Below are positions 1 through 64,000 of a stretch of 64,000 bases of DNA, in pieces. Position numbers and translations under genes: made by a program. The stretch is taken from assembly GCA_963666565.1 (NCBI GenBank), contig OY762911.1, positions 3,968,001 to 4,032,000 of the forward strand, read 5' to 3'. How positions within the stretch are numbered: the first letter of the stretch is position 1; every line of letters starts with the position of its first letter. This stretch comes from Thermoanaerobaculia bacterium (GTDB lineage: Bacteria; Acidobacteriota; Thermoanaerobaculia; Multivoradales; Multivoraceae). Below the pieces are notes generated by a model. It saw nothing but the letters and a program-made list of their open reading frames with translations, did not search any database and was not told the DNA's origin.

Positions 1-991
1 ACTCGCCGTCGACGACCTCCTCCATGCGCCGGCGCAGCAGGCCGGTGCGGTCGCGGGCGAGCAGCGGATCCCAGTAGGAGCCCCAGATCAGCTTGATCAC
101 GTTCCAGCCGGCGCCCCGGAACACCGCCTCCAGTTCCTGGATGATCTTGCCGTTGCCGCGCACCGGGCCGTCGAGCCGCTGCAGGTTGCAGTTGACGACG
201 AAGATCAGGTTGTCGAGGTTCTCCCGCGAGGCCAGGGAGATGGAACCGAGGGACTCCGGCTCGTCCATCTCGCCGTCGCCCATGAAGGCCCAGACCTTGC
301 GGCCCGCCGTGTCGACCAGGCCGCGGTCGTGCAGGTACTTCATGAACCGGGCCTGGTAGATCGCCATCAGCGGTCCGAGGCCCATCGAGACCGTCGGGTA
401 CTGCCAGAAGCCGGGCATCAGCCACGGGTGCGGGTAGGACGAGAGGCCGCCCGGCCGCGCCTCGCGCCGGAAGCGGAGCAGGTCCTCCTCGGTCAGGCGG
501 CCCTCGAGGAAGGCGCGGGCGTAGATGCCGGGCGAAGAGTGTCCCTGGATCATCACCAGGTCGCCGCCGTGGTCCTCGGACGGGGCGTGGAAGAAGTGGT
601 TGAAGCCCACGTCGTAGAGCGTCGCGGCCGAGGCGAAGGACGCGATGTGCCCGCCCAGTCCCTCGTAGTCGTGGTTCGCGCGGACCACCATCGCCATCGC
701 GTTCCAGCGGACGATGCTGCGAATCCGCCATTCCAGGTCGGCGTCGCCGGGCGACGGTTCCTGCGCCCTCACCGGGATCGTGTTCAGGTACGCCGTGGTC
801 GCCTTGTAGGGCAGGTAGGCGCCGGACCGGCGAGCCTGGTCGACCAGGGCTTCGAGCAGGAAGTGGGCGCGCTCCGGCCCTTCGCGCTGCATCACCGCGT
901 CGAGGGCTTCGAGCCACTCGGCGGTCTCCGCCGGGTCGACGTCTTGGCGGGCCGGGTCCGCCCTGAGCCTGTTGGTGGGATCCATGTCCAT
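1..991 (-). CDS. aceE: Pyruvate dehydrogenase E1 component, homodimeric type (5' part; runs off the window start)
   Basis: Not in the ORF track. Manual translation gives [33 protein letters not shown]..., the TPP-binding motif [16 protein letters not shown], and [22 protein letters not shown]. Confidence 0.95.
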
Positions 992-1092
992 CTCGATGCG
1001 ATCCGAGGCCCTCGGATTCTATTCGCCCGAGCGGGCGCCGGAACGGCGCCGGCCTGACAGCCCGCGCGTCTTTCTGGCCGCCTCCGGCGGCA

Positions 1093-1116
1093 GCGGGTCA
1101 GGAGACCCGCGCACCC
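1093..1116 (-). repeat. REP-like hairpin repeat, copy 1 (similarity to the copy at 29788 extends to about 1045)
   Basis: Reverse complement reads GGGTGC-GCGGGTC-TCCT-GACCCGC followed by TGCCGCCGGAGGCGGCCAGAA, as in the copy at 29788. Confidence 0.85.
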
Positions 1117-1165
1117 GGCAGACGGGCGGTTCCACGCGCGTCAGCGTGGCGGGAGCGGCACGGGC

Positions 1166-3205
<2,040 letters not shown>

Positions 3206-3475
3206 CTGAGCTTCCATGACATAGGCAGCGTCATGGCCGCCAACCGAGCGAACCTCCGCGAACTGACGAACCCCAGGCGTAACCCGAGACCACCTCCCCG
3301 CGTTGCGCCTGCCGCCCACAGATCGGGGCCGCGCCGCTGTAGTACGCTGAGTCAAAGTGGTTGATCCTGCGGGAGCAGATGCAGCAGGATGGGACCCTAA
3401 AGTCACGCTGCGACGGGGCTGACTAGCGCCCGCAGCGACCATGAGAACAAGACCTACCGGGAAGCACTACCGGAA

Positions 3476-4675
3476 ATGAGACGATCCTCACTCCTACTGA
3501 TCCACACTCTTCTCATCGCTTCGGCCCTATCCGGTCAGACGTTCACGGTAGACGGTGCGGGGGCCGGTCCCGTCGAGCTGCCACAGCCCCTGACAGATGG
3601 GCAGTGGTTCGCCGAACTCGAGAGCTTCAATGAGTCGCGCGACCTCTCTCCCTATCTCCCCACTAGCCAACGCTGTTCCGAACCTGAACCACGTTTCGCT
3701 ATCGAGTCGAAGGTCTACAGAGTCACGGAGGGCCTTACTCGGACCGAACACCATCTTGGGGGTGCGTTCACTGTCGGAGTACGGGGATTTCCTGCCGGTT
3801 CAACCCAAGTACAGGTACGGGATTCGCTAACCACCTCGCCCGACCCATCCGCTGACCCGGACTGGCGATGGACTCTCAGATTCACGAAAGACGGCACACC
3901 TAAACCTCCTACGAAGGATGGGGACACGTTCGTGGTTCACGGCAGGGGGTCACCGCTTCAGGTAGCCCTGCCCGTACCACTAACTGAAGGCATGTACCGG
4001 GTAGACCTCCAGACCTACAAGGACGGTCGGCCGTTCGGAGTCTACGTAGCCGGCGGCGACTTCTACTTGAGCTCGGACAGGGTGCAATACTGCCGTGTTG
4101 TACGTGGCATTGACAACCGCGCTCGAATCCACGTCGGCCGCGACGTCGTCGCTGGTGCAGCGTTTCTACTCCCTAGGCAGATTCGACCCGACGTACTATG
4201 GAGCGTCCGCTTCACGAAGGATGGTACGCCGCTACTGCCTGATCCTCCTTCTCCACCGGAGGACTGTCCGAACGACAGCGTCTGCGAAGCGCCGCTCCCG
4301 GAATCTCCAGAACCTCCGCCCTCGGACGACATTTGCCCGGCCACTCGCGCCTGCTTGAACCAAGCGAAGTTCTGGGTAAGCGTGGACTACTACGAGGGTT
4401 ACTGGAAGACGGCCACGGTACTCAAGGAAGCGAACCTCCCGGACACCGCCGCCCTTTTCTGGTTCTACGACCCGAACAACCCTGAGCTTCTAGTCAAGGT
4501 TCTGAACGGCTGCGGAATCAACGGCCACTGGTGGGTATACGGTTCCGCCGCCACTGATAGGGACTATGAAGTAACCGTGCGACGACCAAACCAAACAGGT
4601 CTTCGGTTCCGCCGAATCTCGCCCGCTGTTCCGATAGCCTACACAACAGGAATTCCTTGCCTCAACGAAGAGTAG
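3476..4675 (+). CDS. Exported hypothetical protein with two internal repeats, a Pro-rich linker and a Cys-containing C-terminal domain
   Basis: Signal-peptide-like N-terminus. Repeats TFxVxG..LPxPLTxG ... WxxRFTKDGTP. C-terminal LFWFYDPNNPELLVKVLNGCGINGHWWV. Visibly lower GC than the flanks. Confidence 0.75.
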   Translation: MRRSSLLLIHTLLIASALSGQTFTVDGAGAGPVELPQPLTDGQWFAELESFNESRDLSPYLPTSQRCSEPEPRFAIESKVYRVTEGLTRTEHHLGGAFTVGVRGFPAGSTQVQVRDSLTTSPDPSADPDWRWTLRFTKDGTPKPPTKDGDTFVVHGRGSPLQVALPVPLTEGMYRVDLQTYKDGRPFGVYVAGGDFYLSSDRVQYCRVVRGIDNRARIHVGRDVVAGAAFLLPRQIRPDVLWSVRFTKDGTPLLPDPPSPPEDCPNDSVCEAPLPESPEPPPSDDICPATRACLNQAKFWVSVDYYEGYWKTATVLKEANLPDTAALFWFYDPNNPELLVKVLNGCGINGHWWVYGSAATDRDYEVTVRRPNQTGLRFRRISPAVPIAYTTGIPCLNEE

Positions 4676-4708
4676 AGAGATGTTTGGGCGGGACCTGGCG
4701 TCAAGATC

Positions 4709-5749
4709 ATGTACGAGCACATAACGATTCATCGATTTCGGCTCTTCCGTGACGTCCATGTCGACGGGTTGCGCAGGATCAATCTGCTCACCGGGGCAAA
4801 CAACTCTGGGAAGACAGCTCTTCTGGAGGCACTCCTCCTGCTATCCGGAGGAGCAAACGGCGAACTCCCTCTTCGTCTCAACAGAATCAGAGGTTTGGCG
4901 GCTTCTGGAACGATCCGTCAAGTCGCCAATGCCCTCTTCGGTCCGCTGTTTCCGAAGCTGGATACGGCTGACCCTGTGGTGATCGAAGGTCGCCACTCGG
5001 ACTTCGGGCGCATGAAAGTAACTCTGTCGCTTCGCGACAGTGAAACGACGAGCCTGCCTCTGGAACCGGCGCAGCACGCCGAAGAAGACCTGCAGCACGT
5101 CAGCCTCCACCTTTCATTCGCGCGGGATTCAGCACCGCAACAGGAAGTTGAGGTGAAATGTACTCCCAACGGCTTCGAGATGCAGCCTCCCCCCGCTGAC
5201 GCTCCGCTCCGCTGCAGCATTCTCACCTCGAAGACCGGCAACGCGGAAGAAGACGCAGGCCGCTACAGTCGATTGCGCGTTCGGAAACAGGGAGATGTCC
5301 TGCTCGAGGCCCTCCGGATCATCGAACCCCGACTGGAGCAGATCGAGGTCAACTCAGCGAGCGGGAGGAGCATTCTCTGTGGCGACATCGGCCTGCCTGA
5401 ACTGTTGCCTCTCGGCTTGATGGGCGAGGGCATGTCTAGGGTCGCGCGGCTGATTCTCGCTATCGCGGACTCGCCTGGAGGGGTGGTCCTCGTGGACGAG
5501 ATAGAGAACGGTGTACACCACAGTGTTCTCCCCGGAGTTTGGCGCGCTGTCGACGAAGCCGCAGTGCGAGCAAGAACGCAGGTGTTCGCGACCACCCACA
5601 GCTTCGAGTGCGTACAGGCGGCCTCTGCAATGATCGGCGACGGCCTAGGGCTCTACCGCCTCCAACCAGACGTCGCTTCACGGCCCATCGTCGACTATCC
5701 GACAGAAGCACTGGAAGGCGCCTTGGAAAACGGAATCGAAGTCCGTTGA
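4709..5749 (+). CDS. ABC-type ATPase (AAA_15/AAA_21-like), no transmembrane partner
   Basis: Walker A GANNSGKT, signature-like MGEG, Walker B VVLVDEIENGVH, H-loop ATTHS. Confidence 0.9.
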   Translation: MYEHITIHRFRLFRDVHVDGLRRINLLTGANNSGKTALLEALLLLSGGANGELPLRLNRIRGLAASGTIRQVANALFGPLFPKLDTADPVVIEGRHSDFGRMKVTLSLRDSETTSLPLEPAQHAEEDLQHVSLHLSFARDSAPQQEVEVKCTPNGFEMQPPPADAPLRCSILTSKTGNAEEDAGRYSRLRVRKQGDVLLEALRIIEPRLEQIEVNSASGRSILCGDIGLPELLPLGLMGEGMSRVARLILAIADSPGGVVLVDEIENGVHHSVLPGVWRAVDEAAVRARTQVFATTHSFECVQAASAMIGDGLGLYRLQPDVASRPIVDYPTEALEGALENGIEVR

Positions 5750-6408
5750 GAGAGTCGTCGAATCGCGCGTCGCGTCAGGTTGAGATCCACTCGGAGGCCC
5801 AACTTCTGGTTGAGGGCAAGAGCGACCGAGACTTCGTCGAGACTCTGATCAAGAGACGCTCGCTCGGCACGATTCAGGTCCAAACCTTCGAGGGCGCCAA
5901 CAACTTGAGGAAGTTCCTCGCGGGCTTCGTCCGCAGTCCGAACTTCCACCGCGTGTCCAGCCTGGGCGTCCTGCGAGATGCTGACGACGATCCCGCGGCC
6001 GCGTTCCAGAGTGTCAGCCACGCCATTCAAGACTACGTTGGCAACCCCCCCGCCGAGGCGGGTGTCTTCACCCGAGGCCAAGCGGGAACCGCGACGCCTG
6101 GACTGGGCGTTCTCATCGTGCCGCTAGACGGTCCTGGCATGCTGGAGACCGTTCTCTGCAGGACGTTTGCCGGCCAGCCGATCGCGGCCTGCATCGACGA
6201 CTTCATGGCATGCGCCGTCGACGCTGGAGAGCTGCGCCAAGAGTCGGCCAAGGCGCGCGCGCATGCCTATCTCTCGACCCGGCAACGGCCCGGGCGCGAC
6301 TTCGGACTCGCGGCGCGACAAGGCTACTGGGACCTCGATCACGCCGCCCTGAACCCGATCGCGGACTTCGTACGCGCCATCGCCGAAGGCCGCCCGGCGA
6401 AGGCCTAG
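5746..6408 (+). CDS. DUF3226-like / TOPRIM-like protein
   Basis: TTG start overlaps the ATPase stop (TTGA). Motifs LLVEGKSD, LGVLRDADD, GMLE and KARAHAYL. Confidence 0.78.
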   Translation: MRESSNRASRQVEIHSEAQLLVEGKSDRDFVETLIKRRSLGTIQVQTFEGANNLRKFLAGFVRSPNFHRVSSLGVLRDADDDPAAAFQSVSHAIQDYVGNPPAEAGVFTRGQAGTATPGLGVLIVPLDGPGMLETVLCRTFAGQPIAACIDDFMACAVDAGELRQESAKARAHAYLSTRQRPGRDFGLAARQGYWDLDHAALNPIADFVRAIAEGRPAKA

Positions 6409-6659
6409 ATCCAGCCTTGGTCCTCTGCGCAACGTCGCAGGGCATCCCGCGCAGCATCCGACAGAGCGCGACTCACTCCCAGCTGGCGTGCCCAGCCACC
6501 GTGCTGGCGCAACGTCGTCACATCAGCCAGGAAGGCCGCTTCGGCAGCGCAAGGGAGCGAAGCTGGTTCTTTGGCCGCTGGAGGCTGTGCAAACCCGAAC
6601 CCAGCGGCCAACGCCAAGACGGCGACTCCTGCCAGGTAGAAGAGGCCTCGCATCTTCAT
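6405..6659 (-). CDS. Small exported hypothetical protein (84 aa)
   Basis: GGAGG RBS before the ATG. Signal peptide MKMRGLFYLAGVAVLALAAGFGFA. Two Cys in the mature part. Confidence 0.65.
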   Translation of the reverse strand: MKMRGLFYLAGVAVLALAAGFGFAQPPAAKEPASLPCAAEAAFLADVTTLRQHGGWARQLGVSRALSDAARDALRRCAEDQGWI

Positions 6660-6800
6660 GGCGTGGTCCTCCGCCGGCACGTTGGTTTGCGAGTGGGAGC
6701 GTCGAACAAGCACGAGAATCTCCTTCCGTCTGTGGGCGTTGGCGTGGACGGGGCATCGTACCCGACCGGTTCCCCTTGTCCGCGCTAACATGCGCCGCCG

Positions 6801-7859
6801 ATGACGGAGAGCCGCCAGGAGAAGTTCTCGGGTACGCGGGAGGTCGCGGAGCGCCTCAGCTTCGACCTGGCGCCGCTGCAGCGCTATCTCGAAGAGCATG
6901 TCGAGGGGTTCTCGGGCGACCTGAAGGTCCAGCAGTTCAAGGGTGGCCAGTCCTGCCCCACCTACCTGCTCGAGGCCGGCGGCAAGAGCTACGTGCTGCG
7001 CCGCAAGCCGCCCGGCAAGCTGCTGCCTTCGGCGCACGCCGTGGACCGCGAGTACCGGGTGATGACGGCGCTCCGCGACACGGGCGTCCCGGTGCCGCGC
7101 ACGTACTGCCTGTGCACGGACGAGTCGGTCGTCGGCACGATGTTCTTCGTCATGGAGCACGTCAAGGGCCGGATCCTCTGGGAGGCGCTGCTGCCGGGCA
7201 TGGAACCTGCCCAGCGCTTCGCGATCTACGACGCGATGAACCGGACGCTCGCCAAGCTGCACGCGGTCGACTACGAAGCGGTGGGCCTCTCGACCTACGG
7301 CAAGCCCGGCAACTACTTCGCGCGCCAGATCCACCGCTGGACGAAGCAGTACCTCGCCTCGGAGACCCGGGACATCCCCGCGATGAACGCGCTGATCGAG
7401 TGGCTGCCGGCCAACATCCCGGACGGCGACGAGACGACGATCGTCCACGGCGACTTCCGGCTCGACAACATGATCCTGCACCCGGAACGGGCCGAAGTGA
7501 TCGCGATCCTCGACTGGGAACTGGGCACGCTCGGCCATCCGCTGGCCGACTTCAGCTACCACACGATGCAGTGGGAGATTCCGAAGGAGAAGGGCGGACT
7601 CAAGGGCCGCGACCTGGAGGCGCTCGGCATTCCGACCCTCGAGACCTACCGCGACGCCTACTGCCGCCGGACCGGCCGTGACGGCATCGCGCACTGGAAC
7701 TTCTACCTCGCCTACAACCTCTTCCGCAGCGCCGGCATCGCCCAGGGCATCGCCGGCCGGGTGCGCGACGGCACCGCCGCCAGCGCCCACGCGAAGGAAG
7801 TCGGCGAATCCGTGCCCCGCACAGCGGGTCTGGCCTGGGAAGTCGCTCAGCGGGCCTGA
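6801..7859 (+). CDS. APH-family phosphotransferase (ACAD10/11 kinase-domain-like)
   Basis: QFKGGQS, LRRKPPG..SAHAVDRE, HGDFRLDN, LDWEL. Confidence 0.92.
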   Translation: MTESRQEKFSGTREVAERLSFDLAPLQRYLEEHVEGFSGDLKVQQFKGGQSCPTYLLEAGGKSYVLRRKPPGKLLPSAHAVDREYRVMTALRDTGVPVPRTYCLCTDESVVGTMFFVMEHVKGRILWEALLPGMEPAQRFAIYDAMNRTLAKLHAVDYEAVGLSTYGKPGNYFARQIHRWTKQYLASETRDIPAMNALIEWLPANIPDGDETTIVHGDFRLDNMILHPERAEVIAILDWELGTLGHPLADFSYHTMQWEIPKEKGGLKGRDLEALGIPTLETYRDAYCRRTGRDGIAHWNFYLAYNLFRSAGIAQGIAGRVRDGTAASAHAKEVGESVPRTAGLAWEVAQRA

Positions 7860-7898
7860 ACCCCGAACCCGCTTCCTCCGTAGAAGACAGCGGCCCTC

Positions 7899-9191
7899 AT
7901 GGACTGGACCGCCATTCGCCTGCTCTACCTGAGCGAACTCCGCTCCGCGCTGCGGGAGCGATCCGTCCTCATCAACGGGATCCTGATTCCGCTGCTGATG
8001 TACCCGCTGATGATGTGGGTCATGTTCTCGGCGATCCTGTTCGTGACCGCCCGCACCGAGAGCTTCGCCTCGCGGGTCGAGATCGCGGGCCTGCCGGCCG
8101 AGCACCGCGGCCTGCTCGAGCGGCTGGAAGAAGAGGGCCGAGTCGACGTCGCCGAGGTCGACGCCCTGCCGGCCGCCGCGGCCGCCGCCTACCGCGCCGG
8201 CATCGAGGAACGCCTCCTCGCCGACGACCTCGACGCCGCCCTGATCTTCGAGCCCGCGGCCGCCGGCCCGCCGGGAAACGCCGCCGTCTCGCTCCTGAGC
8301 AACGGATCGAGCGACCAGTCGCAGACCGCGCGCGGGCGCCTGGAGCGGGCGCTCTCCGCCGAACGCTCGGACTGGCTCGACCGGATCGCCAGCCGGCACG
8401 GCCTCGAAGGCGCCGAGTGGCAGGTGTTCGAGGTCGAGTCCGACAACCTGGCCACCGGCATCGAGATGGGCCAGTTCGTGATGGGGATGATGATCCCCCT
8501 GTTCTTCGTCATCATGATCGCGAACGGCTGCCTCTACCCCGCCGTCGACTCGACCGCCGGCGAGCGCGAACGGAACACCTGGGAGACCACCAGCACGCTC
8601 GCCACGCGGCGCATCCACATCGTCGCCGCCAAGTACCTGTACGTCGCCACGATGGGCACCGTCGCCGGCGCGCTGAACGCCGCCGCCATGGTCCTCTCCT
8701 TCCGCACCTTCCTGGCGCCGCTGCTGGCCCGGATGGGCGGCGGCGACGGCAGCGGATTCGCCTTCGAGCTGCCGTTGCGCTCCCTGCCGGTTCTCCTTCT
8801 CACCGCCGTGCTGCTGGGCGCCCTGATCGGCGCCGGGATGATGATCCTCGCGGCCTTCGCCCGCACCTTCAAGGAAGGCCAGTCCACGGTCACGCCGCTC
8901 TACCTGCTCGTCGTCTTCCCTGTCGTCCTCCTGAACGACCCGAGCCTGGAGTTCACGCCGCCGCTCGCGGCCATCCCGGTCGTCAACGTCGTCCTGCTGC
9001 TGCGCCAGGCGATCGCCGGCAACCTGCTCTGGTTGCAGCTCGGCATCACGATGCTCTCGAACGCCGCCGCCATCGCCGGCTGCCTGTGGCTCGCCTCCCG
9101 CGTCCTGCGGGTCGAGGAAGTCGCCACCGGCGCCTTCGAGGGCAACCTGTTCCAGTTCCTGCGCCGGCAGTTCCATCCGAGCGCCCGATGA
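7899..9191 (+). CDS. ABC-2 type transporter permease (NatB-like)
   Basis: Multiple TM segments, AGERERNTWET and ARTFKEGQ. Confidence 0.88.
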   Translation: MDWTAIRLLYLSELRSALRERSVLINGILIPLLMYPLMMWVMFSAILFVTARTESFASRVEIAGLPAEHRGLLERLEEEGRVDVAEVDALPAAAAAAYRAGIEERLLADDLDAALIFEPAAAGPPGNAAVSLLSNGSSDQSQTARGRLERALSAERSDWLDRIASRHGLEGAEWQVFEVESDNLATGIEMGQFVMGMMIPLFFVIMIANGCLYPAVDSTAGERERNTWETTSTLATRRIHIVAAKYLYVATMGTVAGALNAAAMVLSFRTFLAPLLARMGGGDGSGFAFELPLRSLPVLLLTAVLLGALIGAGMMILAAFARTFKEGQSTVTPLYLLVVFPVVLLNDPSLEFTPPLAAIPVVNVVLLLRQAIAGNLLWLQLGITMLSNAAAIAGCLWLASRVLRVEEVATGAFEGNLFQFLRRQFHPSAR

Positions 9192-9261
9192 CGAACGCAC
9201 GGACCGGGACGCACACGGCGCGGACGCGCCATGTGGGTACCAAGCCGGCGGGAGGTAGAGC

Positions 9262-10032
9262 GTGAGCACGATCCAGGTCGAGGTCCAGGACCTCTCCAAG
9301 AGCTTCTTCGACCAGTCGCGGGGCGAGGTCAACGCCGTGCGGAACGTCGACTTCGAGTGCCGGAGCGGCGAGATCTTCGGCCTGCTCGGCGCCAACGGCG
9401 CGGGCAAGACGACGACGCTGCGGATGATCTCCACCGTGCTGCAACCGTCGACCGGCACGGCCCGTGTGCTCGGCCACGACGTCTTGCGCGAGCCCGTGGA
9501 GGTGCGCCGCAACCTCGGCTTCTACTCGGCGAGCACGGCGCTCTATCCGCGGCTCACCGCACGCGAGACGCTGACCCTGTTCGCCCGCGTCAACAAGTAC
9601 CCGGCCGAGCGCACGAAGGACCGCGTCGAGGAGACGATCGAGCGCTTCGGCCTCGGCGACTACGCCGGCGCCAGGATCGAGAAGCTCTCGACCGGCATGA
9701 AGCAGAAAGTCTCGATCGCGCGCACCGTCGTCCACGACCCGCCCGTCCTTATCTTCGACGAGCCGACCGTCGGCCTGGACGTGCTGAACGCGCTCGACCT
9801 CCAGAAGGGCATCCAGGAGCTGCGCGACGACGGCAAGACGATCCTCTTCTCGACCCACATCATGAGCGAGGCCGAGCGCCTCTGCGACCGGATCGCGATC
9901 ATCGACAAGGGCCGGATCCGCGCCTGCGACGGCCTGGAAGGGCTGCGCGCGGCGACCTCGCGGCACTATCTGGAGGACATCTTCGTCCACTACGTCACCG
10001 GCAATGACGACACGGCGGACGAGCCCAAGTGA
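9262..10032 (+). CDS. ABC transporter ATP-binding protein (NatA-like)
   Basis: GANGAGKTT, LSTGMKQK, FDEPTVGLD, STH. Confidence 0.93.
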   Translation: MSTIQVEVQDLSKSFFDQSRGEVNAVRNVDFECRSGEIFGLLGANGAGKTTTLRMISTVLQPSTGTARVLGHDVLREPVEVRRNLGFYSASTALYPRLTARETLTLFARVNKYPAERTKDRVEETIERFGLGDYAGARIEKLSTGMKQKVSIARTVVHDPPVLIFDEPTVGLDVLNALDLQKGIQELRDDGKTILFSTHIMSEAERLCDRIAIIDKGRIRACDGLEGLRAATSRHYLEDIFVHYVTGNDDTADEPK

Positions 10033-12212
10033 GCCGCCGCACCGTCGGCGCCCTGGTCGCGAACGACCTGCGTCAGCTCGCCCGGAACCCCCGGCTGCTG
10101 ATCTTCGCCGTCGCGCTGCCGCTCGTCCTGTGGCCGCTGATGTGGTTCCTGACCTCGCTGACCGGGGAGCGGCGGCAGGAACGGCTGGAGAGCCGCACCT
10201 ACCTCTACGCCGTGGCCGATGCGGCGGCCGCGGCCGACGGCCCCACGGCAGCGGACGACCCGACGGCGGCCGAAGACTCGGCTGCGGCCAACGGCGCGGC
10301 TTGGCTCGAACGGGCGCTGGCGACCGTCGGCGAAGACGCAGGGGCTGGCTACGCCGCGCCCGAAGACGGACCGGCGGTGCGCTTCGAGCGCGTTCCCGCG
10401 CCGGACGACCTGGCCGCCGCGCTCGAGGCCGGCGAACTCCACGTCCACGTCGCCTGGCGGTCCGGCCCCGGCAACGACCGCGCGTCCCCGGACCCCGGCG
10501 AGGCGGCCGGCGCGACAGGCGACACGGGGGCGGCAGCCGGCGAACCGACCGACGACGACCGCGAGGCGGCCGCAGCAACGGGCGACGAGGCCGCGGCAAC
10601 CGAGGACCCGGTGCCGCGGGCCGTTCTCACCTACCGCGCCGACCTCGACGCCTCGAACGCCGCGGAGGGTTTCCTGCGGCGCGCCCTGCAACAAACCCGC
10701 GTCGAAGTCCGCGACCGGCGTCTCGTCGCCGCCGGCTTCGAGACGGATCCCGCGGACCTGCTGCCGGTCGAACGGATCGAAACCGCGAGCCAGGAGCAGA
10801 CCTCGGGGCTGCTGCTCGGCCGCATCCTGACCGCGATCATCGTGCTGATGATGCTGACTGGCGGCTCGATCGTCGCCACCGACGCGCTGGCGGGCGAGAA
10901 GGAACGCGGCACGCTCGAAACCCTGCTGACGACGGCCGCCCGCCGGATCGAGATCGTCGTCGCCAAGAACCTCTCGATCCTGTCCGTCGCGCTGATCACG
11001 AGCGTGCTCAACATCGCGAACATCGTGCTGTGGATGCAGTTCGACGTCATCCCGGCGCCCGAGGGCCTGAAGCTGGTCGTCCCGATCGGGACGGGCCTGC
11101 TGCTGGTCCTGCTCTACGCGCCGGCCGCGGTGCTGCTCTCCAGCGCCCTGCTGCTCGTCTCCGGCCGCTCGAAGACGTACAAGGAGGCGCAACTGCTGTT
11201 CGCGCCGGTGATGCTCGGATCGCTCGCCATCGCCGCCATCCCGGTGCTGCCGGGCATCGAACTGCGCAGCGCGATCGTCCTCGTGCCGATCGCCAATCTC
11301 GGCGTCGCGGCCCGCGAGATCCTGACCGGCGCCTTCGACTGGCCGCTGCTCGCCGCCGCCTGGACGGTCACCGCCGGCGCCGCGGCCCTGCTCGCCCTCG
11401 CTTCCGTCCGCGCCCTGTCCGCCGAGAAGCTGATCACCGCCAGCGACACGGACGCCGCCGACCTCGCGGGCGGACCCGCGCTCTTCCCGCGCCGCGTCGC
11501 GCGCTGGTTCGCCGTCCTCTGGGCCCTGCTCCTGGTGTGGCAACTGAACGTCGGCGGCATCGACAGCCGCCTGCTCATCGCCATCAACATGTCCATCTTC
11601 GGCGCCGCCGCCTGGCTGATGATCGTCCGCTATCGGCTGCCCCTGCGCGAGACCCTGTCGCTCCGGGCGCCGCCCGCGACCGCCTGGCTGGGCGTCCTGA
11701 TCGCCGCCCCGGCGGGCCTCGTCCTGGCCAACGGCGTCGTCCGCCTCGCCAGCCTGGCGATGCCGATCCCGGAAGAGTGGATCGAAGCGATGGCCGACGC
11801 CTTCGGCGCCGACCTCCCGCTCTGGCAGATGCTCTTCTTCTTCGCCGTCCTGCCCGGCATCTTCGAGGAGATCGCCTTCCGCGGCGTCCTCCTCCACGGC
11901 CTGAGAACGCGGCTCCGCCCGGTCCCCCTCGTCCTCGTCGCCGGCATCGCCTTCGGCTTCTTCCACGTAGACCTCTTCCGGATTCCCCCCACCGCGCTGC
12001 TCGGCATCTTCCTCGTGATCGCCGTCCTCCGCTCCGGCTCCATCTACCCGGCCATGGCCTGGCACGCGCTGCACAACGCCCTCGCCCTCGGCAGCGCCCG
12101 CGTCGAGCAGATCCCGCTTCCCGAACAACCGCCCTGGTGGCACTACGCCCTGGCCCTGGCCGCCCTTCTCCTCGCCTTCCGTCTGATGGGCCGACAGGCC
12201 AAGGCGCCTTGA
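10029..12212 (+). CDS. NatB-like ABC permease fused to a CPBP (Abi/CAAX-type) intramembrane protease
   Basis: AGEKERGTLETLL in the permease part. C-terminal CPBP motifs FEEIAFRG, FGFFH and HALHN. Confidence 0.88.
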   Translation: MSRRTVGALVANDLRQLARNPRLLIFAVALPLVLWPLMWFLTSLTGERRQERLESRTYLYAVADAAAAADGPTAADDPTAAEDSAAANGAAWLERALATVGEDAGAGYAAPEDGPAVRFERVPAPDDLAAALEAGELHVHVAWRSGPGNDRASPDPGEAAGATGDTGAAAGEPTDDDREAAAATGDEAAATEDPVPRAVLTYRADLDASNAAEGFLRRALQQTRVEVRDRRLVAAGFETDPADLLPVERIETASQEQTSGLLLGRILTAIIVLMMLTGGSIVATDALAGEKERGTLETLLTTAARRIEIVVAKNLSILSVALITSVLNIANIVLWMQFDVIPAPEGLKLVVPIGTGLLLVLLYAPAAVLLSSALLLVSGRSKTYKEAQLLFAPVMLGSLAIAAIPVLPGIELRSAIVLVPIANLGVAAREILTGAFDWPLLAAAWTVTAGAAALLALASVRALSAEKLITASDTDAADLAGGPALFPRRVARWFAVLWALLLVWQLNVGGIDSRLLIAINMSIFGAAAWLMIVRYRLPLRETLSLRAPPATAWLGVLIAAPAGLVLANGVVRLASLAMPIPEEWIEAMADAFGADLPLWQMLFFFAVLPGIFEEIAFRGVLLHGLRTRLRPVPLVLVAGIAFGFFHVDLFRIPPTALLGIFLVIAVLRSGSIYPAMAWHALHNALALGSARVEQIPLPEQPPWWHYALALAALLLAFRLMGRQAKAP

Positions 12213-12296
12213 ATCTCCCCTCGCCACGACTCCGCCATCCAAAGTCAAGAAAAGCCGCAACGCCCGACACGACGGACCATCACAGCAAGCCGTCCA

Positions 12297-12471
12297 GGCG
12301 GAAGCGGGCCGGAGGGGAGGGTCCCAGGGGGTCGGAGCCAAGCGACTCCCGGCGACGCCGCGTCGACCGACGCCGACGTGAAGCGCAGACGACAACAGCG
12401 AGCCCATACCCCCCATCCACTCCGAGAGGGCGAGCGTCCCCTGGGACCCTCCCCTCCGGCCCGCTTCCGCC
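12297..12471. repeat. 175-bp element with perfect 34-bp terminal inverted repeats (MITE/REPIN-like)
   Basis: GGCGGAAGCGGGCCGGAGGGGAGGGTCCCAGGGG at 12297-12330 and its exact reverse complement at 12438-12471, between convergent genes. Confidence 0.8.
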
Positions 12472-12486
12472 GGGTGCGTCCGCCGC

Positions 12487-13272
12487 TCAGTTGACCCAGG
12501 GGCCGCGGCGCACGCGGTCCTCGTCCTTCGGCTTCGCGCCGCCTGGGACGACCCGGAACCTGCGTCGGCCGCGGTTCAGCTTCTGCTTGACGGACCAGCG
12601 CTCGTAGCGGAGGCGCACCTGCCGCATCAGCCCCTTCGCGCGCCCCGGCCGCAGCAGGACGAACACGGCGCCGACCGCGGTGCAGATGCCGAGGAAGCCG
12701 GCCAGATCGCCGGTGCCCAGGAAGCCGATCCAGGCGAACGCGATCTCGATGGCGATGAACCATTTCGCCCTGATGGGCAGGATGAAGAAGAGCATGATCG
12801 TCGCGTCGCGCCGCATGAGGGCGAAGCCGGCGATCGCGATCGCCAGCAGCATCCGCTGGCCCTGCATCAGGACGAAGGCGTTGCCGCCGGCGCCGAACGG
12901 AACCTGCACCAGGCAGGCGACGACGGCCGCCCCGCCGGCCGCCATCCACAGCAGGTTCCAGAACCGCTGCCGGCCGAGCGACCAGCGCAGATCGTTCGCG
13001 AACATGTAGAAGATCAGGAGTTCCAGCAGGAACCAGATCGACGGCCCGCCCCAGCCGGCCGCCGGATAGGTCAGGAGCTGCCAGACCGTCCCCTGCTGCC
13101 ACACCGAACTCGACAGCCGCATCAGCTCCGGCAAGAGGGCCAGCCCCGGCAGGAACTGCATCGAGAAGGTGACGAACAGCACCCCCACGAGCAGCAGCAG
13201 GTCGCGCGCGTGGGGGCCCGAGAGCCCGCCGAAGCTCACCCTGCGCGCGTAGGGTCCTCCACCCATCGTCAT
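12487..13272 (-). CDS. Rhomboid-like / DUF1751-type membrane protein
   Basis: VWQLLTY, several TM helices and a basic C-terminal tail. No GxS..H catalytic dyad is visible. Start placed at MTMGG. Confidence 0.65.
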   Translation of the reverse strand: MTMGGGPYARRVSFGGLSGPHARDLLLLVGVLFVTFSMQFLPGLALLPELMRLSSSVWQQGTVWQLLTYPAAGWGGPSIWFLLELLIFYMFANDLRWSLGRQRFWNLLWMAAGGAAVVACLVQVPFGAGGNAFVLMQGQRMLLAIAIAGFALMRRDATIMLFFILPIRAKWFIAIEIAFAWIGFLGTGDLAGFLGICTAVGAVFVLLRPGRAKGLMRQVRLRYERWSVKQKLNRGRRRFRVVPGGAKPKDEDRVRRGPWVN

Positions 13273-13280
13273 GGTGCGGG

Positions 13281-13307
13281 ATTGTAGCTGCCGCAAGCGC
13301 GTACAAT
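13281..13307. promoter_or_regulatory. Back-to-back divergent -10 boxes (TACAAT on each strand)
   Basis: ATTGTA at 13281-13286 and TACAAT at 13302-13307, between divergent genes. Confidence 0.55.
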
Positions 13308-13339
13308 CGCCGGCCACCTGAGACGGGAGGGCGACGGAG

Positions 13340-13933
13340 ATGGACCGAGAAGCAGCCTGGCAGACGGTGCGGGAGTTCGTGAAGGCGCCGGGCCTGAGGA
13401 AACACATGCTGGCGGTCGAGGCCGCGATGCGTTGGTACGCGGAACAGCTTGGCGGCAACCCGGAGTCCTGGGGCCTCGCCGGCCTGCTCCACGACTTCGA
13501 CTGGGAGATCCACCCCACTCTCGAACAGCACCCGGCCGACGGCGCGCCGATCCTGCGCGAGCGCGGCCTGGACAAGGGCATCGTCAGGACAATCCTCTCG
13601 CACAACACGGAGGGCACCGGCGTCGAGCGGGAGACCGCGCGCGACTACGCCCTGCTGGCCTGCGACGAGATCACGGGGCTCATCAGCGCCGCCGCGCTTA
13701 TCCGTCCGAGCAAGGACGTGCGCGACGTTCCGCTCAAGTCCGTCCGCAAGCGCTGGAAGCAGCGTGCCTTCGCCGCCGGCGTCGACCGCGAGCACGTCGA
13801 GGAAGTCACCGCCGACTTCAGCCGCGAGTGCTTCGACGGCGAACTCGAACTCTGGCAGCACGCCGGCAACGTGCTGGCGGCGATGCAGGGCATCGCGGCC
13901 GAGCTGGAGCTCGACGGCCGGCTGGCGAAGTGA
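13340..13933 (+). CDS. HD-domain (HDIG-like) phosphohydrolase
   Basis: KHMLAVE..GLLHDFD..HP..ILSH..ACDEITG, with a GGGAGG RBS. Confidence 0.88.
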   Translation: MDREAAWQTVREFVKAPGLRKHMLAVEAAMRWYAEQLGGNPESWGLAGLLHDFDWEIHPTLEQHPADGAPILRERGLDKGIVRTILSHNTEGTGVERETARDYALLACDEITGLISAAALIRPSKDVRDVPLKSVRKRWKQRAFAAGVDREHVEEVTADFSRECFDGELELWQHAGNVLAAMQGIAAELELDGRLAK

Positions 13934-15390
13934 TCTTCCTGGCGCTGTCTGCGTTGCTCGCGGGGGCCGTGGCGGCGCAAGAACACACCGCCCGAACCAA
14001 CGTCCTCTGGATCGACATCGACGACCAATCGCCCTGGTACTCGAGTTACGGGCACGACGTCGTCGAGACGCCCAACATCGACGCGCTGGCGCGACAGGGC
14101 GTCCTGTTCGAGCGGGCGTACGCGCCGACGCCGGTGTGCAGCCCGACCCGTTCCTCGCTGATCACCGGCAGCTACGCCATCCGGATCGGAGCGCACGACC
14201 ATCGTTCGGGGCGGGTTCCCGGCTACCGGATCCACCTGCCGAAAGGGGTCGTGACCGTTCCCGAACTGTTCCGGGCCGCGGGCTACGAGACCTGGAACGC
14301 CAGCAAGGACGACTTCAACTTCTCCTACGACCGCGCGAAGCTCTACACGATCGGCCCCGAGCCGTCGGACATCCCGTCCTGGAAGGGCCCTCAGGGCGGC
14401 GGGCACTGGCGCGACGTGTCCGAAGGCAAGCCGTTCTTCGGGCACACGAAGGTCGCCGGCGGCAAGGCCGTCGCAACCATCGCCGAGGAGTTGAAGGCGC
14501 TCGGTCTTGGGCCCGTGGATCCGGTGGACGTGCCGGTGCCGGCGCAGTACCCCGACGTACCCCAGGTGCGCCGCCACATCGCCGATCACTACAACTCGAT
14601 CCTGCGCACCGACCACCAGGTAGGCGAGCTGGTGGCGCAACTGAAGGCCGACGGACTCTGGGCAAGCACCGTCCTCGTGCTCTTCTCGGACCACGGCTCC
14701 GATCTGCCCCGGAGCAAGGAGTTCTCCTACGACGAAGGCCTGAGGATTCCGCTGATCGTCGTCGCGCCGGGACGACCGGAGGTCGTCAAGCCCGGCACGC
14801 GACGGGACGATCTCGTCAACCTGATGGACATCGCGGCCACGTCGCTGGCGCTCGCCGGCCTCGACGTGCCGGAGTTCATGGACGCGAAGGACATCTTCGA
14901 TCCGGACTACCGCCGCGACTACGTGTTCACCTCGGCCGACCGCATGTCGAACGTCATCGACCGGGTCCGATCCGTGGTGGGACCGCGTTACCACTACATC
15001 AGGAACTTCCTGCTGGACCGGCCGCTCATCAACTGGGGCCATCGGGAGATGATCGACCTCGCGGGCGATTCGGATGACAGCAGCTTCCTGACGATCCGGC
15101 GACTGGCCGGGGAAGGCAAGCTGACGCCCGCCCAGGCCGCGCCCTACGGGCAACGCGTCGCCGAAGAGCTCTACGATCTCGAGAACGACCCGGACGAAGT
15201 GGTCAACGTGGCCGGAGATCCCGCCCATGCCGGCGTGCTGAACGAGATGCGCGAAGCGCTGGCAGGCTGGATCGAAGACACCGACGACAAAGGCCAGTAC
15301 CCCAGGTCCCAGGCCGCGATGAACGAGATCACCGAGCGCTTCGCCAAGGACTGGCTTCGAAGCCCCGAGTTCCGCGATCTGCCGAAGTAG
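13930..15390 (+). CDS. Exported formylglycine-type sulfatase
   Basis: GTG overlaps the upstream stop. Signal peptide, NVLWIDIDD, CSPTRSSLITG, SDHG, ELYDL..DP.E. Confidence 0.92.
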   Translation: MIFLALSALLAGAVAAQEHTARTNVLWIDIDDQSPWYSSYGHDVVETPNIDALARQGVLFERAYAPTPVCSPTRSSLITGSYAIRIGAHDHRSGRVPGYRIHLPKGVVTVPELFRAAGYETWNASKDDFNFSYDRAKLYTIGPEPSDIPSWKGPQGGGHWRDVSEGKPFFGHTKVAGGKAVATIAEELKALGLGPVDPVDVPVPAQYPDVPQVRRHIADHYNSILRTDHQVGELVAQLKADGLWASTVLVLFSDHGSDLPRSKEFSYDEGLRIPLIVVAPGRPEVVKPGTRRDDLVNLMDIAATSLALAGLDVPEFMDAKDIFDPDYRRDYVFTSADRMSNVIDRVRSVVGPRYHYIRNFLLDRPLINWGHREMIDLAGDSDDSSFLTIRRLAGEGKLTPAQAAPYGQRVAEELYDLENDPDEVVNVAGDPAHAGVLNEMREALAGWIEDTDDKGQYPRSQAAMNEITERFAKDWLRSPEFRDLPK

Positions 15391-15416
15391 GGGCCGGCAA
15401 CAGCCCGCCGAACCGC

Positions 15417-16658
15417 CTACGCCTTCGACGGATACCGGCTCTCCACGTACTCCCCGACGATCCGGGTGAACTGGGCGGACAGTTCCGCGGCGGTGCCCCG
15501 CAACGTCGTGAACTGCCGGCCGTCGACGTAGACCGGGCAGGTCGGCGCTTCGCCGGTGCCCGGCAGCGAGATGCCGATGTCGGCGGCCTTCGACTCGCCG
15601 GGGCCGTTCACGACGCAGCCCATGACGGCGAGCTTCAACTCCTCAACGCCATCGAAGCGGCTGCGCCACTCGGGCATGTTCGCCTCGATGAAGTCCTCGA
15701 CCTTCAGCGCCAGCTCCTGGAAGGTCGTGCTCGTTGTGCGGCCACAACCCGGGCAGGCGGTGACGCTGGGCGCGAAGGCGCGGAGCCCCAGCGCCTGGAG
15801 CAGCTCGCGGCAGGCGTGGACCTCCTCGCGGCGATCGCCGCCGGGCCGCGGGGTCAGGGACGTTCGAATCGTGTCGCCGATACCTTCGGCCAGCAGGACC
15901 GACATCGCCGACGACGACCAGATCAGCCCCTTGAGCCCCATCCCGGCTTCGGTCAGGCCGAGGTGAAGCGGCTGCCGCGTGCGGCTCGCGAGGTTCCGGT
16001 AGACCTCGATCAGGTCTCTGGGCGAGGACGTCTTGCACGAGATGACGATCTGCTCCTCCGTCAGGCCGCAGTCGAGCGCCAGCTCGGTGGAACGGAGCGC
16101 CGACAGCACCATGCACTCGCCGACGATCTCCTGCGACGTCTTGCCGAGGTCGCGATCCGTGTTCTCCTCCATCTTCGCCACCAGCAGGTCCTGATCCAGC
16201 GACCCGCCGTTGACGCCTATGCGAACCGGCTTCCCGAGCCTCCGGGCCACCTCGCAGATCGCCGCGAACTGGGGATCCCGGCGGCCGCCGCGGCCGACGT
16301 TGCCGGGGTTGATCCGCAGCTTCGCGAGAGCCCTCGCGCACGCCGGATGCCGCTCCAGGAGGATGTGGCCGTTGTAGTGAAAGTCGCCGACCAGGGGCGC
16401 TTCGCAACCCTCGGCGTCGAGCCGGGCACGGATCTCGGGCACGGCGACCGCCGCCGCGTCGACGTTCACGGTGACCCGCACCAGTTCGGAGCCGGCCTCC
16501 GTCAGCGCCAGCGCCTGGGCGGTCGTCGCCTCGACGTCCGCGGTGTCGGTGCTCGTCATCGACTGGACGACCACCGGCGCGCCTCCGCCCACGGCCACGC
16601 CGCCGACGTCGACCGGGTGAGTCGTGCTGCGATGCGCTTCCGGCGCGGCAACCGCCAT
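15417..16658 (-). CDS. ispG: (E)-4-hydroxy-3-methylbut-2-enyl-diphosphate synthase
   Basis: VQSMT, RINPGN, RIGVNGGS, HLGLTEAG, CPGCGRT, MGCVVNGPGE. Confidence 0.97.
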   Translation of the reverse strand: MAVAAPEAHRSTTHPVDVGGVAVGGGAPVVVQSMTSTDTADVEATTAQALALTEAGSELVRVTVNVDAAAVAVPEIRARLDAEGCEAPLVGDFHYNGHILLERHPACARALAKLRINPGNVGRGGRRDPQFAAICEVARRLGKPVRIGVNGGSLDQDLLVAKMEENTDRDLGKTSQEIVGECMVLSALRSTELALDCGLTEEQIVISCKTSSPRDLIEVYRNLASRTRQPLHLGLTEAGMGLKGLIWSSSAMSVLLAEGIGDTIRTSLTPRPGGDRREEVHACRELLQALGLRAFAPSVTACPGCGRTTSTTFQELALKVEDFIEANMPEWRSRFDGVEELKLAVMGCVVNGPGESKAADIGISLPGTGEAPTCPVYVDGRQFTTLRGTAAELSAQFTRIVGEYVESRYPSKA

Positions 16659-16698
16659 GACGACGGCAGGCTACAGCACCCAAGTAGCATGACTGCCC

Positions 16699-19686
16699 AT
16701 GTCCAAGCGTCAGCGGCCAGACCGGGACAACCTGCGACGGTCCCTTGCAACAGGCCTTGCGACGATCGCGGGGCTTTCGAGCCTCGCCTTCGCCCAACCG
16801 CTCTACGACCTGCTGCGGCGGGCGCCGGAGTTCTTCGCCATCCGGGATCTCTCGATGGTCGACCTCCTGACGCTCGTCCTTCTGTTGGCGGTCGTTCCAA
16901 CACTGGTGCTCGGCGCACCGGCCCTTCTCGCGCGGGTCATCCGTCCTCCCTGGACCAGGCAGGCCGCGGCAGCCGCGGTTGGTCTCCTGACCGCGATCAT
17001 CGGCCTCCAGGCGCTCCGGGCCCTGCCCACGGCCGCCGCCGTTGCCGTCTCGGCCTTGACAGCCGCGGCCGCCGCCTGGGCCTATCTCCGCTTCCAGGGC
17101 GTTCGCTCCTTCGGCCTGCTTCTGTCCGCCGCAGCGATCATCGTCCCTGCCCTGCTAGTGATCGACCCGCGCGTCCGGCAGAGCGCCGCCTTCGCGAGCC
17201 GCGATGTCGCCGTGGACGAGACCGATACCGGTGCCCGCGCACCCATCGTCCTCGTCATCTTCGACGAGTGGTCCCTGACCTCAATCCTGGATCGGACGGG
17301 CTCGATCGACCGGGAGCGCCTCCCCAATCTGGCAGCGCTCGGCGACCGTGCCACGTGGTACCCCAACGCAACGGCCGCCGCGGACGTCTCCGAGCTCGCC
17401 GTACCGGCGATGCTGACCGGTTCCGCTGCCCGCCACGGGCAACTCCCGACAGCCGCCGAGCACCCGGTCAACCTGTTCACCCTGCTCGCAGCAAGCCACG
17501 ACCTGTACGTTGTCGAGCCGATCACTTCGCTGTGCCCGCCTCAACTCAACCTGCTCGCGGAGTCCCGACAACCCACCCGCGAACGTCTCGGCCTCCTGGT
17601 TTCCGACCTTACGCTCGTCTGGCTCAAACTCACCCTGCCGTCGCCCTGGAGGGACCGCTTCCCGGAGGTGACGCAGACCTGGAGCGGCTTCGGCCACGAC
17701 GCACCGCGGACGGCCGAGGCGCCGCCGACCGACCAGCCGGTTCCGCGCGCCCTGTTCCACCTGAGCCGAACCGACCGGGCGGCCGAGTTCCGTCGCTTCG
17801 TTCAAGTGATCGGAAGTCCGAACGAGCGACCGGGATTCTACTTCCTCCATTCGATGCTGCCCCACGCACCCTGGGAGTACCTGCCCTCCGGTCGCCGCTA
17901 TGAGGCTCCCTCGGGCGGCGTCCATGGTCTCGAACGGGAGCTCTGGAGCGAGAGCCCTTGGCCCGTTCTGCACCACCGGAAGCGCTATCTGCTGCAGGTC
18001 GAGTTCCTGGATCGCCTGATCGGCGAACTCACAGCCCAGCTCAAGTCGACCGGACTGTTCGATCAGAGCCTGATCGTAATCACCGCAGACCACGGAATCG
18101 CCTTCCGACCAGGCAGGTCCCGGCGCTTGCTGGAGCTCACCGACCTCGAAGGCGGCCAACCGCTCGACCTGGCCAACGTACCTCTGCTGGTCAAGGCACC
18201 GTTCCAGCTGCACCCTGGCGTCGATCAGGCACCGATCTCTCTCGCCGGAATGACGCCGCTGGTCCTCGATCTGGCGGGCGCCGAGGAGGGCAGGACGCCA
18301 CAGCCGAAGAGAGCATCAGCCTCACCGGCGATGGTCGGCAAGTACGCAGGCGAAGTCGAGTTGGCCGCCGACCGCGAGTCGTGGCGGCAAAGCAGACTCA
18401 CCGAGCAGGCAGGGCTTCTGGGGCAATCGAACGACCCCATGGCGATCGGCGTGCGCCCGGAGCTCCATGGCCGCCCTGCGACCGACCTGACGGTCCGGAA
18501 CAGCGAACTGACCATCGAGCTCACGGACGCCTGGGCCTGGGACCACGTCGACCCCGCCCTGACGGACGTTCCGGCGCTGGTCGAAGGTTCCTTCGACCGC
18601 CGGAGTCTTCCCGGCGACCCGGATGTCGCCGTCGCCCTGAACGGCGTGGTCGCTGCCACCGTGAGGCCCCACATCGGGCCTGAGGGACGTCTCCGCATCG
18701 CCGCGGTGCTCCCGGAGTCCGGGCTCGCGGCCGGCCTCAACCAGGTCGACATCTTCCTCGTCGCAGAGACCGACGGGGAAGTTGAACTAGAGCATGTCCA
18801 ACGGGTCCGCTACCCGGTCTACGCCACGTCCCGCGACGAAAGAGGGCGAATCGGCGCGCTGGTCCGTCGCTCCAGAAGCGCTCTGGACGATTCGCCCGAC
18901 CGGTTCCGGGTCGTGCGACCCGACCCGGAAGGTCTGTTCGGCAACCTCGACGGCAGCCTCGAGACGGTTGCCACCTTCCAGGGCTGGGCCATCGACCGCG
19001 AGGCTCCGGACGGTGTCGAAGAAGTCGTTGCCTTCCTGGCGGGTCGTCCATTCGCGGTGAGCGCAGTGGCTCTGGAGAGGCCGGACGTAGCCGAACGCCA
19101 CGGCAGCGAGCACATGCGTAGCGGCTTTCTGCTCCGGCCGCCCGCCGGCAGCTCCGAAGGCCAACTCTTCGGCCAGCGCGAGGGCATGTACGACGCATTG
19201 CACCGCGAGGGCGTCGTCGCCTATGCCGTCTCGCGCCGGGGCCGCGCGGCGCGCCTCCGCTTCTCTTACCTGCCGATCGAACGTCGCGGGCACGCTAGCG
19301 AGACGATGCCGATCACCGACGGCCGGCGACTCACCGTGCAACAGCCGGGCAACGGCTTCGACGGCTCAGTCGACATCGTGACCAGGTGGAACAGTGCCAC
19401 GGTCATCGAAGGCTGGGCCGCCGACCTCGAGCGCAGCGAACGGCCCCGCCAGATCGTCATCTACCGCGACGGCGAGTTCCTTGCCAGCCTCGGCATCAAC
19501 AGAGACCGGCCGGACGTCCGGGAACGCTACGACGACCAGCGGCTGCTGCGCACAGGTTTCCGCGGCGCTGTGCCCGACGCTCCAGAGCCGGCGACCTTCA
19601 GCGAGCAGCACCGCGTGTTCGCCATCATGCTCCGCGGCGTCGCGCTTGAGCTGAGGAGCCTCTCCGCATCACCGCCGGATCCCTAA
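16699..19686 (+). CDS. Membrane-anchored alkaline-phosphatase-superfamily (sulfatase-like/LtaS-like) protein with shared C-terminal module
   Basis: About 5 N-terminal TM segments. IVLVIFDE, AAADVS...PAMLTG, HSMLPHAPW, TADHG. C-terminal GWAxD..RPDV..GF repeats. Confidence 0.82.
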   Translation: MSKRQRPDRDNLRRSLATGLATIAGLSSLAFAQPLYDLLRRAPEFFAIRDLSMVDLLTLVLLLAVVPTLVLGAPALLARVIRPPWTRQAAAAAVGLLTAIIGLQALRALPTAAAVAVSALTAAAAAWAYLRFQGVRSFGLLLSAAAIIVPALLVIDPRVRQSAAFASRDVAVDETDTGARAPIVLVIFDEWSLTSILDRTGSIDRERLPNLAALGDRATWYPNATAAADVSELAVPAMLTGSAARHGQLPTAAEHPVNLFTLLAASHDLYVVEPITSLCPPQLNLLAESRQPTRERLGLLVSDLTLVWLKLTLPSPWRDRFPEVTQTWSGFGHDAPRTAEAPPTDQPVPRALFHLSRTDRAAEFRRFVQVIGSPNERPGFYFLHSMLPHAPWEYLPSGRRYEAPSGGVHGLERELWSESPWPVLHHRKRYLLQVEFLDRLIGELTAQLKSTGLFDQSLIVITADHGIAFRPGRSRRLLELTDLEGGQPLDLANVPLLVKAPFQLHPGVDQAPISLAGMTPLVLDLAGAEEGRTPQPKRASASPAMVGKYAGEVELAADRESWRQSRLTEQAGLLGQSNDPMAIGVRPELHGRPATDLTVRNSELTIELTDAWAWDHVDPALTDVPALVEGSFDRRSLPGDPDVAVALNGVVAATVRPHIGPEGRLRIAAVLPESGLAAGLNQVDIFLVAETDGEVELEHVQRVRYPVYATSRDERGRIGALVRRSRSALDDSPDRFRVVRPDPEGLFGNLDGSLETVATFQGWAIDREAPDGVEEVVAFLAGRPFAVSAVALERPDVAERHGSEHMRSGFLLRPPAGSSEGQLFGQREGMYDALHREGVVAYAVSRRGRAARLRFSYLPIERRGHASETMPITDGRRLTVQQPGNGFDGSVDIVTRWNSATVIEGWAADLERSERPRQIVIYRDGEFLASLGINRDRPDVRERYDDQRLLRTGFRGAVPDAPEPATFSEQHRVFAIMLRGVALELRSLSASPPDP

Positions 19687-19754
19687 CGCGCGCGGGTCTC
19701 AGTTCTCTTCAACGCCGCCGCTCTTCTGGATGAACCCGAGTAACATCACCGCCC

Positions 19755-22700
19755 GTGCCACAACGCAAACTGAGTGCCCAGAGGGGAAGGCCGGCGGGTT
19801 CCAAGTCCCGGAAGGCAACGGAGGGCGATGAACCTCCGGGCGCGCTCCTTTCTGGGCTGCTCGCCATCGCCGGTCTGTCCAGCCTTGTCTTCGGCCAACC
19901 TCTCTACGACATCCTGAGACGGTCGCCCGAGTTCTTCGCCATCCGCGACCTGTACATGGGCGACTTGGCCGCTCTAGTGGTTTTGGTAGCCCTCGTCCTG
20001 TGCGCCCCCTCTATCGCCTTGCGCTTCCTCTTTCCCAAGGGAGTGCGCGCGGCGGCAGCCGCCAGCGTCGGTCTGCTGGTCGCGATCGTCGCACTACAGG
20101 CGCTGAAGAGTCTGACGGCACAGGTCGCACTAGCCGCGACCCTTGTCGTCTGGGCCGGCGGAACCGTGGCCTACTTCCGGTTCGCCGCCGTCCGGGGCTT
20201 TGGGAGCCTCCTGTCAGTCGCCGCCATCATCGTGCCAGCGCTTCTCCTGCTCGACGGCGACGTGCGCAGCAGCGCGACCCCTCCGAAAGCAGCGCCCGGG
20301 CTCCTGCCGGACACCGGGGCACGTTCGCCAATCGTCCTGATCATCTTCGACGAGTGGTCCCAGACGTCAATTCTCGATGCCGAGGGGACAGTCGACCGGA
20401 CGCGCTTTCCAAACCTGGCGACTCTCGCCGAACAGGCGACCTGGTACCCAAATGCAACGGCAGCTGCGGACAAGACGGACCTTGCCATCCCGGCCATGTT
20501 GACAGGAGCCAAGCCTGTCTCGGGCCAACTCCCAACCGTGGCCGAGCATCCGGTGAACCTCTTCACTTTGCTCGCGCCCAGCCACGACATCTACGCGGCC
20601 GAGCCCATTACGGGCCTGTGCCCGGCCGACATCAACCTGCTTGGTACAACTCGCCAACCCACACGTGAGCGCCTGAGCCTCCTCTTTTCCGACCTGACAC
20701 TCTTATGGCTCAACGTCACCCTGCCCTCGCCCTGGAGCGACCGGCTACCGGAGATGACCCAGACCTGGAGCGGTTTCGGCCGCGATGGGCCGAGGGGACC
20801 TGTCCCGCCACCGGCGGACCAGCCCTTTCCGCGCGCCCCCTCCATCCCGGCCAGGACTGACCGGGCGGCCGCTTTTCGCCACTTCGTGCAGGCGATCAAG
20901 GCCCCTCACCCTGGTAGCGAGCGTCCGCAGTTTTTCTTCCTCCACTCTCTGCTCCCCCACGCACCTTGGGAGCACCTCCCCTCGGGCAGTCGCTACGCCT
21001 ATTGGAACGACTACTTTGGCCTTGACCGGGACGTCTGGTCGGAAAGTCCATGGCCTGCTCTCCACCACTACAAACGCTACCTGCTGCAGGTCCAGTTCCT
21101 GGACCGACTGATCGGTGAACTCATTGCACGCCTCAAGGCGAGCCACCTCTTTGAACAAAGCGTGGTGGCCATCACCGCGGACCACGGCGTGGCCTTCCGG
21201 CCCGGCCGCACACGCCGGTTCCTCTTGCCTTCCGATCTGGAGGGCGGTCAACCGCTCGATATTGCCCATGTACCGTTGTTGATCAAGGCGCCGTTTCAGC
21301 AGCAACCCGTGATCGACGAAGCGCCGGTCTCACTGGTCGGGCTGGCCCGAAGGCTCCTCGATCTCGCCGGAGCCGACTCTGGAGCGGCGCGGCTTCCGAA
21401 GCGCACAGCGGAACAGCCTACAATGGCCACCAGGTTCGCCGGTGAAGTGGAGATCCCGGCCGAACGCGAGCAATGGCGCCAAGACCGGGTCGCCGAGCAG
21501 GCGAACCTCCTCGGCAAGTCGAACAGTCCGATGGCTATCGGTGCGCAGCCGGAACTCCACGGCCATACAGCCTCGGACTTCCGCATCCAGAACGGCGAGT
21601 CCTCCCTCGAAATCGACAACGCCTGGATCTGGGACCGCGTCGACCTCAACGACAACATCGTACCTGCGCTGCTCGACGGTACTCTGGTCCCCATCTCGCC
21701 CACTCGGGTTCTTCCCTCCGAACTCACCGTCGCCATCGCCTTGAACGGCGTGATCGAAGCCACCGTGCAGGCCCACGCCAGCACCCGAGCGGGAAGCGCC
21801 CGCATTAGAGCGCTACTGCCCGGAGACCGCCTCGTCAACGGTTTCAACCGAGTCGAGGCCTTCCTGGTAGGCGGCACCTCCAACGACATTCGACTGGAGC
21901 GACTCCGCACAGTACGAATAGGCGGCCCCCGACGACAGCCGCCCCCCGGCACCTATGCACTCAGATGGGACCCGAACGGTCGGCCTGACGGGGTCATCTA
22001 CCGGCCTCAGATCGACGTGCCCGAAACCTGGGAGCGAATCGAGATCGCACAGCGAGATACTGATCTGATCGGCTTCCTCGACGGCAAGGCGGTCGGACAG
22101 GGTCTGGAAGTCAACGGCTGGGCAACAGACCTTCGGCACCCCGGCGAGCTAGTGGAACTCGTCGCGTTCCTGGGAGGGCGTCACGTCTGGAGCGGCACAA
22201 CGGGCTTACCGAGACCCGACGTCGCGGAACGCCATGGGACAGGTCACTCGCGCAGCGGTTTCGTCGTGTCCCTCGCACTCCCGCCCGAGTCCGGCCGACG
22301 CGCTCGACGAAGGGTGTCGGCTTTGGTCGAACGGGAGGGGATCGTTGTATACGCGGTCTCTCGCGGCCGTACAGCGACCCGCCTGCGCTTCGCGTATCGT
22401 CCGCTCGTACGTGGGATCTGGGGCCGGGAGGCCATTCCGGTCAGCGATGGACGGGTCCTGCCGATCAAGCCCTTGGGGGAGGGCTTCGCCGGTGCCATCG
22501 ACGTACTGGCCAAGCCGGACCGCCGAACCGTGATTGAAGGCTGGGCCGCCCATCTGGAACGGCGAGAGCCGCCCCGGCAGGTCGTCGTCTACCGCGATGG
22601 CCAGTTCCTGACCTCGCTCGGAGCAGGAAGAGCCCGCACGGACGTAGCCGAACACTACGAAGATGAACGCCTGAAGAGCGTCGGCTTTCGCGGCCCGGTG

Positions 22701-22814
22701 CCTGGCGCTCCTGATCCTGAACGCTTCGCCGAGCGTCACCGCATCTTCGCCATCATCCTCCAGGGCGTCGCGGTCGAAGTGCCAGTCGCAGCTAGCGAGG
22801 GCGCGACTCGTTAG
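19755..22814 (+). CDS. Paralogue of the preceding sulfatase-like membrane protein
   Basis: Collinear with 16699-19686: IIFDEWS, AAADKT...PAMLTG, HSLLPHAPW, TADHG and the same C-terminal module. Confidence 0.82.
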   Translation: MPQRKLSAQRGRPAGSKSRKATEGDEPPGALLSGLLAIAGLSSLVFGQPLYDILRRSPEFFAIRDLYMGDLAALVVLVALVLCAPSIALRFLFPKGVRAAAAASVGLLVAIVALQALKSLTAQVALAATLVVWAGGTVAYFRFAAVRGFGSLLSVAAIIVPALLLLDGDVRSSATPPKAAPGLLPDTGARSPIVLIIFDEWSQTSILDAEGTVDRTRFPNLATLAEQATWYPNATAAADKTDLAIPAMLTGAKPVSGQLPTVAEHPVNLFTLLAPSHDIYAAEPITGLCPADINLLGTTRQPTRERLSLLFSDLTLLWLNVTLPSPWSDRLPEMTQTWSGFGRDGPRGPVPPPADQPFPRAPSIPARTDRAAAFRHFVQAIKAPHPGSERPQFFFLHSLLPHAPWEHLPSGSRYAYWNDYFGLDRDVWSESPWPALHHYKRYLLQVQFLDRLIGELIARLKASHLFEQSVVAITADHGVAFRPGRTRRFLLPSDLEGGQPLDIAHVPLLIKAPFQQQPVIDEAPVSLVGLARRLLDLAGADSGAARLPKRTAEQPTMATRFAGEVEIPAEREQWRQDRVAEQANLLGKSNSPMAIGAQPELHGHTASDFRIQNGESSLEIDNAWIWDRVDLNDNIVPALLDGTLVPISPTRVLPSELTVAIALNGVIEATVQAHASTRAGSARIRALLPGDRLVNGFNRVEAFLVGGTSNDIRLERLRTVRIGGPRRQPPPGTYALRWDPNGRPDGVIYRPQIDVPETWERIEIAQRDTDLIGFLDGKAVGQGLEVNGWATDLRHPGELVELVAFLGGRHVWSGTTGLPRPDVAERHGTGHSRSGFVVSLALPPESGRRARRRVSALVEREGIVVYAVSRGRTATRLRFAYRPLVRGIWGREAIPVSDGRVLPIKPLGEGFAGAIDVLAKPDRRTVIEGWAAHLERREPPRQVVVYRDGQFLTSLGAGRARTDVAEHYEDERLKSVGFRGPVPGAPDPERFAERHRIFAIILQGVAVEVPVAASEGATR

Positions 22815-22828
22815 CCTGAGCCAGGCCT

Positions 22829-25270
22829 ATGTCGAGTTCAAACGACAGCGTGGACGGTTCTCGGCCGGCTCGGCGCAACAGACGACGACTGGCCAGAGTT
22901 TTATCCTGGGCGGCGTTCGGTGCCTATTCCGCTTGGTTCGCCGCCAACCTGATTCCGAACCTAGCACTGCGGCTCCAGTTCGAGGATCAGTTGATCGTCC
23001 TTCGCTACGCCCGCAACTTGGCCGAAGGCAACGGCCTTGTCTACAACGCCGGCGAACGTGTGATGGGCTTCACGACGCCGCTCTTCACCTTGCTCAGTGG
23101 CCTGTTCGTCGCTCTGGGCGGCGATCACGCGCCGGCCTGGCAGAACGCCTTCGGCCTGTTCTGCATGCTCGGGACGTCCGCAGTCGCCGCCCGGCTGCTG
23201 GTTCGAGTCGGCGCCGGTCCCGCCGCCCCGCTAGCGGTCGCCTTGATCACTTTCAATCCCGCGGCCGCGTACAACTACCTCCACGTAGGCATGGAGGTTC
23301 ATCTCTTCGCCCTGCTTTTTCTGCTGGCGCTCGACCTCGACCTGAGCCGTCGGACCGTGGCGTCGAGCGTCGTCGCGGCACTCCTGTTCCTCACGAGGCC
23401 GGAAGGAGCATTGCTCATCGTCATGCTGCTCGCCGCGAACTGGCGACGAGAACGGCGGCTTCCCGTCCGCGAAACCGGCGCGTGGCTCGCCACGTCTGCG
23501 CCCTGGCTCGTCTTCGCGACGATCTACTACGGCAGCCCGGTACCAGCCACGCTACCCGCTAAGGCCGGTTCCTTCCTGATCCACACACCTCAGTACCTCC
23601 GCAGGGTCGGAGAGATCTACGCCGACGCTGCGGGCAGCGTCGTCGCCACGTACAGCCCTGCACTGACCGGCAGGCCCTGGGCGTGGCTTCCGCTGGCAGC
23701 GCTCGCGGCAGCAGGCATCGTCGAACTGCTGCGCCGCGGTCCATCTCTCTGGCCGCTTGTCGCCTTCCCGCTCGTCTCGGTCGCAGGATATGGCGTCCTC
23801 GGGGCGTGGGCCGAGTTCACCTGGCACTACTATCCCCTCAGCGTTCTGGGCGCGTTCGTTATCGCGTTGGGCGCGCATGCGACGATCTCGTACCTGCTAA
23901 GCGCCGCGCTGGCCGCCGCGCGCAGGCTACGGCCAACATCGCAGAGGACCGCGCGCCTCACCATGCAAGCTGCCGCTCTCACGTTGCTGGCCGTCGGCTT
24001 CCCGGTCCTCAGATCGACCTACGCTCAAGCGCACTACCGGGTCGAGCCCAATCCGCGAAGCGAGGGGCTGGCCGGCATGGGACGGGCACTCGGCGAACGC
24101 TTCGACGGCGGAACTTCTGTTCTGCTGGACGAAATCGGACACATCGGCTGGAGAGCCGAGATGAGGATCATCGACCAGGCAGGACTGGTAACTCCCGGCC
24201 TGCGGTACGACGTGCCACGCCACCTGGTCGTGGAGCGTCACAGGCCGGATCTCCTCCTTCTGCACAACGACGCTCCGGCTCGCCACGGTGTCAGGCAGAC
24301 CGCAGCGTTCCCTCGGAATCTCGGCTACCGGCGAGTGCCGAACTTCCCCGCGGCACCCGGATACCGCCTCTGGGAGTTCAGCGGAGTCGAGGTCTCCGAA
24401 AGCTCGCAGGCCAGTTCACTCTACGAACTGCAACGCAACGAAAACGGCCATATCGAGGCTCTGATCGAGTCCGGGCCCGATTCTGCGGAACCCCCCAGGC
24501 GTTTCCCGATCACCGCGGGCACCGACGGAACGATCGGCTATCTCGACTCAGCCGACCTCGAATCGACCCCGTTCCCGGACTCCAACGCCGCGCCGGTGAC
24601 GCTCACCGGTTGGGCCGTTGACCGTACGAACCCCACCGCCGTCGTGGAGGTGGTCATCATCCTCGGCGGCAGCGTAGTCGCCTCGACCAGCGCCGATCTG
24701 TCGCGCCCCGACGTCGCGGCCCAGCACGGCCGCTCGTTCGAGTACACGGGATTCTCACTCAGCCTTCCGACAGACCCGGAACGGGTCCGCCGAGAGGGAC
24801 TCGTTGCCTACGCCCTCTCCAGCCGCGAATCCGCAGCCAGGCTTCAGTTTCTCTACCAGCCCTTGACGACGGGCTCGGGCCCGGAGACGCTTCCGATCAG
24901 CGACGGCCGGAGGTTGACGGTACGAGATCCCGACGGTGGCTTCGACGGTTCGGTCGAAGTCGTCAGGAAGGCAAACGGCCGAACCGAGATCTCGGGTTGG
25001 GCCGCGGATCTCGAAGAGGGCCAGAGACCACGACAGATCGTCGTCTACCGGGCCGACGAGTTCCTAACGCACATGGGCGTGAATCGCGAGCGGCCCGACG
25101 TCGTCGAGCGTCACGGGGACCCCCGACTGCTCCGCACCGGTTTCCGCGGGGCAGTGCCGGGAGCGCCTGATCCCGAGACGTTCGCCGCCCGGCACCGAGT
25201 GTTCGCGATCATGCTTCGCGGTGCCGCCGTCGAGTTACCCTACCTTCCGCAGCCGGTTTCAGCCCCATGA
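22829..25270 (+). CDS. GT-C-fold integral membrane glycosyltransferase-like protein with shared C-terminal module
   Basis: FEDQLIVLRYARNLAEGNGLVYNAGERVMGFTTPLF, GMEVHL, LTRPEG, many TM segments, IIDQAGLV. Confidence 0.78.
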   Translation: MSSSNDSVDGSRPARRNRRRLARVLSWAAFGAYSAWFAANLIPNLALRLQFEDQLIVLRYARNLAEGNGLVYNAGERVMGFTTPLFTLLSGLFVALGGDHAPAWQNAFGLFCMLGTSAVAARLLVRVGAGPAAPLAVALITFNPAAAYNYLHVGMEVHLFALLFLLALDLDLSRRTVASSVVAALLFLTRPEGALLIVMLLAANWRRERRLPVRETGAWLATSAPWLVFATIYYGSPVPATLPAKAGSFLIHTPQYLRRVGEIYADAAGSVVATYSPALTGRPWAWLPLAALAAAGIVELLRRGPSLWPLVAFPLVSVAGYGVLGAWAEFTWHYYPLSVLGAFVIALGAHATISYLLSAALAAARRLRPTSQRTARLTMQAAALTLLAVGFPVLRSTYAQAHYRVEPNPRSEGLAGMGRALGERFDGGTSVLLDEIGHIGWRAEMRIIDQAGLVTPGLRYDVPRHLVVERHRPDLLLLHNDAPARHGVRQTAAFPRNLGYRRVPNFPAAPGYRLWEFSGVEVSESSQASSLYELQRNENGHIEALIESGPDSAEPPRRFPITAGTDGTIGYLDSADLESTPFPDSNAAPVTLTGWAVDRTNPTAVVEVVIILGGSVVASTSADLSRPDVAAQHGRSFEYTGFSLSLPTDPERVRREGLVAYALSSRESAARLQFLYQPLTTGSGPETLPISDGRRLTVRDPDGGFDGSVEVVRKANGRTEISGWAADLEEGQRPRQIVVYRADEFLTHMGVNRERPDVVERHGDPRLLRTGFRGAVPGAPDPETFAARHRVFAIMLRGAAVELPYLPQPVSAP

Positions 25271-27738
25271 CCGCGGTCGCGCCCGGACCCGACGCCGACT
25301 CCGCGGCCCCGGAACTCCGAGAGCACCACGGCCGCCTGCCGGCGGCGAGCGCCTGGGCCCTCTTCGGGGTCTTCGCCGTCTGGTTCGCGGCCCGCCTGAT
25401 CCCCAACCTCGGCCTGCGGCTGCGGTTCGAGGACCAGTTGATCGTGCTGCGTTACGCCCGCAACCTGGCGGAGGGCGACGGCCTGGTCTACAACGTCGGC
25501 GAGCGGGTCATGGGGTTCACGACCCCGCTGTTCACGGTGCTGAGCAGCGCGTTCGTCGTTCTCGGCGGAGACCGGGCGGCAGCATGGCAGAACGGCTTCG
25601 GCGTGCTCTGCATGCTGGGCACCGCCGCGCTCGCGGCCAGACTGCTGGTTCGCGTCGGGGCCGGCACCGCGGCACCCCTGGCGGTGGCGCTGGTCACCTT
25701 CAATCCGGCCGTCGCCTACAACTACCTCTACGTGGGGATGGAGATCCACCTCTTCGCCCTGCTCTTCCTGCTGGCCCTCGACCTGCATCTGAGCGAACGC
25801 GCCACCGCCGCCGCGGTCACGTCGGCGCTCTTGTTTCTGACCCGGCCGGAGGGCGCCCTGCTCGCCGGCATGATGATCGCTCACCGCTGGCTTCGCCGGC
25901 GCCAGACGCCGGTGGCGCCGGCACTGGCAGCGCTGGCCACGGCGCTGCCGTGGCTCCTCTTCGCCGCCCTGTACTACGGCGACGTCCTGCCGAAGACGCT
26001 GGGAGCGAAGGAGGGCGAGAGCATCGTCTCGCCCTGGCGTTACCTGGACCTGGTGCGGGAGGTGTACGCCGGCGCGGGCGGCAGTCTGCTGGCGGCCTGG
26101 AGTCCTTCGCTGGCGCGGACGATCGCCGGGCCGCTGCTTCTGGTCGCCCTTCTCGTCGCCGGCGCCGCCGCGCTCCTGCGCCGCCGGTCCGGACTGTGGC
26201 CGCTGATCGCGTTCCCGCTCTGTTCCCTCCTCGGCTACGCCGCGATCGGTTCCCTGCCCGGCTACACGTGGCACTACTACACGCTGAACGTGCTCGGCGC
26301 GATCCTCCTCGCCCTCGGCGTCCACGTCGCCCTGGCCGGAACGGGCCGGCTCTGCCGACGGGCCGCGGAGCGCCTGCCGGCGACCGTCCGCATCGCGCCC
26401 CGGCACCGCCGGCTGGTGGCGGTCCTGCTGACGGCAACCCCGATCCTTGCCCTGACGCTGCCGGTGCTGCGGGACACCTCCCGGCAGATCGGACATCGAG
26501 CCGAACCGAACGCCCGGGAGCAGCGGCTGGAAGACATCGGCCGATGGCTCGCCGAGCGCTACGAGCCGAGCACCTCCGTTCTCGTTCGCGAGATCGGCCA
26601 TGTCGGCTGGGTCAGCGGACTGCGAATAGTCGACCGGGGCGGTCTGGTCACGCCCGGCCTCCGCTACGACGTGCCGCGCCGCGTCGCCACCGAGAAGTTC
26701 CTGCCGGATCTGCTGCTCCTGCGGGCCGACAACTACGGCGTCCAGGATCCGCGTGAAGACGCCGGCTTCCCCGCGAACCTCGGATACCAACGGCTCGAGG
26801 ACTTCGACCACGGGGAGGAGTGGAGCCTTCACTCGCTGGTCGAACCCGATTCCTCCTCGCGGCGCGAAGGCGACGAGTACCGCTACGAGGTCGCGCGGAG
26901 CGCCGCCGGCCACATCGAGGCCGTGCTCCGCTACCGCCTCGTCGACGGCGACGCCGAACCGCCGAGCCGCATCCCCATCGTCCCTCCCCCCGCCGGCGTC
27001 GACGGCGCGCTCGACGCCCTGCTGCCGCGACCCGGTCCCGGACCGGTCGAGGGCGCGGCCGAGTTCGTGGTCAGCGGTTTCATCCGCGACGAACCGCCGG
27101 ATCCCCGCGGCGTCGAAGCGGTTCTCCTGTTCATCGGCGGCGAGTTGACGGTCCACCGGCCCGGCGTTCACCGGCGACCCGATCTCGCCGCCCTCCACGG
27201 ACCGCTCTCCGAGAACGGCGGCTTCGCGTTCCGGACCCCGGCCGACCGGCAACTCGTCGAGCGCGAAGGTGTCCTCGCCTACGCCGTGTCGCGACGCGGC
27301 GTCGCAGATCGCTTGCGCTTTTCCTACCTGCCCCTGGAGATGGAACCCGGGAATCTCGAGATCCTGCCGACCACCGACGGCCGCCGCCTGACCCTGCGGC
27401 CTCCGAGCGACGGCTATCACGGGGAGGCGGACCTTCTCGTGTCGGAGGATCGAGTCGAGATCGAGGGATGGGCGGCGGACGCGACGCGAGGCGAGCGGCC
27501 GCGCCAGATCGTCGTCTATCGGGACGGCCACTTCCTCACCAACCTCGGCCTGAACCAGGAACGACCCGACATCGCCGAGCGCTTCGGAAACTCGGGTCTC
27601 CTGCGCACCGGCTTCCGGGGCACGGTTCCCGGCGAGGTCGCCGCCGCTTCGCTCGGCGAGCGCTACCGCGTGTTCGCGGTCATGCTGCGCGGCGCCGCCG
27701 TCGAACTGCCGTTTGCTACAGCGCACGCCGAACCGTGA
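25267..27738 (+). CDS. Paralogue of the preceding GT-C-like protein
   Basis: ATGA overlap with the previous gene. Same EDQLIVLRYARNL, GMEIHL and LTRPEG motifs and the same C-terminal module. Confidence 0.78.
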   Translation: MTAVAPGPDADSAAPELREHHGRLPAASAWALFGVFAVWFAARLIPNLGLRLRFEDQLIVLRYARNLAEGDGLVYNVGERVMGFTTPLFTVLSSAFVVLGGDRAAAWQNGFGVLCMLGTAALAARLLVRVGAGTAAPLAVALVTFNPAVAYNYLYVGMEIHLFALLFLLALDLHLSERATAAAVTSALLFLTRPEGALLAGMMIAHRWLRRRQTPVAPALAALATALPWLLFAALYYGDVLPKTLGAKEGESIVSPWRYLDLVREVYAGAGGSLLAAWSPSLARTIAGPLLLVALLVAGAAALLRRRSGLWPLIAFPLCSLLGYAAIGSLPGYTWHYYTLNVLGAILLALGVHVALAGTGRLCRRAAERLPATVRIAPRHRRLVAVLLTATPILALTLPVLRDTSRQIGHRAEPNAREQRLEDIGRWLAERYEPSTSVLVREIGHVGWVSGLRIVDRGGLVTPGLRYDVPRRVATEKFLPDLLLLRADNYGVQDPREDAGFPANLGYQRLEDFDHGEEWSLHSLVEPDSSSRREGDEYRYEVARSAAGHIEAVLRYRLVDGDAEPPSRIPIVPPPAGVDGALDALLPRPGPGPVEGAAEFVVSGFIRDEPPDPRGVEAVLLFIGGELTVHRPGVHRRPDLAALHGPLSENGGFAFRTPADRQLVEREGVLAYAVSRRGVADRLRFSYLPLEMEPGNLEILPTTDGRRLTLRPPSDGYHGEADLLVSEDRVEIEGWAADATRGERPRQIVVYRDGHFLTNLGLNQERPDIAERFGNSGLLRTGFRGTVPGEVAAASLGERYRVFAVMLRGAAVELPFATAHAEP

Positions 27739-27800
27739 CTGTTTCGGATCCGGCGGCCGTTCCGAAGCCACTCTACCGGAAGCAGCACACGGACGTGTCC

Positions 27801-27824
27801 GGGCACGGGCACGGGCACGGGCAC
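27801..27824 (+). repeat. (GGGCAC)x4 tandem hexamer
   Basis: Four perfect units, immediately followed by GC-TAATCT. Confidence 0.85.
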
Positions 27825-27860
27825 GCTAATCTAGACGCAGTCCCTCAACAGGAGATCGCC

Positions 27861-29732
27861 ATGCGCCAGATTCGCCCGATCCTCGCGGTCATCGCCGTCC
27901 TCTCGTTCGCCCTGCTTGGCTGCTCCGCCGGAGGCGACGAAACCGGTGGCGGGGAGTCGGCGACGGGCGGCGCCGACGCGCCGAACCCGCTCCGGGACGC
28001 CTACTTCGGCGACCTGCACGTCCACACCCGGTTCTCCTTCGACGCCTACCTGTTCGGCACCCGGACGAACCCCGACGACGCGTACCGCTTCGCCAAGGGC
28101 GAGGCGATCGAGCATGCGAGCGGACACCTCATCCAGCTTCAGAGCGGAGCGCTCGACTTCCAGGCCGTGACCGACCATGGCTTCTACCTCGGCTTCCTGC
28201 CGGCGATGGACACGCCGGGACATCCGCTCTACGAGTCCGACCTAGCCGCCGACCTGCGCGAGCTCGGCTCGAACGGCGGCTTCCAGCGGGCCATCCAGGC
28301 GATGGGTACCGGCGAGTTCGCCGAGCTGCCGGAGGACGGCCAGAACGACGCCATCCAGACCGCCTGGCAGGCGATCGTCGAGGCGGCCGAGGCGCACAAC
28401 GACCCCGGCAACTTCACGACCTTCATCGGCTACGAGTACACCTCCTCCTCGGACGACCGCGGGAACCTGCACCGCAACGTGATCTTCAGGGGAAGCGAAG
28501 CGCCCGTGAGGCCCTTCGCCCGCACCGACTCGCGCGACCCGGAGGACCTCTGGCGCTGGCTCGACGACCTGCGCGCCCAGGGCATCGAAGGCCTCGCCAT
28601 CCCCCACAACTCGAACGGCAGCAACGGCCAGATGTTCCGGCTCGAGACCTTCACCGGCGAACCGCTCACCGCCGAGTACGCCGACCTCAGAATGCGCAAC
28701 GAGCCGCTGGTCGAGATGACCCAGGTCAAGGGCACGTCGGAGACGCATCCCCTGCTGTCGCCGAACGACGAGTGGTCCGACTTCGAGATCTTCCCGTACC
28801 GGATCGCCACGAACCTCTACAGCGAACCGAAGGGCAGCTACGTCCGCGAGGCCTACGTGAACGGCCTGATGCTCCAGGAGACCCAGGGCTTCAACCCGTT
28901 CCGCTTCGGCATGGTGGGCGCCACCGACACCCACAACTCGGGCGGCACCCCGGAGGAGCACAACTTCCACGGCAAGGTCGGCCGCGGCGACGGCACCGGT
29001 CAGGGCCGCGGCTCGGTGCCGCTCGACGAGCCGACCGAGGACGGCGAACGGTACGCGCAGAACGCATTCGAGTACTGGGGCGGCTCGGGCCTGGCCGGAG
29101 TCTGGGCCGAGGAGAACACCCGCGATTCGATCTACGACGCCTTCCGCCGCAAGGAGACCTTCGCCACCAGCGGCCCGCGGATGCGGATCCGGTTCTTCGC
29201 CGGCTACCACTACACCGACGACCTGACCTCCGACCCGGAGATGATCGCCGCCGCATACGACGGGGGCGTGCCGATGGGCGGCGACCTGGTGGCCGACGAG
29301 GGCCGGAACCCCCGCTTCCTGGTCTGGGCGGCGCGGGACGCGGACAGCGCCCCGCTCCAGCGCCTGCAGATGGTCAAGGGCTGGGTCGAGGACGGCGAAC
29401 CGCGCGAGCAGGTCGTCGACGTGGCCTGCGCCGACGGTGGAATCCCGTCCGGCGACCCGCTCCGCTGTCCCGACAACGGCGCCAGCGTCGATCTCTCCGA
29501 CTGCAGCTACTCCCGGGACCTGGGCTCGGCCGAACTCTCGGCGCTGTGGACCGACCCGGACTTCGACGCCGCGATGCACGCGGTGTACTACGTCCGCGTG
29601 CTGGAGAACCCGACCTGCCGCTGGTCGACCTGGGACGCCATCCGCGCCGGCGTCGAGCCGAATCCCGACATGCCGTCGACCATCCAGGAACGCGCCTGGT
29701 CGTCGCCCATCTGGTACGTCCCTGGCGGGTAG
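27861..29732 (+). CDS. DUF3604-family (PHP-like metal-dependent hydrolase fold) lipoprotein
   Basis: AGGAG RBS, lipobox LLGC, YFGDLHVHT, VTDH, IPHNSN, TDTHN, QERAWSSPIWY. Confidence 0.88.
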   Translation: MRQIRPILAVIAVLSFALLGCSAGGDETGGGESATGGADAPNPLRDAYFGDLHVHTRFSFDAYLFGTRTNPDDAYRFAKGEAIEHASGHLIQLQSGALDFQAVTDHGFYLGFLPAMDTPGHPLYESDLAADLRELGSNGGFQRAIQAMGTGEFAELPEDGQNDAIQTAWQAIVEAAEAHNDPGNFTTFIGYEYTSSSDDRGNLHRNVIFRGSEAPVRPFARTDSRDPEDLWRWLDDLRAQGIEGLAIPHNSNGSNGQMFRLETFTGEPLTAEYADLRMRNEPLVEMTQVKGTSETHPLLSPNDEWSDFEIFPYRIATNLYSEPKGSYVREAYVNGLMLQETQGFNPFRFGMVGATDTHNSGGTPEEHNFHGKVGRGDGTGQGRGSVPLDEPTEDGERYAQNAFEYWGGSGLAGVWAEENTRDSIYDAFRRKETFATSGPRMRIRFFAGYHYTDDLTSDPEMIAAAYDGGVPMGGDLVADEGRNPRFLVWAARDADSAPLQRLQMVKGWVEDGEPREQVVDVACADGGIPSGDPLRCPDNGASVDLSDCSYSRDLGSAELSALWTDPDFDAAMHAVYYVRVLENPTCRWSTWDAIRAGVEPNPDMPSTIQERAWSSPIWYVPGG

Positions 29733-29735
29733 GGC

Positions 29736-31646
29736 TTGGCCGGCAAGGCGGCGTCTCGGCGGGCCGTTGCAACGCGGGCATCCTGCCGGGTGCGCGGGTC
29801 TTCCGACCCGCTGCCGCCGAAGGCGGCCAGAAGAACGCGCCGGCCGGCAGGACGGCACCCTTGCCACGCAGGGCCGACGCCGCTGCGGCAAGCACTCTTC
29901 TGCTGCGCCGCCCTGGTTCCGGGGCTGCTCATCGCCGCAGAGAACACGGCCCCGCCGAACCCGCTCCGGGACGCGTACTTCGGCGACCTGCACATTCACA
30001 CGCGCTACTCCATCGACGCCTGGATCTTCGGCGTCCGTACCGATCCCGACGACGCCTACCGGTTCGCGCGCGGCGAGGCGATCGACCACCCCAGCGGCTT
30101 CCGCCTCCAGCTCCGGACGGGCCCGCTCGACTTCCTGGCGGTCACCGACCACGGTGCCTTCCTGTACGAGATGCCGGCCATCGACGAGCCGGACAATCCG
30201 TACTTCGGCGCGCTCGGCCCCGGCGGCAACCCGGCGAACGCGCCGGCCGCCGCCGACACGGGCGACGGCCGCAACGCCTGGCAGGCCACGATCGAAGCCG
30301 CCGAGCGCCACAACGACCCGGGCAGCTTCACGACCTTCGTCGCCTACGAGTACACGGCCTTCTCCGAAGGCCGCGGCAACCTGCACCGAAACGTCATCTT
30401 CAAGGGCGGGGAGGTGCCGCCGAAGCCCTTCACCGCGAACGATTCGAACGACCCGGAGGACCTCTGGCGCTGGCTGGACGCGCGCCACGCCGAGGGCTTC
30501 GAGTCGCTCGCCATCCCGCACAACTCGAACGGCAGCAACGGCCGGATGTTCCGGCTGGCGCGGGTCGACGGCGGGGACCTCGACGCCGCCTACGCCGCGC
30601 AGCGCAACCGGAACGAGCCCCTGGTCGAGATCACTCAGGGCAAGGGCACCTCGGACACCCATCCTTTGCTGTCGCCGAACGACGAGTGGGCCGACTTCGA
30701 GATCTACGCCTACCGCATCGGCACCACGCTGCCGAGCCAGGCGCCCGGCGGGTACGTCCGCGAGGCATACCTGAACGGCCTCGTGCTCCAGGAGACGCGC
30801 GGCTTCAACCCGTTCCGCTTCGGGCTGGTGGGCGCCACCGACTCCCACAACGCCGGCGGCACGACCGGAGAGTCCAACTTCCACGGCAACTTCGGTACGG
30901 GCGACGGCACGCCCGAGCGGCGGGGCGCCGTGCCGCTCGCGGGCGGAGGCTCGCCGGGCCGGAAGTACAGCCAGACGAACAACCGCTTCTACAGCGGCGC
31001 GGGGTTGACCGGCGTCTGGGCCGAGCGCAACGCCCGCGACGCCATCTACGACGCCCTGCGGCGCAAGGAGACCTTCGCCACGACCGGGCCGCGTATCCGC
31101 GTCCGCTTCTTCGCCGGTTACGACTACCCGGACGATCTCGCGTCGGACCCGGAGACGATCGCCAGGGCCTACGAAGGCGGCGTGCCGATGGGCGGCGACC
31201 TCCTCGCCTCAGCCGGACGCAGTCCGCGCTTCCTGGCCTGGGCCGTTCGCGACAAGGACAGCGCGCCGCTCCAGCGCCTGCAGGTCGTCAAGGGCTGGGT
31301 CGAAGGCGGCGAGGGGCGCGAGCAGGTCGTCGACGTCGCCTGCTCCGGCGCCGGCGTGCCGTCCGGCAGCCCGCCGCGCTGCCCCGACAACGGCGCTGGC
31401 GTCGATCTCTCGGACTGCAGCTTCCCGCAGAACGCCGGCGCCGCCGAACTCACCGCGCTGTGGCAAGACCCCGACTTCGACCCGGCGGGGCACGCCGTCT
31501 ACTACGTCCGCGTCCTCGAGAACCCGAGCTGCCGCTGGTCGACCTGGGACGCGGTGCGGGCCGGCGTCGAACCGCGGCCCGACCTGCCGGCGACGCTCCA
31601 GGAACGAGCCTGGTCGTCGCCGATCTGGTACGTGCCGAGCGGATAG
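29736..31646 (+). CDS. DUF3604-family protein, second paralogue (start uncertain)
   Basis: YFGDLHIHT, VTDH, IPHNSN, QERAWSSPIWY. The 5' region contains a REP-like copy. Confidence 0.82.
   Translation: MAGKAASRRAVATRASCRVRGSSDPLPPKAARRTRRPAGRHPCHAGPTPLRQALFCCAALVPGLLIAAENTAPPNPLRDAYFGDLHIHTRYSIDAWIFGVRTDPDDAYRFARGEAIDHPSGFRLQLRTGPLDFLAVTDHGAFLYEMPAIDEPDNPYFGALGPGGNPANAPAAADTGDGRNAWQATIEAAERHNDPGSFTTFVAYEYTAFSEGRGNLHRNVIFKGGEVPPKPFTANDSNDPEDLWRWLDARHAEGFESLAIPHNSNGSNGRMFRLARVDGGDLDAAYAAQRNRNEPLVEITQGKGTSDTHPLLSPNDEWADFEIYAYRIGTTLPSQAPGGYVREAYLNGLVLQETRGFNPFRFGLVGATDSHNAGGTTGESNFHGNFGTGDGTPERRGAVPLAGGGSPGRKYSQTNNRFYSGAGLTGVWAERNARDAIYDALRRKETFATTGPRIRVRFFAGYDYPDDLASDPETIARAYEGGVPMGGDLLASAGRSPRFLAWAVRDKDSAPLQRLQVVKGWVEGGEGREQVVDVACSGAGVPSGSPPRCPDNGAGVDLSDCSFPQNAGAAELTALWQDPDFDPAGHAVYYVRVLENPSCRWSTWDAVRAGVEPRPDLPATLQERAWSSPIWYVPSG
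29788..29811 (+). repeat. REP-like hairpin repeat copy
   Basis: GGGTGC-GCGGGTC-TTCC-GACCCGC followed by TGCCGCCGAAGGCGGCCAGAA. Confidence 0.88.
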
Positions 31647-31651
31647 CCGCC

Positions 31652-32371
31652 ATGTGCCCGAACTCTTACATCGCTACGACTGACGCTGCGGAACGTTCAG
31701 TCGGCCGCATGGACCCGCCAGCGACCACATGTCGCGGTCGCAGACGCGTAGCCTGGGTGCTCGGACTCCTGGCCGTGGCCATACTGCCGTCGGCCTGCGT
31801 CTGGTCGCTCGACCCGAACTGTTACCGGTCCGGCCATGGGGCCTCTATCCGAAAGAACGGCCCACTGCTTCTCTTGACGGTCACTCGGCACGGGCCTGCG
31901 GGAGGTTTCGTCAAGTTCGAGATCGACCGTTCCGGAGGGGCGGACTACACTCGCGCCTGGATGGAAGGCCCTGACAGGTGTCAGCGCTTTTCCGAAGAAG
32001 CTCTCGGTACTCTTGCCGGACTCTGGTCCGCTCCCGAGCTTCAGGGAATCGCGGACGCCGACTGCGTCTCGGGCCTTTCCTTTCGGTCCTTTCGAGGGAT
32101 GGGAGGACTGCACTGCCCTGAGGCCCGTCGCCAGTTCGCGCCGGCAGGCTCGAGGCCCTTCCAGCAACTACGCCTGACCTGGTACACGGAGGACGGCTAC
32201 CAGGAGTTGTACTGGGATCTGGAGTCCGCGCTGCCGGATCCGCTCCGCCGGTCCGTGGCGGGGACCATAACGGCGGCGTGCGCGAAGAGCGAAGGGTTCA
32301 GACGGCGCCTGCACGAGCAGTTTCCGTCCTTGGCCGGCGACGTGGGTTGTCGGACCGCTGTCGCGGAATGA
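31652..32371 (+). CDS. Hypothetical Cys-rich putative lipoprotein (alternative start at 31709)
   Basis: RRRVAWVLGLLAVAILPSAC lipobox-like segment. Fills the gap between neighbours. Codon usage is less GC-biased. Confidence 0.55.
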   Translation: MCPNSYIATTDAAERSVGRMDPPATTCRGRRRVAWVLGLLAVAILPSACVWSLDPNCYRSGHGASIRKNGPLLLLTVTRHGPAGGFVKFEIDRSGGADYTRAWMEGPDRCQRFSEEALGTLAGLWSAPELQGIADADCVSGLSFRSFRGMGGLHCPEARRQFAPAGSRPFQQLRLTWYTEDGYQELYWDLESALPDPLRRSVAGTITAACAKSEGFRRRLHEQFPSLAGDVGCRTAVAE

Positions 32372-32555
32372 TGAGTGGACCGAAGGGGGCCCCGGTCGAT
32401 CGGCGCGGGACGCCGACAGATGCTCCCGACGGTCCGGGAACGGGCCTGGCCGTCGCCGATCCGGTCCGAGCCGAAGCAGTCGAACGCTTCGTCGACGGCG
32501 GTCGCCTGGGTCTACAATGGCCGGCACACCCCGAGCAGCCGGCAGGAGGAGCCCG

Positions 32556-33623
32556 ATGAGCATCCAGGGAATCGTTCGCACCGTCTTCGTTCTCGCCGCC
32601 GCGAGCGCCGTCGCCGGAGTCGCCGCCGCCGAGGACATTCCACGGACACCGGGCGGCAAGCCGGACTTCTCCGGCAACTACGACATCAGCACGCTGACGC
32701 CCATTCAGCGAAGTCCCGAGCTGGGCGATCGCCTCACTCTGACCGACGCCGAGGCGGACGAGATCAGGCGCCGCGAAGCACGCAACATCGAGACGAGATC
32801 GCAGGCCAGCGACCCGAACCGGACGGCGCCGCCCGCCGGCGGGAGCGTGGGCGGCTACAACTACTTCTTCATGGATCGGGGCACGTCGGCGTTCCGGATC
32901 GACGGCAAGTACCGCACCTCCGTGCTCGTCGACCCGCCGAACGGCCGCTTCCCGCCCCTGACCGAGCGCGGCAAGGCCCGCCGGGAGGGGCTCTACGGCT
33001 TCTCGAAGAAGAACACGGGGCCGGCCTGGTGGCGCGATCGCGAAGTCGGCCCCTACGACGGGCCCGAATCGCTGACGATCGCCGATCGCTGCGTCTTCTC
33101 GCTGGAAGCGACGATCCCGATCTACTCGAAGAGCTACAACAACATCAAGACGCTCGTGCAGACGGACACCCACCTGATGATCCTGATCGAGTGGATGCAC
33201 TACGCACGCGTCATCCCGATCAGCGCGTCGAAGGAAGAAGCGAAGCACCTGCCGGAGACGATCCGCTCCCGGGCCGGCGACTCGGTCGCCTGGTGGGAAG
33301 GCGACACGCTCGTCGTCGACACGACGAACTTCCTGGAAGAGAACTGGAACGCGACGACTCTGTTCGGCGAGCCGTCGCCGCCGGCCGACCAGCACGTCGT
33401 CGAGCGCTTCTCGTTCCAGGACGAGGACACCCTCCTCTACCGGTTCACCCTCGCCAGCGGCGACTGGGAAGCGCCGTACAGCGGCGAGTACACCTGGCCA
33501 GCGACGACGGACAAGCTGTACGAGTTCGCCTGCCACGAGGGCAACTACGCGACCGGGAACACGCTGCGCGGCGCGCGCCTCGAGGAGCGGGAAGTCACCG
33601 CGCAGACGGGAGGCGCCCAATGA
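32556..33623 (+). CDS. Exported conserved hypothetical protein (IPRTPxGKPD...YExACHEGN family)
   Basis: AGGAGG RBS, signal peptide, GGYNYFF, DPPNGRFP, WWEGDTL, ACHEGN. Confidence 0.85.
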   Translation: MSIQGIVRTVFVLAAASAVAGVAAAEDIPRTPGGKPDFSGNYDISTLTPIQRSPELGDRLTLTDAEADEIRRREARNIETRSQASDPNRTAPPAGGSVGGYNYFFMDRGTSAFRIDGKYRTSVLVDPPNGRFPPLTERGKARREGLYGFSKKNTGPAWWRDREVGPYDGPESLTIADRCVFSLEATIPIYSKSYNNIKTLVQTDTHLMILIEWMHYARVIPISASKEEAKHLPETIRSRAGDSVAWWEGDTLVVDTTNFLEENWNATTLFGEPSPPADQHVVERFSFQDEDTLLYRFTLASGDWEAPYSGEYTWPATTDKLYEFACHEGNYATGNTLRGARLEEREVTAQTGGAQ

Positions 33624-34681
33624 GCACTAACGGGAACACGCCCACGGCCGTCGTTCTGGCATTCGCCACAGGGCTCGCCGGGGCCGCGGCGGCGGACGAA
33701 ATCCCCAGAACGCCGGCCGGCAAGCCCGACTTCTCGGGCAACTACGACATCAGCACCCTGACGCCGATCGAGCGCAGCACCGAGTTCGGCGACCGCCTCC
33801 ACCTGACCGAGGAAGAGGCCGAGCGGATCCGGTCCCAGGAGGCGGCGCGGGTCGATCTCAGTTTCCGGGCCAGCGACCCGAACCGCGGGGCCCCGCCCGA
33901 GGGCGCCAGCGTGGGCGGCTACAACTACTTCTTCATCGACCGCGGGACCTCGGCCGTTCAGGTCGGCGGACGGTATCGGACCTCCCTGATCGTCGACCCG
34001 CCGAACGGCCGCTTCCCGCCGCTGACCGAGCGCGGCAAGGCCCGCCGGGAAGGCGTCTACGGGTTCTTTCTCCAGAACCATGGCAGGGCATGGTGGCGCG
34101 ACCGCGAGGTCGGCCCATACGACGACCCGGAGTCGCTGTCCATCGCCGACCGCTGCATCTTCTCGCTCGAGGGGACGATCCCGATCTTTCCCAAGTTCTA
34201 CAACAACCTGAAGACGGTGGTGCAGACCGACACCCACGTGATGATCCTGATCGAGTGGATGCACTACGCGCGGATCATCCCGATCGGCCCGTCCAGGGAG
34301 GCGGCCCGCCACGCGCCGCCCGGCTACCGCTCGCGGGCCGGCGATTCCGTGGCCTGGTGGGAAGGCGACACCCTGCTCGTCGAGACGACGAACTTCCAGG
34401 AGGAGTACTGGGTGACCTTCGCCCTCTACGGCGATCCCTCGCCGCCGGCCGACCAGCGCGTCGTCGAGCGCTTCTCGTTCCAGGACGAGGACACCCTCCT
34501 CTACCGTTTCACCGTCGAGAACGGCGACTGGGAAGCGCCCTACACCGTCGAGTACACCTGGCCCGCCACCGACGACAAGCTCTACGAGTACGCCTGCCAC
34601 GAGGGGAACTACTCCCTCGGGAATACTCTGCGCGGCGCGCGCCTTGAAGAAAGGGAAGTCGCGGAGCAAACGGGCGGCTAG
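33620..34681 (+). CDS. Paralogue of the preceding exported protein
   Basis: ATGA overlap. Collinear and highly similar to 32556-33623. Confidence 0.85.
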   Translation: MSTNGNTPTAVVLAFATGLAGAAAADEIPRTPAGKPDFSGNYDISTLTPIERSTEFGDRLHLTEEEAERIRSQEAARVDLSFRASDPNRGAPPEGASVGGYNYFFIDRGTSAVQVGGRYRTSLIVDPPNGRFPPLTERGKARREGVYGFFLQNHGRAWWRDREVGPYDDPESLSIADRCIFSLEGTIPIFPKFYNNLKTVVQTDTHVMILIEWMHYARIIPIGPSREAARHAPPGYRSRAGDSVAWWEGDTLLVETTNFQEEYWVTFALYGDPSPPADQRVVERFSFQDEDTLLYRFTVENGDWEAPYTVEYTWPATDDKLYEYACHEGNYSLGNTLRGARLEEREVAEQTGG

Positions 34682-34722
34682 CCGGATCCGTACAAACAGA
34701 CGGACCCACAACGAGGGGAGGC

Positions 34723-36453
34723 GTGTGCATGTCCGAAGATCAGTGGAATCGTGAAGGTCGTGGCGTGAGCGGACCGCTCCCGCGGCGCCTTCTGATCGGC
34801 CTTTGCGGCATCGCTCTCGCGGCGGCGCCGGCGACCGGCCAATCAACCGTCCTGGACGCGATGAAGGCGGAACTCGACCGCTCGATGGAGTTGCTCGGCG
34901 AGGAGGAGACCCCGCCCTACTTCCTGAGCTACGAGATCTCGGAGAGCCGGAGCGCGTCGGCTTCGGCATCGTTCGGCGCTCTCACCGGCAGCGACGAGCG
35001 CCACGAGCGCCTGCTCGACATCGACCTCCGCGTCGGCGACTACTCGCTGGACAACACCCGACCGATTCGGGACACCTTCTTTTCCTCGGCGTTTCGTGGC
35101 TCCGGTCGCACCCGGGTGCCCCTCGACGACGACCCCGACGCGATCCGCGGCGTCCTGTGGGCCGAGACCGACAAGGAGTACAAGCGGGCGCTGGAGCAAC
35201 TCACCCAGGTGCAGACGAACGTGCAAGTCAAGGTGGAGACCGAGGACCAGTCCGACGACTTCTCCCGCGAAACTCCCTCCTCGGGCGTCGACGAGCCCAG
35301 GCCCGTCGAGTACGACCGCGCCGAATGGGAAGACAGGGTCAGGCGCTACTCGGCGCCGTTCGCCGAACATGAGGAGTTCCTGCGGGCCTCGGCATCGCTC
35401 GCCGCCGGCACGGACACCCGGTGGTTCGTCAACAGCGAGGGTTCCGAGATCCAGACCTCGGAAACCAGGTACCGTCTCTTCGTCTCGGCCATGACCAAGG
35501 CCGACGACGGCATGGAACTGCCGCTATACAAGAGCTACAGCTCCTTCACGCTCGACGGACTTCCGGACGACGAGACCGTCGAGCGGGACGTCCGGAGGAT
35601 GATCGGAATCCTCCTGGCGCTCCGCGAAGCGCCGCTCGTCGAGCCGTACACCGGTCCGGCGATCCTGTCCGGCGAGGCCAGCGGCGTCTTCTTCCACGAG
35701 ATCCTGGGACACCGGCTCGAGGGTCATCGCCTGAAGGAAGCCGACGACAGCCAGACCTTCCGCGACCAACTGAACCAGCGCGTCCTGCCGGAGAACTTCT
35801 CCGTGCACTTCGATCCGACGATCAGGACCTATGGACCCTCCGACCTGGTTGGCAGCTATCGCTACGACAACCAGGGCGTTGCCGCTCAACGGGTAACCGC
35901 GATCGACAAGGGGATCCTCAAGAACTTCCTCATGTCCCGCTCCCCAATCGAGGGTTTCCCGAACTCCAACGGCCACGGCCGCAAGCAGCCCGGTCGCAAG
36001 CCGGTCTCCAGACAGTCGAACCTGATCGTCGAAGTAACCGATCCGCTGACGAGCGACGAACTGAAAGCGAGGTTCGTCGAGGCGATCGAGGCAGCGGAGA
36101 GACCGTTCGGACTTCGCATCGAGGAAATCCAGGGCGGCTTCACGTTCACGGGACGGGTCATTCCCAACTCGTTCAACGTGTCGCCGCTCCTCGTCTACCG
36201 GGTCTACCCGGACGGCCGCGAGGAACTGGTGCGCGGCGTCGACCTGATCGGCACGCCGCTCACGACGTTCAGCCGCGTGGTCGCGGCGGACGACAGGATC
36301 GGCGTGTTCAACGGCTTCTGCGGCGCGGAGTCGGGCATGGTGCCGGTTTCCGCGGCCGCACCGTCGATCCTGGTATCCCAGATCGAAGTGCAGAAGAAGG
36401 AGAAGAACCAGGATCGACCACCCATTCTGCCCGCACCAGTGGGAGACATCTAG
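34723..36453 (+). CDS. TldD-family metallopeptidase with signal peptide (start 34723, 34729 or slightly later)
   Basis: FFHEILGHRLEG, YDNQGV, SNGHGR, RQSNL, CGAESG. Hydrophobic N-terminal signal. Confidence 0.85.
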   Translation: MCMSEDQWNREGRGVSGPLPRRLLIGLCGIALAAAPATGQSTVLDAMKAELDRSMELLGEEETPPYFLSYEISESRSASASASFGALTGSDERHERLLDIDLRVGDYSLDNTRPIRDTFFSSAFRGSGRTRVPLDDDPDAIRGVLWAETDKEYKRALEQLTQVQTNVQVKVETEDQSDDFSRETPSSGVDEPRPVEYDRAEWEDRVRRYSAPFAEHEEFLRASASLAAGTDTRWFVNSEGSEIQTSETRYRLFVSAMTKADDGMELPLYKSYSSFTLDGLPDDETVERDVRRMIGILLALREAPLVEPYTGPAILSGEASGVFFHEILGHRLEGHRLKEADDSQTFRDQLNQRVLPENFSVHFDPTIRTYGPSDLVGSYRYDNQGVAAQRVTAIDKGILKNFLMSRSPIEGFPNSNGHGRKQPGRKPVSRQSNLIVEVTDPLTSDELKARFVEAIEAAERPFGLRIEEIQGGFTFTGRVIPNSFNVSPLLVYRVYPDGREELVRGVDLIGTPLTTFSRVVAADDRIGVFNGFCGAESGMVPVSAAAPSILVSQIEVQKKEKNQDRPPILPAPVGDI

Positions 36454-36455
36454 CC

Positions 36456-38336
36456 ATGGGCCTGTCCTCGCAAGACCGTCGCTCGCTGCCAGCGCCGACC
36501 ACTGGGTGCGCCGGCGTCCCCGCCGGCATCCGGCGCGAAGCACCGGCTTCTGGACCTTCAGCCGCGCTCCCGCCGACCACTGTTCTGGCCACGCTCCTGG
36601 CTCTTGCTCTCCTTCCGCTCCCCGCGGCGAACGCACAGGAAGAAGCCGAACTCAACGTGATCATGCAGGCGATGCGCGACGAACTGGCGCGCAGCACCGA
36701 GCAACTCGAGCTGGAGGGACTCGAAAAGCCCTACTTCCTCGCGTACACGGTGCGGGAAACCGAACGGTTGAACGCCGCGGGGAGCTTCGGAGCACTGCTG
36801 TCGAGTTCAGAAGACAGGAGCAGGCGACTGAGCGTTGAAGTCCGCATCGGCGATCCGTCCTTCGACAACACGAACTTCGGCTCGATGTCCCTCTTTCCGT
36901 CGAGCTTCGCGATGGGGGGATTCCTGCCGCTGGAGAACGACTACCGCGAGATCCGGCGGCAGATCTGGCTCGCCACGGACCAGGCCTACAAGGCCGCACT
37001 GGAATCGCTGGCCGAGAAGCGCGCCGTGCTCCAGAACGAAACGCGGGCCGAGGACATCGCCGACTTCTCATCGGAGGCACCGTTCACTTACTTCGACCAG
37101 GCCGATTCCGACCTCCCGCCCCGCACGGCGCTCGAAGAACTCGCCCGGGACCTGTCCGCCGCGTTCCGGGACCTGCCGGAGATCTTCAGTTCGAACGTCT
37201 CGGCCTCGACCGGCAACCGCCGCACCTACTACCTGAACAGCGAGGGGTCCGCCTTCATCCGCTCCGACCCGACCGCTTCGATCGTCGTCGAGGCGCGCAC
37301 CCAGGCCACGGACGGCGTCGTTCTGAACGACTCCGTCGCGGCCCGCGGCCAATCCTGGGACGCCATCAGCGACCGGACCGACCTGGAATCGCGTGTCGCC
37401 GCCATGGGCGCCAATCTGACCGCTCGACGTTCTGCCGAGGGCCTGGACCGATACAGCGGCCCCGTGCTCTTCGAGGGTCAGGCCGCCGCCGAACTGTTCG
37501 CTCAGGTTCTCGTGCCCAGACTACTGGGCAACCGCGTACCCGACGCCGAACCGAACTTCGCGCGCATGCTGCAGCAGAGCCGCAACCCGTTCCTCGACCG
37601 GATCGGGGCCAGGGTCCTGCCGCGATTCCTCAACATCCACGACGACCCCTCCGCCGGCGGCGACGGCTTCCTCGGCGGCTACGCGGTCGATGACGATGGC
37701 GTCGAGGCAAGGTCGAAGGCCCTGATCGAGAATGGCATCCTGAAGTCTCTGCTCACGTCCCGCAATCCGGTCCCGGGAATCGAGAAGAGCACCGCGAACC
37801 GGCGCGGAGAAGGTCCGGCGCCGAGCAACCTGATCGTCGCCTCGAATCGCGGCATGAATCGCGAGGAGCTACTCGCCGAGTTCATGCTGCTGATCGAGGA
37901 GCGGGGTGCGGACTACGGAGTCGTCGTGCGCCGCATGGGTAAACCCGAGTCCGGGGACGGTCCGGGGGGCGCCCTGAGCCTCCTGCGCTCGAGAGCCCAG
38001 GCAGGTCCGGGGCTGGGCAACACCAGCCTCGCCTACAAGGTCTTTCCCGACGGCAGGGAGGAGCTGATTCCCAGGGCGGAACTGGTCGCCGTCACCGAAG
38101 CGGCGTTCCGCGACATCGTGGCCGTATCCGACACGTCGACCGTGTACAGCTTCACCCACACACCCGCCGGTGGGTTGATCCCGTCCTTCCTGGCGGGCGC
38201 GTTCAGCGCACTCGGTCTGGGCGAAGTCGTCTCGGTCTCGATCCCCGACCTGCTGTTCGAAGAACTGAGCCTGCGCAAACCGTCCGGAAACGCCCCCCAC
38301 CTGCCGGTGGCGAACCACCCTTCCTTCGATCCCTAA
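36456..38336 (+). CDS. TldE/PmbA-like partner with signal peptide (no HExxxH)
   Basis: Same fold landmarks as TldD (PYFLAY, FDNTN, YSGPVLFEG, DDDGV, PSNL), but AAAELFAQ sits at the metal-site position. Confidence 0.8.
   Translation: MGLSSQDRRSLPAPTTGCAGVPAGIRREAPASGPSAALPPTTVLATLLALALLPLPAANAQEEAELNVIMQAMRDELARSTEQLELEGLEKPYFLAYTVRETERLNAAGSFGALLSSSEDRSRRLSVEVRIGDPSFDNTNFGSMSLFPSSFAMGGFLPLENDYREIRRQIWLATDQAYKAALESLAEKRAVLQNETRAEDIADFSSEAPFTYFDQADSDLPPRTALEELARDLSAAFRDLPEIFSSNVSASTGNRRTYYLNSEGSAFIRSDPTASIVVEARTQATDGVVLNDSVAARGQSWDAISDRTDLESRVAAMGANLTARRSAEGLDRYSGPVLFEGQAAAELFAQVLVPRLLGNRVPDAEPNFARMLQQSRNPFLDRIGARVLPRFLNIHDDPSAGGDGFLGGYAVDDDGVEARSKALIENGILKSLLTSRNPVPGIEKSTANRRGEGPAPSNLIVASNRGMNREELLAEFMLLIEERGADYGVVVRRMGKPESGDGPGGALSLLRSRAQAGPGLGNTSLAYKVFPDGREELIPRAELVAVTEAAFRDIVAVSDTSTVYSFTHTPAGGLIPSFLAGAFSALGLGEVVSVSIPDLLFEELSLRKPSGNAPHLPVANHPSFDP
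36504..36531 (+). repeat. Variant REP-like hairpin inside the TldE-like N-terminus
   Basis: GGGTGC-GCCGGCG-TCCC-CGCCGGC-ATCC: same flanks and geometry as the main family with a different stem sequence. Confidence 0.6.
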
Positions 38337-38800
38337 CGGCCGGGCCGCTCGCTCAAGCCCCACAAGGCGGACGTCGCGAACTCCAGGCTGTTTCCGTCCG
38401 GATCGCGAAAGTAGATCGATCTTCCCCGGCTGCCTCCCCAGTCGATCTCCTGCTCGACCGGAACGTCGTGGCTCTCGAGATGAGCACGCCAGAGGTCGAT
38501 CTCATCCTCCGTAACCCCGAACGCAAGATGACCGGGTCCGTGCGATCCGTGGAGCCCGAGACCCCGCGGGGTCAAGTCCGGGTCGGAGGTCGCCTCCGGG
38601 TTGAAGAGCAGGACCATCTGGCTACCGCAGCGGAAGAAGACGTGCCGCCCTTCGAGCTTCGAATGGAGGGTGAGGCCGAGCACGCCCGCGTAGAACGCCT
38701 CGGCAGCTTCCAGATCGTCCACATAGAGGCAGGCCTCGAGAACGAAGTCGAGTTCTTTCGGCCGGCTATCTCCCGGCCCGTCTGCCGCCGTGCGTTGCAT
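38333..38800 (-). CDS. VOC (glyoxalase/bleomycin resistance) family protein
   Basis: LEACLYVDDL..AEAFY..VLGL, HLAF, SIYFRDPDGNSLE. Confidence 0.9.
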   Translation of the reverse strand: MQRTAADGPGDSRPKELDFVLEACLYVDDLEAAEAFYAGVLGLTLHSKLEGRHVFFRCGSQMVLLFNPEATSDPDLTPRGLGLHGSHGPGHLAFGVTEDEIDLWRAHLESHDVPVEQEIDWGGSRGRSIYFRDPDGNSLEFATSALWGLSERPGR

Positions 38801-38847
38801 CCTCGCTGCTCCCCGGGACCACCTGACCGGAGTCTCGCGTCACTAGG

Positions 38848-39729
38848 TTACCGACCTTCCGGCGTGCCGCCGGCGCTCTCCACCGCCAGTTCGTCCAGGA
38901 GCCGGGCCGTGTTCCCGGCTCTCCGCGCCAGAAATCGGGCCGTCTCACCCAGCAGACCGACGCGCCGCCGGTGAGCGAGTTCTTCACGCGCGGCAAACGT
39001 CGCCAACGCGCCTAGAGTCGCCCGGGCGTCCTGCCCCAGCAGGCCTTCGAGGGCGAACCGGCGCTCGCCGGCGCGCAGGCCCAGGCCGAGTTCGCGGGCC
39101 ACCTTGCCGAGCGCGGCCCGGGTCAGGATGACGCCGGAGCGCACGGGAGCAAGCAACGCCTCGAGGAAGGTGGGACCACCCTCCGCCCGCGGGTCGGCAA
39201 GCCCGGGTGCGGCGCGATGGTGAGCGGACAGCACCGCCGCCGGCTCGACACGTCCGGCTTCCTGCACCAGGGTCTCCCGGAGCAACTCCGACCAACGCCT
39301 GTAGCCACCCACCGCCAGTTCTTCGACGTGGTCGAGATACGCGAAGACCCACGGCGCGATGTGCTCGTGCAGGAGTGCCCGTCGCGCCTCCGAGGCAAGA
39401 GCGGCGCCCGGACCGGCCGCCTGCCCCTGCTCCTCGCCCAGCGAGGCGTACAGGCCAAGCAGGACGCCGAGGTGATCCGGCTCGGCCGGAGGCGTCCGGC
39501 CCACCGCGCGCCAGAAACCGGCGATCCGCTCTCGTACCTCGCCGCCCATCCAGCCCTCGGGGCCCAGGTAGATCGAGGCGTACGGCGGCAACTGGAAGAC
39601 GAAGAGCTCCGCGTACGCCGAGCCGTCGATGCCGTCGCCCAGGCCGAGCAGACCGGCGACCCGGGCGTGTTCGGGTTTCGGCGCTTCGACGAAGATGGAC
39701 AGGGCGCGCAGTAGCTCGACCGAAGTCAT
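38848..39729 (-). CDS. TorD/DmsD-family molybdoenzyme chaperone
   Basis: PPYASIYL and EPDHL motifs. ATGA overlap with the molybdoenzyme gene. Confidence 0.85.
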   Translation of the reverse strand: MTSVELLRALSIFVEAPKPEHARVAGLLGLGDGIDGSAYAELFVFQLPPYASIYLGPEGWMGGEVRERIAGFWRAVGRTPPAEPDHLGVLLGLYASLGEEQGQAAGPGAALASEARRALLHEHIAPWVFAYLDHVEELAVGGYRRWSELLRETLVQEAGRVEPAAVLSAHHRAAPGLADPRAEGGPTFLEALLAPVRSGVILTRAALGKVARELGLGLRAGERRFALEGLLGQDARATLGALATFAAREELAHRRRVGLLGETARFLARRAGNTARLLDELAVESAGGTPEGR

Positions 39730-42659
39730 CGCGAGCCTCCAGCCGCAAGCTCCTGGAACCGGTAGGCCTCGCGCGCCGGCCGGACCGGGCGCAGCATCCA
39801 CCAGGGTCGCCGCATCCCACCCGGGGAGTTCCTGCCGGCTGGCCGCACGAGTTCCAGCCAGCCCTCGAAGTGCGCCCGTGAGCGATCCGTGTCGACCGAA
39901 ACGTCGCCGTGCCGGTCGCCCGGGGCCGCCGGCGCAACGCTCACGGCCTGGTGCCAGCAGTGCTGCCCGGAGACCGGGTCCGGATGCACGGCGTGGGTCA
40001 GGTTCTGATGCACGCCGACATCGGTCCACCAGACCCGAAGCGTGTCCGGATCCTCCGACCGAAACGGGCCCCCGCCCCGCTTCGGCGCGAGCGACCATTC
40101 CGAACCGCTCTGGCCGAGCGCGACGGTCATCATGCCGAGGCGCTGGCCCGGCTGTCCCTCCGGCTTCCAGCGGCCCATGTGATGGCTGCACGCAACGACG
40201 CCCGGGCGAATCCCCTCGGTGATCCACGCCTTGACCACGAAGTAGCCGAGGTCGGTCGTGACCCGGACCAGGCTGCCGGTGCCGCCGATGCGCAGGCGTT
40301 CGGCATCGGTCGGATGGATCCAGAGCGGGTTCGTGTGGGCGATCTCGTCGAGCCATTTCGAGTTCGCGCTCCGCGTGTGAATCTGCACCGGAAGTCTGAA
40401 GGTCGAGATCAAGGGCATCCGGCCAGGTTCGAGCCGGCTCGGATGCACGTGGCTCTTGATGTAGGTCGGCGCCGCCAGTTCCGGCCATCCCCATTCGGCC
40501 AGGGTGTTCGACCAGAACTCCAGCTTGCCGGAGGGCGTCGGCCAGCCCCGAAGCATCTCGCCGTCCACACGCACGCCGACCCGGCGGCGGCCGTCTTCGT
40601 CCGGCTCGAGTGCGGTGCCTCCCTGCGCCTGCGGGCTCGCCGGAGCCGGCGCCCGCGTGTAGACGCGGTCGCGCGCGTCGACGTGGGCATCCTCCAGCTC
40701 ATCGTCCGGAACGCGCTCCTCGAACACCTTCCCGACCTTCCTCGCGACCTCGAACGCGCCGTAGCGGCGCATGTACTCCAGGGGCGAAAGGCCCTCCCGC
40801 GCGGCGACTTCAGGCAGCCCGGGCACCGTGTGCTCGAAGATCCAGCCGTAGTAGTCGTCGACGGTCATCTTCTCGCCCGGACGCTCGACCGACTCGAAGA
40901 ACTCGCGGATCCCCAGCGTGCCGTCGGGATCGATCCGCCAGGTGAGTTCGATCCAGAACTCGTTCTCCTCCCACACGTCGCCGGGACTCGCCTCCCGCGT
41001 GTCGCCGATCTTCTCTCCCAGGCGCTCCCGGGCCGCCCTCAGCACAGGCTGACGAAAGCCGAGCCACTGGCCGTCGTACTGCTCGTACGACGTGAGATCG
41101 TGCCGCTCAGAGGAATGTCCCATCGGCAGGACGTAGTCGGCGAAGTAGGCGGTCTCGTTCCAGGTTGGCGTCAGCGCGACGTGCAGACCGATCCGGCGCG
41201 CGTCGCTCAGCATCTCGATCCAACTGAAGCCGTCCGGGTTGGTCCACACCGGGTTGTGAACGCGCGTGAAGTAGACCTCGAGAAAGGCGTCCTGCTCCCG
41301 CATCAGGTGGGGCATCAGGAACGACATCTCGTTCAGGGCCAGCGGATACTCGCGAGGCCACTGGACCTCGTTCCACCGCCGCGGATGCCGCCCCGGAAGG
41401 CGCGGCGGCTTCGGCACGAACTTGTTCCAGGCGTTGGGGAACGTCCCGCCCTCGGTGGCCAGGGCGCCGAGCAGCGCGCCCAGGAGCGTCAGCGTGCGGG
41501 CGACCTGCCAGCCGCCGAGATTCCCGGCGCTGGCGCTGCGCCAGTTGTGCGTTGCCAGACGGGTGCCGGCGGTCGAGATCAACTTCGCGACCTCGCGTAG
41601 CTCGTCGGCATCGATCCCCGACTCGCTCGCCGCGTACTCGAAGGTGTACTCGGCGTACAGGTCTCGCAGCAACTCCTCGAAGCGCTCGAACGGAGCACCG
41701 GCTTCGCCCCGGGCCGCCAGAAAGTCCGACCAGTTCCACCACCGGCGCACGAAGTCGCGGTCGTACCGGCCCTCCCGGATCATCCAATTGGCGACCGCCA
41801 GGAAGATCGCGGCTTCGGACCCGGGGTAAGGCGACAGCCAGTGGTCGGCATGGGTCGCGGTATTCGACAGGCGCGTGTCGAGGACGATCAGCTTGGCGCC
41901 CTTCTTCTTGCCCTCCATGATCCGTTGTGCGTGGGGGTTGAAGTAGTGCCCGGTCTCGAGGTGGCTGCTGACGAGCACGATGACCCTGGCGTTGGCGTGA
42001 TCCGGGCTGGGGCGGTCCATTCCCATCCACCAGTGGAACCCGGCGCGGGCGCCGCTCGAACAGACGTTGGTGTGCGAGTTGTGCCCGTCGACGCCCCAGG
42101 CCGCGAGCATGCGCTCGGTGAATCCGTCCTCGCCCGGGCGGCCGACGTGGTACATGACCTGGTTGTGCCGCTCTTCCTCCAGGGCCTTGCGGATGCGGGC
42201 GGCAATGTCGCCGAGCGCGTCGTCCCAGGACACGCGTTCCCATTTCCCTTCTCCACGCCGGCCGGCCCGCTTCAGCGGGTGGAGGATGCGGTCGGGATCG
42301 GTGATCTGGTTGAGCGTGGCCGGGCCCTTGGCGCAGTTGCGGCCGCGTGACCCCGGGTGTTCGGGGTTGCCCTCGAACTTGCGCACCTGCAGCGTGTCGC
42401 GGTCGACGTAGGCCAGGAGCCCGCACGCCGACTCGCAGTTGAAGCACGTGGTCGGGACCAGCATGTAGCGTTTCTCGACGCGCTCCGGCCATGCCCTGGA
42501 ATCCAGCTCGACCCAGTCGTTCAAGCGCTCTTTCGGCGGATAGGACGCGAGGTGGACCCGGCTGGCGCCCGGATAGAACGTCTCGCCGCGGGATTCGGCG
42601 TCGGCCCTTGCCGCCGAGACCACCCGCTCCAGGCGCTCCAGGCTGCCTCGTTCGACCAC
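39726..42659 (-). CDS. Molybdopterin (bis-MGD) oxidoreductase catalytic subunit
   Basis: TTCFNCESACG...NCAKG 4Fe-4S motif, SHTNVCSS, ETAYFADYVLP, HTRSAN. Start placed at GTG 42659. Confidence 0.9.
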   Translation of the reverse strand: MVERGSLERLERVVSAARADAESRGETFYPGASRVHLASYPPKERLNDWVELDSRAWPERVEKRYMLVPTTCFNCESACGLLAYVDRDTLQVRKFEGNPEHPGSRGRNCAKGPATLNQITDPDRILHPLKRAGRRGEGKWERVSWDDALGDIAARIRKALEEERHNQVMYHVGRPGEDGFTERMLAAWGVDGHNSHTNVCSSGARAGFHWWMGMDRPSPDHANARVIVLVSSHLETGHYFNPHAQRIMEGKKKGAKLIVLDTRLSNTATHADHWLSPYPGSEAAIFLAVANWMIREGRYDRDFVRRWWNWSDFLAARGEAGAPFERFEELLRDLYAEYTFEYAASESGIDADELREVAKLISTAGTRLATHNWRSASAGNLGGWQVARTLTLLGALLGALATEGGTFPNAWNKFVPKPPRLPGRHPRRWNEVQWPREYPLALNEMSFLMPHLMREQDAFLEVYFTRVHNPVWTNPDGFSWIEMLSDARRIGLHVALTPTWNETAYFADYVLPMGHSSERHDLTSYEQYDGQWLGFRQPVLRAARERLGEKIGDTREASPGDVWEENEFWIELTWRIDPDGTLGIREFFESVERPGEKMTVDDYYGWIFEHTVPGLPEVAAREGLSPLEYMRRYGAFEVARKVGKVFEERVPDDELEDAHVDARDRVYTRAPAPASPQAQGGTALEPDEDGRRRVGVRVDGEMLRGWPTPSGKLEFWSNTLAEWGWPELAAPTYIKSHVHPSRLEPGRMPLISTFRLPVQIHTRSANSKWLDEIAHTNPLWIHPTDAERLRIGGTGSLVRVTTDLGYFVVKAWITEGIRPGVVACSHHMGRWKPEGQPGQRLGMMTVALGQSGSEWSLAPKRGGGPFRSEDPDTLRVWWTDVGVHQNLTHAVHPDPVSGQHCWHQAVSVAPAAPGDRHGDVSVDTDRSRAHFEGWLELVRPAGRNSPGGMRRPWWMLRPVRPAREAYRFQELAAGGSR

Positions 42660-42667
42660 GAGTCCCT

Positions 42668-44212
42668 TCAGGAGAGGGGCACCGACTGGCCCGCTTGCAG
42701 GTAGGCGTGCTCGTAGAGCAGAAGACCCAGGAGTCCCGCGGCCACGCCGAGGGGCGCGCCCATGCCCACGAGCATCAACGCAGCCGCGGCGAGGGCGAAG
42801 CCGGTCCAGTAGGGGTCCGCGTACCGGCCACGAAGCATGGCTCGGGCGGCCAGGGCCGCATGGGCCGTCGGATGCGTCATCGTCGCCTCGCCAAGAGCCA
42901 GAGCCACATGGACGGCCACTGAAGCCTGGAAGATCCACACAACTCCGACGCCGAGCCCCAGAGAGCCTCCCGCGACCAGGTCAGCGAGAATCAGTACGCC
43001 CGAACCCGCCACCAGCGCCTGGACGAGAAAGTGCGGCGGCAGGAGCGGGCTCTGCCAGAGATCGCGCGCGCGTGCCTGGGCCAGAAGGTACGCGGTGTAA
43101 ACGGCGACGGCGAATGCGACCAGGCCTCCGGCCCACGCAAGAGCCTGCGCCAACCCGGGCCGCCCTGCAGCAACCGAGCCGAGGTGAGCGGCCAGGAGCG
43201 CTCCGTACGCGGTGATAGCGAAGCCTCCCCGCACCAGCCAACTGCCCCACTGCGGTTTCGCGAGCACCATCCAGAACCGCTTGGGATGCTCCAGATCCCA
43301 TACCAGGAGAGCTCCGGTCAGCACCAGAAAAGCAAGCGCCACCAAGGGCCCGACGAGCGTCCACACCGGTGACGTCCAGGGGATCATCCCGGCGACCGCC
43401 AACAGCAGCGGCACCAGGTAGGCCCCGGCCGCGATCGACTTCGTGAACGTGTAGAGGCTCACCCGGAAGTCCCACGGGATCTCGTGCGGAACGTCGTAAC
43501 TGAGCAGCGCCGCCGCGGAACTGTTGCGGGATCCGATGCTGCCGGACGACACCTTGCCGTTCCCGTTGTCCTGCTCGCTCCACATGAACAGACCGCCCTT
43601 GGGTTGGCGCGCGGCAAGTGGATCCAGCGTGGCGCGATCCGCGCCCTTGTAGAAGACCTTCGGCAGCGTCTCCTTCTCCGGCCTGCGGACCGCAACCGGT
43701 TCCTGGTGGACGATCCTGGAGACTTCCGAGAGCGGATCGTTCATGTCGCCCACGATCAGCGCCTCGGTCGGACATACGACAACGCACGCCGGTTCGAGCC
43801 CGACGTCGAGCCGATGCGCGCAGAAGTTGCACTTCTCGGCCGAGTGATCGTCGGGATTGATGAAGATCGCGTCGTACGGGCACGCCGCGATGCAGGCCTT
43901 GCAGCCGATGCACGAAGACTTGTCGAAGTCGACGATGCCGTCGTCCCGGCGGTACATCGCGGCCGTCGGGCAAGCCGCGACGCAGGGCGCGTCCTCACAC
44001 TGGTTGCAGCGAGTGACCTGGAAGGCGCGGCGGGCGCGCGGGTAGCGGCCCACCTCGACCGACTTCACGTAGGTGCGCGTGACCGACAGCGGCACCTCGT
44101 TCTCGGACTTGCACGCGGTCGTGCAGGCATGGCAGCCGATGCAACTCGTGTGGTCGATGACCTTGGCCCACAGGGGCTGCGGTGCGGTTGGCGCCTCGCT
44201 GGTCGTGGGCAC
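42668..44212 (-). CDS. 4Fe-4S dicluster (NrfC/PsrB-like) domain fused to an NrfD/PsrC-like membrane anchor
   Basis: CIGCHAC..AC, CNQC..APC..ACP, CIGCKAC..ACP, KCNFC..C..CP, followed by a TM region with DLEHPKRF. Confidence 0.9.
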   Translation of the reverse strand: MPTTSEAPTAPQPLWAKVIDHTSCIGCHACTTACKSENEVPLSVTRTYVKSVEVGRYPRARRAFQVTRCNQCEDAPCVAACPTAAMYRRDDGIVDFDKSSCIGCKACIAACPYDAIFINPDDHSAEKCNFCAHRLDVGLEPACVVVCPTEALIVGDMNDPLSEVSRIVHQEPVAVRRPEKETLPKVFYKGADRATLDPLAARQPKGGLFMWSEQDNGNGKVSSGSIGSRNSSAAALLSYDVPHEIPWDFRVSLYTFTKSIAAGAYLVPLLLAVAGMIPWTSPVWTLVGPLVALAFLVLTGALLVWDLEHPKRFWMVLAKPQWGSWLVRGGFAITAYGALLAAHLGSVAAGRPGLAQALAWAGGLVAFAVAVYTAYLLAQARARDLWQSPLLPPHFLVQALVAGSGVLILADLVAGGSLGLGVGVVWIFQASVAVHVALALGEATMTHPTAHAALAARAMLRGRYADPYWTGFALAAAALMLVGMGAPLGVAAGLLGLLLYEHAYLQAGQSVPLS

Positions 44213-44299
44213 GGAGGAGTTCGGTCGCCAGGGCGTGTCCGTTTGTGAGGACGATGAATCACCCTAGCAGCCGACTGGCGGCCAATCCTGACCGCAGTC

Positions 44300-46771
44300 C
44301 TAGCTCTTCTTGATGCCACGCCCGGTTGCGCCGTCCGGTGGCGTGTCGCGAAGGACCCCGGCGCGTTCCAGCTCGTCGACCCGCGCGTCGTCGAAGCCCA
44401 GGACCTCGACCAGGACGTCCCGGTTGTGCTCGCCGAGGCACGGGGCGCCGCGCCGGTAGGTCGCCGGCGTGGCGCTCAGGCGGATGGGCAGACCCGGGTA
44501 GCGGCGACGGCCGACTTCCGGGTGGTCTACCTCGGCCCAGAAACCGCGAGCCTCAAGGAACGGGCTCTCTGCGAGGTCGCGGCCATCGGCGACCGGCGCC
44601 GCGGTCACGTCCACTCGATGCAGGCGTTCCGCCAGAGCGTCGCGCTCCTGGCCGCGGGTCCAGTCCGCCAGCAGGTCGTCGATCCGGTCCTCCTCCGCCC
44701 GGCGCTCCTCGAGCGACAGCGAGGCGAGCGACGCTTCCAGGCCGCCGAGGCCGCACAGCGCCCGCCACTGCCGGTCGTCCTCGACGCTGATCGCAACCCA
44801 GCGGTCATCGCCGCGACACGGATAGCAGCCCTGGGGCGCGCGCCGCGGATGGCGGTTGCCGCGCCGCGGTTCGGCGGCGCCACGAAGCTGCGCGGTCAGG
44901 ATGCTGTCGCCGAAGGTCGTCGCCGTCGCTTCGACCATGGGGGTTTCGACCGTCCCGCCGGCGCCTTCCGGCGAACGGGAGCGCCGGTACAGCATGGCCA
45001 GCGTTCCGACGGCGGTGTGGAGCGCGGTTACCGGATCCGGCCAGGCGACGCCGGACCGGCACGGCGGACCGCCGCGGTAGCCGATGTGGGAGGTCAGACC
45101 CATGGACGCCTCGATCAACGGACCGTAGGCCAGCCGGTCGCGGTAGGGCCCCGAATGGCCGAAACCCGGCATCGCGACCGCGACCAGCCGTGGATTGATC
45201 TCGCGCAGCCGATCCGCGTCGAGCCCCAGCTTCGGCATGACCCGCGGACTGAAGTTGTCGCAAACGACGTCCGCCCGCTCGACCAACCTCTCGAACAGCC
45301 GCTTCGCCTCGGGATCGTTCAGCTCGAGGGTGAGCGACCGCTTGTTGCGGTTCATCTTGTTGAACGCCGCGCTCCGGTTGAACGGCCGCTCGCCGACCTC
45401 GTCCTCCGGAAACAGGTGGCTCAGCGCCCCGTCGCGGGCAGGCCGCGTGGCCGGACCGCGCGACCACGCCGCCTCGACCTTGATCACGTCGGCCCCGAGG
45501 TCGCCCAGGATGCGGGTCGCCAGCGGCCCCGCCCACACCCGGGTCAGGTCGAGAACGCGAACGCCCTGGAGTGGGCCGTGGTCGAGCGTCCCGTCACCCT
45601 CGCGCGTCGCGCCGGCCGACGGCGGCCATGCCGGGGCTTCGTCGAGGAGCGGCGCCGGCCCGACAACCGCCTCGTCCAGCGCAAGCGCCGGCGCCTTACC
45701 GTCGAGCACGAACGGTCCGCGGGGCACGAGCGGCCCGTCGCCGCCGTCGATCGGCACGAAGAACTCCCGCGCCCGGAAGTGCGGATCCTCGAGCACGCGC
45801 AGCGCGTCGTGGATCGGACCGATCGGCACCCGCGCCCGCACGCCCAACTCGATGATCTCCGCCGTCGTGTGCGCCATGAGCCATGGCTCGATCGCGCGGT
45901 CGAACTCGAGCCGGTGGTGCGCGCGGTCGACGTCCCGGACGAAGCGCGGATCCTCCGCCACCGCGTCGAGACCGGCGGCCGCGAGGAAGGGCCGGACCAT
46001 CTCCCAGCTCGGCATCGCCAGGAACACGTACCCGTCCTTGCACCGGTAGACGCCGATCGGGTGCCAGGGGCCGCCCTGCGTGTTGCCGACGCGGGGGAGC
46101 ACGTGCCGGGCCTGCGTCCACATGACCGTCGTGTACTGGTGCATCGCGGCGAGGCCCTCGACGTGGGACACGTCGACCGTCTGGCCGCGGCCGATCCGGG
46201 AGCGCGCCAGGAGCGCGGCCAGCCCGCCGATCGCCGCGTGCGCTCCCGCCTGGCAGTGCGCGTGGAGGCCGGGCCGCGCGATCGGCGCCCGGTCCGCCCT
46301 GCCGTTGAGGAAGGTGTGACCCGACCACGCGTCGTCGGTGAACTCGTTCGATCGAGGCGGGCCCGTCTCGCGCCAGAGGTCGCCCGCACCGGCCCCCAAC
46401 CCGAACGGCGAGATACGCAACAGCACGGCGCGCGGCGCATCGGCCTCGTCGATCAGAGGTTCAAGCGGACCCGGAGCGGAACTCTCGACGATCACGTCAG
46501 CGCCCAAGCGCTCGACCAGCTCCAGGACCTGCGCCCGACCCTCGTCCGTACTCGGCCGCAGCCGCGCCGCCCGCTTGCCCAGGTTGAGGTACGCGTACTC
46601 CGCCCCGACGCCCCGCCAGCGCTCTCCCACCTCCCGCCACGGATCGCCCCCCGCCGGCTCGATCCGCAGCACTTCCGCGCCGCAGGCGGCGAAGAGACGG
46701 CCCGCGTAGGCGCCCGCCGGCGAACCGGCGACTTCGATCGCGCGCAGACCGGAGCAGGGAGGATCGGCCAC
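44300..46771 (-). CDS. Family III CoA-transferase with two fused CaiB/BaiF domains
   Basis: Two repeats: GAEVLRIEP..GDP/YLNLGKR and GPLQGVRVLDL..WAGP..DLGADVIKVE/NRNKRS. Confidence 0.9.
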   Translation of the reverse strand: MADPPCSGLRAIEVAGSPAGAYAGRLFAACGAEVLRIEPAGGDPWREVGERWRGVGAEYAYLNLGKRAARLRPSTDEGRAQVLELVERLGADVIVESSAPGPLEPLIDEADAPRAVLLRISPFGLGAGAGDLWRETGPPRSNEFTDDAWSGHTFLNGRADRAPIARPGLHAHCQAGAHAAIGGLAALLARSRIGRGQTVDVSHVEGLAAMHQYTTVMWTQARHVLPRVGNTQGGPWHPIGVYRCKDGYVFLAMPSWEMVRPFLAAAGLDAVAEDPRFVRDVDRAHHRLEFDRAIEPWLMAHTTAEIIELGVRARVPIGPIHDALRVLEDPHFRAREFFVPIDGGDGPLVPRGPFVLDGKAPALALDEAVVGPAPLLDEAPAWPPSAGATREGDGTLDHGPLQGVRVLDLTRVWAGPLATRILGDLGADVIKVEAAWSRGPATRPARDGALSHLFPEDEVGERPFNRSAAFNKMNRNKRSLTLELNDPEAKRLFERLVERADVVCDNFSPRVMPKLGLDADRLREINPRLVAVAMPGFGHSGPYRDRLAYGPLIEASMGLTSHIGYRGGPPCRSGVAWPDPVTALHTAVGTLAMLYRRSRSPEGAGGTVETPMVEATATTFGDSILTAQLRGAAEPRRGNRHPRRAPQGCYPCRGDDRWVAISVEDDRQWRALCGLGGLEASLASLSLEERRAEEDRIDDLLADWTRGQERDALAERLHRVDVTAAPVADGRDLAESPFLEARGFWAEVDHPEVGRRRYPGLPIRLSATPATYRRGAPCLGEHNRDVLVEVLGFDDARVDELERAGVLRDTPPDGATGRGIKKS

Positions 46772-46808
46772 CGGACCGGCACGCTAGCAGTGTTCGCGCT
46801 GGTTCTCC

Positions 46809-46994
46809 GCGTGCGCGGGTCCTCCGACCCGCCGCCGCCGAAGGCGGCCGCAAGACGCGCCGGTCGCCAAGCCGGCTCTGCTTGGGCTGGCGCCTCCCCT
46901 GGCGCGGTCGCCGGCCTTCAGCCGGCGGCCCTGTCGTCCGGTCTGCACCGCTCCGCGGCGCCGCCCGCGCGCGGGTCGGAAGACCCGCGCACCC
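46809..46994. repeat. Inverted pair of REP-like copies (REPIN-like doublet) overlapping the metF 3' end
   Basis: Plus-strand copy at 46809-46832 and minus-strand copy at 46971-46994. The metF stop (46918-46920) lies between them. Confidence 0.8.
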
Positions 46995-48762
46995 AGCGAC
47001 GGCGATCTTCCGGGGTAGCGGCCGCTTCCAGCAAGTAGGCCAGCAGGTCGCCTTCGACGTAGTCGTTGTCGACGACGTTGACCAGGAAGTAGCTGTCGTG
47101 GATGCTCTGCAGCAGGCGCCGCGACTCGCTGCCCTCCTCGTACACGGCCGCCCAGGAGGTCAGCCAGAGATCGAGGGCCTCGTCCTTCCAGACCTCGAAC
47201 GAGCGGGGATCGACGATCGTCGGCTGGCGGATCTCCCGCCCCGGGAAGACGCCCCACGTCACCGCGTTCACCGCCTCGCTGTTGCTGTACGCGGCGCCGG
47301 CGCGGTCGATCGCGTGGTAAGTCAGGCTCGGGTTGGCGTCCAGGGCCGCCAGCAGCGGAGGCAGTTGCTCCGGCGCGACGAAGAACTCCAGGTACGCCTT
47401 CTGGTACACGCGGCCGCCGGCGCCGCCCCAGCCGACCGCGGGATCGTCGGACGGCGCGCCGTTCACGCGCGGCTGCGAGTTGATCGTCAGCAGCCCCGCC
47501 AGATTGAGCCGCACCAGGGCGTCGCGCAGCGGTTCGCTCTCCAGTTCGAGCGGCCAGTCGTACCAGGGGATCCCGTCCACGTCGCCCCGGCAGAAGCCGG
47601 CGAAAACCTCCCGGACCTGGTCGATCGAACTCAGTTCGCGCCCCCACCGATCGCGAGCCACCTCGGGCTTCACCGGGCGGAAGGCCAGGTGATGATCGGC
47701 GAGGTCGCCGAACGCCGGCGAGCCCGAGTCGCCCCAGCGGCCGTTGGGGAACTCGTCCCAGTCCCGGGTCCGGGCCAGGTAACTCTTCGGCCGGTTGGCC
47801 CAGAAGATCGGGCGGACATCCTCCCTGGGGCGCTGAACCGCCGTCGCGCTGCGCCATGGCAGGACCCTCTCCGTGCGCTCCGGCACGATGCCGAGGCGGT
47901 CGAGGATGACCTGAACCGAGCGCTCGAGGTTCAGGGTGTAGAAGTGAAGGCCGGGGGCGCCGCCGTCGAGCAGGCGGCGGCAGATGCCGGTCAACAGATT
48001 CTGGCCGTACTCGCGCACCGAGGCGTCGTGGTAGCGGCGCGCCTCGATCTCGCCGGCGATCTCGGGCGGCGCGCTGGCCCCGAAGCCCGTGATGCGCTGA
48101 AAGGACTGATAGCCGTTGATGGGCGCCAGTCCGGGAACGATCGGACAGTCGACGCCTCGTTCCCGGCACTCCTCCAGGAAGCGGAAGTAGAGCTCCGGTT
48201 CGTAGAACATCTGCGTGATCACGAAATCGGCGCCCGTCTCCACCTTGGCGGCCAGATGGTCGAGATCGCGCTCCCGGCTCGGCGCCTCCGGGTGACCTTC
48301 CGGGTAGCCGCCGACGCAGATCCCGAAGTGGTCGCCATGCTCCTCGCGGATGAAGCGCACCAGGTCCGAGGCGTGCGAGAAGCCGTCGGCGATCGGCGAC
48401 CAGGCCCCGCGGCCGCGGGGCGGATCGCCGCGCAGCGCCAGGATGTTGCCGATGCCGCGCGCGCGGCAGTCGTCCAGCACCGCCGCGATCCGGCGTCGCG
48501 GCATGTTGGTGCAGGTCAGGTGCATCATCGTTTCGATACCCAGCACGTTCTCGATCGTGTTCGCCAGCTCGAAGGTCAGCTTGGCCGTGCTGCCCCCGGC
48601 GCCCCAGGTGACGTCGACGAACGCCGGTTCCAGCCGCCCCATGCGCTCGATGCGCGCATAGAGATTCTCGATCCCGGCCTCCGTCTTGGGCGGGAAGTAC
48701 TCGAACGAGTAGAAGGGCCGCCCCTCGGCGATCGCCGAGCGCAACTTGTCGATCAGCTTCAC
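46918..48762 (-). CDS. metF: Methylenetetrahydrofolate reductase, eukaryote-type two-domain form
   Basis: FEYFPPKT, DVTWGAGG, MHLTC, LALRGD, ITQMFY, HFYTLN. C-terminal EDVRPIFW..WDEFPNGRWG, TINSQP, YQKAYLEFF, AVTWGVFPGREI.QPT.VD. Confidence 0.95.
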   Translation of the reverse strand: MKLIDKLRSAIAEGRPFYSFEYFPPKTEAGIENLYARIERMGRLEPAFVDVTWGAGGSTAKLTFELANTIENVLGIETMMHLTCTNMPRRRIAAVLDDCRARGIGNILALRGDPPRGRGAWSPIADGFSHASDLVRFIREEHGDHFGICVGGYPEGHPEAPSRERDLDHLAAKVETGADFVITQMFYEPELYFRFLEECRERGVDCPIVPGLAPINGYQSFQRITGFGASAPPEIAGEIEARRYHDASVREYGQNLLTGICRRLLDGGAPGLHFYTLNLERSVQVILDRLGIVPERTERVLPWRSATAVQRPREDVRPIFWANRPKSYLARTRDWDEFPNGRWGDSGSPAFGDLADHHLAFRPVKPEVARDRWGRELSSIDQVREVFAGFCRGDVDGIPWYDWPLELESEPLRDALVRLNLAGLLTINSQPRVNGAPSDDPAVGWGGAGGRVYQKAYLEFFVAPEQLPPLLAALDANPSLTYHAIDRAGAAYSNSEAVNAVTWGVFPGREIRQPTIVDPRSFEVWKDEALDLWLTSWAAVYEEGSESRRLLQSIHDSYFLVNVVDNDYVEGDLLAYLLEAAATPEDRRRWVRGSSDPRAGGAAERCRPDDRAAG

Positions 48763-48774
48763 GGCGAGCGGATC

Positions 48775-49662
48775 CTACGCCGAGTCCGCCGCCACGCGGT
48801 CCGCCTGCTGGACCAGGCCGGTCGCCGCCAGCCGTCCAGCCACAGCCTCCAGCTCGGGCCGCGGGCCCCGCCAGCGGAGTTCGTCGACGGAAGCGCTGAC
48901 CGGCGCGTCGCGGACCAGGGTCGCGAGCTGCCGGAACAGCTCCGCCGACGCCCGCTCCTCGCGGAGCGTCGCCGCCAGGCGGTCCCGTCCGCGCACCTTG
49001 ACCGTCCATTTCCAGGGCTGGTCCGGAATCTCCTCCAGGTGGAGGTAGTGGGCGAGGACCGTCGCCGTCGACTTGGCGCCCCAGCCGCGAAGACCCGGGA
49101 AACCGTCGGCGCTGTCGCCGACCAGCGCCAGGTAGTCGGGTATCGACTCCGGTTCGACGCCGAACTTCTCGCGGATGCCGTCGGCGTCCCAGCGCAGGCC
49201 GCGCCGCCGGTCGACCTGGATCGTCTTGCCGCCTCGGCCGGCGTCGACGCACTGAGCCAGGTCCTTGTCGGGCGTGCAGATGCGGACCTCGACGACCCGC
49301 TCGTCCGCGGCCGCCATCGCGGCGCCGCTGGCAAGCCCGTCGTCCGCCTCGTGCTCGACCATCGGCCAGACCGCGACCCCGAGCGCGGCCAGGGCCTCCT
49401 CGAGCACCGGGAACTGGGCCAGCAATTCCGGCTCGATCCCCTCGCCCGTCTTGTAGCCGGGCCACATCTCGTTGCGGAACGACTCGATCACGTGGTCGGT
49501 CGCCACCGCCACGTGGGTCGCGCCGTCGCGGAACATGCCGAGCACGGAGAAGACGACTCCACGCACCGCTCCGACCTCGAGCCCGTCGTCGTTCACGTAG
49601 CTCGGCGCTCCGAAGTGGTGGCGGAAGAGCTCGTAGGTGCCGTCGATCAGATGAACGTACAT
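48775..49662 (-). CDS. Stand-alone 5'-3' exonuclease / flap endonuclease (PolA N-terminal-like)
   Basis: LIDG, FRNE..PGYK, EADD, TPDKDL.Q, LVGDSADG.PG..G.GAK. Confidence 0.92.
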   Translation of the reverse strand: MYVHLIDGTYELFRHHFGAPSYVNDDGLEVGAVRGVVFSVLGMFRDGATHVAVATDHVIESFRNEMWPGYKTGEGIEPELLAQFPVLEEALAALGVAVWPMVEHEADDGLASGAAMAAADERVVEVRICTPDKDLAQCVDAGRGGKTIQVDRRRGLRWDADGIREKFGVEPESIPDYLALVGDSADGFPGLRGWGAKSTATVLAHYLHLEEIPDQPWKWTVKVRGRDRLAATLREERASAELFRQLATLVRDAPVSASVDELRWRGPRPELEAVAGRLAATGLVQQADRVAADSA

Positions 49663-49710
49663 GGCGGACGCCGGGCGCCGGACAACGCGGGCAAGCTACC
49701 ATCAGCCGCC

Positions 49711-51492
49711 ATGATCCGGTTCGCCGCCCTGCTATGGACCGTAACCGCGGCCGCGGCGCAGCCCGCGGCGGCCGCAGGCGACATGCCCGGCGACCCGCTG
49801 ACCGGCTCGGGCGAGGTCGCGCGGACGCTGCTTCCGGCAGCCCGGCTCCTGGCCGGCGAGTTCCCGGCCCCGGTCGACAACGCGGCCTTCGCCCTGCCGG
49901 AGAACGCCGCGCCGCCCCGCCACGAGATGCGCGGCACGTTGCAGCTCTTCGGCGGCGGCGGGGCCTCCTGGACCGTCCACCACGACACCTACCTGCGGGC
50001 GGACGAACCGCCGATCGTCTCCGCCCTGCGCCGCATTCCGCGGCTCGACGTCGTCCTGGTCCAGAGCGGCTCCTACCTGATTCCCGCCAACCGCGCGCTC
50101 CGCTACACCGGCGACGCCTACTGGAACGTCATCGTCGGACCGGGCCGGATCTGGAGCGAGAACGGCGACGGCGGCAGGAGCCGGGCCTCGCTGCCGGTCA
50201 CCCTGGTCGAGCGCAACCAGAACTGCGCCTACCACGGCGTCGTGACCTTCCTCTTCGACGGCGCCTCCACCTCGCCCGCCGCCTTCCAGGCCACCCAGGA
50301 GACCTGCAAGTACTTCAAGTTCGACCTCTGGGACGCGGGCCCCACCCGCTTCGCCGCCGGCGAGCCGCCCGAGGCGGCCGCTCTACTCGCCGCCTACGCC
50401 GCCGAGGCGGCCTCCCGGCTGCCGGTCCGGCCGATCGACCGGATTCGGGACGACTACCCGCGCGCCCAGGTCTACCCGCGGGCGTTCGGCGGCGGCTTCG
50501 ACCGCGAGCACCTCACCGCCTTCGGCGTCTCCTTCGGCGGAGTCCACTACCAGGGTCCGGTGCACACGCGCCACGGCGACTATCCCTATCCCGAGCAGAT
50601 CCGGCTGCCCTCGTATTCCACCGCCAAGACCGCGGTCGGCGCCGTCGCGCTGATGCGGCTGGCGCAGCGGGACGGCTTCGAGGTGACCGAACTCGAGCTC
50701 CGGGACTACGTGCCCAGGCCGCCCCGGGGCAGCTTCCGCGGAGTGACGTTCGAGCACGCGCTCGACATGGCGACCGGCCACTACTGGGACACGGGCAACC
50801 AGGACGACGAGAAGAACTCGACGACCGAGCTGAACTTCTTCGTGCCGGAGCACCGGAACCGCAAGCTGCGCGGCGCCCTCGCCTACCCGACGAGGGAGCC
50901 GCCCGGAGAGCGCTGGGTGTACCACACGACGGACGCCTTCCTGCTGTCCGTGGCGATGAGCGGGTACCTCGGGCAGGCGGCCGGGGCCTCGCCGAAGGAA
51001 CCCGCCGACCTGCTGGAGTTCCTGGCCGCCGAGGTCTACCGGCCGCTGGGCGTCTCCGCCGGGGCGCTCCAGTCGCTGCGCACGGACAACCGGGCCGACG
51101 GCTACGTCTTCGGCGGCTACGGCATGTTCTGGACCCCGGACGACATCCTGAAGATCGCCAACCTGCTGAACGTCCAGAGCGGCCGGATCGGCGACCGGCA
51201 GGTGCTCCATCCGGGCATGGTCGCCGCCGCGATGCAGGAAGACGAGGACGACCGCGGCCTGGACGCCGTCCACAACGGCCACCCGAACAAGTACAACAAC
51301 TCGGTCTGGTCGCGGCAGATCGAGGTCACCGACAGCGCCGCCGGCACGAAGCGGATCCGGGTACGGCAGATGCTCGGCTACGGCGGCATCGGCGTCCTCA
51401 TGCTGCCGAACGGCGCCGTCTTCTACTACTTCGGCGACAACGACCAGCACGACTGGCTGCGCTCCGCGCGGGAGGCCTACAAGCTCCGATGA
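49711..51492 (+). CDS. Exported serine hydrolase (beta-lactamase/PBP-like) with an N-terminal extra domain
   Basis: Signal peptide, SxxK (YSTAKT), LDMATG, PGERWVYHT, GYGG. Confidence 0.8.
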   Translation: MIRFAALLWTVTAAAAQPAAAAGDMPGDPLTGSGEVARTLLPAARLLAGEFPAPVDNAAFALPENAAPPRHEMRGTLQLFGGGGASWTVHHDTYLRADEPPIVSALRRIPRLDVVLVQSGSYLIPANRALRYTGDAYWNVIVGPGRIWSENGDGGRSRASLPVTLVERNQNCAYHGVVTFLFDGASTSPAAFQATQETCKYFKFDLWDAGPTRFAAGEPPEAAALLAAYAAEAASRLPVRPIDRIRDDYPRAQVYPRAFGGGFDREHLTAFGVSFGGVHYQGPVHTRHGDYPYPEQIRLPSYSTAKTAVGAVALMRLAQRDGFEVTELELRDYVPRPPRGSFRGVTFEHALDMATGHYWDTGNQDDEKNSTTELNFFVPEHRNRKLRGALAYPTREPPGERWVYHTTDAFLLSVAMSGYLGQAAGASPKEPADLLEFLAAEVYRPLGVSAGALQSLRTDNRADGYVFGGYGMFWTPDDILKIANLLNVQSGRIGDRQVLHPGMVAAAMQEDEDDRGLDAVHNGHPNKYNNSVWSRQIEVTDSAAGTKRIRVRQMLGYGGIGVLMLPNGAVFYYFGDNDQHDWLRSAREAYKLR

Positions 51493-54011
51493 CTCCACCG
51501 AACGCCCCGGAATCGGCGCCGGCGCCCTTCGCCGGCCTCAGGATCGTCGAACTGGCGGAGGGCGTCGCCGGCCCGTACTGCGGCAAGCTGCTCGCCGACC
51601 TGGGCGCCGACGTCGTCAAGGTCGAGCCGCCCGCGGGCGACGCCGCGCGCCGGGCGAACGGCGCCGACCCGACGACACCCGATCCGGCGAAGACTCCCGA
51701 CCCGGAAGGCTCGCCGCTCTTTCTCTACTGCAACACGAGCAAGCGCGGCATCGTCCTCGACCTGGACGACGCGGACGATCGCGCCGCCTTCGACGGCCTG
51801 CTCCGCACCGCCGACGCCCTGATCGTCGACCGCGAGCCGCCGGCGGGAACGCCGCCCGGCCCGGTCGTCGCGGCGGTCACGCCCTACGGCCTCTCGGGGC
51901 CGCGCGCCGGTGCGCCCGCCGGTGAACTCACGCTGACCCACGGCGGCGGACTGGTCAACCAGATGCCGGCCCGGTCCCGCGACATCGACCGCGCGCCGGT
52001 CGCCCTGGGCGGACACCAGGCCGGCTACCACGCCGGCCTCGTGACGGCGCTGGCGGTCGCCGCGGCGCTCCACGACCGCCGCGAAGGCGAGGCCGCCGAG
52101 CGAATCGACGTCTCGATCCAGGACGTCATGGTCGGCATGGTGGCGCCCCTCCTGGCCAGCGCCCGCTACCACGAGACGACCTGGTCGCGGGTGCCGGACC
52201 GCCCGCCCGCCATGGGCCGGCTCCGGACGAGCGACGGCTACGTCATCCTGAACGCCTTCGACGACCACCACTTCGAGCTCTTCCGCGAACTGATGGGCAA
52301 TCCGGACTGGTGCGAAGGCGACGAGTGGAAGGACATGGCCTACCGCAGCCATCACCTGATGGACATCGCCCCGCGGGTCGACGCCTGGGCGCTCGAACAG
52401 AAGCGCGACGACCTTTACCACCGCGCCGCCAGGCTGGGCATCCCGGTCGGTCCGATCCACGACGCCGCCGACGTGATGGCCTACGCGCAGTACGCGGCCC
52501 GCGACTACTTCGTCGAGGTCGATCATCCGCGCACCGGGCCGAAGCGCTACGCCGGCTGGCCGTACCGGATGGGCGCCTCACAGCCGCGCGTCTCGCGCCC
52601 GGCGCCGCTCCTCGGCGAGCACTCGGCGGAGATCCGGAGGGAACTGAACGGCGACGCCCTCGTCGGCGCCGGAACGCCGGTCGCCTTGGCCGGCGCCGGG
52701 ACGGCTGCCCCGTCGGACGCCGAAGCGGCCGACGCCGCGCGGACCGCGGTCGCCTCGTCGGGCCCCGACGACGCCGGCGTCCCCGCCGCGCGCAAGCTCC
52801 CGCTCGAAGGCATCCGCGTCGCCGAGTTCGCCTGGGTCTGGGCCGGTCCCTACGCCGGCGTCCTGCTCTCGACCCTGGGCGCCGAGGTCATCAAGGTCGA
52901 GGGGCCGAAGCGCCTCGACCTGACCCGCCGCTCGGTCGTCTGGCCCCGCGCCGAGGAGGCGCCGCGGAAGATCGGCCCGGACGCCGGCATGGCGTTCAAC
53001 ACGATGAACCTGAACAAGCGGTCGCTGGCGCTCGACCTGTCGCAGCGCGAGGGCCGCGAACTCGCCCTCCGCCTCGCCGGCCAGTGCGACGTGATCTACG
53101 ACAACATGCGCCCCGGCGCGATGGTCAAGCTCGGCCTGGACCACGAGACCCTGCGCCGGGCGAACCCGAGGCTCGTCGTCGCCTCGTCGTCGGGCCGCGG
53201 CCACGGCGGCCCCGAGACGGAGTACCTGGGCTACGCGATGGTCCACCAGGGCGTGGCCGGCGGCGCGTACATCTCCGGCTACCCGGACGACCACCCGACC
53301 CACAGCGGCGGCGACGTCGACCTGATGAACGCGGTCACGCTCGCCTTCTCGATCGTCGCGGCGCTCCATCACCGCGGGCGGACCGGCGAAGGCCAGTTCA
53401 TCGACTATTCGCAGTGCGAGGGCGTCAGCTCCATCCTCGGCGAGGTGCTCCTGGAGTACGAGATGACCGGCAAGGTTCCGGAGCGCAACGGCAACGCGCA
53501 CCGAAGTTCGGCGCCGCACGGCGTCTACCGCTGCTGGGGCATCGACCGCTGGCTCGCCATCGAAGTGCACGGCGACGAGGAGTTCGCCCGGCTCGCGGCG
53601 ACGATGAACCGGCCCGAACTGGCCGGAGACCCCCGCTTCGAGACCGCGGCCGCCAGGAAGCGGAACGAAGCCGAACTCGACGCGATCGTCGGCGCCTGGG
53701 CCCGGGAGCGGGACCGCGACTGGCTGGCCCGCGAACTCCTGGGCGCCGGAGTCGCCGCCGCCCCGTCCCGCGACGCCCGCGACCTCTACGCCGACTCCCA
53801 CCTGCGGGCCCGGGGCTCCTTCGCCACCGTCGAGCACCCGGAGTGGGGCGACCTGGAACTCGTCGGTCCGCCGTTCCGCATCGCGGGCCGCGATCTCGGC
53901 CCGCGCCGGGCGCCCCTGCTCGGCGAGCACACCGACGCCGTCCTCGCCGACGTCCTCGGCCTCTCCGCCGACGAGATCGCCGCCTGCCGCGACCGCGGCA
54001 TCGTCGCCTGA
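51489..54011 (+). CDS. Family III CoA-transferase with two fused CaiB/BaiF domains
   Basis: ATGA overlap. AGPYCGKLLADLGADVVKVE/NTSKR and WAGP..LGAEVIKVE/NLNKRS, with PLLGEH twice. Confidence 0.9.
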   Translation: MTPPNAPESAPAPFAGLRIVELAEGVAGPYCGKLLADLGADVVKVEPPAGDAARRANGADPTTPDPAKTPDPEGSPLFLYCNTSKRGIVLDLDDADDRAAFDGLLRTADALIVDREPPAGTPPGPVVAAVTPYGLSGPRAGAPAGELTLTHGGGLVNQMPARSRDIDRAPVALGGHQAGYHAGLVTALAVAAALHDRREGEAAERIDVSIQDVMVGMVAPLLASARYHETTWSRVPDRPPAMGRLRTSDGYVILNAFDDHHFELFRELMGNPDWCEGDEWKDMAYRSHHLMDIAPRVDAWALEQKRDDLYHRAARLGIPVGPIHDAADVMAYAQYAARDYFVEVDHPRTGPKRYAGWPYRMGASQPRVSRPAPLLGEHSAEIRRELNGDALVGAGTPVALAGAGTAAPSDAEAADAARTAVASSGPDDAGVPAARKLPLEGIRVAEFAWVWAGPYAGVLLSTLGAEVIKVEGPKRLDLTRRSVVWPRAEEAPRKIGPDAGMAFNTMNLNKRSLALDLSQREGRELALRLAGQCDVIYDNMRPGAMVKLGLDHETLRRANPRLVVASSSGRGHGGPETEYLGYAMVHQGVAGGAYISGYPDDHPTHSGGDVDLMNAVTLAFSIVAALHHRGRTGEGQFIDYSQCEGVSSILGEVLLEYEMTGKVPERNGNAHRSSAPHGVYRCWGIDRWLAIEVHGDEEFARLAATMNRPELAGDPRFETAAARKRNEAELDAIVGAWARERDRDWLARELLGAGVAAAPSRDARDLYADSHLRARGSFATVEHPEWGDLELVGPPFRIAGRDLGPRRAPLLGEHTDAVLADVLGLSADEIAACRDRGIVA

Positions 54012-54023
54012 CCCGACGGCGCC

Positions 54024-54191
54024 GGGTGCGCGGGTCTGCCATCCGCGCGCCCGCTGACGGGCGCACGGACTGGTTCACGGGTGACGCGGATCGCGTCACC
54101 CGGGTGGCCGACCCGCATCCGGCCTGCTGGGTGCGCGGGTCTTCCGACCCGCATCCGGCCTGCTGGGTGCGCGGGTCTTCTGACCCGCATC
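54024..54191 (+). repeat. Cluster of REP-like copies including a 36-bp tandem amplification
   Basis: Degenerate copy at 54024-54046, 11-bp hairpin at 54078-54102, partial copy at about 54101-54116, full copies at 54129-54152 and 54165-54188. Confidence 0.85.
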
Positions 54192-54290
54192 AAGCGCGAT
54201 GCCGCGCAGCGGCGAGCGCAAGCCGGCGGCGCCGGCTGTACACTCTGCCCTCGCAAACCCACAGTCCGACTCAGCAAAGAGAGGTCCGTC

Positions 54291-55268
54291 GTGATTCGAC
54301 TCGCCAAGACTCCGCACCGCGCCGCGATCGTCGCGGCGCTCGCCGCAGCCGCCTTGCTCGTCGCCACGCCCGTGCCGGCCCAGCAGGACGGCGACTCCGT
54401 GACCGTCGACATCATGAGCCGCTATCGCGTCGCTCCGAACATCACCTACCTGACGGCCGACGGCTACGAGTCGAAGCTCGACGTGATGACCCCACGCGGC
54501 CAGGGGCCGGTCCCGACCCTGATCTACATCCACGGCGGCGGCTGGGTCGGCGGCACGAAGGAATCCAGCGTGCTGCGCGCCCTCCCCTACCTGGAAATGG
54601 GCTGGGCGGTGGTCAACGTGGAGTATCGGCTTGGCCGCAACGCCCTGGCGCCCGGCGCCGTCGAGGACTGCCGCTGCGCGCTCCGCTGGGTCTACGAGAA
54701 CGCCGAGGACTACAACATCGACACCTCCCGCCTGGTCGTCACCGGCGCCTCGGCCGGCGGTCACCTGTCGCTGACGACGGGCATGCTGCCGGCCTCCGCC
54801 GGCCTCGACCGGCTCTGCCCCGGCCGCGACGCGGACCGTCCGGGCTGGGCCGCCGCCGACGAGTACGAGATGCCCGTCGCCGCGATCGTCAACTGGTTCG
54901 GGATCACCGACGTCGGCGACCTGCTCGAGGGCGTCAACGCGAAGAGCTACGCGGTCGCCTGGATGGGCTCCCGCAGCGACCGCATGGAACTCGCGAAGCG
55001 CGTGTCGCCGCTCACCTACGTGCGGTCCGGACTGCCGCCGATCCTGACAATCCACGGCGACGTCGACAACATCGTGCCCTACCAGCACGCCCTCGACCTG
55101 CACGCCAAGCTGGACGAGGCGGGTGTCGCGAACAAGATCCACACCGTGCCCGGCAAGGGCCACGGCAACTTCACACCCGACGAGCAGCAGGAGATCTTCC
55201 GGGTCATCCGGGCCTTCCTCGCCGAGCACGTGACCGCCGCGGAAGCCGCCAGCACCGGCGCCGAGTGA
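54291..55268 (+). CDS. Exported alpha/beta hydrolase (HGGG-type esterase/lipase)
   Basis: GAGG RBS and GTG start, signal peptide, IHGGGW, GASAGGH, HGDVD, H in GKGHG. Confidence 0.9.
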   Translation: MIRLAKTPHRAAIVAALAAAALLVATPVPAQQDGDSVTVDIMSRYRVAPNITYLTADGYESKLDVMTPRGQGPVPTLIYIHGGGWVGGTKESSVLRALPYLEMGWAVVNVEYRLGRNALAPGAVEDCRCALRWVYENAEDYNIDTSRLVVTGASAGGHLSLTTGMLPASAGLDRLCPGRDADRPGWAAADEYEMPVAAIVNWFGITDVGDLLEGVNAKSYAVAWMGSRSDRMELAKRVSPLTYVRSGLPPILTIHGDVDNIVPYQHALDLHAKLDEAGVANKIHTVPGKGHGNFTPDEQQEIFRVIRAFLAEHVTAAEAASTGAE

Positions 55269-55305
55269 CGAGGACACTCTCAGGGACGCGAGCGCTCTCG
55301 CCTCG

Positions 55306-56901
55306 ATGACGGCAAGGCCTGGCAGCGATGCCGCCGGCGATGCTCCGGGTGCGCGGGTCTGCCGACCCGCATCCGGAGCGCCCGACCTGTGCTCCCGTAC
55401 CGCCGTCGACCTCGCCGCGCTTCTGGCCCGCGGCGAGGTCTCCGCCGTCAATGTCCTGGAAGCGCACCTCGACTGGATCGACCGCCGCAATTCGGAACTC
55501 AACGCGATCTGCACGCTCGACCGCGACGGCGCGTTCAAGCAGGCGCGCGCCGCCGACGACCTGCGACGCCGTGACCCGGAAGCCGCGGCCGCCAAGCCCC
55601 TGCTCGGCCTGCCGACCGCCGTCAAGGACCTGGTGCCGACCAGGGGCATCCGCACCACCTTCGGTTCGCCGATCTTCGCGGACAACGTCCCCGACTTCGA
55701 CGCCCTGCTCGTCGAGCGCATCCGCGCCGCCGGAGCGGTCGTCGTCGGCAAGACGAACGCGCCCGAGTTCGGCGCAGGCTCGCAGACCTTCAACCCGGTG
55801 TTCGGCAAGACCCGCAATCCGTGGGACCCGAGCCGGACCTGCGGCGGTTCGAGCGGCGGCGCCGCGGCGGCGCTCGCCAGCGGCATGCTGCCCATCGCCG
55901 ACGGCAGCGACCTCGGCGGCTCGCTCCGCAACCCGGCGAGCTTCTGCGGCGTCGTCGGCTTCCGGCCCACGCCGGGCCGCGTGCCCCGCGTACCTCCCGA
56001 GCAAGGCTGGGACGACCTCGCCGTGCTCGGACCGATGGGCCGCAACGTCGCCGACGCGGCGCTCCTGTTCTCGGTCATCGCCGGGCCGGATCCAAGAGAT
56101 CCGATCTCCATCGCCTTCGCCGACCGGGCGCAAGGCCTGCCAAGGGCCGGCTCTCCTTCGACTGCCAGGTCCTCGTCCAGCGCCTGGGCCCGAACCGCCG
56201 GCCCGCAGCCTGGCGCCCCGCCGCGGCCGTTCCACCCGCTCGAGCCCGCCGATCTCCGCGGCCTCCGCCTCGCCTGGACGCCGAACCTCGGCCGCTACCC
56301 CGTCGAACGTGAAGTCGTCGAGGTCTGCGAAGCCGCGCTGCCGGCGTTCCGCGACCTGGGCGCCGAAGGCGAGGAAGCCGCGCCCGACCTCTCCGGCGCC
56401 GACGTGATCTTCCGCACCCTGCGCGCCAACCTGTTCGCCGACAAGCTGGGGCCGCTGTTCCCCGAGCACCGCGACCGGATGAAGGACACCGTGATCGAGG
56501 AGATCGAACGGGGCCTTGCGCTCACGGGGCCCGACATCGCGTCCGCCCAGGCCGAACGCACCCGCCTCCACTGCCGCGTCGTCGACTTCTTCGAGCGCTA
56601 CGACGCCCTGCTGCTGCCAACCGTTCAGGTCCTGCCGTTCGATGTGGACCAGCCCTATCCCACCGAGATCGAAGGGCGGCCGATGAAGAACTACACCGAC
56701 TGGATGGCCTCCTGCTACACGATCACCGTCACCGGCTGCCCCGCCATCTCCGTGCCGTGCGGGATCGGCCCGTCGGGCCTGCCGGTGGGCCTTCAGATCG
56801 TCACGCCGCGAGCGAGCGACCGTCTGACCCTGGCGATCGCCGCAGCGTTCGAGTCCGCCATCCGCTGGGTGCGCGGGTCTTCCGACCCGCTGCCGGCGTA
56901 G
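55306..56901 (+). CDS. Amidase signature family protein
   Basis: AVKD, GKTN.PEFG, GGSSGG, GSDLGGSLRNPA, GLPVGLQ. Confidence 0.92.
   Translation: MTARPGSDAAGDAPGARVCRPASGAPDLCSRTAVDLAALLARGEVSAVNVLEAHLDWIDRRNSELNAICTLDRDGAFKQARAADDLRRRDPEAAAAKPLLGLPTAVKDLVPTRGIRTTFGSPIFADNVPDFDALLVERIRAAGAVVVGKTNAPEFGAGSQTFNPVFGKTRNPWDPSRTCGGSSGGAAAALASGMLPIADGSDLGGSLRNPASFCGVVGFRPTPGRVPRVPPEQGWDDLAVLGPMGRNVADAALLFSVIAGPDPRDPISIAFADRAQGLPRAGSPSTARSSSSAWARTAGPQPGAPPRPFHPLEPADLRGLRLAWTPNLGRYPVEREVVEVCEAALPAFRDLGAEGEEAAPDLSGADVIFRTLRANLFADKLGPLFPEHRDRMKDTVIEEIERGLALTGPDIASAQAERTRLHCRVVDFFERYDALLLPTVQVLPFDVDQPYPTEIEGRPMKNYTDWMASCYTITVTGCPAISVPCGIGPSGLPVGLQIVTPRASDRLTLAIAAAFESAIRWVRGSSDPLPA
55347..55370 (+). repeat. 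REP-like copy in the amidase 5' region
   Basis: GGGTGC-GCGGGTC-TGCC-GACCCGC flanked by GCTCC/GGAGC. Confidence 0.85.
56867..56890 (+). repeat. REP-like copy encoding the amidase C-terminus
   Basis: GGGTGC-GCGGGTC-TTCC-GACCCGC, read in frame as WVRGSSDP. Confidence 0.88.
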
Positions 56902-57003
56902 CCGGCCAGAAAGTCGCGCCCGCCGCAAGGCCGGCATCGCTCCGATTCCCCGCAGCGAACACCACCGAGCCGCACCGCTCCACCGACGGGCTACACTCCC
57001 GGA

Positions 57004-60000
57004 ATGAGGCTCCGCAACGAAACGTTGCGGGCGGCAACGTCCCAGTCACTGGCGAGTCTCGGACTCGTCGGAATCGCCGCGCTCGCGGGCGGTCCCGTCG
57101 CCGCCCAGCGCGCCGACTCGCTCAACACCGTCAACGGCGTCGTGGTAGACGAGCGCGGCGCCCCCACCGCCGACGTGGAGGTCGTCCTGCGGCCCTACCC
57201 GAGCGAGTACCAAGTCGATCTCTTTCTCCTGGGCTACGAAGACACCCTGCCCCCGGCCGTGGACAGCACCCCCACCGGGCCGGACGGCGGCTACTCGCTC
57301 TCGGCAGCCGAGGCCGGGCCCTACTTGCTGGAGTTCCGGCCGCCAGCGGTCGAAGGCCGGCAGCGCTCAACCTCGCCGCTCATCTACGGGAATCTGGTAC
57401 CGCTCAAGGGATCCCGGACCGCCCAAACGGTGGAGATGCCAAACCGCCACCCGGTCGCCGTTCGGATCCTGGATGCCGCGGGCGATCCGATCGAAGGCGC
57501 CCTGGTCGTTGCGGACCCCTCCGTCTGGATCGCGCCACGCTACCTGGGCGCCCTGACCCGGCTCTTCCGCGATGTGCAGACGGGGACCTTCTCGCCCCCG
57601 CCTGAGGAACTGATCCTGCCGACGTTTCACCGCTCAGTCTCCCGGACCGACTCGGAGGGAATCGCGCGCTTCCGGATGCCGACGGCGGAAGCGAGTCTGG
57701 TTGTCTCGGCGCCGGGCTTCGTCCGGGCCGAGGGAAAGTCCGCGTCGGGCCGTGCCGCGTTCCGCCTGGAGCGCGCCCCGGGAGTCCGTCTGCGCGTCCG
57801 CGGTCCGGACGGGGCGCTCGCGCCGGGAGTTCTGATCCGTACGCCGGACACCACCGAGGCCGCCCGCAACCTGACTGGCGCCAACCTCCTCGGCGACCTC
57901 GGCACTCCCGGGGCCCTGGGCGCTCCTGGCGCACCGCTGGCGGTCACCGGTGCAGAAGGCGAAGCCGTGGTCGCTCCGAACTCCACATCCGAAACGAGTT
58001 GGGAACTCGAAGGGCCCGACCGTGCTTTCGCGCGAGTTTCGCTGCCGACGCCGAGTCCCGAGGAAGGGTCAACTCGGGAACGGGTCGTCGAAGTGCGACT
58101 CGAAGCGCCCAGCCGAATTCCCGGCCGCGTCGTCGACGTCGCGTCGGGCCTGGCGGTCGAAGGCGCGGCAATCTGGGTGCAGAGGCTCCCCGGTCACCGC
58201 GCGACCAGCGGCCCGAGCGGCGCCTTCGATCTCGAGACCGGGCCCGCGACGACGGGCACGCGCCTTCTCGCGACGGCCGGCGGCTACCTCCCCGAGCAGA
58301 CGGACATTGCGGCCTCCACCGACCCGAATCCGGCGGAAACCAGGATCGGGCTCACGCCGGAGGCGCCCATCCGCGGCGTGGTGACGGACTCGTCGGGTCG
58401 AGGCGTCGGCGGCGCGAAGATTCGCGCCCAGCCGCGCGGCGCCGGAGTTCCGCCCGTCGGGTCGCTCACCGCCCGGCCCGCAACGTCGGCGCCGGACGGC
58501 GCCTTTCAGTTGGATGAGGTCGTCTACGGCCATGTCTACAGGTTGACCGCCCAGGCGGCCGGCTACGCCAACACGTCTCTCGACCTGCCGCCCCTCGAAC
58601 CCGGCGTGACGATCGACCCGATCCACATGGTGCTGTCGGCGGGCCGCCAGGTCCTCGGCGCCGCGGTCGACTCCAACGGGAATCCCGTGGCAGACGTCGA
58701 TGTAGCCCTTCTATGGCCCCTGGATCCATCGGACTTCAGATCTCCCTTCGACGCTCCCGCCGTGGCCACCACAACGAATGAGCGAGGCGCGTTCGCCTTC
58801 CCCGCCGTGGCGCCGGGCGACTACGAACTGCGCCTGCGCCACCCCGGGTACTCGGATCGTCCGCCGGCGCCGATCGATGTACCGAGCGGCGAATCGGACC
58901 TGGACCTCGGCGACCTCACCCTGGTCGCCGGGGGAACGATCCGCGGCATCGTGACCGACCCTGACGGCGAGCCGGTACCCGGCGCCTCGTTGCAGGCCCG
59001 CGGGCGGAACCGGATCGGCGGCACCGTCCGGACGGCCACGACAGATGCAGACGGGCGATTCCAGATGACCGGCCTCTCCACCGACCTCGCGGACCTCGGC
59101 ATCCGGGCATCCGGATATCCGCTGCTTGTCCGGCCCGGCATCCGCGTCGATAGCGGAGACTCCGTCCTGATCGAACTCGTGCCTGGATCTGCGGTATCGG
59201 GCCGCGTCGTCGACGCCGGCGGCAACGACGCCGTTGGCGTCCCCGTGAGGCTCCGGATCGAACGCGACCGCCGTTCCGGCGGCAGCCCGCTCCTGATGGG
59301 GCCGCGGGACATGTTCCCGCGGCGGGTGACGGACTCCCAAGGCCGTTTTCGCTTTGACGAACTCATCCCCGGCACCTGGTCGGCCGAGGCGCGGAAGGGC
59401 GAGGAGACCGCCAAAGCCGGTCCGATCGAACTGGCGGCCGCCGGCGAGCGGGAAATCGAACTCGTCCTGGGCACGCCGAACCGGCTGACGGTCGTCGTCG
59501 CGACCGCAACGGGCGATCCGGTAGCGGGCGCGCGGATCACGCTGGAGTCGCCGGGCGAGCGGCTGCCAACCGGCTACGGACAAACGGACGGCAGCGGCGA
59601 AGCGCGAATCGACATCTCGCCCGGCTCCGCGACCGTCAAGGTGGAACACGAGCGACTCCGGGACGAATCGCGGCAGGTGGAACTCGCGACAGGCGCCAAC
59701 GAACTCCGGATCGAACTCCATCCGGCCGCGGAACTCGCGGGCACGGTCCGTTCCCACGACGGCGTTCCCCTGGCGCTGGCGACCGTCGAGGCCGTAACCG
59801 AGTACTCCCCGAACACGGAGCGCCATCAGCGGAACACGGCTTCGGACCGGAACGGCGCGTTCCGCGTCACGGACGTCGAGCCCGGCAGCTACATCGTCAC
59901 CGCGCGATCGTCCGGCTACGCCGACGGCGGTCCGGAGACGCCCATCAGGGTCGACCGCGAGTCCATCGAGGGCATCGAGATCGTGCTCCAGCCGGAGGCG

Positions 60001-60810
60001 AGGATCGTCGGCGTCGTGTCGGGATTGACCCCCTCCGGTCTGGCACAGGTGGAGGTCCGGGCCTGGAAGGACTCCCGCTCGCGGGAAACGACGCCGGACA
60101 CCGAAGGGAACTTCTCCCTGGAAGGTCTCAGCCCGGGCGCCTGGCGGGTCGTCGCCACCCGAGGCACGCCAGGCTCGGAGAGGAGAATCGCGGAGAACGT
60201 GACGATCGATCAGGGTGCCGCCGAGACCTTCGTCGAGTTGCGTTTCGAGCGCGGGCGCCGTCTGTCCGGACAGGTGCTCGAAGCCGGGGAACCGCTGGCC
60301 GGTGCGAGGCTGGGGATCGGCGGACAATCCATCCGGACCGACCGCGAAGGCCGCTTCGCGGTCGAGGGACTCGAACCTGGCCGCACGCAGGTGCGCATCA
60401 GCCGGCCGGACTTCAGCGGGACGCAGTACCGGGCGATCGATCTGCAGACCGACCTGGAGGGAGTTCGCCTCGAGCTGGCGCCGGCCGCGGCGACCGTCGC
60501 CGGCACGGTCGTGGACGCGGCATCCGGCCAGCCGCTCGACTTCGTCAGCCTGATTGCTGCCGACGCGGCCACGATAAACGCCCTTGCAACGGACCAGGAC
60601 GCAGGCGCGTCGCTCGTCGGCGCAAGTTTCTCGTTCAGCCAGCCGGGCGGCAGGTTCACTCTCGAACTCGGACCGAACGCCGACCACCTGCTGGCAGCGC
60701 AGGACGGCTACGAGAGCCTCCGGATCCCCCTGGCAATCGAGCCCGGCGAGCGCCGCGAGGGCCTGGTTATCGAGTTGCAGCCGGAAGAGTCCGGAGACCC
60801 GAACCCGTAG
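57004..60810 (+). CDS. Large exported protein with many carboxypeptidase-regulatory-like (Cna-B/transthyretin-like) repeats
   Basis: Signal peptide and recurring GxVxDxxGxPvxGAxV...TdxxGxF...PGxY units. No catalytic motif seen. Confidence 0.85.
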   Translation: MRLRNETLRAATSQSLASLGLVGIAALAGGPVAAQRADSLNTVNGVVVDERGAPTADVEVVLRPYPSEYQVDLFLLGYEDTLPPAVDSTPTGPDGGYSLSAAEAGPYLLEFRPPAVEGRQRSTSPLIYGNLVPLKGSRTAQTVEMPNRHPVAVRILDAAGDPIEGALVVADPSVWIAPRYLGALTRLFRDVQTGTFSPPPEELILPTFHRSVSRTDSEGIARFRMPTAEASLVVSAPGFVRAEGKSASGRAAFRLERAPGVRLRVRGPDGALAPGVLIRTPDTTEAARNLTGANLLGDLGTPGALGAPGAPLAVTGAEGEAVVAPNSTSETSWELEGPDRAFARVSLPTPSPEEGSTRERVVEVRLEAPSRIPGRVVDVASGLAVEGAAIWVQRLPGHRATSGPSGAFDLETGPATTGTRLLATAGGYLPEQTDIAASTDPNPAETRIGLTPEAPIRGVVTDSSGRGVGGAKIRAQPRGAGVPPVGSLTARPATSAPDGAFQLDEVVYGHVYRLTAQAAGYANTSLDLPPLEPGVTIDPIHMVLSAGRQVLGAAVDSNGNPVADVDVALLWPLDPSDFRSPFDAPAVATTTNERGAFAFPAVAPGDYELRLRHPGYSDRPPAPIDVPSGESDLDLGDLTLVAGGTIRGIVTDPDGEPVPGASLQARGRNRIGGTVRTATTDADGRFQMTGLSTDLADLGIRASGYPLLVRPGIRVDSGDSVLIELVPGSAVSGRVVDAGGNDAVGVPVRLRIERDRRSGGSPLLMGPRDMFPRRVTDSQGRFRFDELIPGTWSAEARKGEETAKAGPIELAAAGEREIELVLGTPNRLTVVVATATGDPVAGARITLESPGERLPTGYGQTDGSGEARIDISPGSATVKVEHERLRDESRQVELATGANELRIELHPAAELAGTVRSHDGVPLALATVEAVTEYSPNTERHQRNTASDRNGAFRVTDVEPGSYIVTARSSGYADGGPETPIRVDRESIEGIEIVLQPEARIVGVVSGLTPSGLAQVEVRAWKDSRSRETTPDTEGNFSLEGLSPGAWRVVATRGTPGSERRIAENVTIDQGAAETFVELRFERGRRLSGQVLEAGEPLAGARLGIGGQSIRTDREGRFAVEGLEPGRTQVRISRPDFSGTQYRAIDLQTDLEGVRLELAPAAATVAGTVVDAASGQPLDFVSLIAADAATINALATDQDAGASLVGASFSFSQPGGRFTLELGPNADHLLAAQDGYESLRIPLAIEPGERREGLVIELQPEESGDPNP

Positions 60811-60831
60811 GAGGACTGGAGCGCCGCCGGA

Positions 60832-63800
60832 ATGCCGGACGTGAACCGGAGGTTGGCAGCCTTTGTGCCCCGCCTCATTCTCCTGCTCGCCCTGACCGGG
60901 CTCGCCGCCGGCCAGCTGTGGGCCCAGCCCGCCGCCGAGGCGCCCCTCACCGTCACGGGCACGCTGGTAGACGAACGCGGCGCGCCGGAAGCAGGCGTCG
61001 AAGTCGTCCTGCGGCCCTATCCGAACCGGTTCGAACTCGATCTCGACGTTCTCGGCGTCGCGGACGCGCTGCCCGCGGCGGTCGACCGAAGCCGCTCGGA
61101 CGCGGACGGCGCCTTCGCCGTGTCGGCGCCGGTTCCCGGGCCGTACCGCCTGGAGATGCGCCCTTCCGCACCGGCTGAATCGACCGGTGCCGTGGCGCCC
61201 CTCGTCTACGGAAACCTGGCGCCGCTCACCGCCTCGCGGGTCCTCGAACCGAACGAACTGCCGGACCGCCATCGCGTCGCCGTGCGCGTTCTGGATGCCG
61301 GCGATCGGCCGATCGCGGGGGCCCTGGTCGTCGCGATTCCCACGACCCTGCGGTCCGCCCGGTACGAACGGACGACCCGGCGCCAGCGGCCCCGGCGGCT
61401 CTACCCCAGGTTCCATCGAGCCGCCGCGAGAACGGACGCGGAGGGAGTGGCGCGGTTCCTGATGCCGACCGTCGAGGCCGAGATCGCTACCGCCGCGCCG
61501 GGCTTCGCCATCGGCACGGCGCGGACGGAGGCCGGTCGCGCCGCCTTCCGTCTGGAGCGCGATGCCGGCGTTCGGGTTCGGGTACGGGACCCCAACGGCG
61601 CGCCGGCGCCCGGAGTGCTGATCCGGACGCACGGCCCGAGCAACCTGCCCCTGGCGCTGACCGACGAGCAGGGGGAGGCGCTGGTCAGCGGCGCCTCCGA
61701 CGCCGAAGCCACCTACGAGTTCGAGCGCGCCGACCATGCCCTTGCCACGGCTCCGGCAACGCCGACTCCGCCGGTTGCGGGAGCGCCGGCCGCCGGCGAA
61801 CGCGTCGTTCACGTCCGTCTCGAGACGGCGCTGCGCGTTGCCGGTCGAGTCGTCGATGCGGCATCGGGCGTCCCCGTCGACAACGCGACGGTGTGGGCCG
61901 TCAGCTTCCCCGGACACGCCACATCGAGCGACCGGGCGGGCGGCTTCGAACTGAGCACGCGACTGTCCGGGAGAAAAGCCGCCCTGTCGGTCAACGCCAA
62001 CGGCTACCTGTCCGCCCGCGTCGACGCTGCCGGCGAGCGCGGCGCTACGACCGAGGTGTCCATCCCGCTGGAACCGGCGGCGCCCCTGTCCGGCCTGATC
62101 ACGGACAGCGCCGATCGACCGGTCGCGGGAGCGGCCATCCGGGCCGAGTCGATCGGCGGTTCGCGGCCGGGAGCGGGACCGCGCGGTTCGCTCACGACCG
62201 CCTCCGATGCCAACGGCGCCTTCCGCATCGCCGACGCCGAGTACGACCGGCCCTACCGGCTGACGGTGCGGGCTCAGGGCTTTCCGAGCACCGTCGTCGA
62301 CGCTCCACCCCTGGAGCGGGGCGCGGCCGCGGCGCCGCTCCGGATCGTCCTGACGAAGGGCCGCCGCACCTTCGGGCGTGTCGTCGACACCGAGGGCGCT
62401 CCGGTCGAGGCCGCCGAGGTCAGGCTGCGCCGGCCTCCGGAAACGGGCCGCCGCGTCCCCTTCGACCGGCTCGACGCCACCGAGCCCACGACGACGGACG
62501 AACAGGGCGACTTCCAGCTTCCGCCCGTCAGCACTGGAGAGTACGAGGTGCGCATCGTGCGCGCCGAGTACATAGGCACGGGAGACAGGAGAGTCGAGGT
62601 GCCGCGCGGCGAAGGGACCTTCGACCTCGGCTCGTTCACCCTGGTGCCGGGCGCGGAGATCTTCGGCGTTGTCAGCGACCCCGAAGGTCTGCCGGTCCCC
62701 GGCGCCACGGTGGAGTTCCCCAGGTACGGCGCGGACCGGGATCAGGGACGGTCGACCGCCACGGATCTCGACGGGACCTTCCGCCTTACCGGGCTTCCCC
62801 ACGACCTGGTCGATCTCGACGTTCGCGCGGAGGGCTTCGTACCGTTGACCCTAGGCGGCGCCCGGCCGGACACCGGCGAACCGATCCTCATCGAACTGCG
62901 GACGGGCGCGACGCTCTTGGGCCGCGTCCTGGACGACGCCGGGAACCCGGTCGCCGGCGCCTCGCTGATGCTCGATCCCGACGAGCAGACGCTGACGCGA
63001 TTGGGAGGATGGTCCTCGGTGGACTACTTCAAGAGCACCGGCAGCGACGGCCGCTTCCGCTTCGAGAACGTGGGCGCGGGGACCTGGTCGCTCGAAGCGG
63101 AGGACGGAGACGCCAAGGCTCGACTCGAAGCGATCGAACTGACCACGGGAACCGAGCGCGTCGTCGAGCTCCACTTGAGCGCCCGGAATCGCCTGACGGT
63201 CACCGTGACCACCTTCCGGGGCGACCCCGTGTCCGAGGCGGAGATTCTCGTCCAGAGCAACCAGCACCTCTACTCCAGCGCCTACGGCAGGACCGACGCC
63301 AGCGGCAGCGCGCGGATCGGAATCGAGCCCGGACCGGCCACCGTCCGCACCTTGCACGAGGAGCACGAGGACGATACGCGGAAGGTCGTTCTCGAAGCCG
63401 GGAGCAACGAACTGGCGATCCAGCTCGGATCCGGCGGAACGATCGCCGGCACCGTCCGGTCGGCCGACGGTCCGCCGCTCGCCGCCGCAACCGTCGAAGC
63501 CCACTCGGAAGACGACCTCGACACGCCGGTGCGGTACCGCCGCTACGGGGACTCGGCGAAGACGCTGTCGAACGGGCAGGGACAATTCCGCATATCGGGA
63601 CTCGAGCCGGGAACGTACCTTCTCCTCGGCCGGGCGCCCGGCTTCGCCGCCGACGGTCCCGACCAACCGTTCGTTGTGGACGGCCAGAGCGTGGACGGCG
63701 TCGACATCGTCCTCCAGCCGGGAGGCTTGATCGCCGGAGTCGTCAGCGGGCTCGGTTCCGCGGAACTGAGCCAGGTGCGGATCGAAGCCTCGAATCGAGC

Positions 63801-64000
63801 CCGGTGGCAAACCGCGGCGCCCGACAGCGAGGGGAACTTCGCGCTCGACGACGTGGCGGCCGGGGAGTGGAAGGTCGTCGCCCGCAAAGGCGCGTCCTTC
63901 GGGGGACGGGCCGTCGAACGGACCGTGACGGTGGGCCCCGGGTCGTCCGAGGCGTTCGTCGAGCTCCCGTTCGAACGCGGCCTGCGCCTGAGCGGACAGG
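60832..64000 (+). CDS. Paralogue of the preceding repeat protein (partial; runs off the window end)
   Basis: Not in the ORF track. Manual translation MPDVNRRLAAFVPRLILLLALTGLAAGQLWAQ...VTGTLVDERGAPEAGVEVVLRPYP is collinear with 57004-60810. Confidence 0.85.
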   Translation, partial: MPDVNRRLAAFVPRLILLLALTGLAAGQLWAQPAAEAPLTVTGTLVDERGAPEAGVEVVLRPYPNRFELDLDVLGVADALPAAVDRSRSDADGAFAVSAPVPGPYRLEMRPSAPAESTGAVAPLVYGNLAPLTASRVLEPNELPDRHRVAVRVLDAGDRPIAGALVVAIPTTLRSARYERTTRRQRPRRLYPRFHRAAARTDAEGVARFLMPTVEAEIATAAPGFAIGTARTEAGRAAFRLERDAGVRVRVRDPNGAPAPGVLIRTHGPSNLPLALTDEQGEALVSGASDAEATYEFERADHALATAPATPTPPVAGAPAAGERVVHVRLETALRVAGRVVDAASGVPVDNATVWAVSFPGHATSSDRAGGFELSTRLSGRKAALSVNANGYLSARVDAAGERGATTEVSIPLEPAAPLSGLITDSADRPVAGAAIRAESIGGSRPGAGPRGSLTTASDANGAFRIADAEYDRPYRLTVRAQGFPSTVVDAPPLERGAAAAPLRIVLTKGRRTFGRVVDTEGAPVEAAEVRLRRPPETGRRVPFDRLDATEPTTTDEQGDFQLPPVSTGEYEVRIVRAEYIGTGDRRVEVPRGEGTFDLGSFTLVPGAEIFGVVSDPEGLPVPGATVEFPRYGADRDQGRSTATDLDGTFRLTGLPHDLVDLDVRAEGFVPLTLGGARPDTGEPILIELRTGATLLGRVLDDAGNPVAGASLMLDPDEQTLTRLGGWSSVDYFKSTGSDGRFRFENVGAGTWSLEAEDGDAKARLEAIELTTGTERVVELHLSARNRLTVTVTTFRGDPVSEAEILVQSNQHLYSSAYGRTDASGSARIGIEPGPATVRTLHEEHEDDTRKVVLEAGSNELAIQLGSGGTIAGTVRSADGPPLAAATVEAHSEDDLDTPVRYRRYGDSAKTLSNGQGQFRISGLEPGTYLLLGRAPGFAADGPDQPFVVDGQSVDGVDIVLQPGGLIAGVVSGLGSAELSQVRIEASNRARWQTAAPDSEGNFALDDVAAGEWKVVARKGASFGGRAVERTVTVGPGSSEAFVELPFERGLRLSGQ

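What the first reader, a model, noticed from the sequence alone, without database searches (positions are those of the whole stretch)
46918..48762. Eukaryote-type MTHFR with a complete C-terminal SAM-regulatory domain in a bacterial chromosome
Seen: a 614-aa ORF whose catalytic barrel is followed by about 290 further residues containing EDVRPIFWANRPKSY..WDEFPNGRWGDS.SPAFG, TINSQP..NG..S.DP.VGWG...G.VYQKAYLEFF, NAVTWGVFPGREI.QPT.VD and YFLVN.VDNDY. Established: typical bacterial MetF is about 300 aa (barrel only), and these motifs characterise the linker and SAM-binding regulatory domain of animal, fungal and plant MTHFR. The N-terminus (MKLIDKL..FEYFPPKT..G.ENL; DVTWGAGGST; ETMMHLTCTNM) also resembles plant and fungal enzymes. 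The gene is intronless, GC-rich at third positions like its neighbours, abuts a bacterial exonuclease gene and carries a host REP-like copy, so contamination is unlikely. Inference: either an old eukaryote-to-bacterium transfer or a bacterial lineage related to the eukaryotic form, possibly giving allosteric SAM control of one-carbon flux in a bacterium.
Basis: partly seen in the sequence, partly recalled or inferred. Interest (0 to 1): 0.78.

Follow-up and report, generated by a model that had tools for sequence, protein, structure and literature searches.

The report
Two-domain SAM-sensing MTHFR in bacteria
A bacterium carries, as its only methylenetetrahydrofolate reductase, the two-part form with a SAM-binding regulatory domain that papers describe as found only in eukaryotes, so this regulatory design is not restricted to eukaryotes.

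Summary
ORF 46918-48762 (-), 614 aa, has an MTHFR barrel (PF02219, E 9e-104) and the MTHFR SAM-binding regulatory domain (PF21895, E 9e-96). It aligns end to end with fungal and human MTHFR structures (E 1e-179 and 1e-176). It is not contamination: the genome is one closed 4.79 Mb contig, GC3 matches the neighbours, a host REP hairpin (790 genome copies) sits in the gene's 3' end, and the gene is present in 22 of 24 genomes of the genus in conserved synteny. It is the genome's only MTHFR, whereas 35 of 36 genomes of sister families in the same order carry an ordinary one-domain MetF. All SAM-site contacts are conserved; the human Tyr-Tyr "plug" is His-His here. Two-domain copies occur patchily in several bacterial phyla and form two groups. 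The window's group is a solid bacterial clade next to or inside eukaryotes, and the other group is basal. AU tests reject none of the deep alternatives, so the direction of bacterium-eukaryote exchange is open. Six papers read in passages call the domain eukaryote-only, and four searches found no report of bacterial copies. Verdict: a real, probably SAM-regulated enzyme and a new member of a known kind; SAM inhibition is untested.

The parts
46918..48762 (-). Whole gene: two-domain methylenetetrahydrofolate reductase, 614 aa, GTG start, TGA stop at 46918-46920
   Evidence: The start is conserved as GTG or ATG with the same MKLIDKL N-terminus in genus relatives.
47890..48747 (-). Catalytic FAD/folate TIM-barrel domain (aa 6-291). 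Human E63/D92/T94 correspond to E21/D50/T52.
   Evidence: PF02219 E 9.2e-104. The AF2 barrel superposes on Thermus MTHFR at TM 0.96, rmsd 1.6 A. E21/T52 are invariant and D50 nearly so in all 71 two-domain rows.
47665..47889 (-). Inter-domain linker (aa 292-366, equivalent to human 338-412). It holds L301-P302-W303, A322 (human A368), F338-PNGR-W343 (human F384-W389) and H357-H358-L359-A360 (human plug Y403-Y404-L405-F406).
   Evidence: Residue mapping through chain 8qa4_A, which carries native human numbering. Roles of the residues come from passages of PMC5995969 and PMC11018872. AF2 confidence is low at 298-320 and 332-350, as expected of a mobile linker.
47035..47868 (-). SAM/SAH-binding regulatory domain (Pfam match aa 299-576). 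Site-1 contacts are E408, S409, T426, S429, T502, T515.
   Evidence: PF21895 E 8.9e-96. The RD superposes on human 8qa4_A at TM 0.89, rmsd 1.4 A. The contacts are invariant in 37 of 37 bacterial rows, with S/T allowed at 409.
46921..46995 (-). Lineage-specific 25-aa C-terminal tail (aa 590-614), created by read-through of an inserted REP hairpin. Predicted disordered.
   Evidence: Genus relatives end '...DDRRRAEL*' or '...QADEPPSMTIVAPVT*'. The window follows the first type to 'EDRRR' and then diverges. None of 19 other genus loci has the hairpin near the stop. pLDDT is below 50 at 599-614.
46971..46988 (.). Host REP-like palindromic hairpin GCGGGTCGGAAGACCCGC, inside the ORF tail
   Evidence: The depth of public contigs spikes at 46804-47071, as expected of a multi-copy repeat.
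46815..46832 (.). Second REP-like hairpin, in the spacer between the MTHFR gene and the downstream CoA-transferase gene
48775..49662 (-). Context: upstream 5'-3' exonuclease gene, 12 nt from the MTHFR start, probably co-transcribed. This neighbour is conserved across the genus.
   Evidence: Pfam PF02739 + PF01367. An exonuclease homologue is found upstream in 35 of 36 genus-type loci. The junction is bridged without differences by contigs of 4 of 4 public runs.

Best explanation
The gene encodes a functional two-domain ('type 1', eukaryote-type) methylenetetrahydrofolate reductase. It is the only MTHFR of this Thermoanaerobaculia-like acidobacterium. It makes 5-methyl-THF for the B12-dependent methionine synthase MetH, feeding the MetK / methyltransferase / AhcY cycle. 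The C-terminal domain binds SAM and SAH in the same pocket as in human and fungal MTHFR, and the protein probably dimerises through that domain. Most likely, SAM binding moves the linker over the flavin site and inhibits the enzyme, and SAH relieves this. That would give the bacterium protein-level feedback control of one-carbon flux. The gene entered an ancestor of the genus by horizontal transfer, most likely from another bacterium of the same protein clade. It displaced the native one-domain MetF and has since been inherited vertically. Shown: domain identity, pocket conservation, sole copy, residency, displacement pattern, clade membership. Inferred: SAM binding (about 0.85), SAM inhibition (about 0.55), RD-mediated dimer (about 0.7), bacterial immediate donor (about 0.75).
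For: Architecture and full-length homology. The AF2 model (mean pLDDT 81.3) has as its best PDB matches the full-length fungal and human enzymes (E 5e-62 to 8e-53). Pocket: human P348, W349, A368, E463, T481, S484, T560, T573 are identical here (P302, W303, A322, E408, T426, S429, T502, T515), T464 is S409, and the site-2 motif FPNGRW is identical. These positions are invariant in 5 of 5 genus rows, 14 of 14 other group-1 rows and 18 of 18 group-2 rows. Sole MTHFR: one strong PF02219 hit in the closed genome; the second hit scores 20.7 bits, below the 24-bit cut-off. Pathway: MetH, MetK and AhcY are present and MetE was not found. Residency: one contig of 4,786,144 bases, 97.09% complete, 0.02% contamination; RD present in 22 of 24 other genomes of the genus; exonuclease neighbour in 35 of 36 genus-type loci; GC3 0.91; REP insertion; junction bridged in 4 of 4 runs, which come from one study and may include the source. 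Displacement: RD in 0 of 16 genomes of other genera of the order, and 35 of 36 non-genus genomes of the order have a one-domain MetF of about 300 aa. That MetF scores only 110-137 bits against this protein and lies on a long separate branch. Clade: genus 100/100; genus + P0009 98/86; group 1 (genus, three Myxococcota-labelled MAG copies, unlabelled metagenomic ORFs) 100/100. The catalytic-domain and RD trees agree. Dimer: complex prediction on two copies of residues 297-592 scored 0.63, best of 3 controls 0.00. That mark was reached by 20 of 30 proteins solved as pairs of one chain and by 1 of 23 solved as single chains. The runs agree in at least 58% of contacts and partner pLDDT is at least 73. 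Homologous dimers are solved, so this pass may come from memory and shows likeness only. The interface (495-517, 435/451/453, 564-569) overlaps the beta16 / central-sheet interface described for human MTHFR.
Against: No biochemistry exists for any bacterial copy. The human auto-inhibitory plug Y403-Y404-L-F406 is H357-H358-L-A360 here, and fungal Tyr361 aligns with H357. Tyr404Ala abolishes SAM inhibition in the human enzyme, so inhibition here is uncertain. However, His at the second position is the commonest residue among my eukaryote rows (15 of 27), and PMC11018872 says the plug sequence is not preserved in lower eukaryotes. From recall, plant enzymes keep the domain but are not SAM-inhibited. 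The loop 386-391 of the human dimer interface was not recovered in the predicted interface. No promoter, terminator or riboswitch was found, so the transcription unit is inferred only.
Confidence: 0.6

Rival explanations
1. The enzyme is active and the regulatory domain is kept, but only as a dimerisation scaffold or SAH/SAM-binding module. There is no feedback inhibition (a plant-like state), so one-carbon flux is not SAM-controlled at the protein level.
For: The plug residues differ from the experimentally validated human and fungal tyrosines. Plant MTHFR with the same architecture is, from recall, SAM-insensitive and NADH-dependent; NADH dependence is stated in PMC13001107. The window has A322-N323 ('FWANRP'), as in the majority consensus of my eukaryote alignment.
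Against: Every SAM-contacting residue of site 1 and the site-2 FPNGRW motif are invariant across 37 bacterial rows from distant phyla. That degree of conservation is hard to explain for a mere scaffold. The plug segment of the green lineage is Y/H-Q-F-[ML], unlike the H-H-L of the genus, which resembles the Y/H-H-L of Amoebozoa, glaucophyte and Rhizaria rows.
Confidence: 0.3
2. The genus acquired the gene directly and fairly recently from a eukaryote, for example a host or prey organism.
For: In the best tree the window's group 1 lies inside the eukaryote-containing clade (100/99), next to Amoebozoa. TIGR00677 'fadh2_euk' is passed.
Against: The nearest relatives of the genus are bacterial or unlabelled intronless sequences at 54-63% identity, within a 100/100 clade of 15 rows. 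The link to Amoebozoa has support of only 39/29. The composition is fully host-like. The gene is in 22 of 24 genomes of the genus in conserved synteny, so the acquisition predates the genus. The one sponge-labelled RD fragment groups with eukaryotes, away from the genus.
Confidence: 0.05
3. Assembly artefact: a eukaryotic contaminant or chimeric join placed a eukaryotic gene in a bacterial contig.
For: None beyond the eukaryote-like sequence itself.
Against: Single closed contig with 0.02% contamination. No introns. GC3 0.91 like the neighbours. A host REP element lies inside the gene. The same neighbours occur in 35 of 36 related genomes from many assemblies. The upstream junction is bridged with 0 differences in 4 of 4 runs.
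Confidence: 0.01

Closest known systems
Human MTHFR (PDB 6fcx, 8qa4-8qa6)
   Same: Same two-domain order, linker and RD fold. E 1.1e-176 over residues 3-577, 42-48% identity in Foldseek alignments. All site-1 SAM/SAH contacts and the FPNGRW site-2 motif are conserved. An RD-mediated dimer is predicted.
   Different: There is no N-terminal Ser-rich phosphorylation region, since the protein starts 5 residues before the barrel match. The plug YYLF is HHLA. It has a 25-aa REP-derived C-terminal tail. The host is a bacterium, and the gene has no introns and follows the preceding gene after 12 nt.
Chaetomium thermophilum MTHFR (PDB 8uy1 R state, 8uy2 T state)
   Same: Best PDB match: E 1.1e-179 over residues 5-581. 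It also lacks the phosphorylation region. [quoted passage not shown]
   Different: The occluding Tyr361 aligns with His357. The position of human A368 is Arg in the fungus and Ala here.
Plant MTHFR (e.g. Arabidopsis; rows Mangifera, Capsicum, Diphasiastrum in my trees)
   Same: Same architecture and the same 'EDVRPIFWANRPKSY' linker stretch. About 50-51% identity.
   Different: The plug segment is Y/H-Q-F-M in the green lineage and H-H-L-A here. Plants are NADH-dependent and, from recall, not SAM-inhibited. The window's cofactor preference and SAM response are unknown. The green lineage forms its own 100/100 clade away from the window's group.
Ordinary bacterial MetF (E. coli 1zp3, Thermus 1v93; TIGR00676)
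   Same: Homologous FAD TIM barrel. Thermus E 1e-68, E. coli E 3e-44. Barrel TM 0.87-0.96.
   Different: About 300 aa with no linker or RD, and it oligomerises through the barrel (passages of PMC13001107). The window protein falls below the TIGR00676 cut-off. The MetF of sister acidobacterial families scores only 110-137 bits against it.
DUF6919 (PF21897), a stand-alone bacterial relative of the RD
   Same: Distant similarity to part of the RD: 21.6 bits at residues 372-436. Pfam's authors describe it as sharing the fold and the pocket residues (PMC11701544 passage).
   Different: The match is below threshold (cut-off 27) and covers only 65 residues. DUF6919 is a stand-alone domain, and the window's genome has no separate copy.

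Membership tests
Two-domain ('type 1', eukaryote-type) MTHFR | N-terminal FAD-binding MTHFR TIM barrel with the conserved catalytic residues | tested here: met
   PF02219 E 9.2e-104 at 6-291. TIGR00677 scores 362 bits against a cut-off of 310. E21/D50/T52 correspond to human E63/D92/T94. Barrel TM 0.96 to Thermus MTHFR.
Two-domain ('type 1', eukaryote-type) MTHFR | C-terminal regulatory domain of the MTHFR_C fold in the same polypeptide | tested here: met
   PF21895 E 8.9e-96 at 299-576. TM 0.89, rmsd 1.4 A to the human RD 8qa4_A.
Two-domain ('type 1', eukaryote-type) MTHFR | SAM/SAH site-1 residues (human P348, W349, E463, T481, S484, T560, T573) and the site-2 motif F384PNGRW389 | tested here: met
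   All are identical in the window. They are invariant in 37 of 37 bacterial rows, except that F338 is Y in 3 rows and N340 is R in 1 row.
Two-domain ('type 1', eukaryote-type) MTHFR | Aromatic plug in linker segment LS3 that stacks on FAD in the inhibited state (human Tyr404, fungal Tyr361) | tested here: inconclusive
   H357-H358-L359-A360 replace Y403-Y404-L405-F406. His is common at the second position in eukaryotes (15 of 27 rows), and one glaucophyte row also has H-H-L. Whether His can act as the plug is not known.
Two-domain ('type 1', eukaryote-type) MTHFR | Homodimer through the regulatory domains | tested here: inconclusive
   The in-silico test passed: score 0.63, best control 0.00; 20 of 30 solved one-chain pairs and 1 of 23 single chains reach the mark; at least 58% of contacts agree; pLDDT at least 73. 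Homologous dimers are solved, so this shows likeness and is not a measurement.
Two-domain ('type 1', eukaryote-type) MTHFR | Slow allosteric inhibition by SAM, reversed by SAH | not testable with these tools
   Needs an enzyme assay.
Two-domain ('type 1', eukaryote-type) MTHFR | Restricted to eukaryotes (as stated in the literature) | tested here: not met
   The gene lies in a closed bacterial chromosome. It is also present in other Acidobacteriota, Marinimicrobia, Myxococcota-labelled, Oligoflexales-labelled and Eisenbacteria-labelled genomes. This 'feature' is a claim about distribution, not a property of the protein, so membership stands.
Ordinary bacterial MetF (NCBIfam TIGR00676 / PRK09432) | Score above the curated equivalog cut-off, about 300 aa, barrel only | tested here: not met
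   TIGR00676 scores 282.9 bits against a cut-off of 293.7. PRK09432 scores 164.5 against 382. The length is 614 aa.
DUF6919 (PF21897) | Score above the Pfam gathering threshold over the domain | tested here: not met
   21.6 bits against a cut-off of 27, covering profile positions 5-69 of 183 only.

The most novel reading that the evidence does not exclude
The two-domain, SAM-sensing MTHFR is not a eukaryotic invention. It arose in bacteria by fusion of a MetF barrel with a DUF6919-like SAM-binding domain, and eukaryotes received it from a bacterium before their radiation. The basal 'group 2' bacteria (a second acidobacterial family, Marinimicrobia, and Eisenbacteria- and Oligoflexales-labelled genomes), which even carry the human-like Y-Y-L-[LF] plug, would then be descendants of the original lineage. 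The window's group 1 would be either the closest living relatives of the donor or a later return transfer.
Probability: 0.3. Interest if true: 0.78.

Novelty: new member of a known kind. Interest (0 to 1): 0.62.

Why it matters
Structural and review papers up to 2026 state that the MTHFR regulatory domain and SAM feedback are eukaryote-only and that bacterial MTHFRs lack them (passages read). This locus shows a bacterium that relies solely on the two-domain form. My searches show that the form is scattered over several bacterial phyla and always appears as the only MTHFR (5 of 5 further genomes checked). This matters in three ways. First, it corrects a standing generalisation and reopens the question of where the domain came from. 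The rooted trees put bacterial lineages at the base of the two-domain clade, but not decisively. Second, it offers intronless bacterial enzymes without the phosphorylation region as simple models for the SAM/SAH switch. These include natural plug variants: His-His here and Tyr-Tyr in group 2. Third, it suggests that some bacteria control methyl-group supply by protein allostery and not, or not only, by SAM riboswitches or MetJ-type repression. No riboswitch was found in the window.

Tried and rejected
Contamination or chimera: rejected.

A second MTHFR in the genome: the only other PF02219 hit is a 723-aa ORF scoring 20.7 bits, below the 24-bit cut-off. I did not count it.

Stand-alone or split bacterial regulatory domains: a search for proteins of 336 aa or fewer with the RD gave 1384 hits, of which the best 120 were listed. 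I read 10 of these. The nine of about 289-307 aa, on contigs of 26-236 kb, closely resemble the fungal chain and end abruptly after '...LINIG'. I read them as exons of fungal genes called by a prokaryotic gene finder, not as bacterial stand-alone domains. The remaining 110 were not inspected.

DUF6919 in the genome: the only hit is the weak one inside the MTHFR itself.

Riboswitch or other RNA: 0 Rfam matches in the window. Promoter and terminator consensus scans at 46500-50200 found 0 and 0.

Direction of transfer is not resolved. Eukaryotes held as one clade: lnL 12.7 lower, p-AU 0.125 (PMSF model). All bacterial two-domain rows held as one clade: lnL 32.1 lower, p-AU 0.143. Group 2 held as one clade: lnL 22.6 lower, p-AU 0.173 (LG+F+G4, fast constrained searches, P0061 left free).

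Rows dropped: for the careful tree I left out 23 of the 82 rows to save time. These were near-duplicates plus the long-branch row L078, and they are listed in the script. My full-length eukaryote sample has no opisthokonts, alveolates or excavates. Four opisthokont-like RD fragments were added only to the quick RD tree. Seventeen rows of the careful tree are unlabelled.

Expression: no RNA holder was listed.

3' junction: Logan contigs break at the REP copies. One contig (X2 record 12, 46814-47000) spans the stop codon, and I saw no single listed piece across 46840-46972 in X1 or X3. I treat this as a repeat effect.

Literature: searches for bacterial two-domain MTHFR found nothing relevant. 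A search for 'Candidatus Multivorans' found 0 papers and one for 'DUF6919' found 2.

The alignments and sequence lists of PMC5995969 (Supplementary Figs 13, 15) and PMC11868366 (Supplementary Data 4, 60 MTHFRs) might contain bacterial two-domain sequences, and I could not see them.

Full report
**1. The observation**

The window holds an open frame at 46918-48762 on the minus strand (614 aa, GTG start). Pfam splits it into the MTHFR barrel and the regulatory domain:
- PF02219, residues 6-291, E 9.2e-104.
- PF21895 'MTHFR, SAM-binding regulatory domain', residues 299-576, E 8.9e-96, nearly the whole profile.

NCBIfam's eukaryotic equivalog TIGR00677 is passed (362 bits, cut-off 310). The bacterial equivalog TIGR00676 is not (283 bits, cut-off 293.7). 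Against solved structures the protein aligns end to end with Chaetomium thermophilum MTHFR (8uy1, E 1.1e-179, residues 5-581) and human MTHFR (6fcx/8qa4, E 1.1e-176). One-domain enzymes match only the first 296 residues (Thermus E 1e-68, E. coli E 3e-44).

An AlphaFold2 model built on a 45-row alignment is confident in both domains (mean pLDDT 81.3). Confidence is low only in linker stretches 298-320 and 332-350 and in the last 16 residues. Its best PDB matches are the full-length fungal and human enzymes (E 5e-62 to 8e-53). The RD alone fits human 8qa4_A at TM 0.89 and 1.4 A, and the barrel fits Thermus MTHFR at TM 0.96.

**2. It is a resident bacterial gene**

- The window lies in a genome of one contig, 4,786,144 bases, 97.09% complete, 0.02% contamination.
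- GC3 of the gene is 0.91 in both halves, against 0.83-0.94 in six neighbours.
- The upstream gene, 12 nt away, is a 5'-3' exonuclease. The downstream gene is a doubled CoA-transferase III.
- The palindromic hairpin GCGGGTC-N4-GACCCGC occurs 8 times in the window (0.10 expected) and 790 times in the genome (reversed control 0).
- One hairpin copy lies inside the 3' end of the gene. Genus relatives end '...DDRRRAEL*' or '...QADEPPSMTIVAPVT*'. The window's copy follows the first type up to 'EDRRR', then reads through the hairpin and gains 25 residues in place of 3. None of 19 other genus loci has the hairpin there. The tail is predicted disordered.
- Public contigs of four runs (three samples, one study, possibly including the source) bridge the exonuclease|MTHFR junction without a difference. 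At the 3' end they break at the repeats, where depth spikes.

**3. Who has it**

Related records name the lineage as Candidatus Multivorans / Thermoanaerobaculia, Acidobacteriota.

| Sample | Genomes with the RD |
|---|---|
| Other genomes of the window's genus | 22 of 24 (the two without are 86% and 95% complete) |
| Other genera of the same order | 0 of 16 |
| Phylum sample, counting the window's genome | 21 of 401: genus 9 of 9, second family 10 of 15, one genome of a third family |
| Marinimicrobia-centred sample | 4 of 201 |
| Myxococcales-labelled centre's phylum | 1 of 301 (the centre itself) |
| A small phylum around a 'Deltaproteobacteria' MAG | 3 of 6 |
| 14 well-known control genomes | 0 of 14 |

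- The exonuclease neighbour is found in 35 of 36 genus-type loci: within about 225 nt in 34 and 2.2 kb away in one. The CoA-transferase is found downstream in 22 of 36.
- In the same order, 35 of 36 non-genus genomes carry an ordinary MetF of about 300 aa (190-212 bits to PF02219). All 5 genus genomes searched, counting the window's, have only the two-domain form at about 350 bits.
- That native MetF scores only 110-137 bits against the window protein. The pattern is displacement of the native gene by an acquired one.
- Full-length copies also occur in Oligoflexales-labelled and Eisenbacteria-labelled MAGs.
- In five further genomes from these lineages the two-domain protein is the only PF02219 hit.

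**4. Phylogeny**

I built several trees:
- a quick full-length tree (73 rows);
- a quick catalytic-domain tree rooted on 11 one-domain enzymes (82 rows);
- quick RD trees;
- a careful full-length tree (59 rows, 600 columns, LG+C20+F+G4 PMSF, ultrafast bootstrap / SH-aLRT).

For the careful tree, 23 of the 82 rows were left out, as listed.

Robust results:
- All two-domain proteins form one clade against one-domain enzymes (100/99).
- The genus is one clade (100/100), with an unlabelled sequence (98/86) and, in the RD tree, a Holophagae-labelled fragment as nearest neighbours.
- The genus lies in 'group 1' (100/100, 15 rows) with three Myxococcota-labelled copies and unlabelled intronless ORFs.
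- Group 1 and all sampled eukaryotes form a clade (100/99).
- 'Group 2' lies outside that clade, as a weakly resolved basal grade. It holds the second acidobacterial family, Marinimicrobia, Eisenbacteria- and Oligoflexales-labelled copies and unlabelled rows.
- The barrel and RD trees agree, so the two domains travelled together.
- The two acidobacterial lineages carry different versions, which means at least two acquisitions within the phylum.

Not resolved:
- Whether group 1 is nested in eukaryotes. It is sister to Amoebozoa with support of only 39/29, and eukaryote monophyly is not rejected (p-AU 0.125).
- Whether all bacterial copies could form one clade (p-AU 0.143).
- Whether group 2 is monophyletic (p-AU 0.173).

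Caveats: there are no full-length opisthokonts, alveolates or excavates in the sample. The outgroup branches are long.

**5. Mechanism**

Chain 8qa4_A carries native human numbering, which allows a direct mapping. The roles of the residues come from passages of PMC5995969 and PMC11018872.

| Human residue(s) | Window residue(s) | Role |
|---|---|---|
| P348, W349 | P302, W303 | homocysteine end of the site-1 pocket (linker) |
| A368 | A322 | lies beside the SAM/SAH sulphur; would sense the extra methyl of SAM |
| F384-PNGR-W389 | F338-W343, identical | site-2 motif |
| E463 | E408 | essential for SAM binding |
| T464 | S409 | fixes the ribose hydroxyls |
| T481, S484 | T426, S429 | hydrogen-bond the adenine |
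| T560, T573 | T502, T515 | homocysteine end of the pocket |

Across 5 genus rows, 14 other group-1 rows and 18 group-2 rows these pocket positions are invariant, with S/T allowed at 409. FPNGRW is nearly invariant.

The auto-inhibitory plug differs. Human Y403-Y404-L-F406 is H357-H358-L-A360 in the genus, and fungal Tyr361 aligns with H357. Group 2 has Y-Y/H-L-[LIF], like human. Most protist rows have Y-H-L. The green lineage has Y/H-Q-F. PMC11018872 notes that the plug sequence is not preserved in lower eukaryotes, where other hydrophobic residues seem to serve.

A two-copy prediction of residues 297-592 passed. The score was 0.63 and the best of 3 controls 0.00. The mark was reached by 20 of 30 solved one-chain pairs and by 1 of 23 single chains. 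At least 58% of contacts agreed between runs, and partner pLDDT was at least 73. The interface overlaps the sheet/beta16 interface of human MTHFR. Homologous dimers are solved, so this shows likeness only.

The genome encodes MetH, MetK and AhcY, and MetE was not found. The enzyme must therefore supply methyl-THF to a complete methyl cycle.

I conclude that SAM/SAH binding is very likely and an RD-mediated dimer likely. SAM inhibition is somewhat more likely than not. The cofactor preference is unknown.

**6. Comparison with what is known**

The protein is a member of the two-domain ('type 1') MTHFR family on every sequence and fold criterion tested. It is not a member of the ordinary bacterial MetF equivalog.

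Passages I read in six papers state that the regulatory domain or the two-domain form is eukaryote-only, or typical only of eukaryotes, and that bacterial MTHFRs lack it:
- PMC5995969 (2018)
- PMC11868366 (2025)
- PMC13001107 (2026)
- PMC11701544 (2024)
- PMC11018872 (2024), abstract and passages
- PMC11183114 (2024)

The Pfam paper, cited by the 2026 review, points to stand-alone bacterial DUF6919 as a distant relative of the domain.

Four full-text searches found no report of bacterial two-domain MTHFR. Supplements could not be read. Public databases already label some of these bacterial proteins 'methylenetetrahydrofolate reductase' with both Pfam domains. The sequences are therefore known to databases but, as far as I could find, not discussed in print.

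**7. Verdict**

This is a real and interesting but not categorically new object: a new, bacterial member of a known enzyme kind that contradicts a repeated generalisation. The bold reading, that the SAM-sensing two-domain enzyme arose in bacteria and was passed to eukaryotes, is allowed by the rooted trees but not established (about 0.3).

Noticed in passing
window 1093, 29794, 46815, 46971, 54135, 54171, 55353, 56873 (18-nt matches); whole genome: A REP-like palindromic hairpin family, GCGGGTC-N4-GACCCGC, has 790 copies in the 4.79 Mb genome, often in tandem pairs or arrays 25-40 nt apart. The loops are mostly TTCC/GGAA, TTCT/AGAA or AGAG. I did not look for a RAYT-type transposase.
   Followed up: partly
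L078 (Myxococcota-labelled MAG), match 3001-3879: A one-domain MetF of about 305 aa falls inside two-domain group 1 next to two Myxococcota-labelled copies, on a very long branch (2.14). There is no RD within 3 kb downstream. It is either a secondary loss of the regulatory domain or long-branch attraction. I left it out of the careful tree.
   Followed up: partly
L074 (MAG labelled Winogradskyella), 6-1061: This partial two-domain MTHFR is nearly identical in its RD to a Marinimicrobia copy (L063; branch lengths 0.03 and 0.013). It is probably a mis-binned contig and not a Bacteroidota copy.
   Followed up: partly
G000:C1:608925-609386 (outside the window): The only MetH-type (PF02965) match lies in a 1297-aa open frame, covers only profile positions 101-260 and has one TGA inside the match. 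This could be a frameshift, a sequencing error or an alignment artefact.
   Followed up: no
window 44300-46771 (-) and 51495-54011 (+): Two paralogous genes, each encoding a doubled CoA-transferase family III protein (823 and 838 aa, two PF02515 stretches each), flank the exonuclease-MTHFR pair on opposite strands.
   Followed up: no
P0093, P0097, P0142 (oomycete proteins): Lagenidium, Pythium and Phytophthora records show MTHFR fused to a WD40-repeat region (857-907 aa). Other oomycete records are 587-591 aa. This is either a gene-model fusion or a real fusion.
   Followed up: no
L111 (G523, Marinimicrobia sample), RD match: One TAA lies inside the regulatory-domain match of an otherwise full-length copy. 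tblastn still aligns residues 1-579 in one frame. It may be a sequencing error or a pseudogene.
   Followed up: partly
window 46784-49702 (-), 46882-51492 (+), 44426-47038 (+): Very long open frames (870-1536 aa) overlap the real genes in other frames. They are by-products of the roughly 72% GC content, not genes, and a raw ORF list of this genome is misleading.
   Followed up: no
P0293, P0260, P0269 and similar: RD-only 'proteins' of 289-307 aa on long metagenomic contigs look like single exons of fungal MTHFR genes called by a prokaryotic gene finder. Database counts of 'stand-alone MTHFR_C' proteins are therefore probably inflated.
   Followed up: partly
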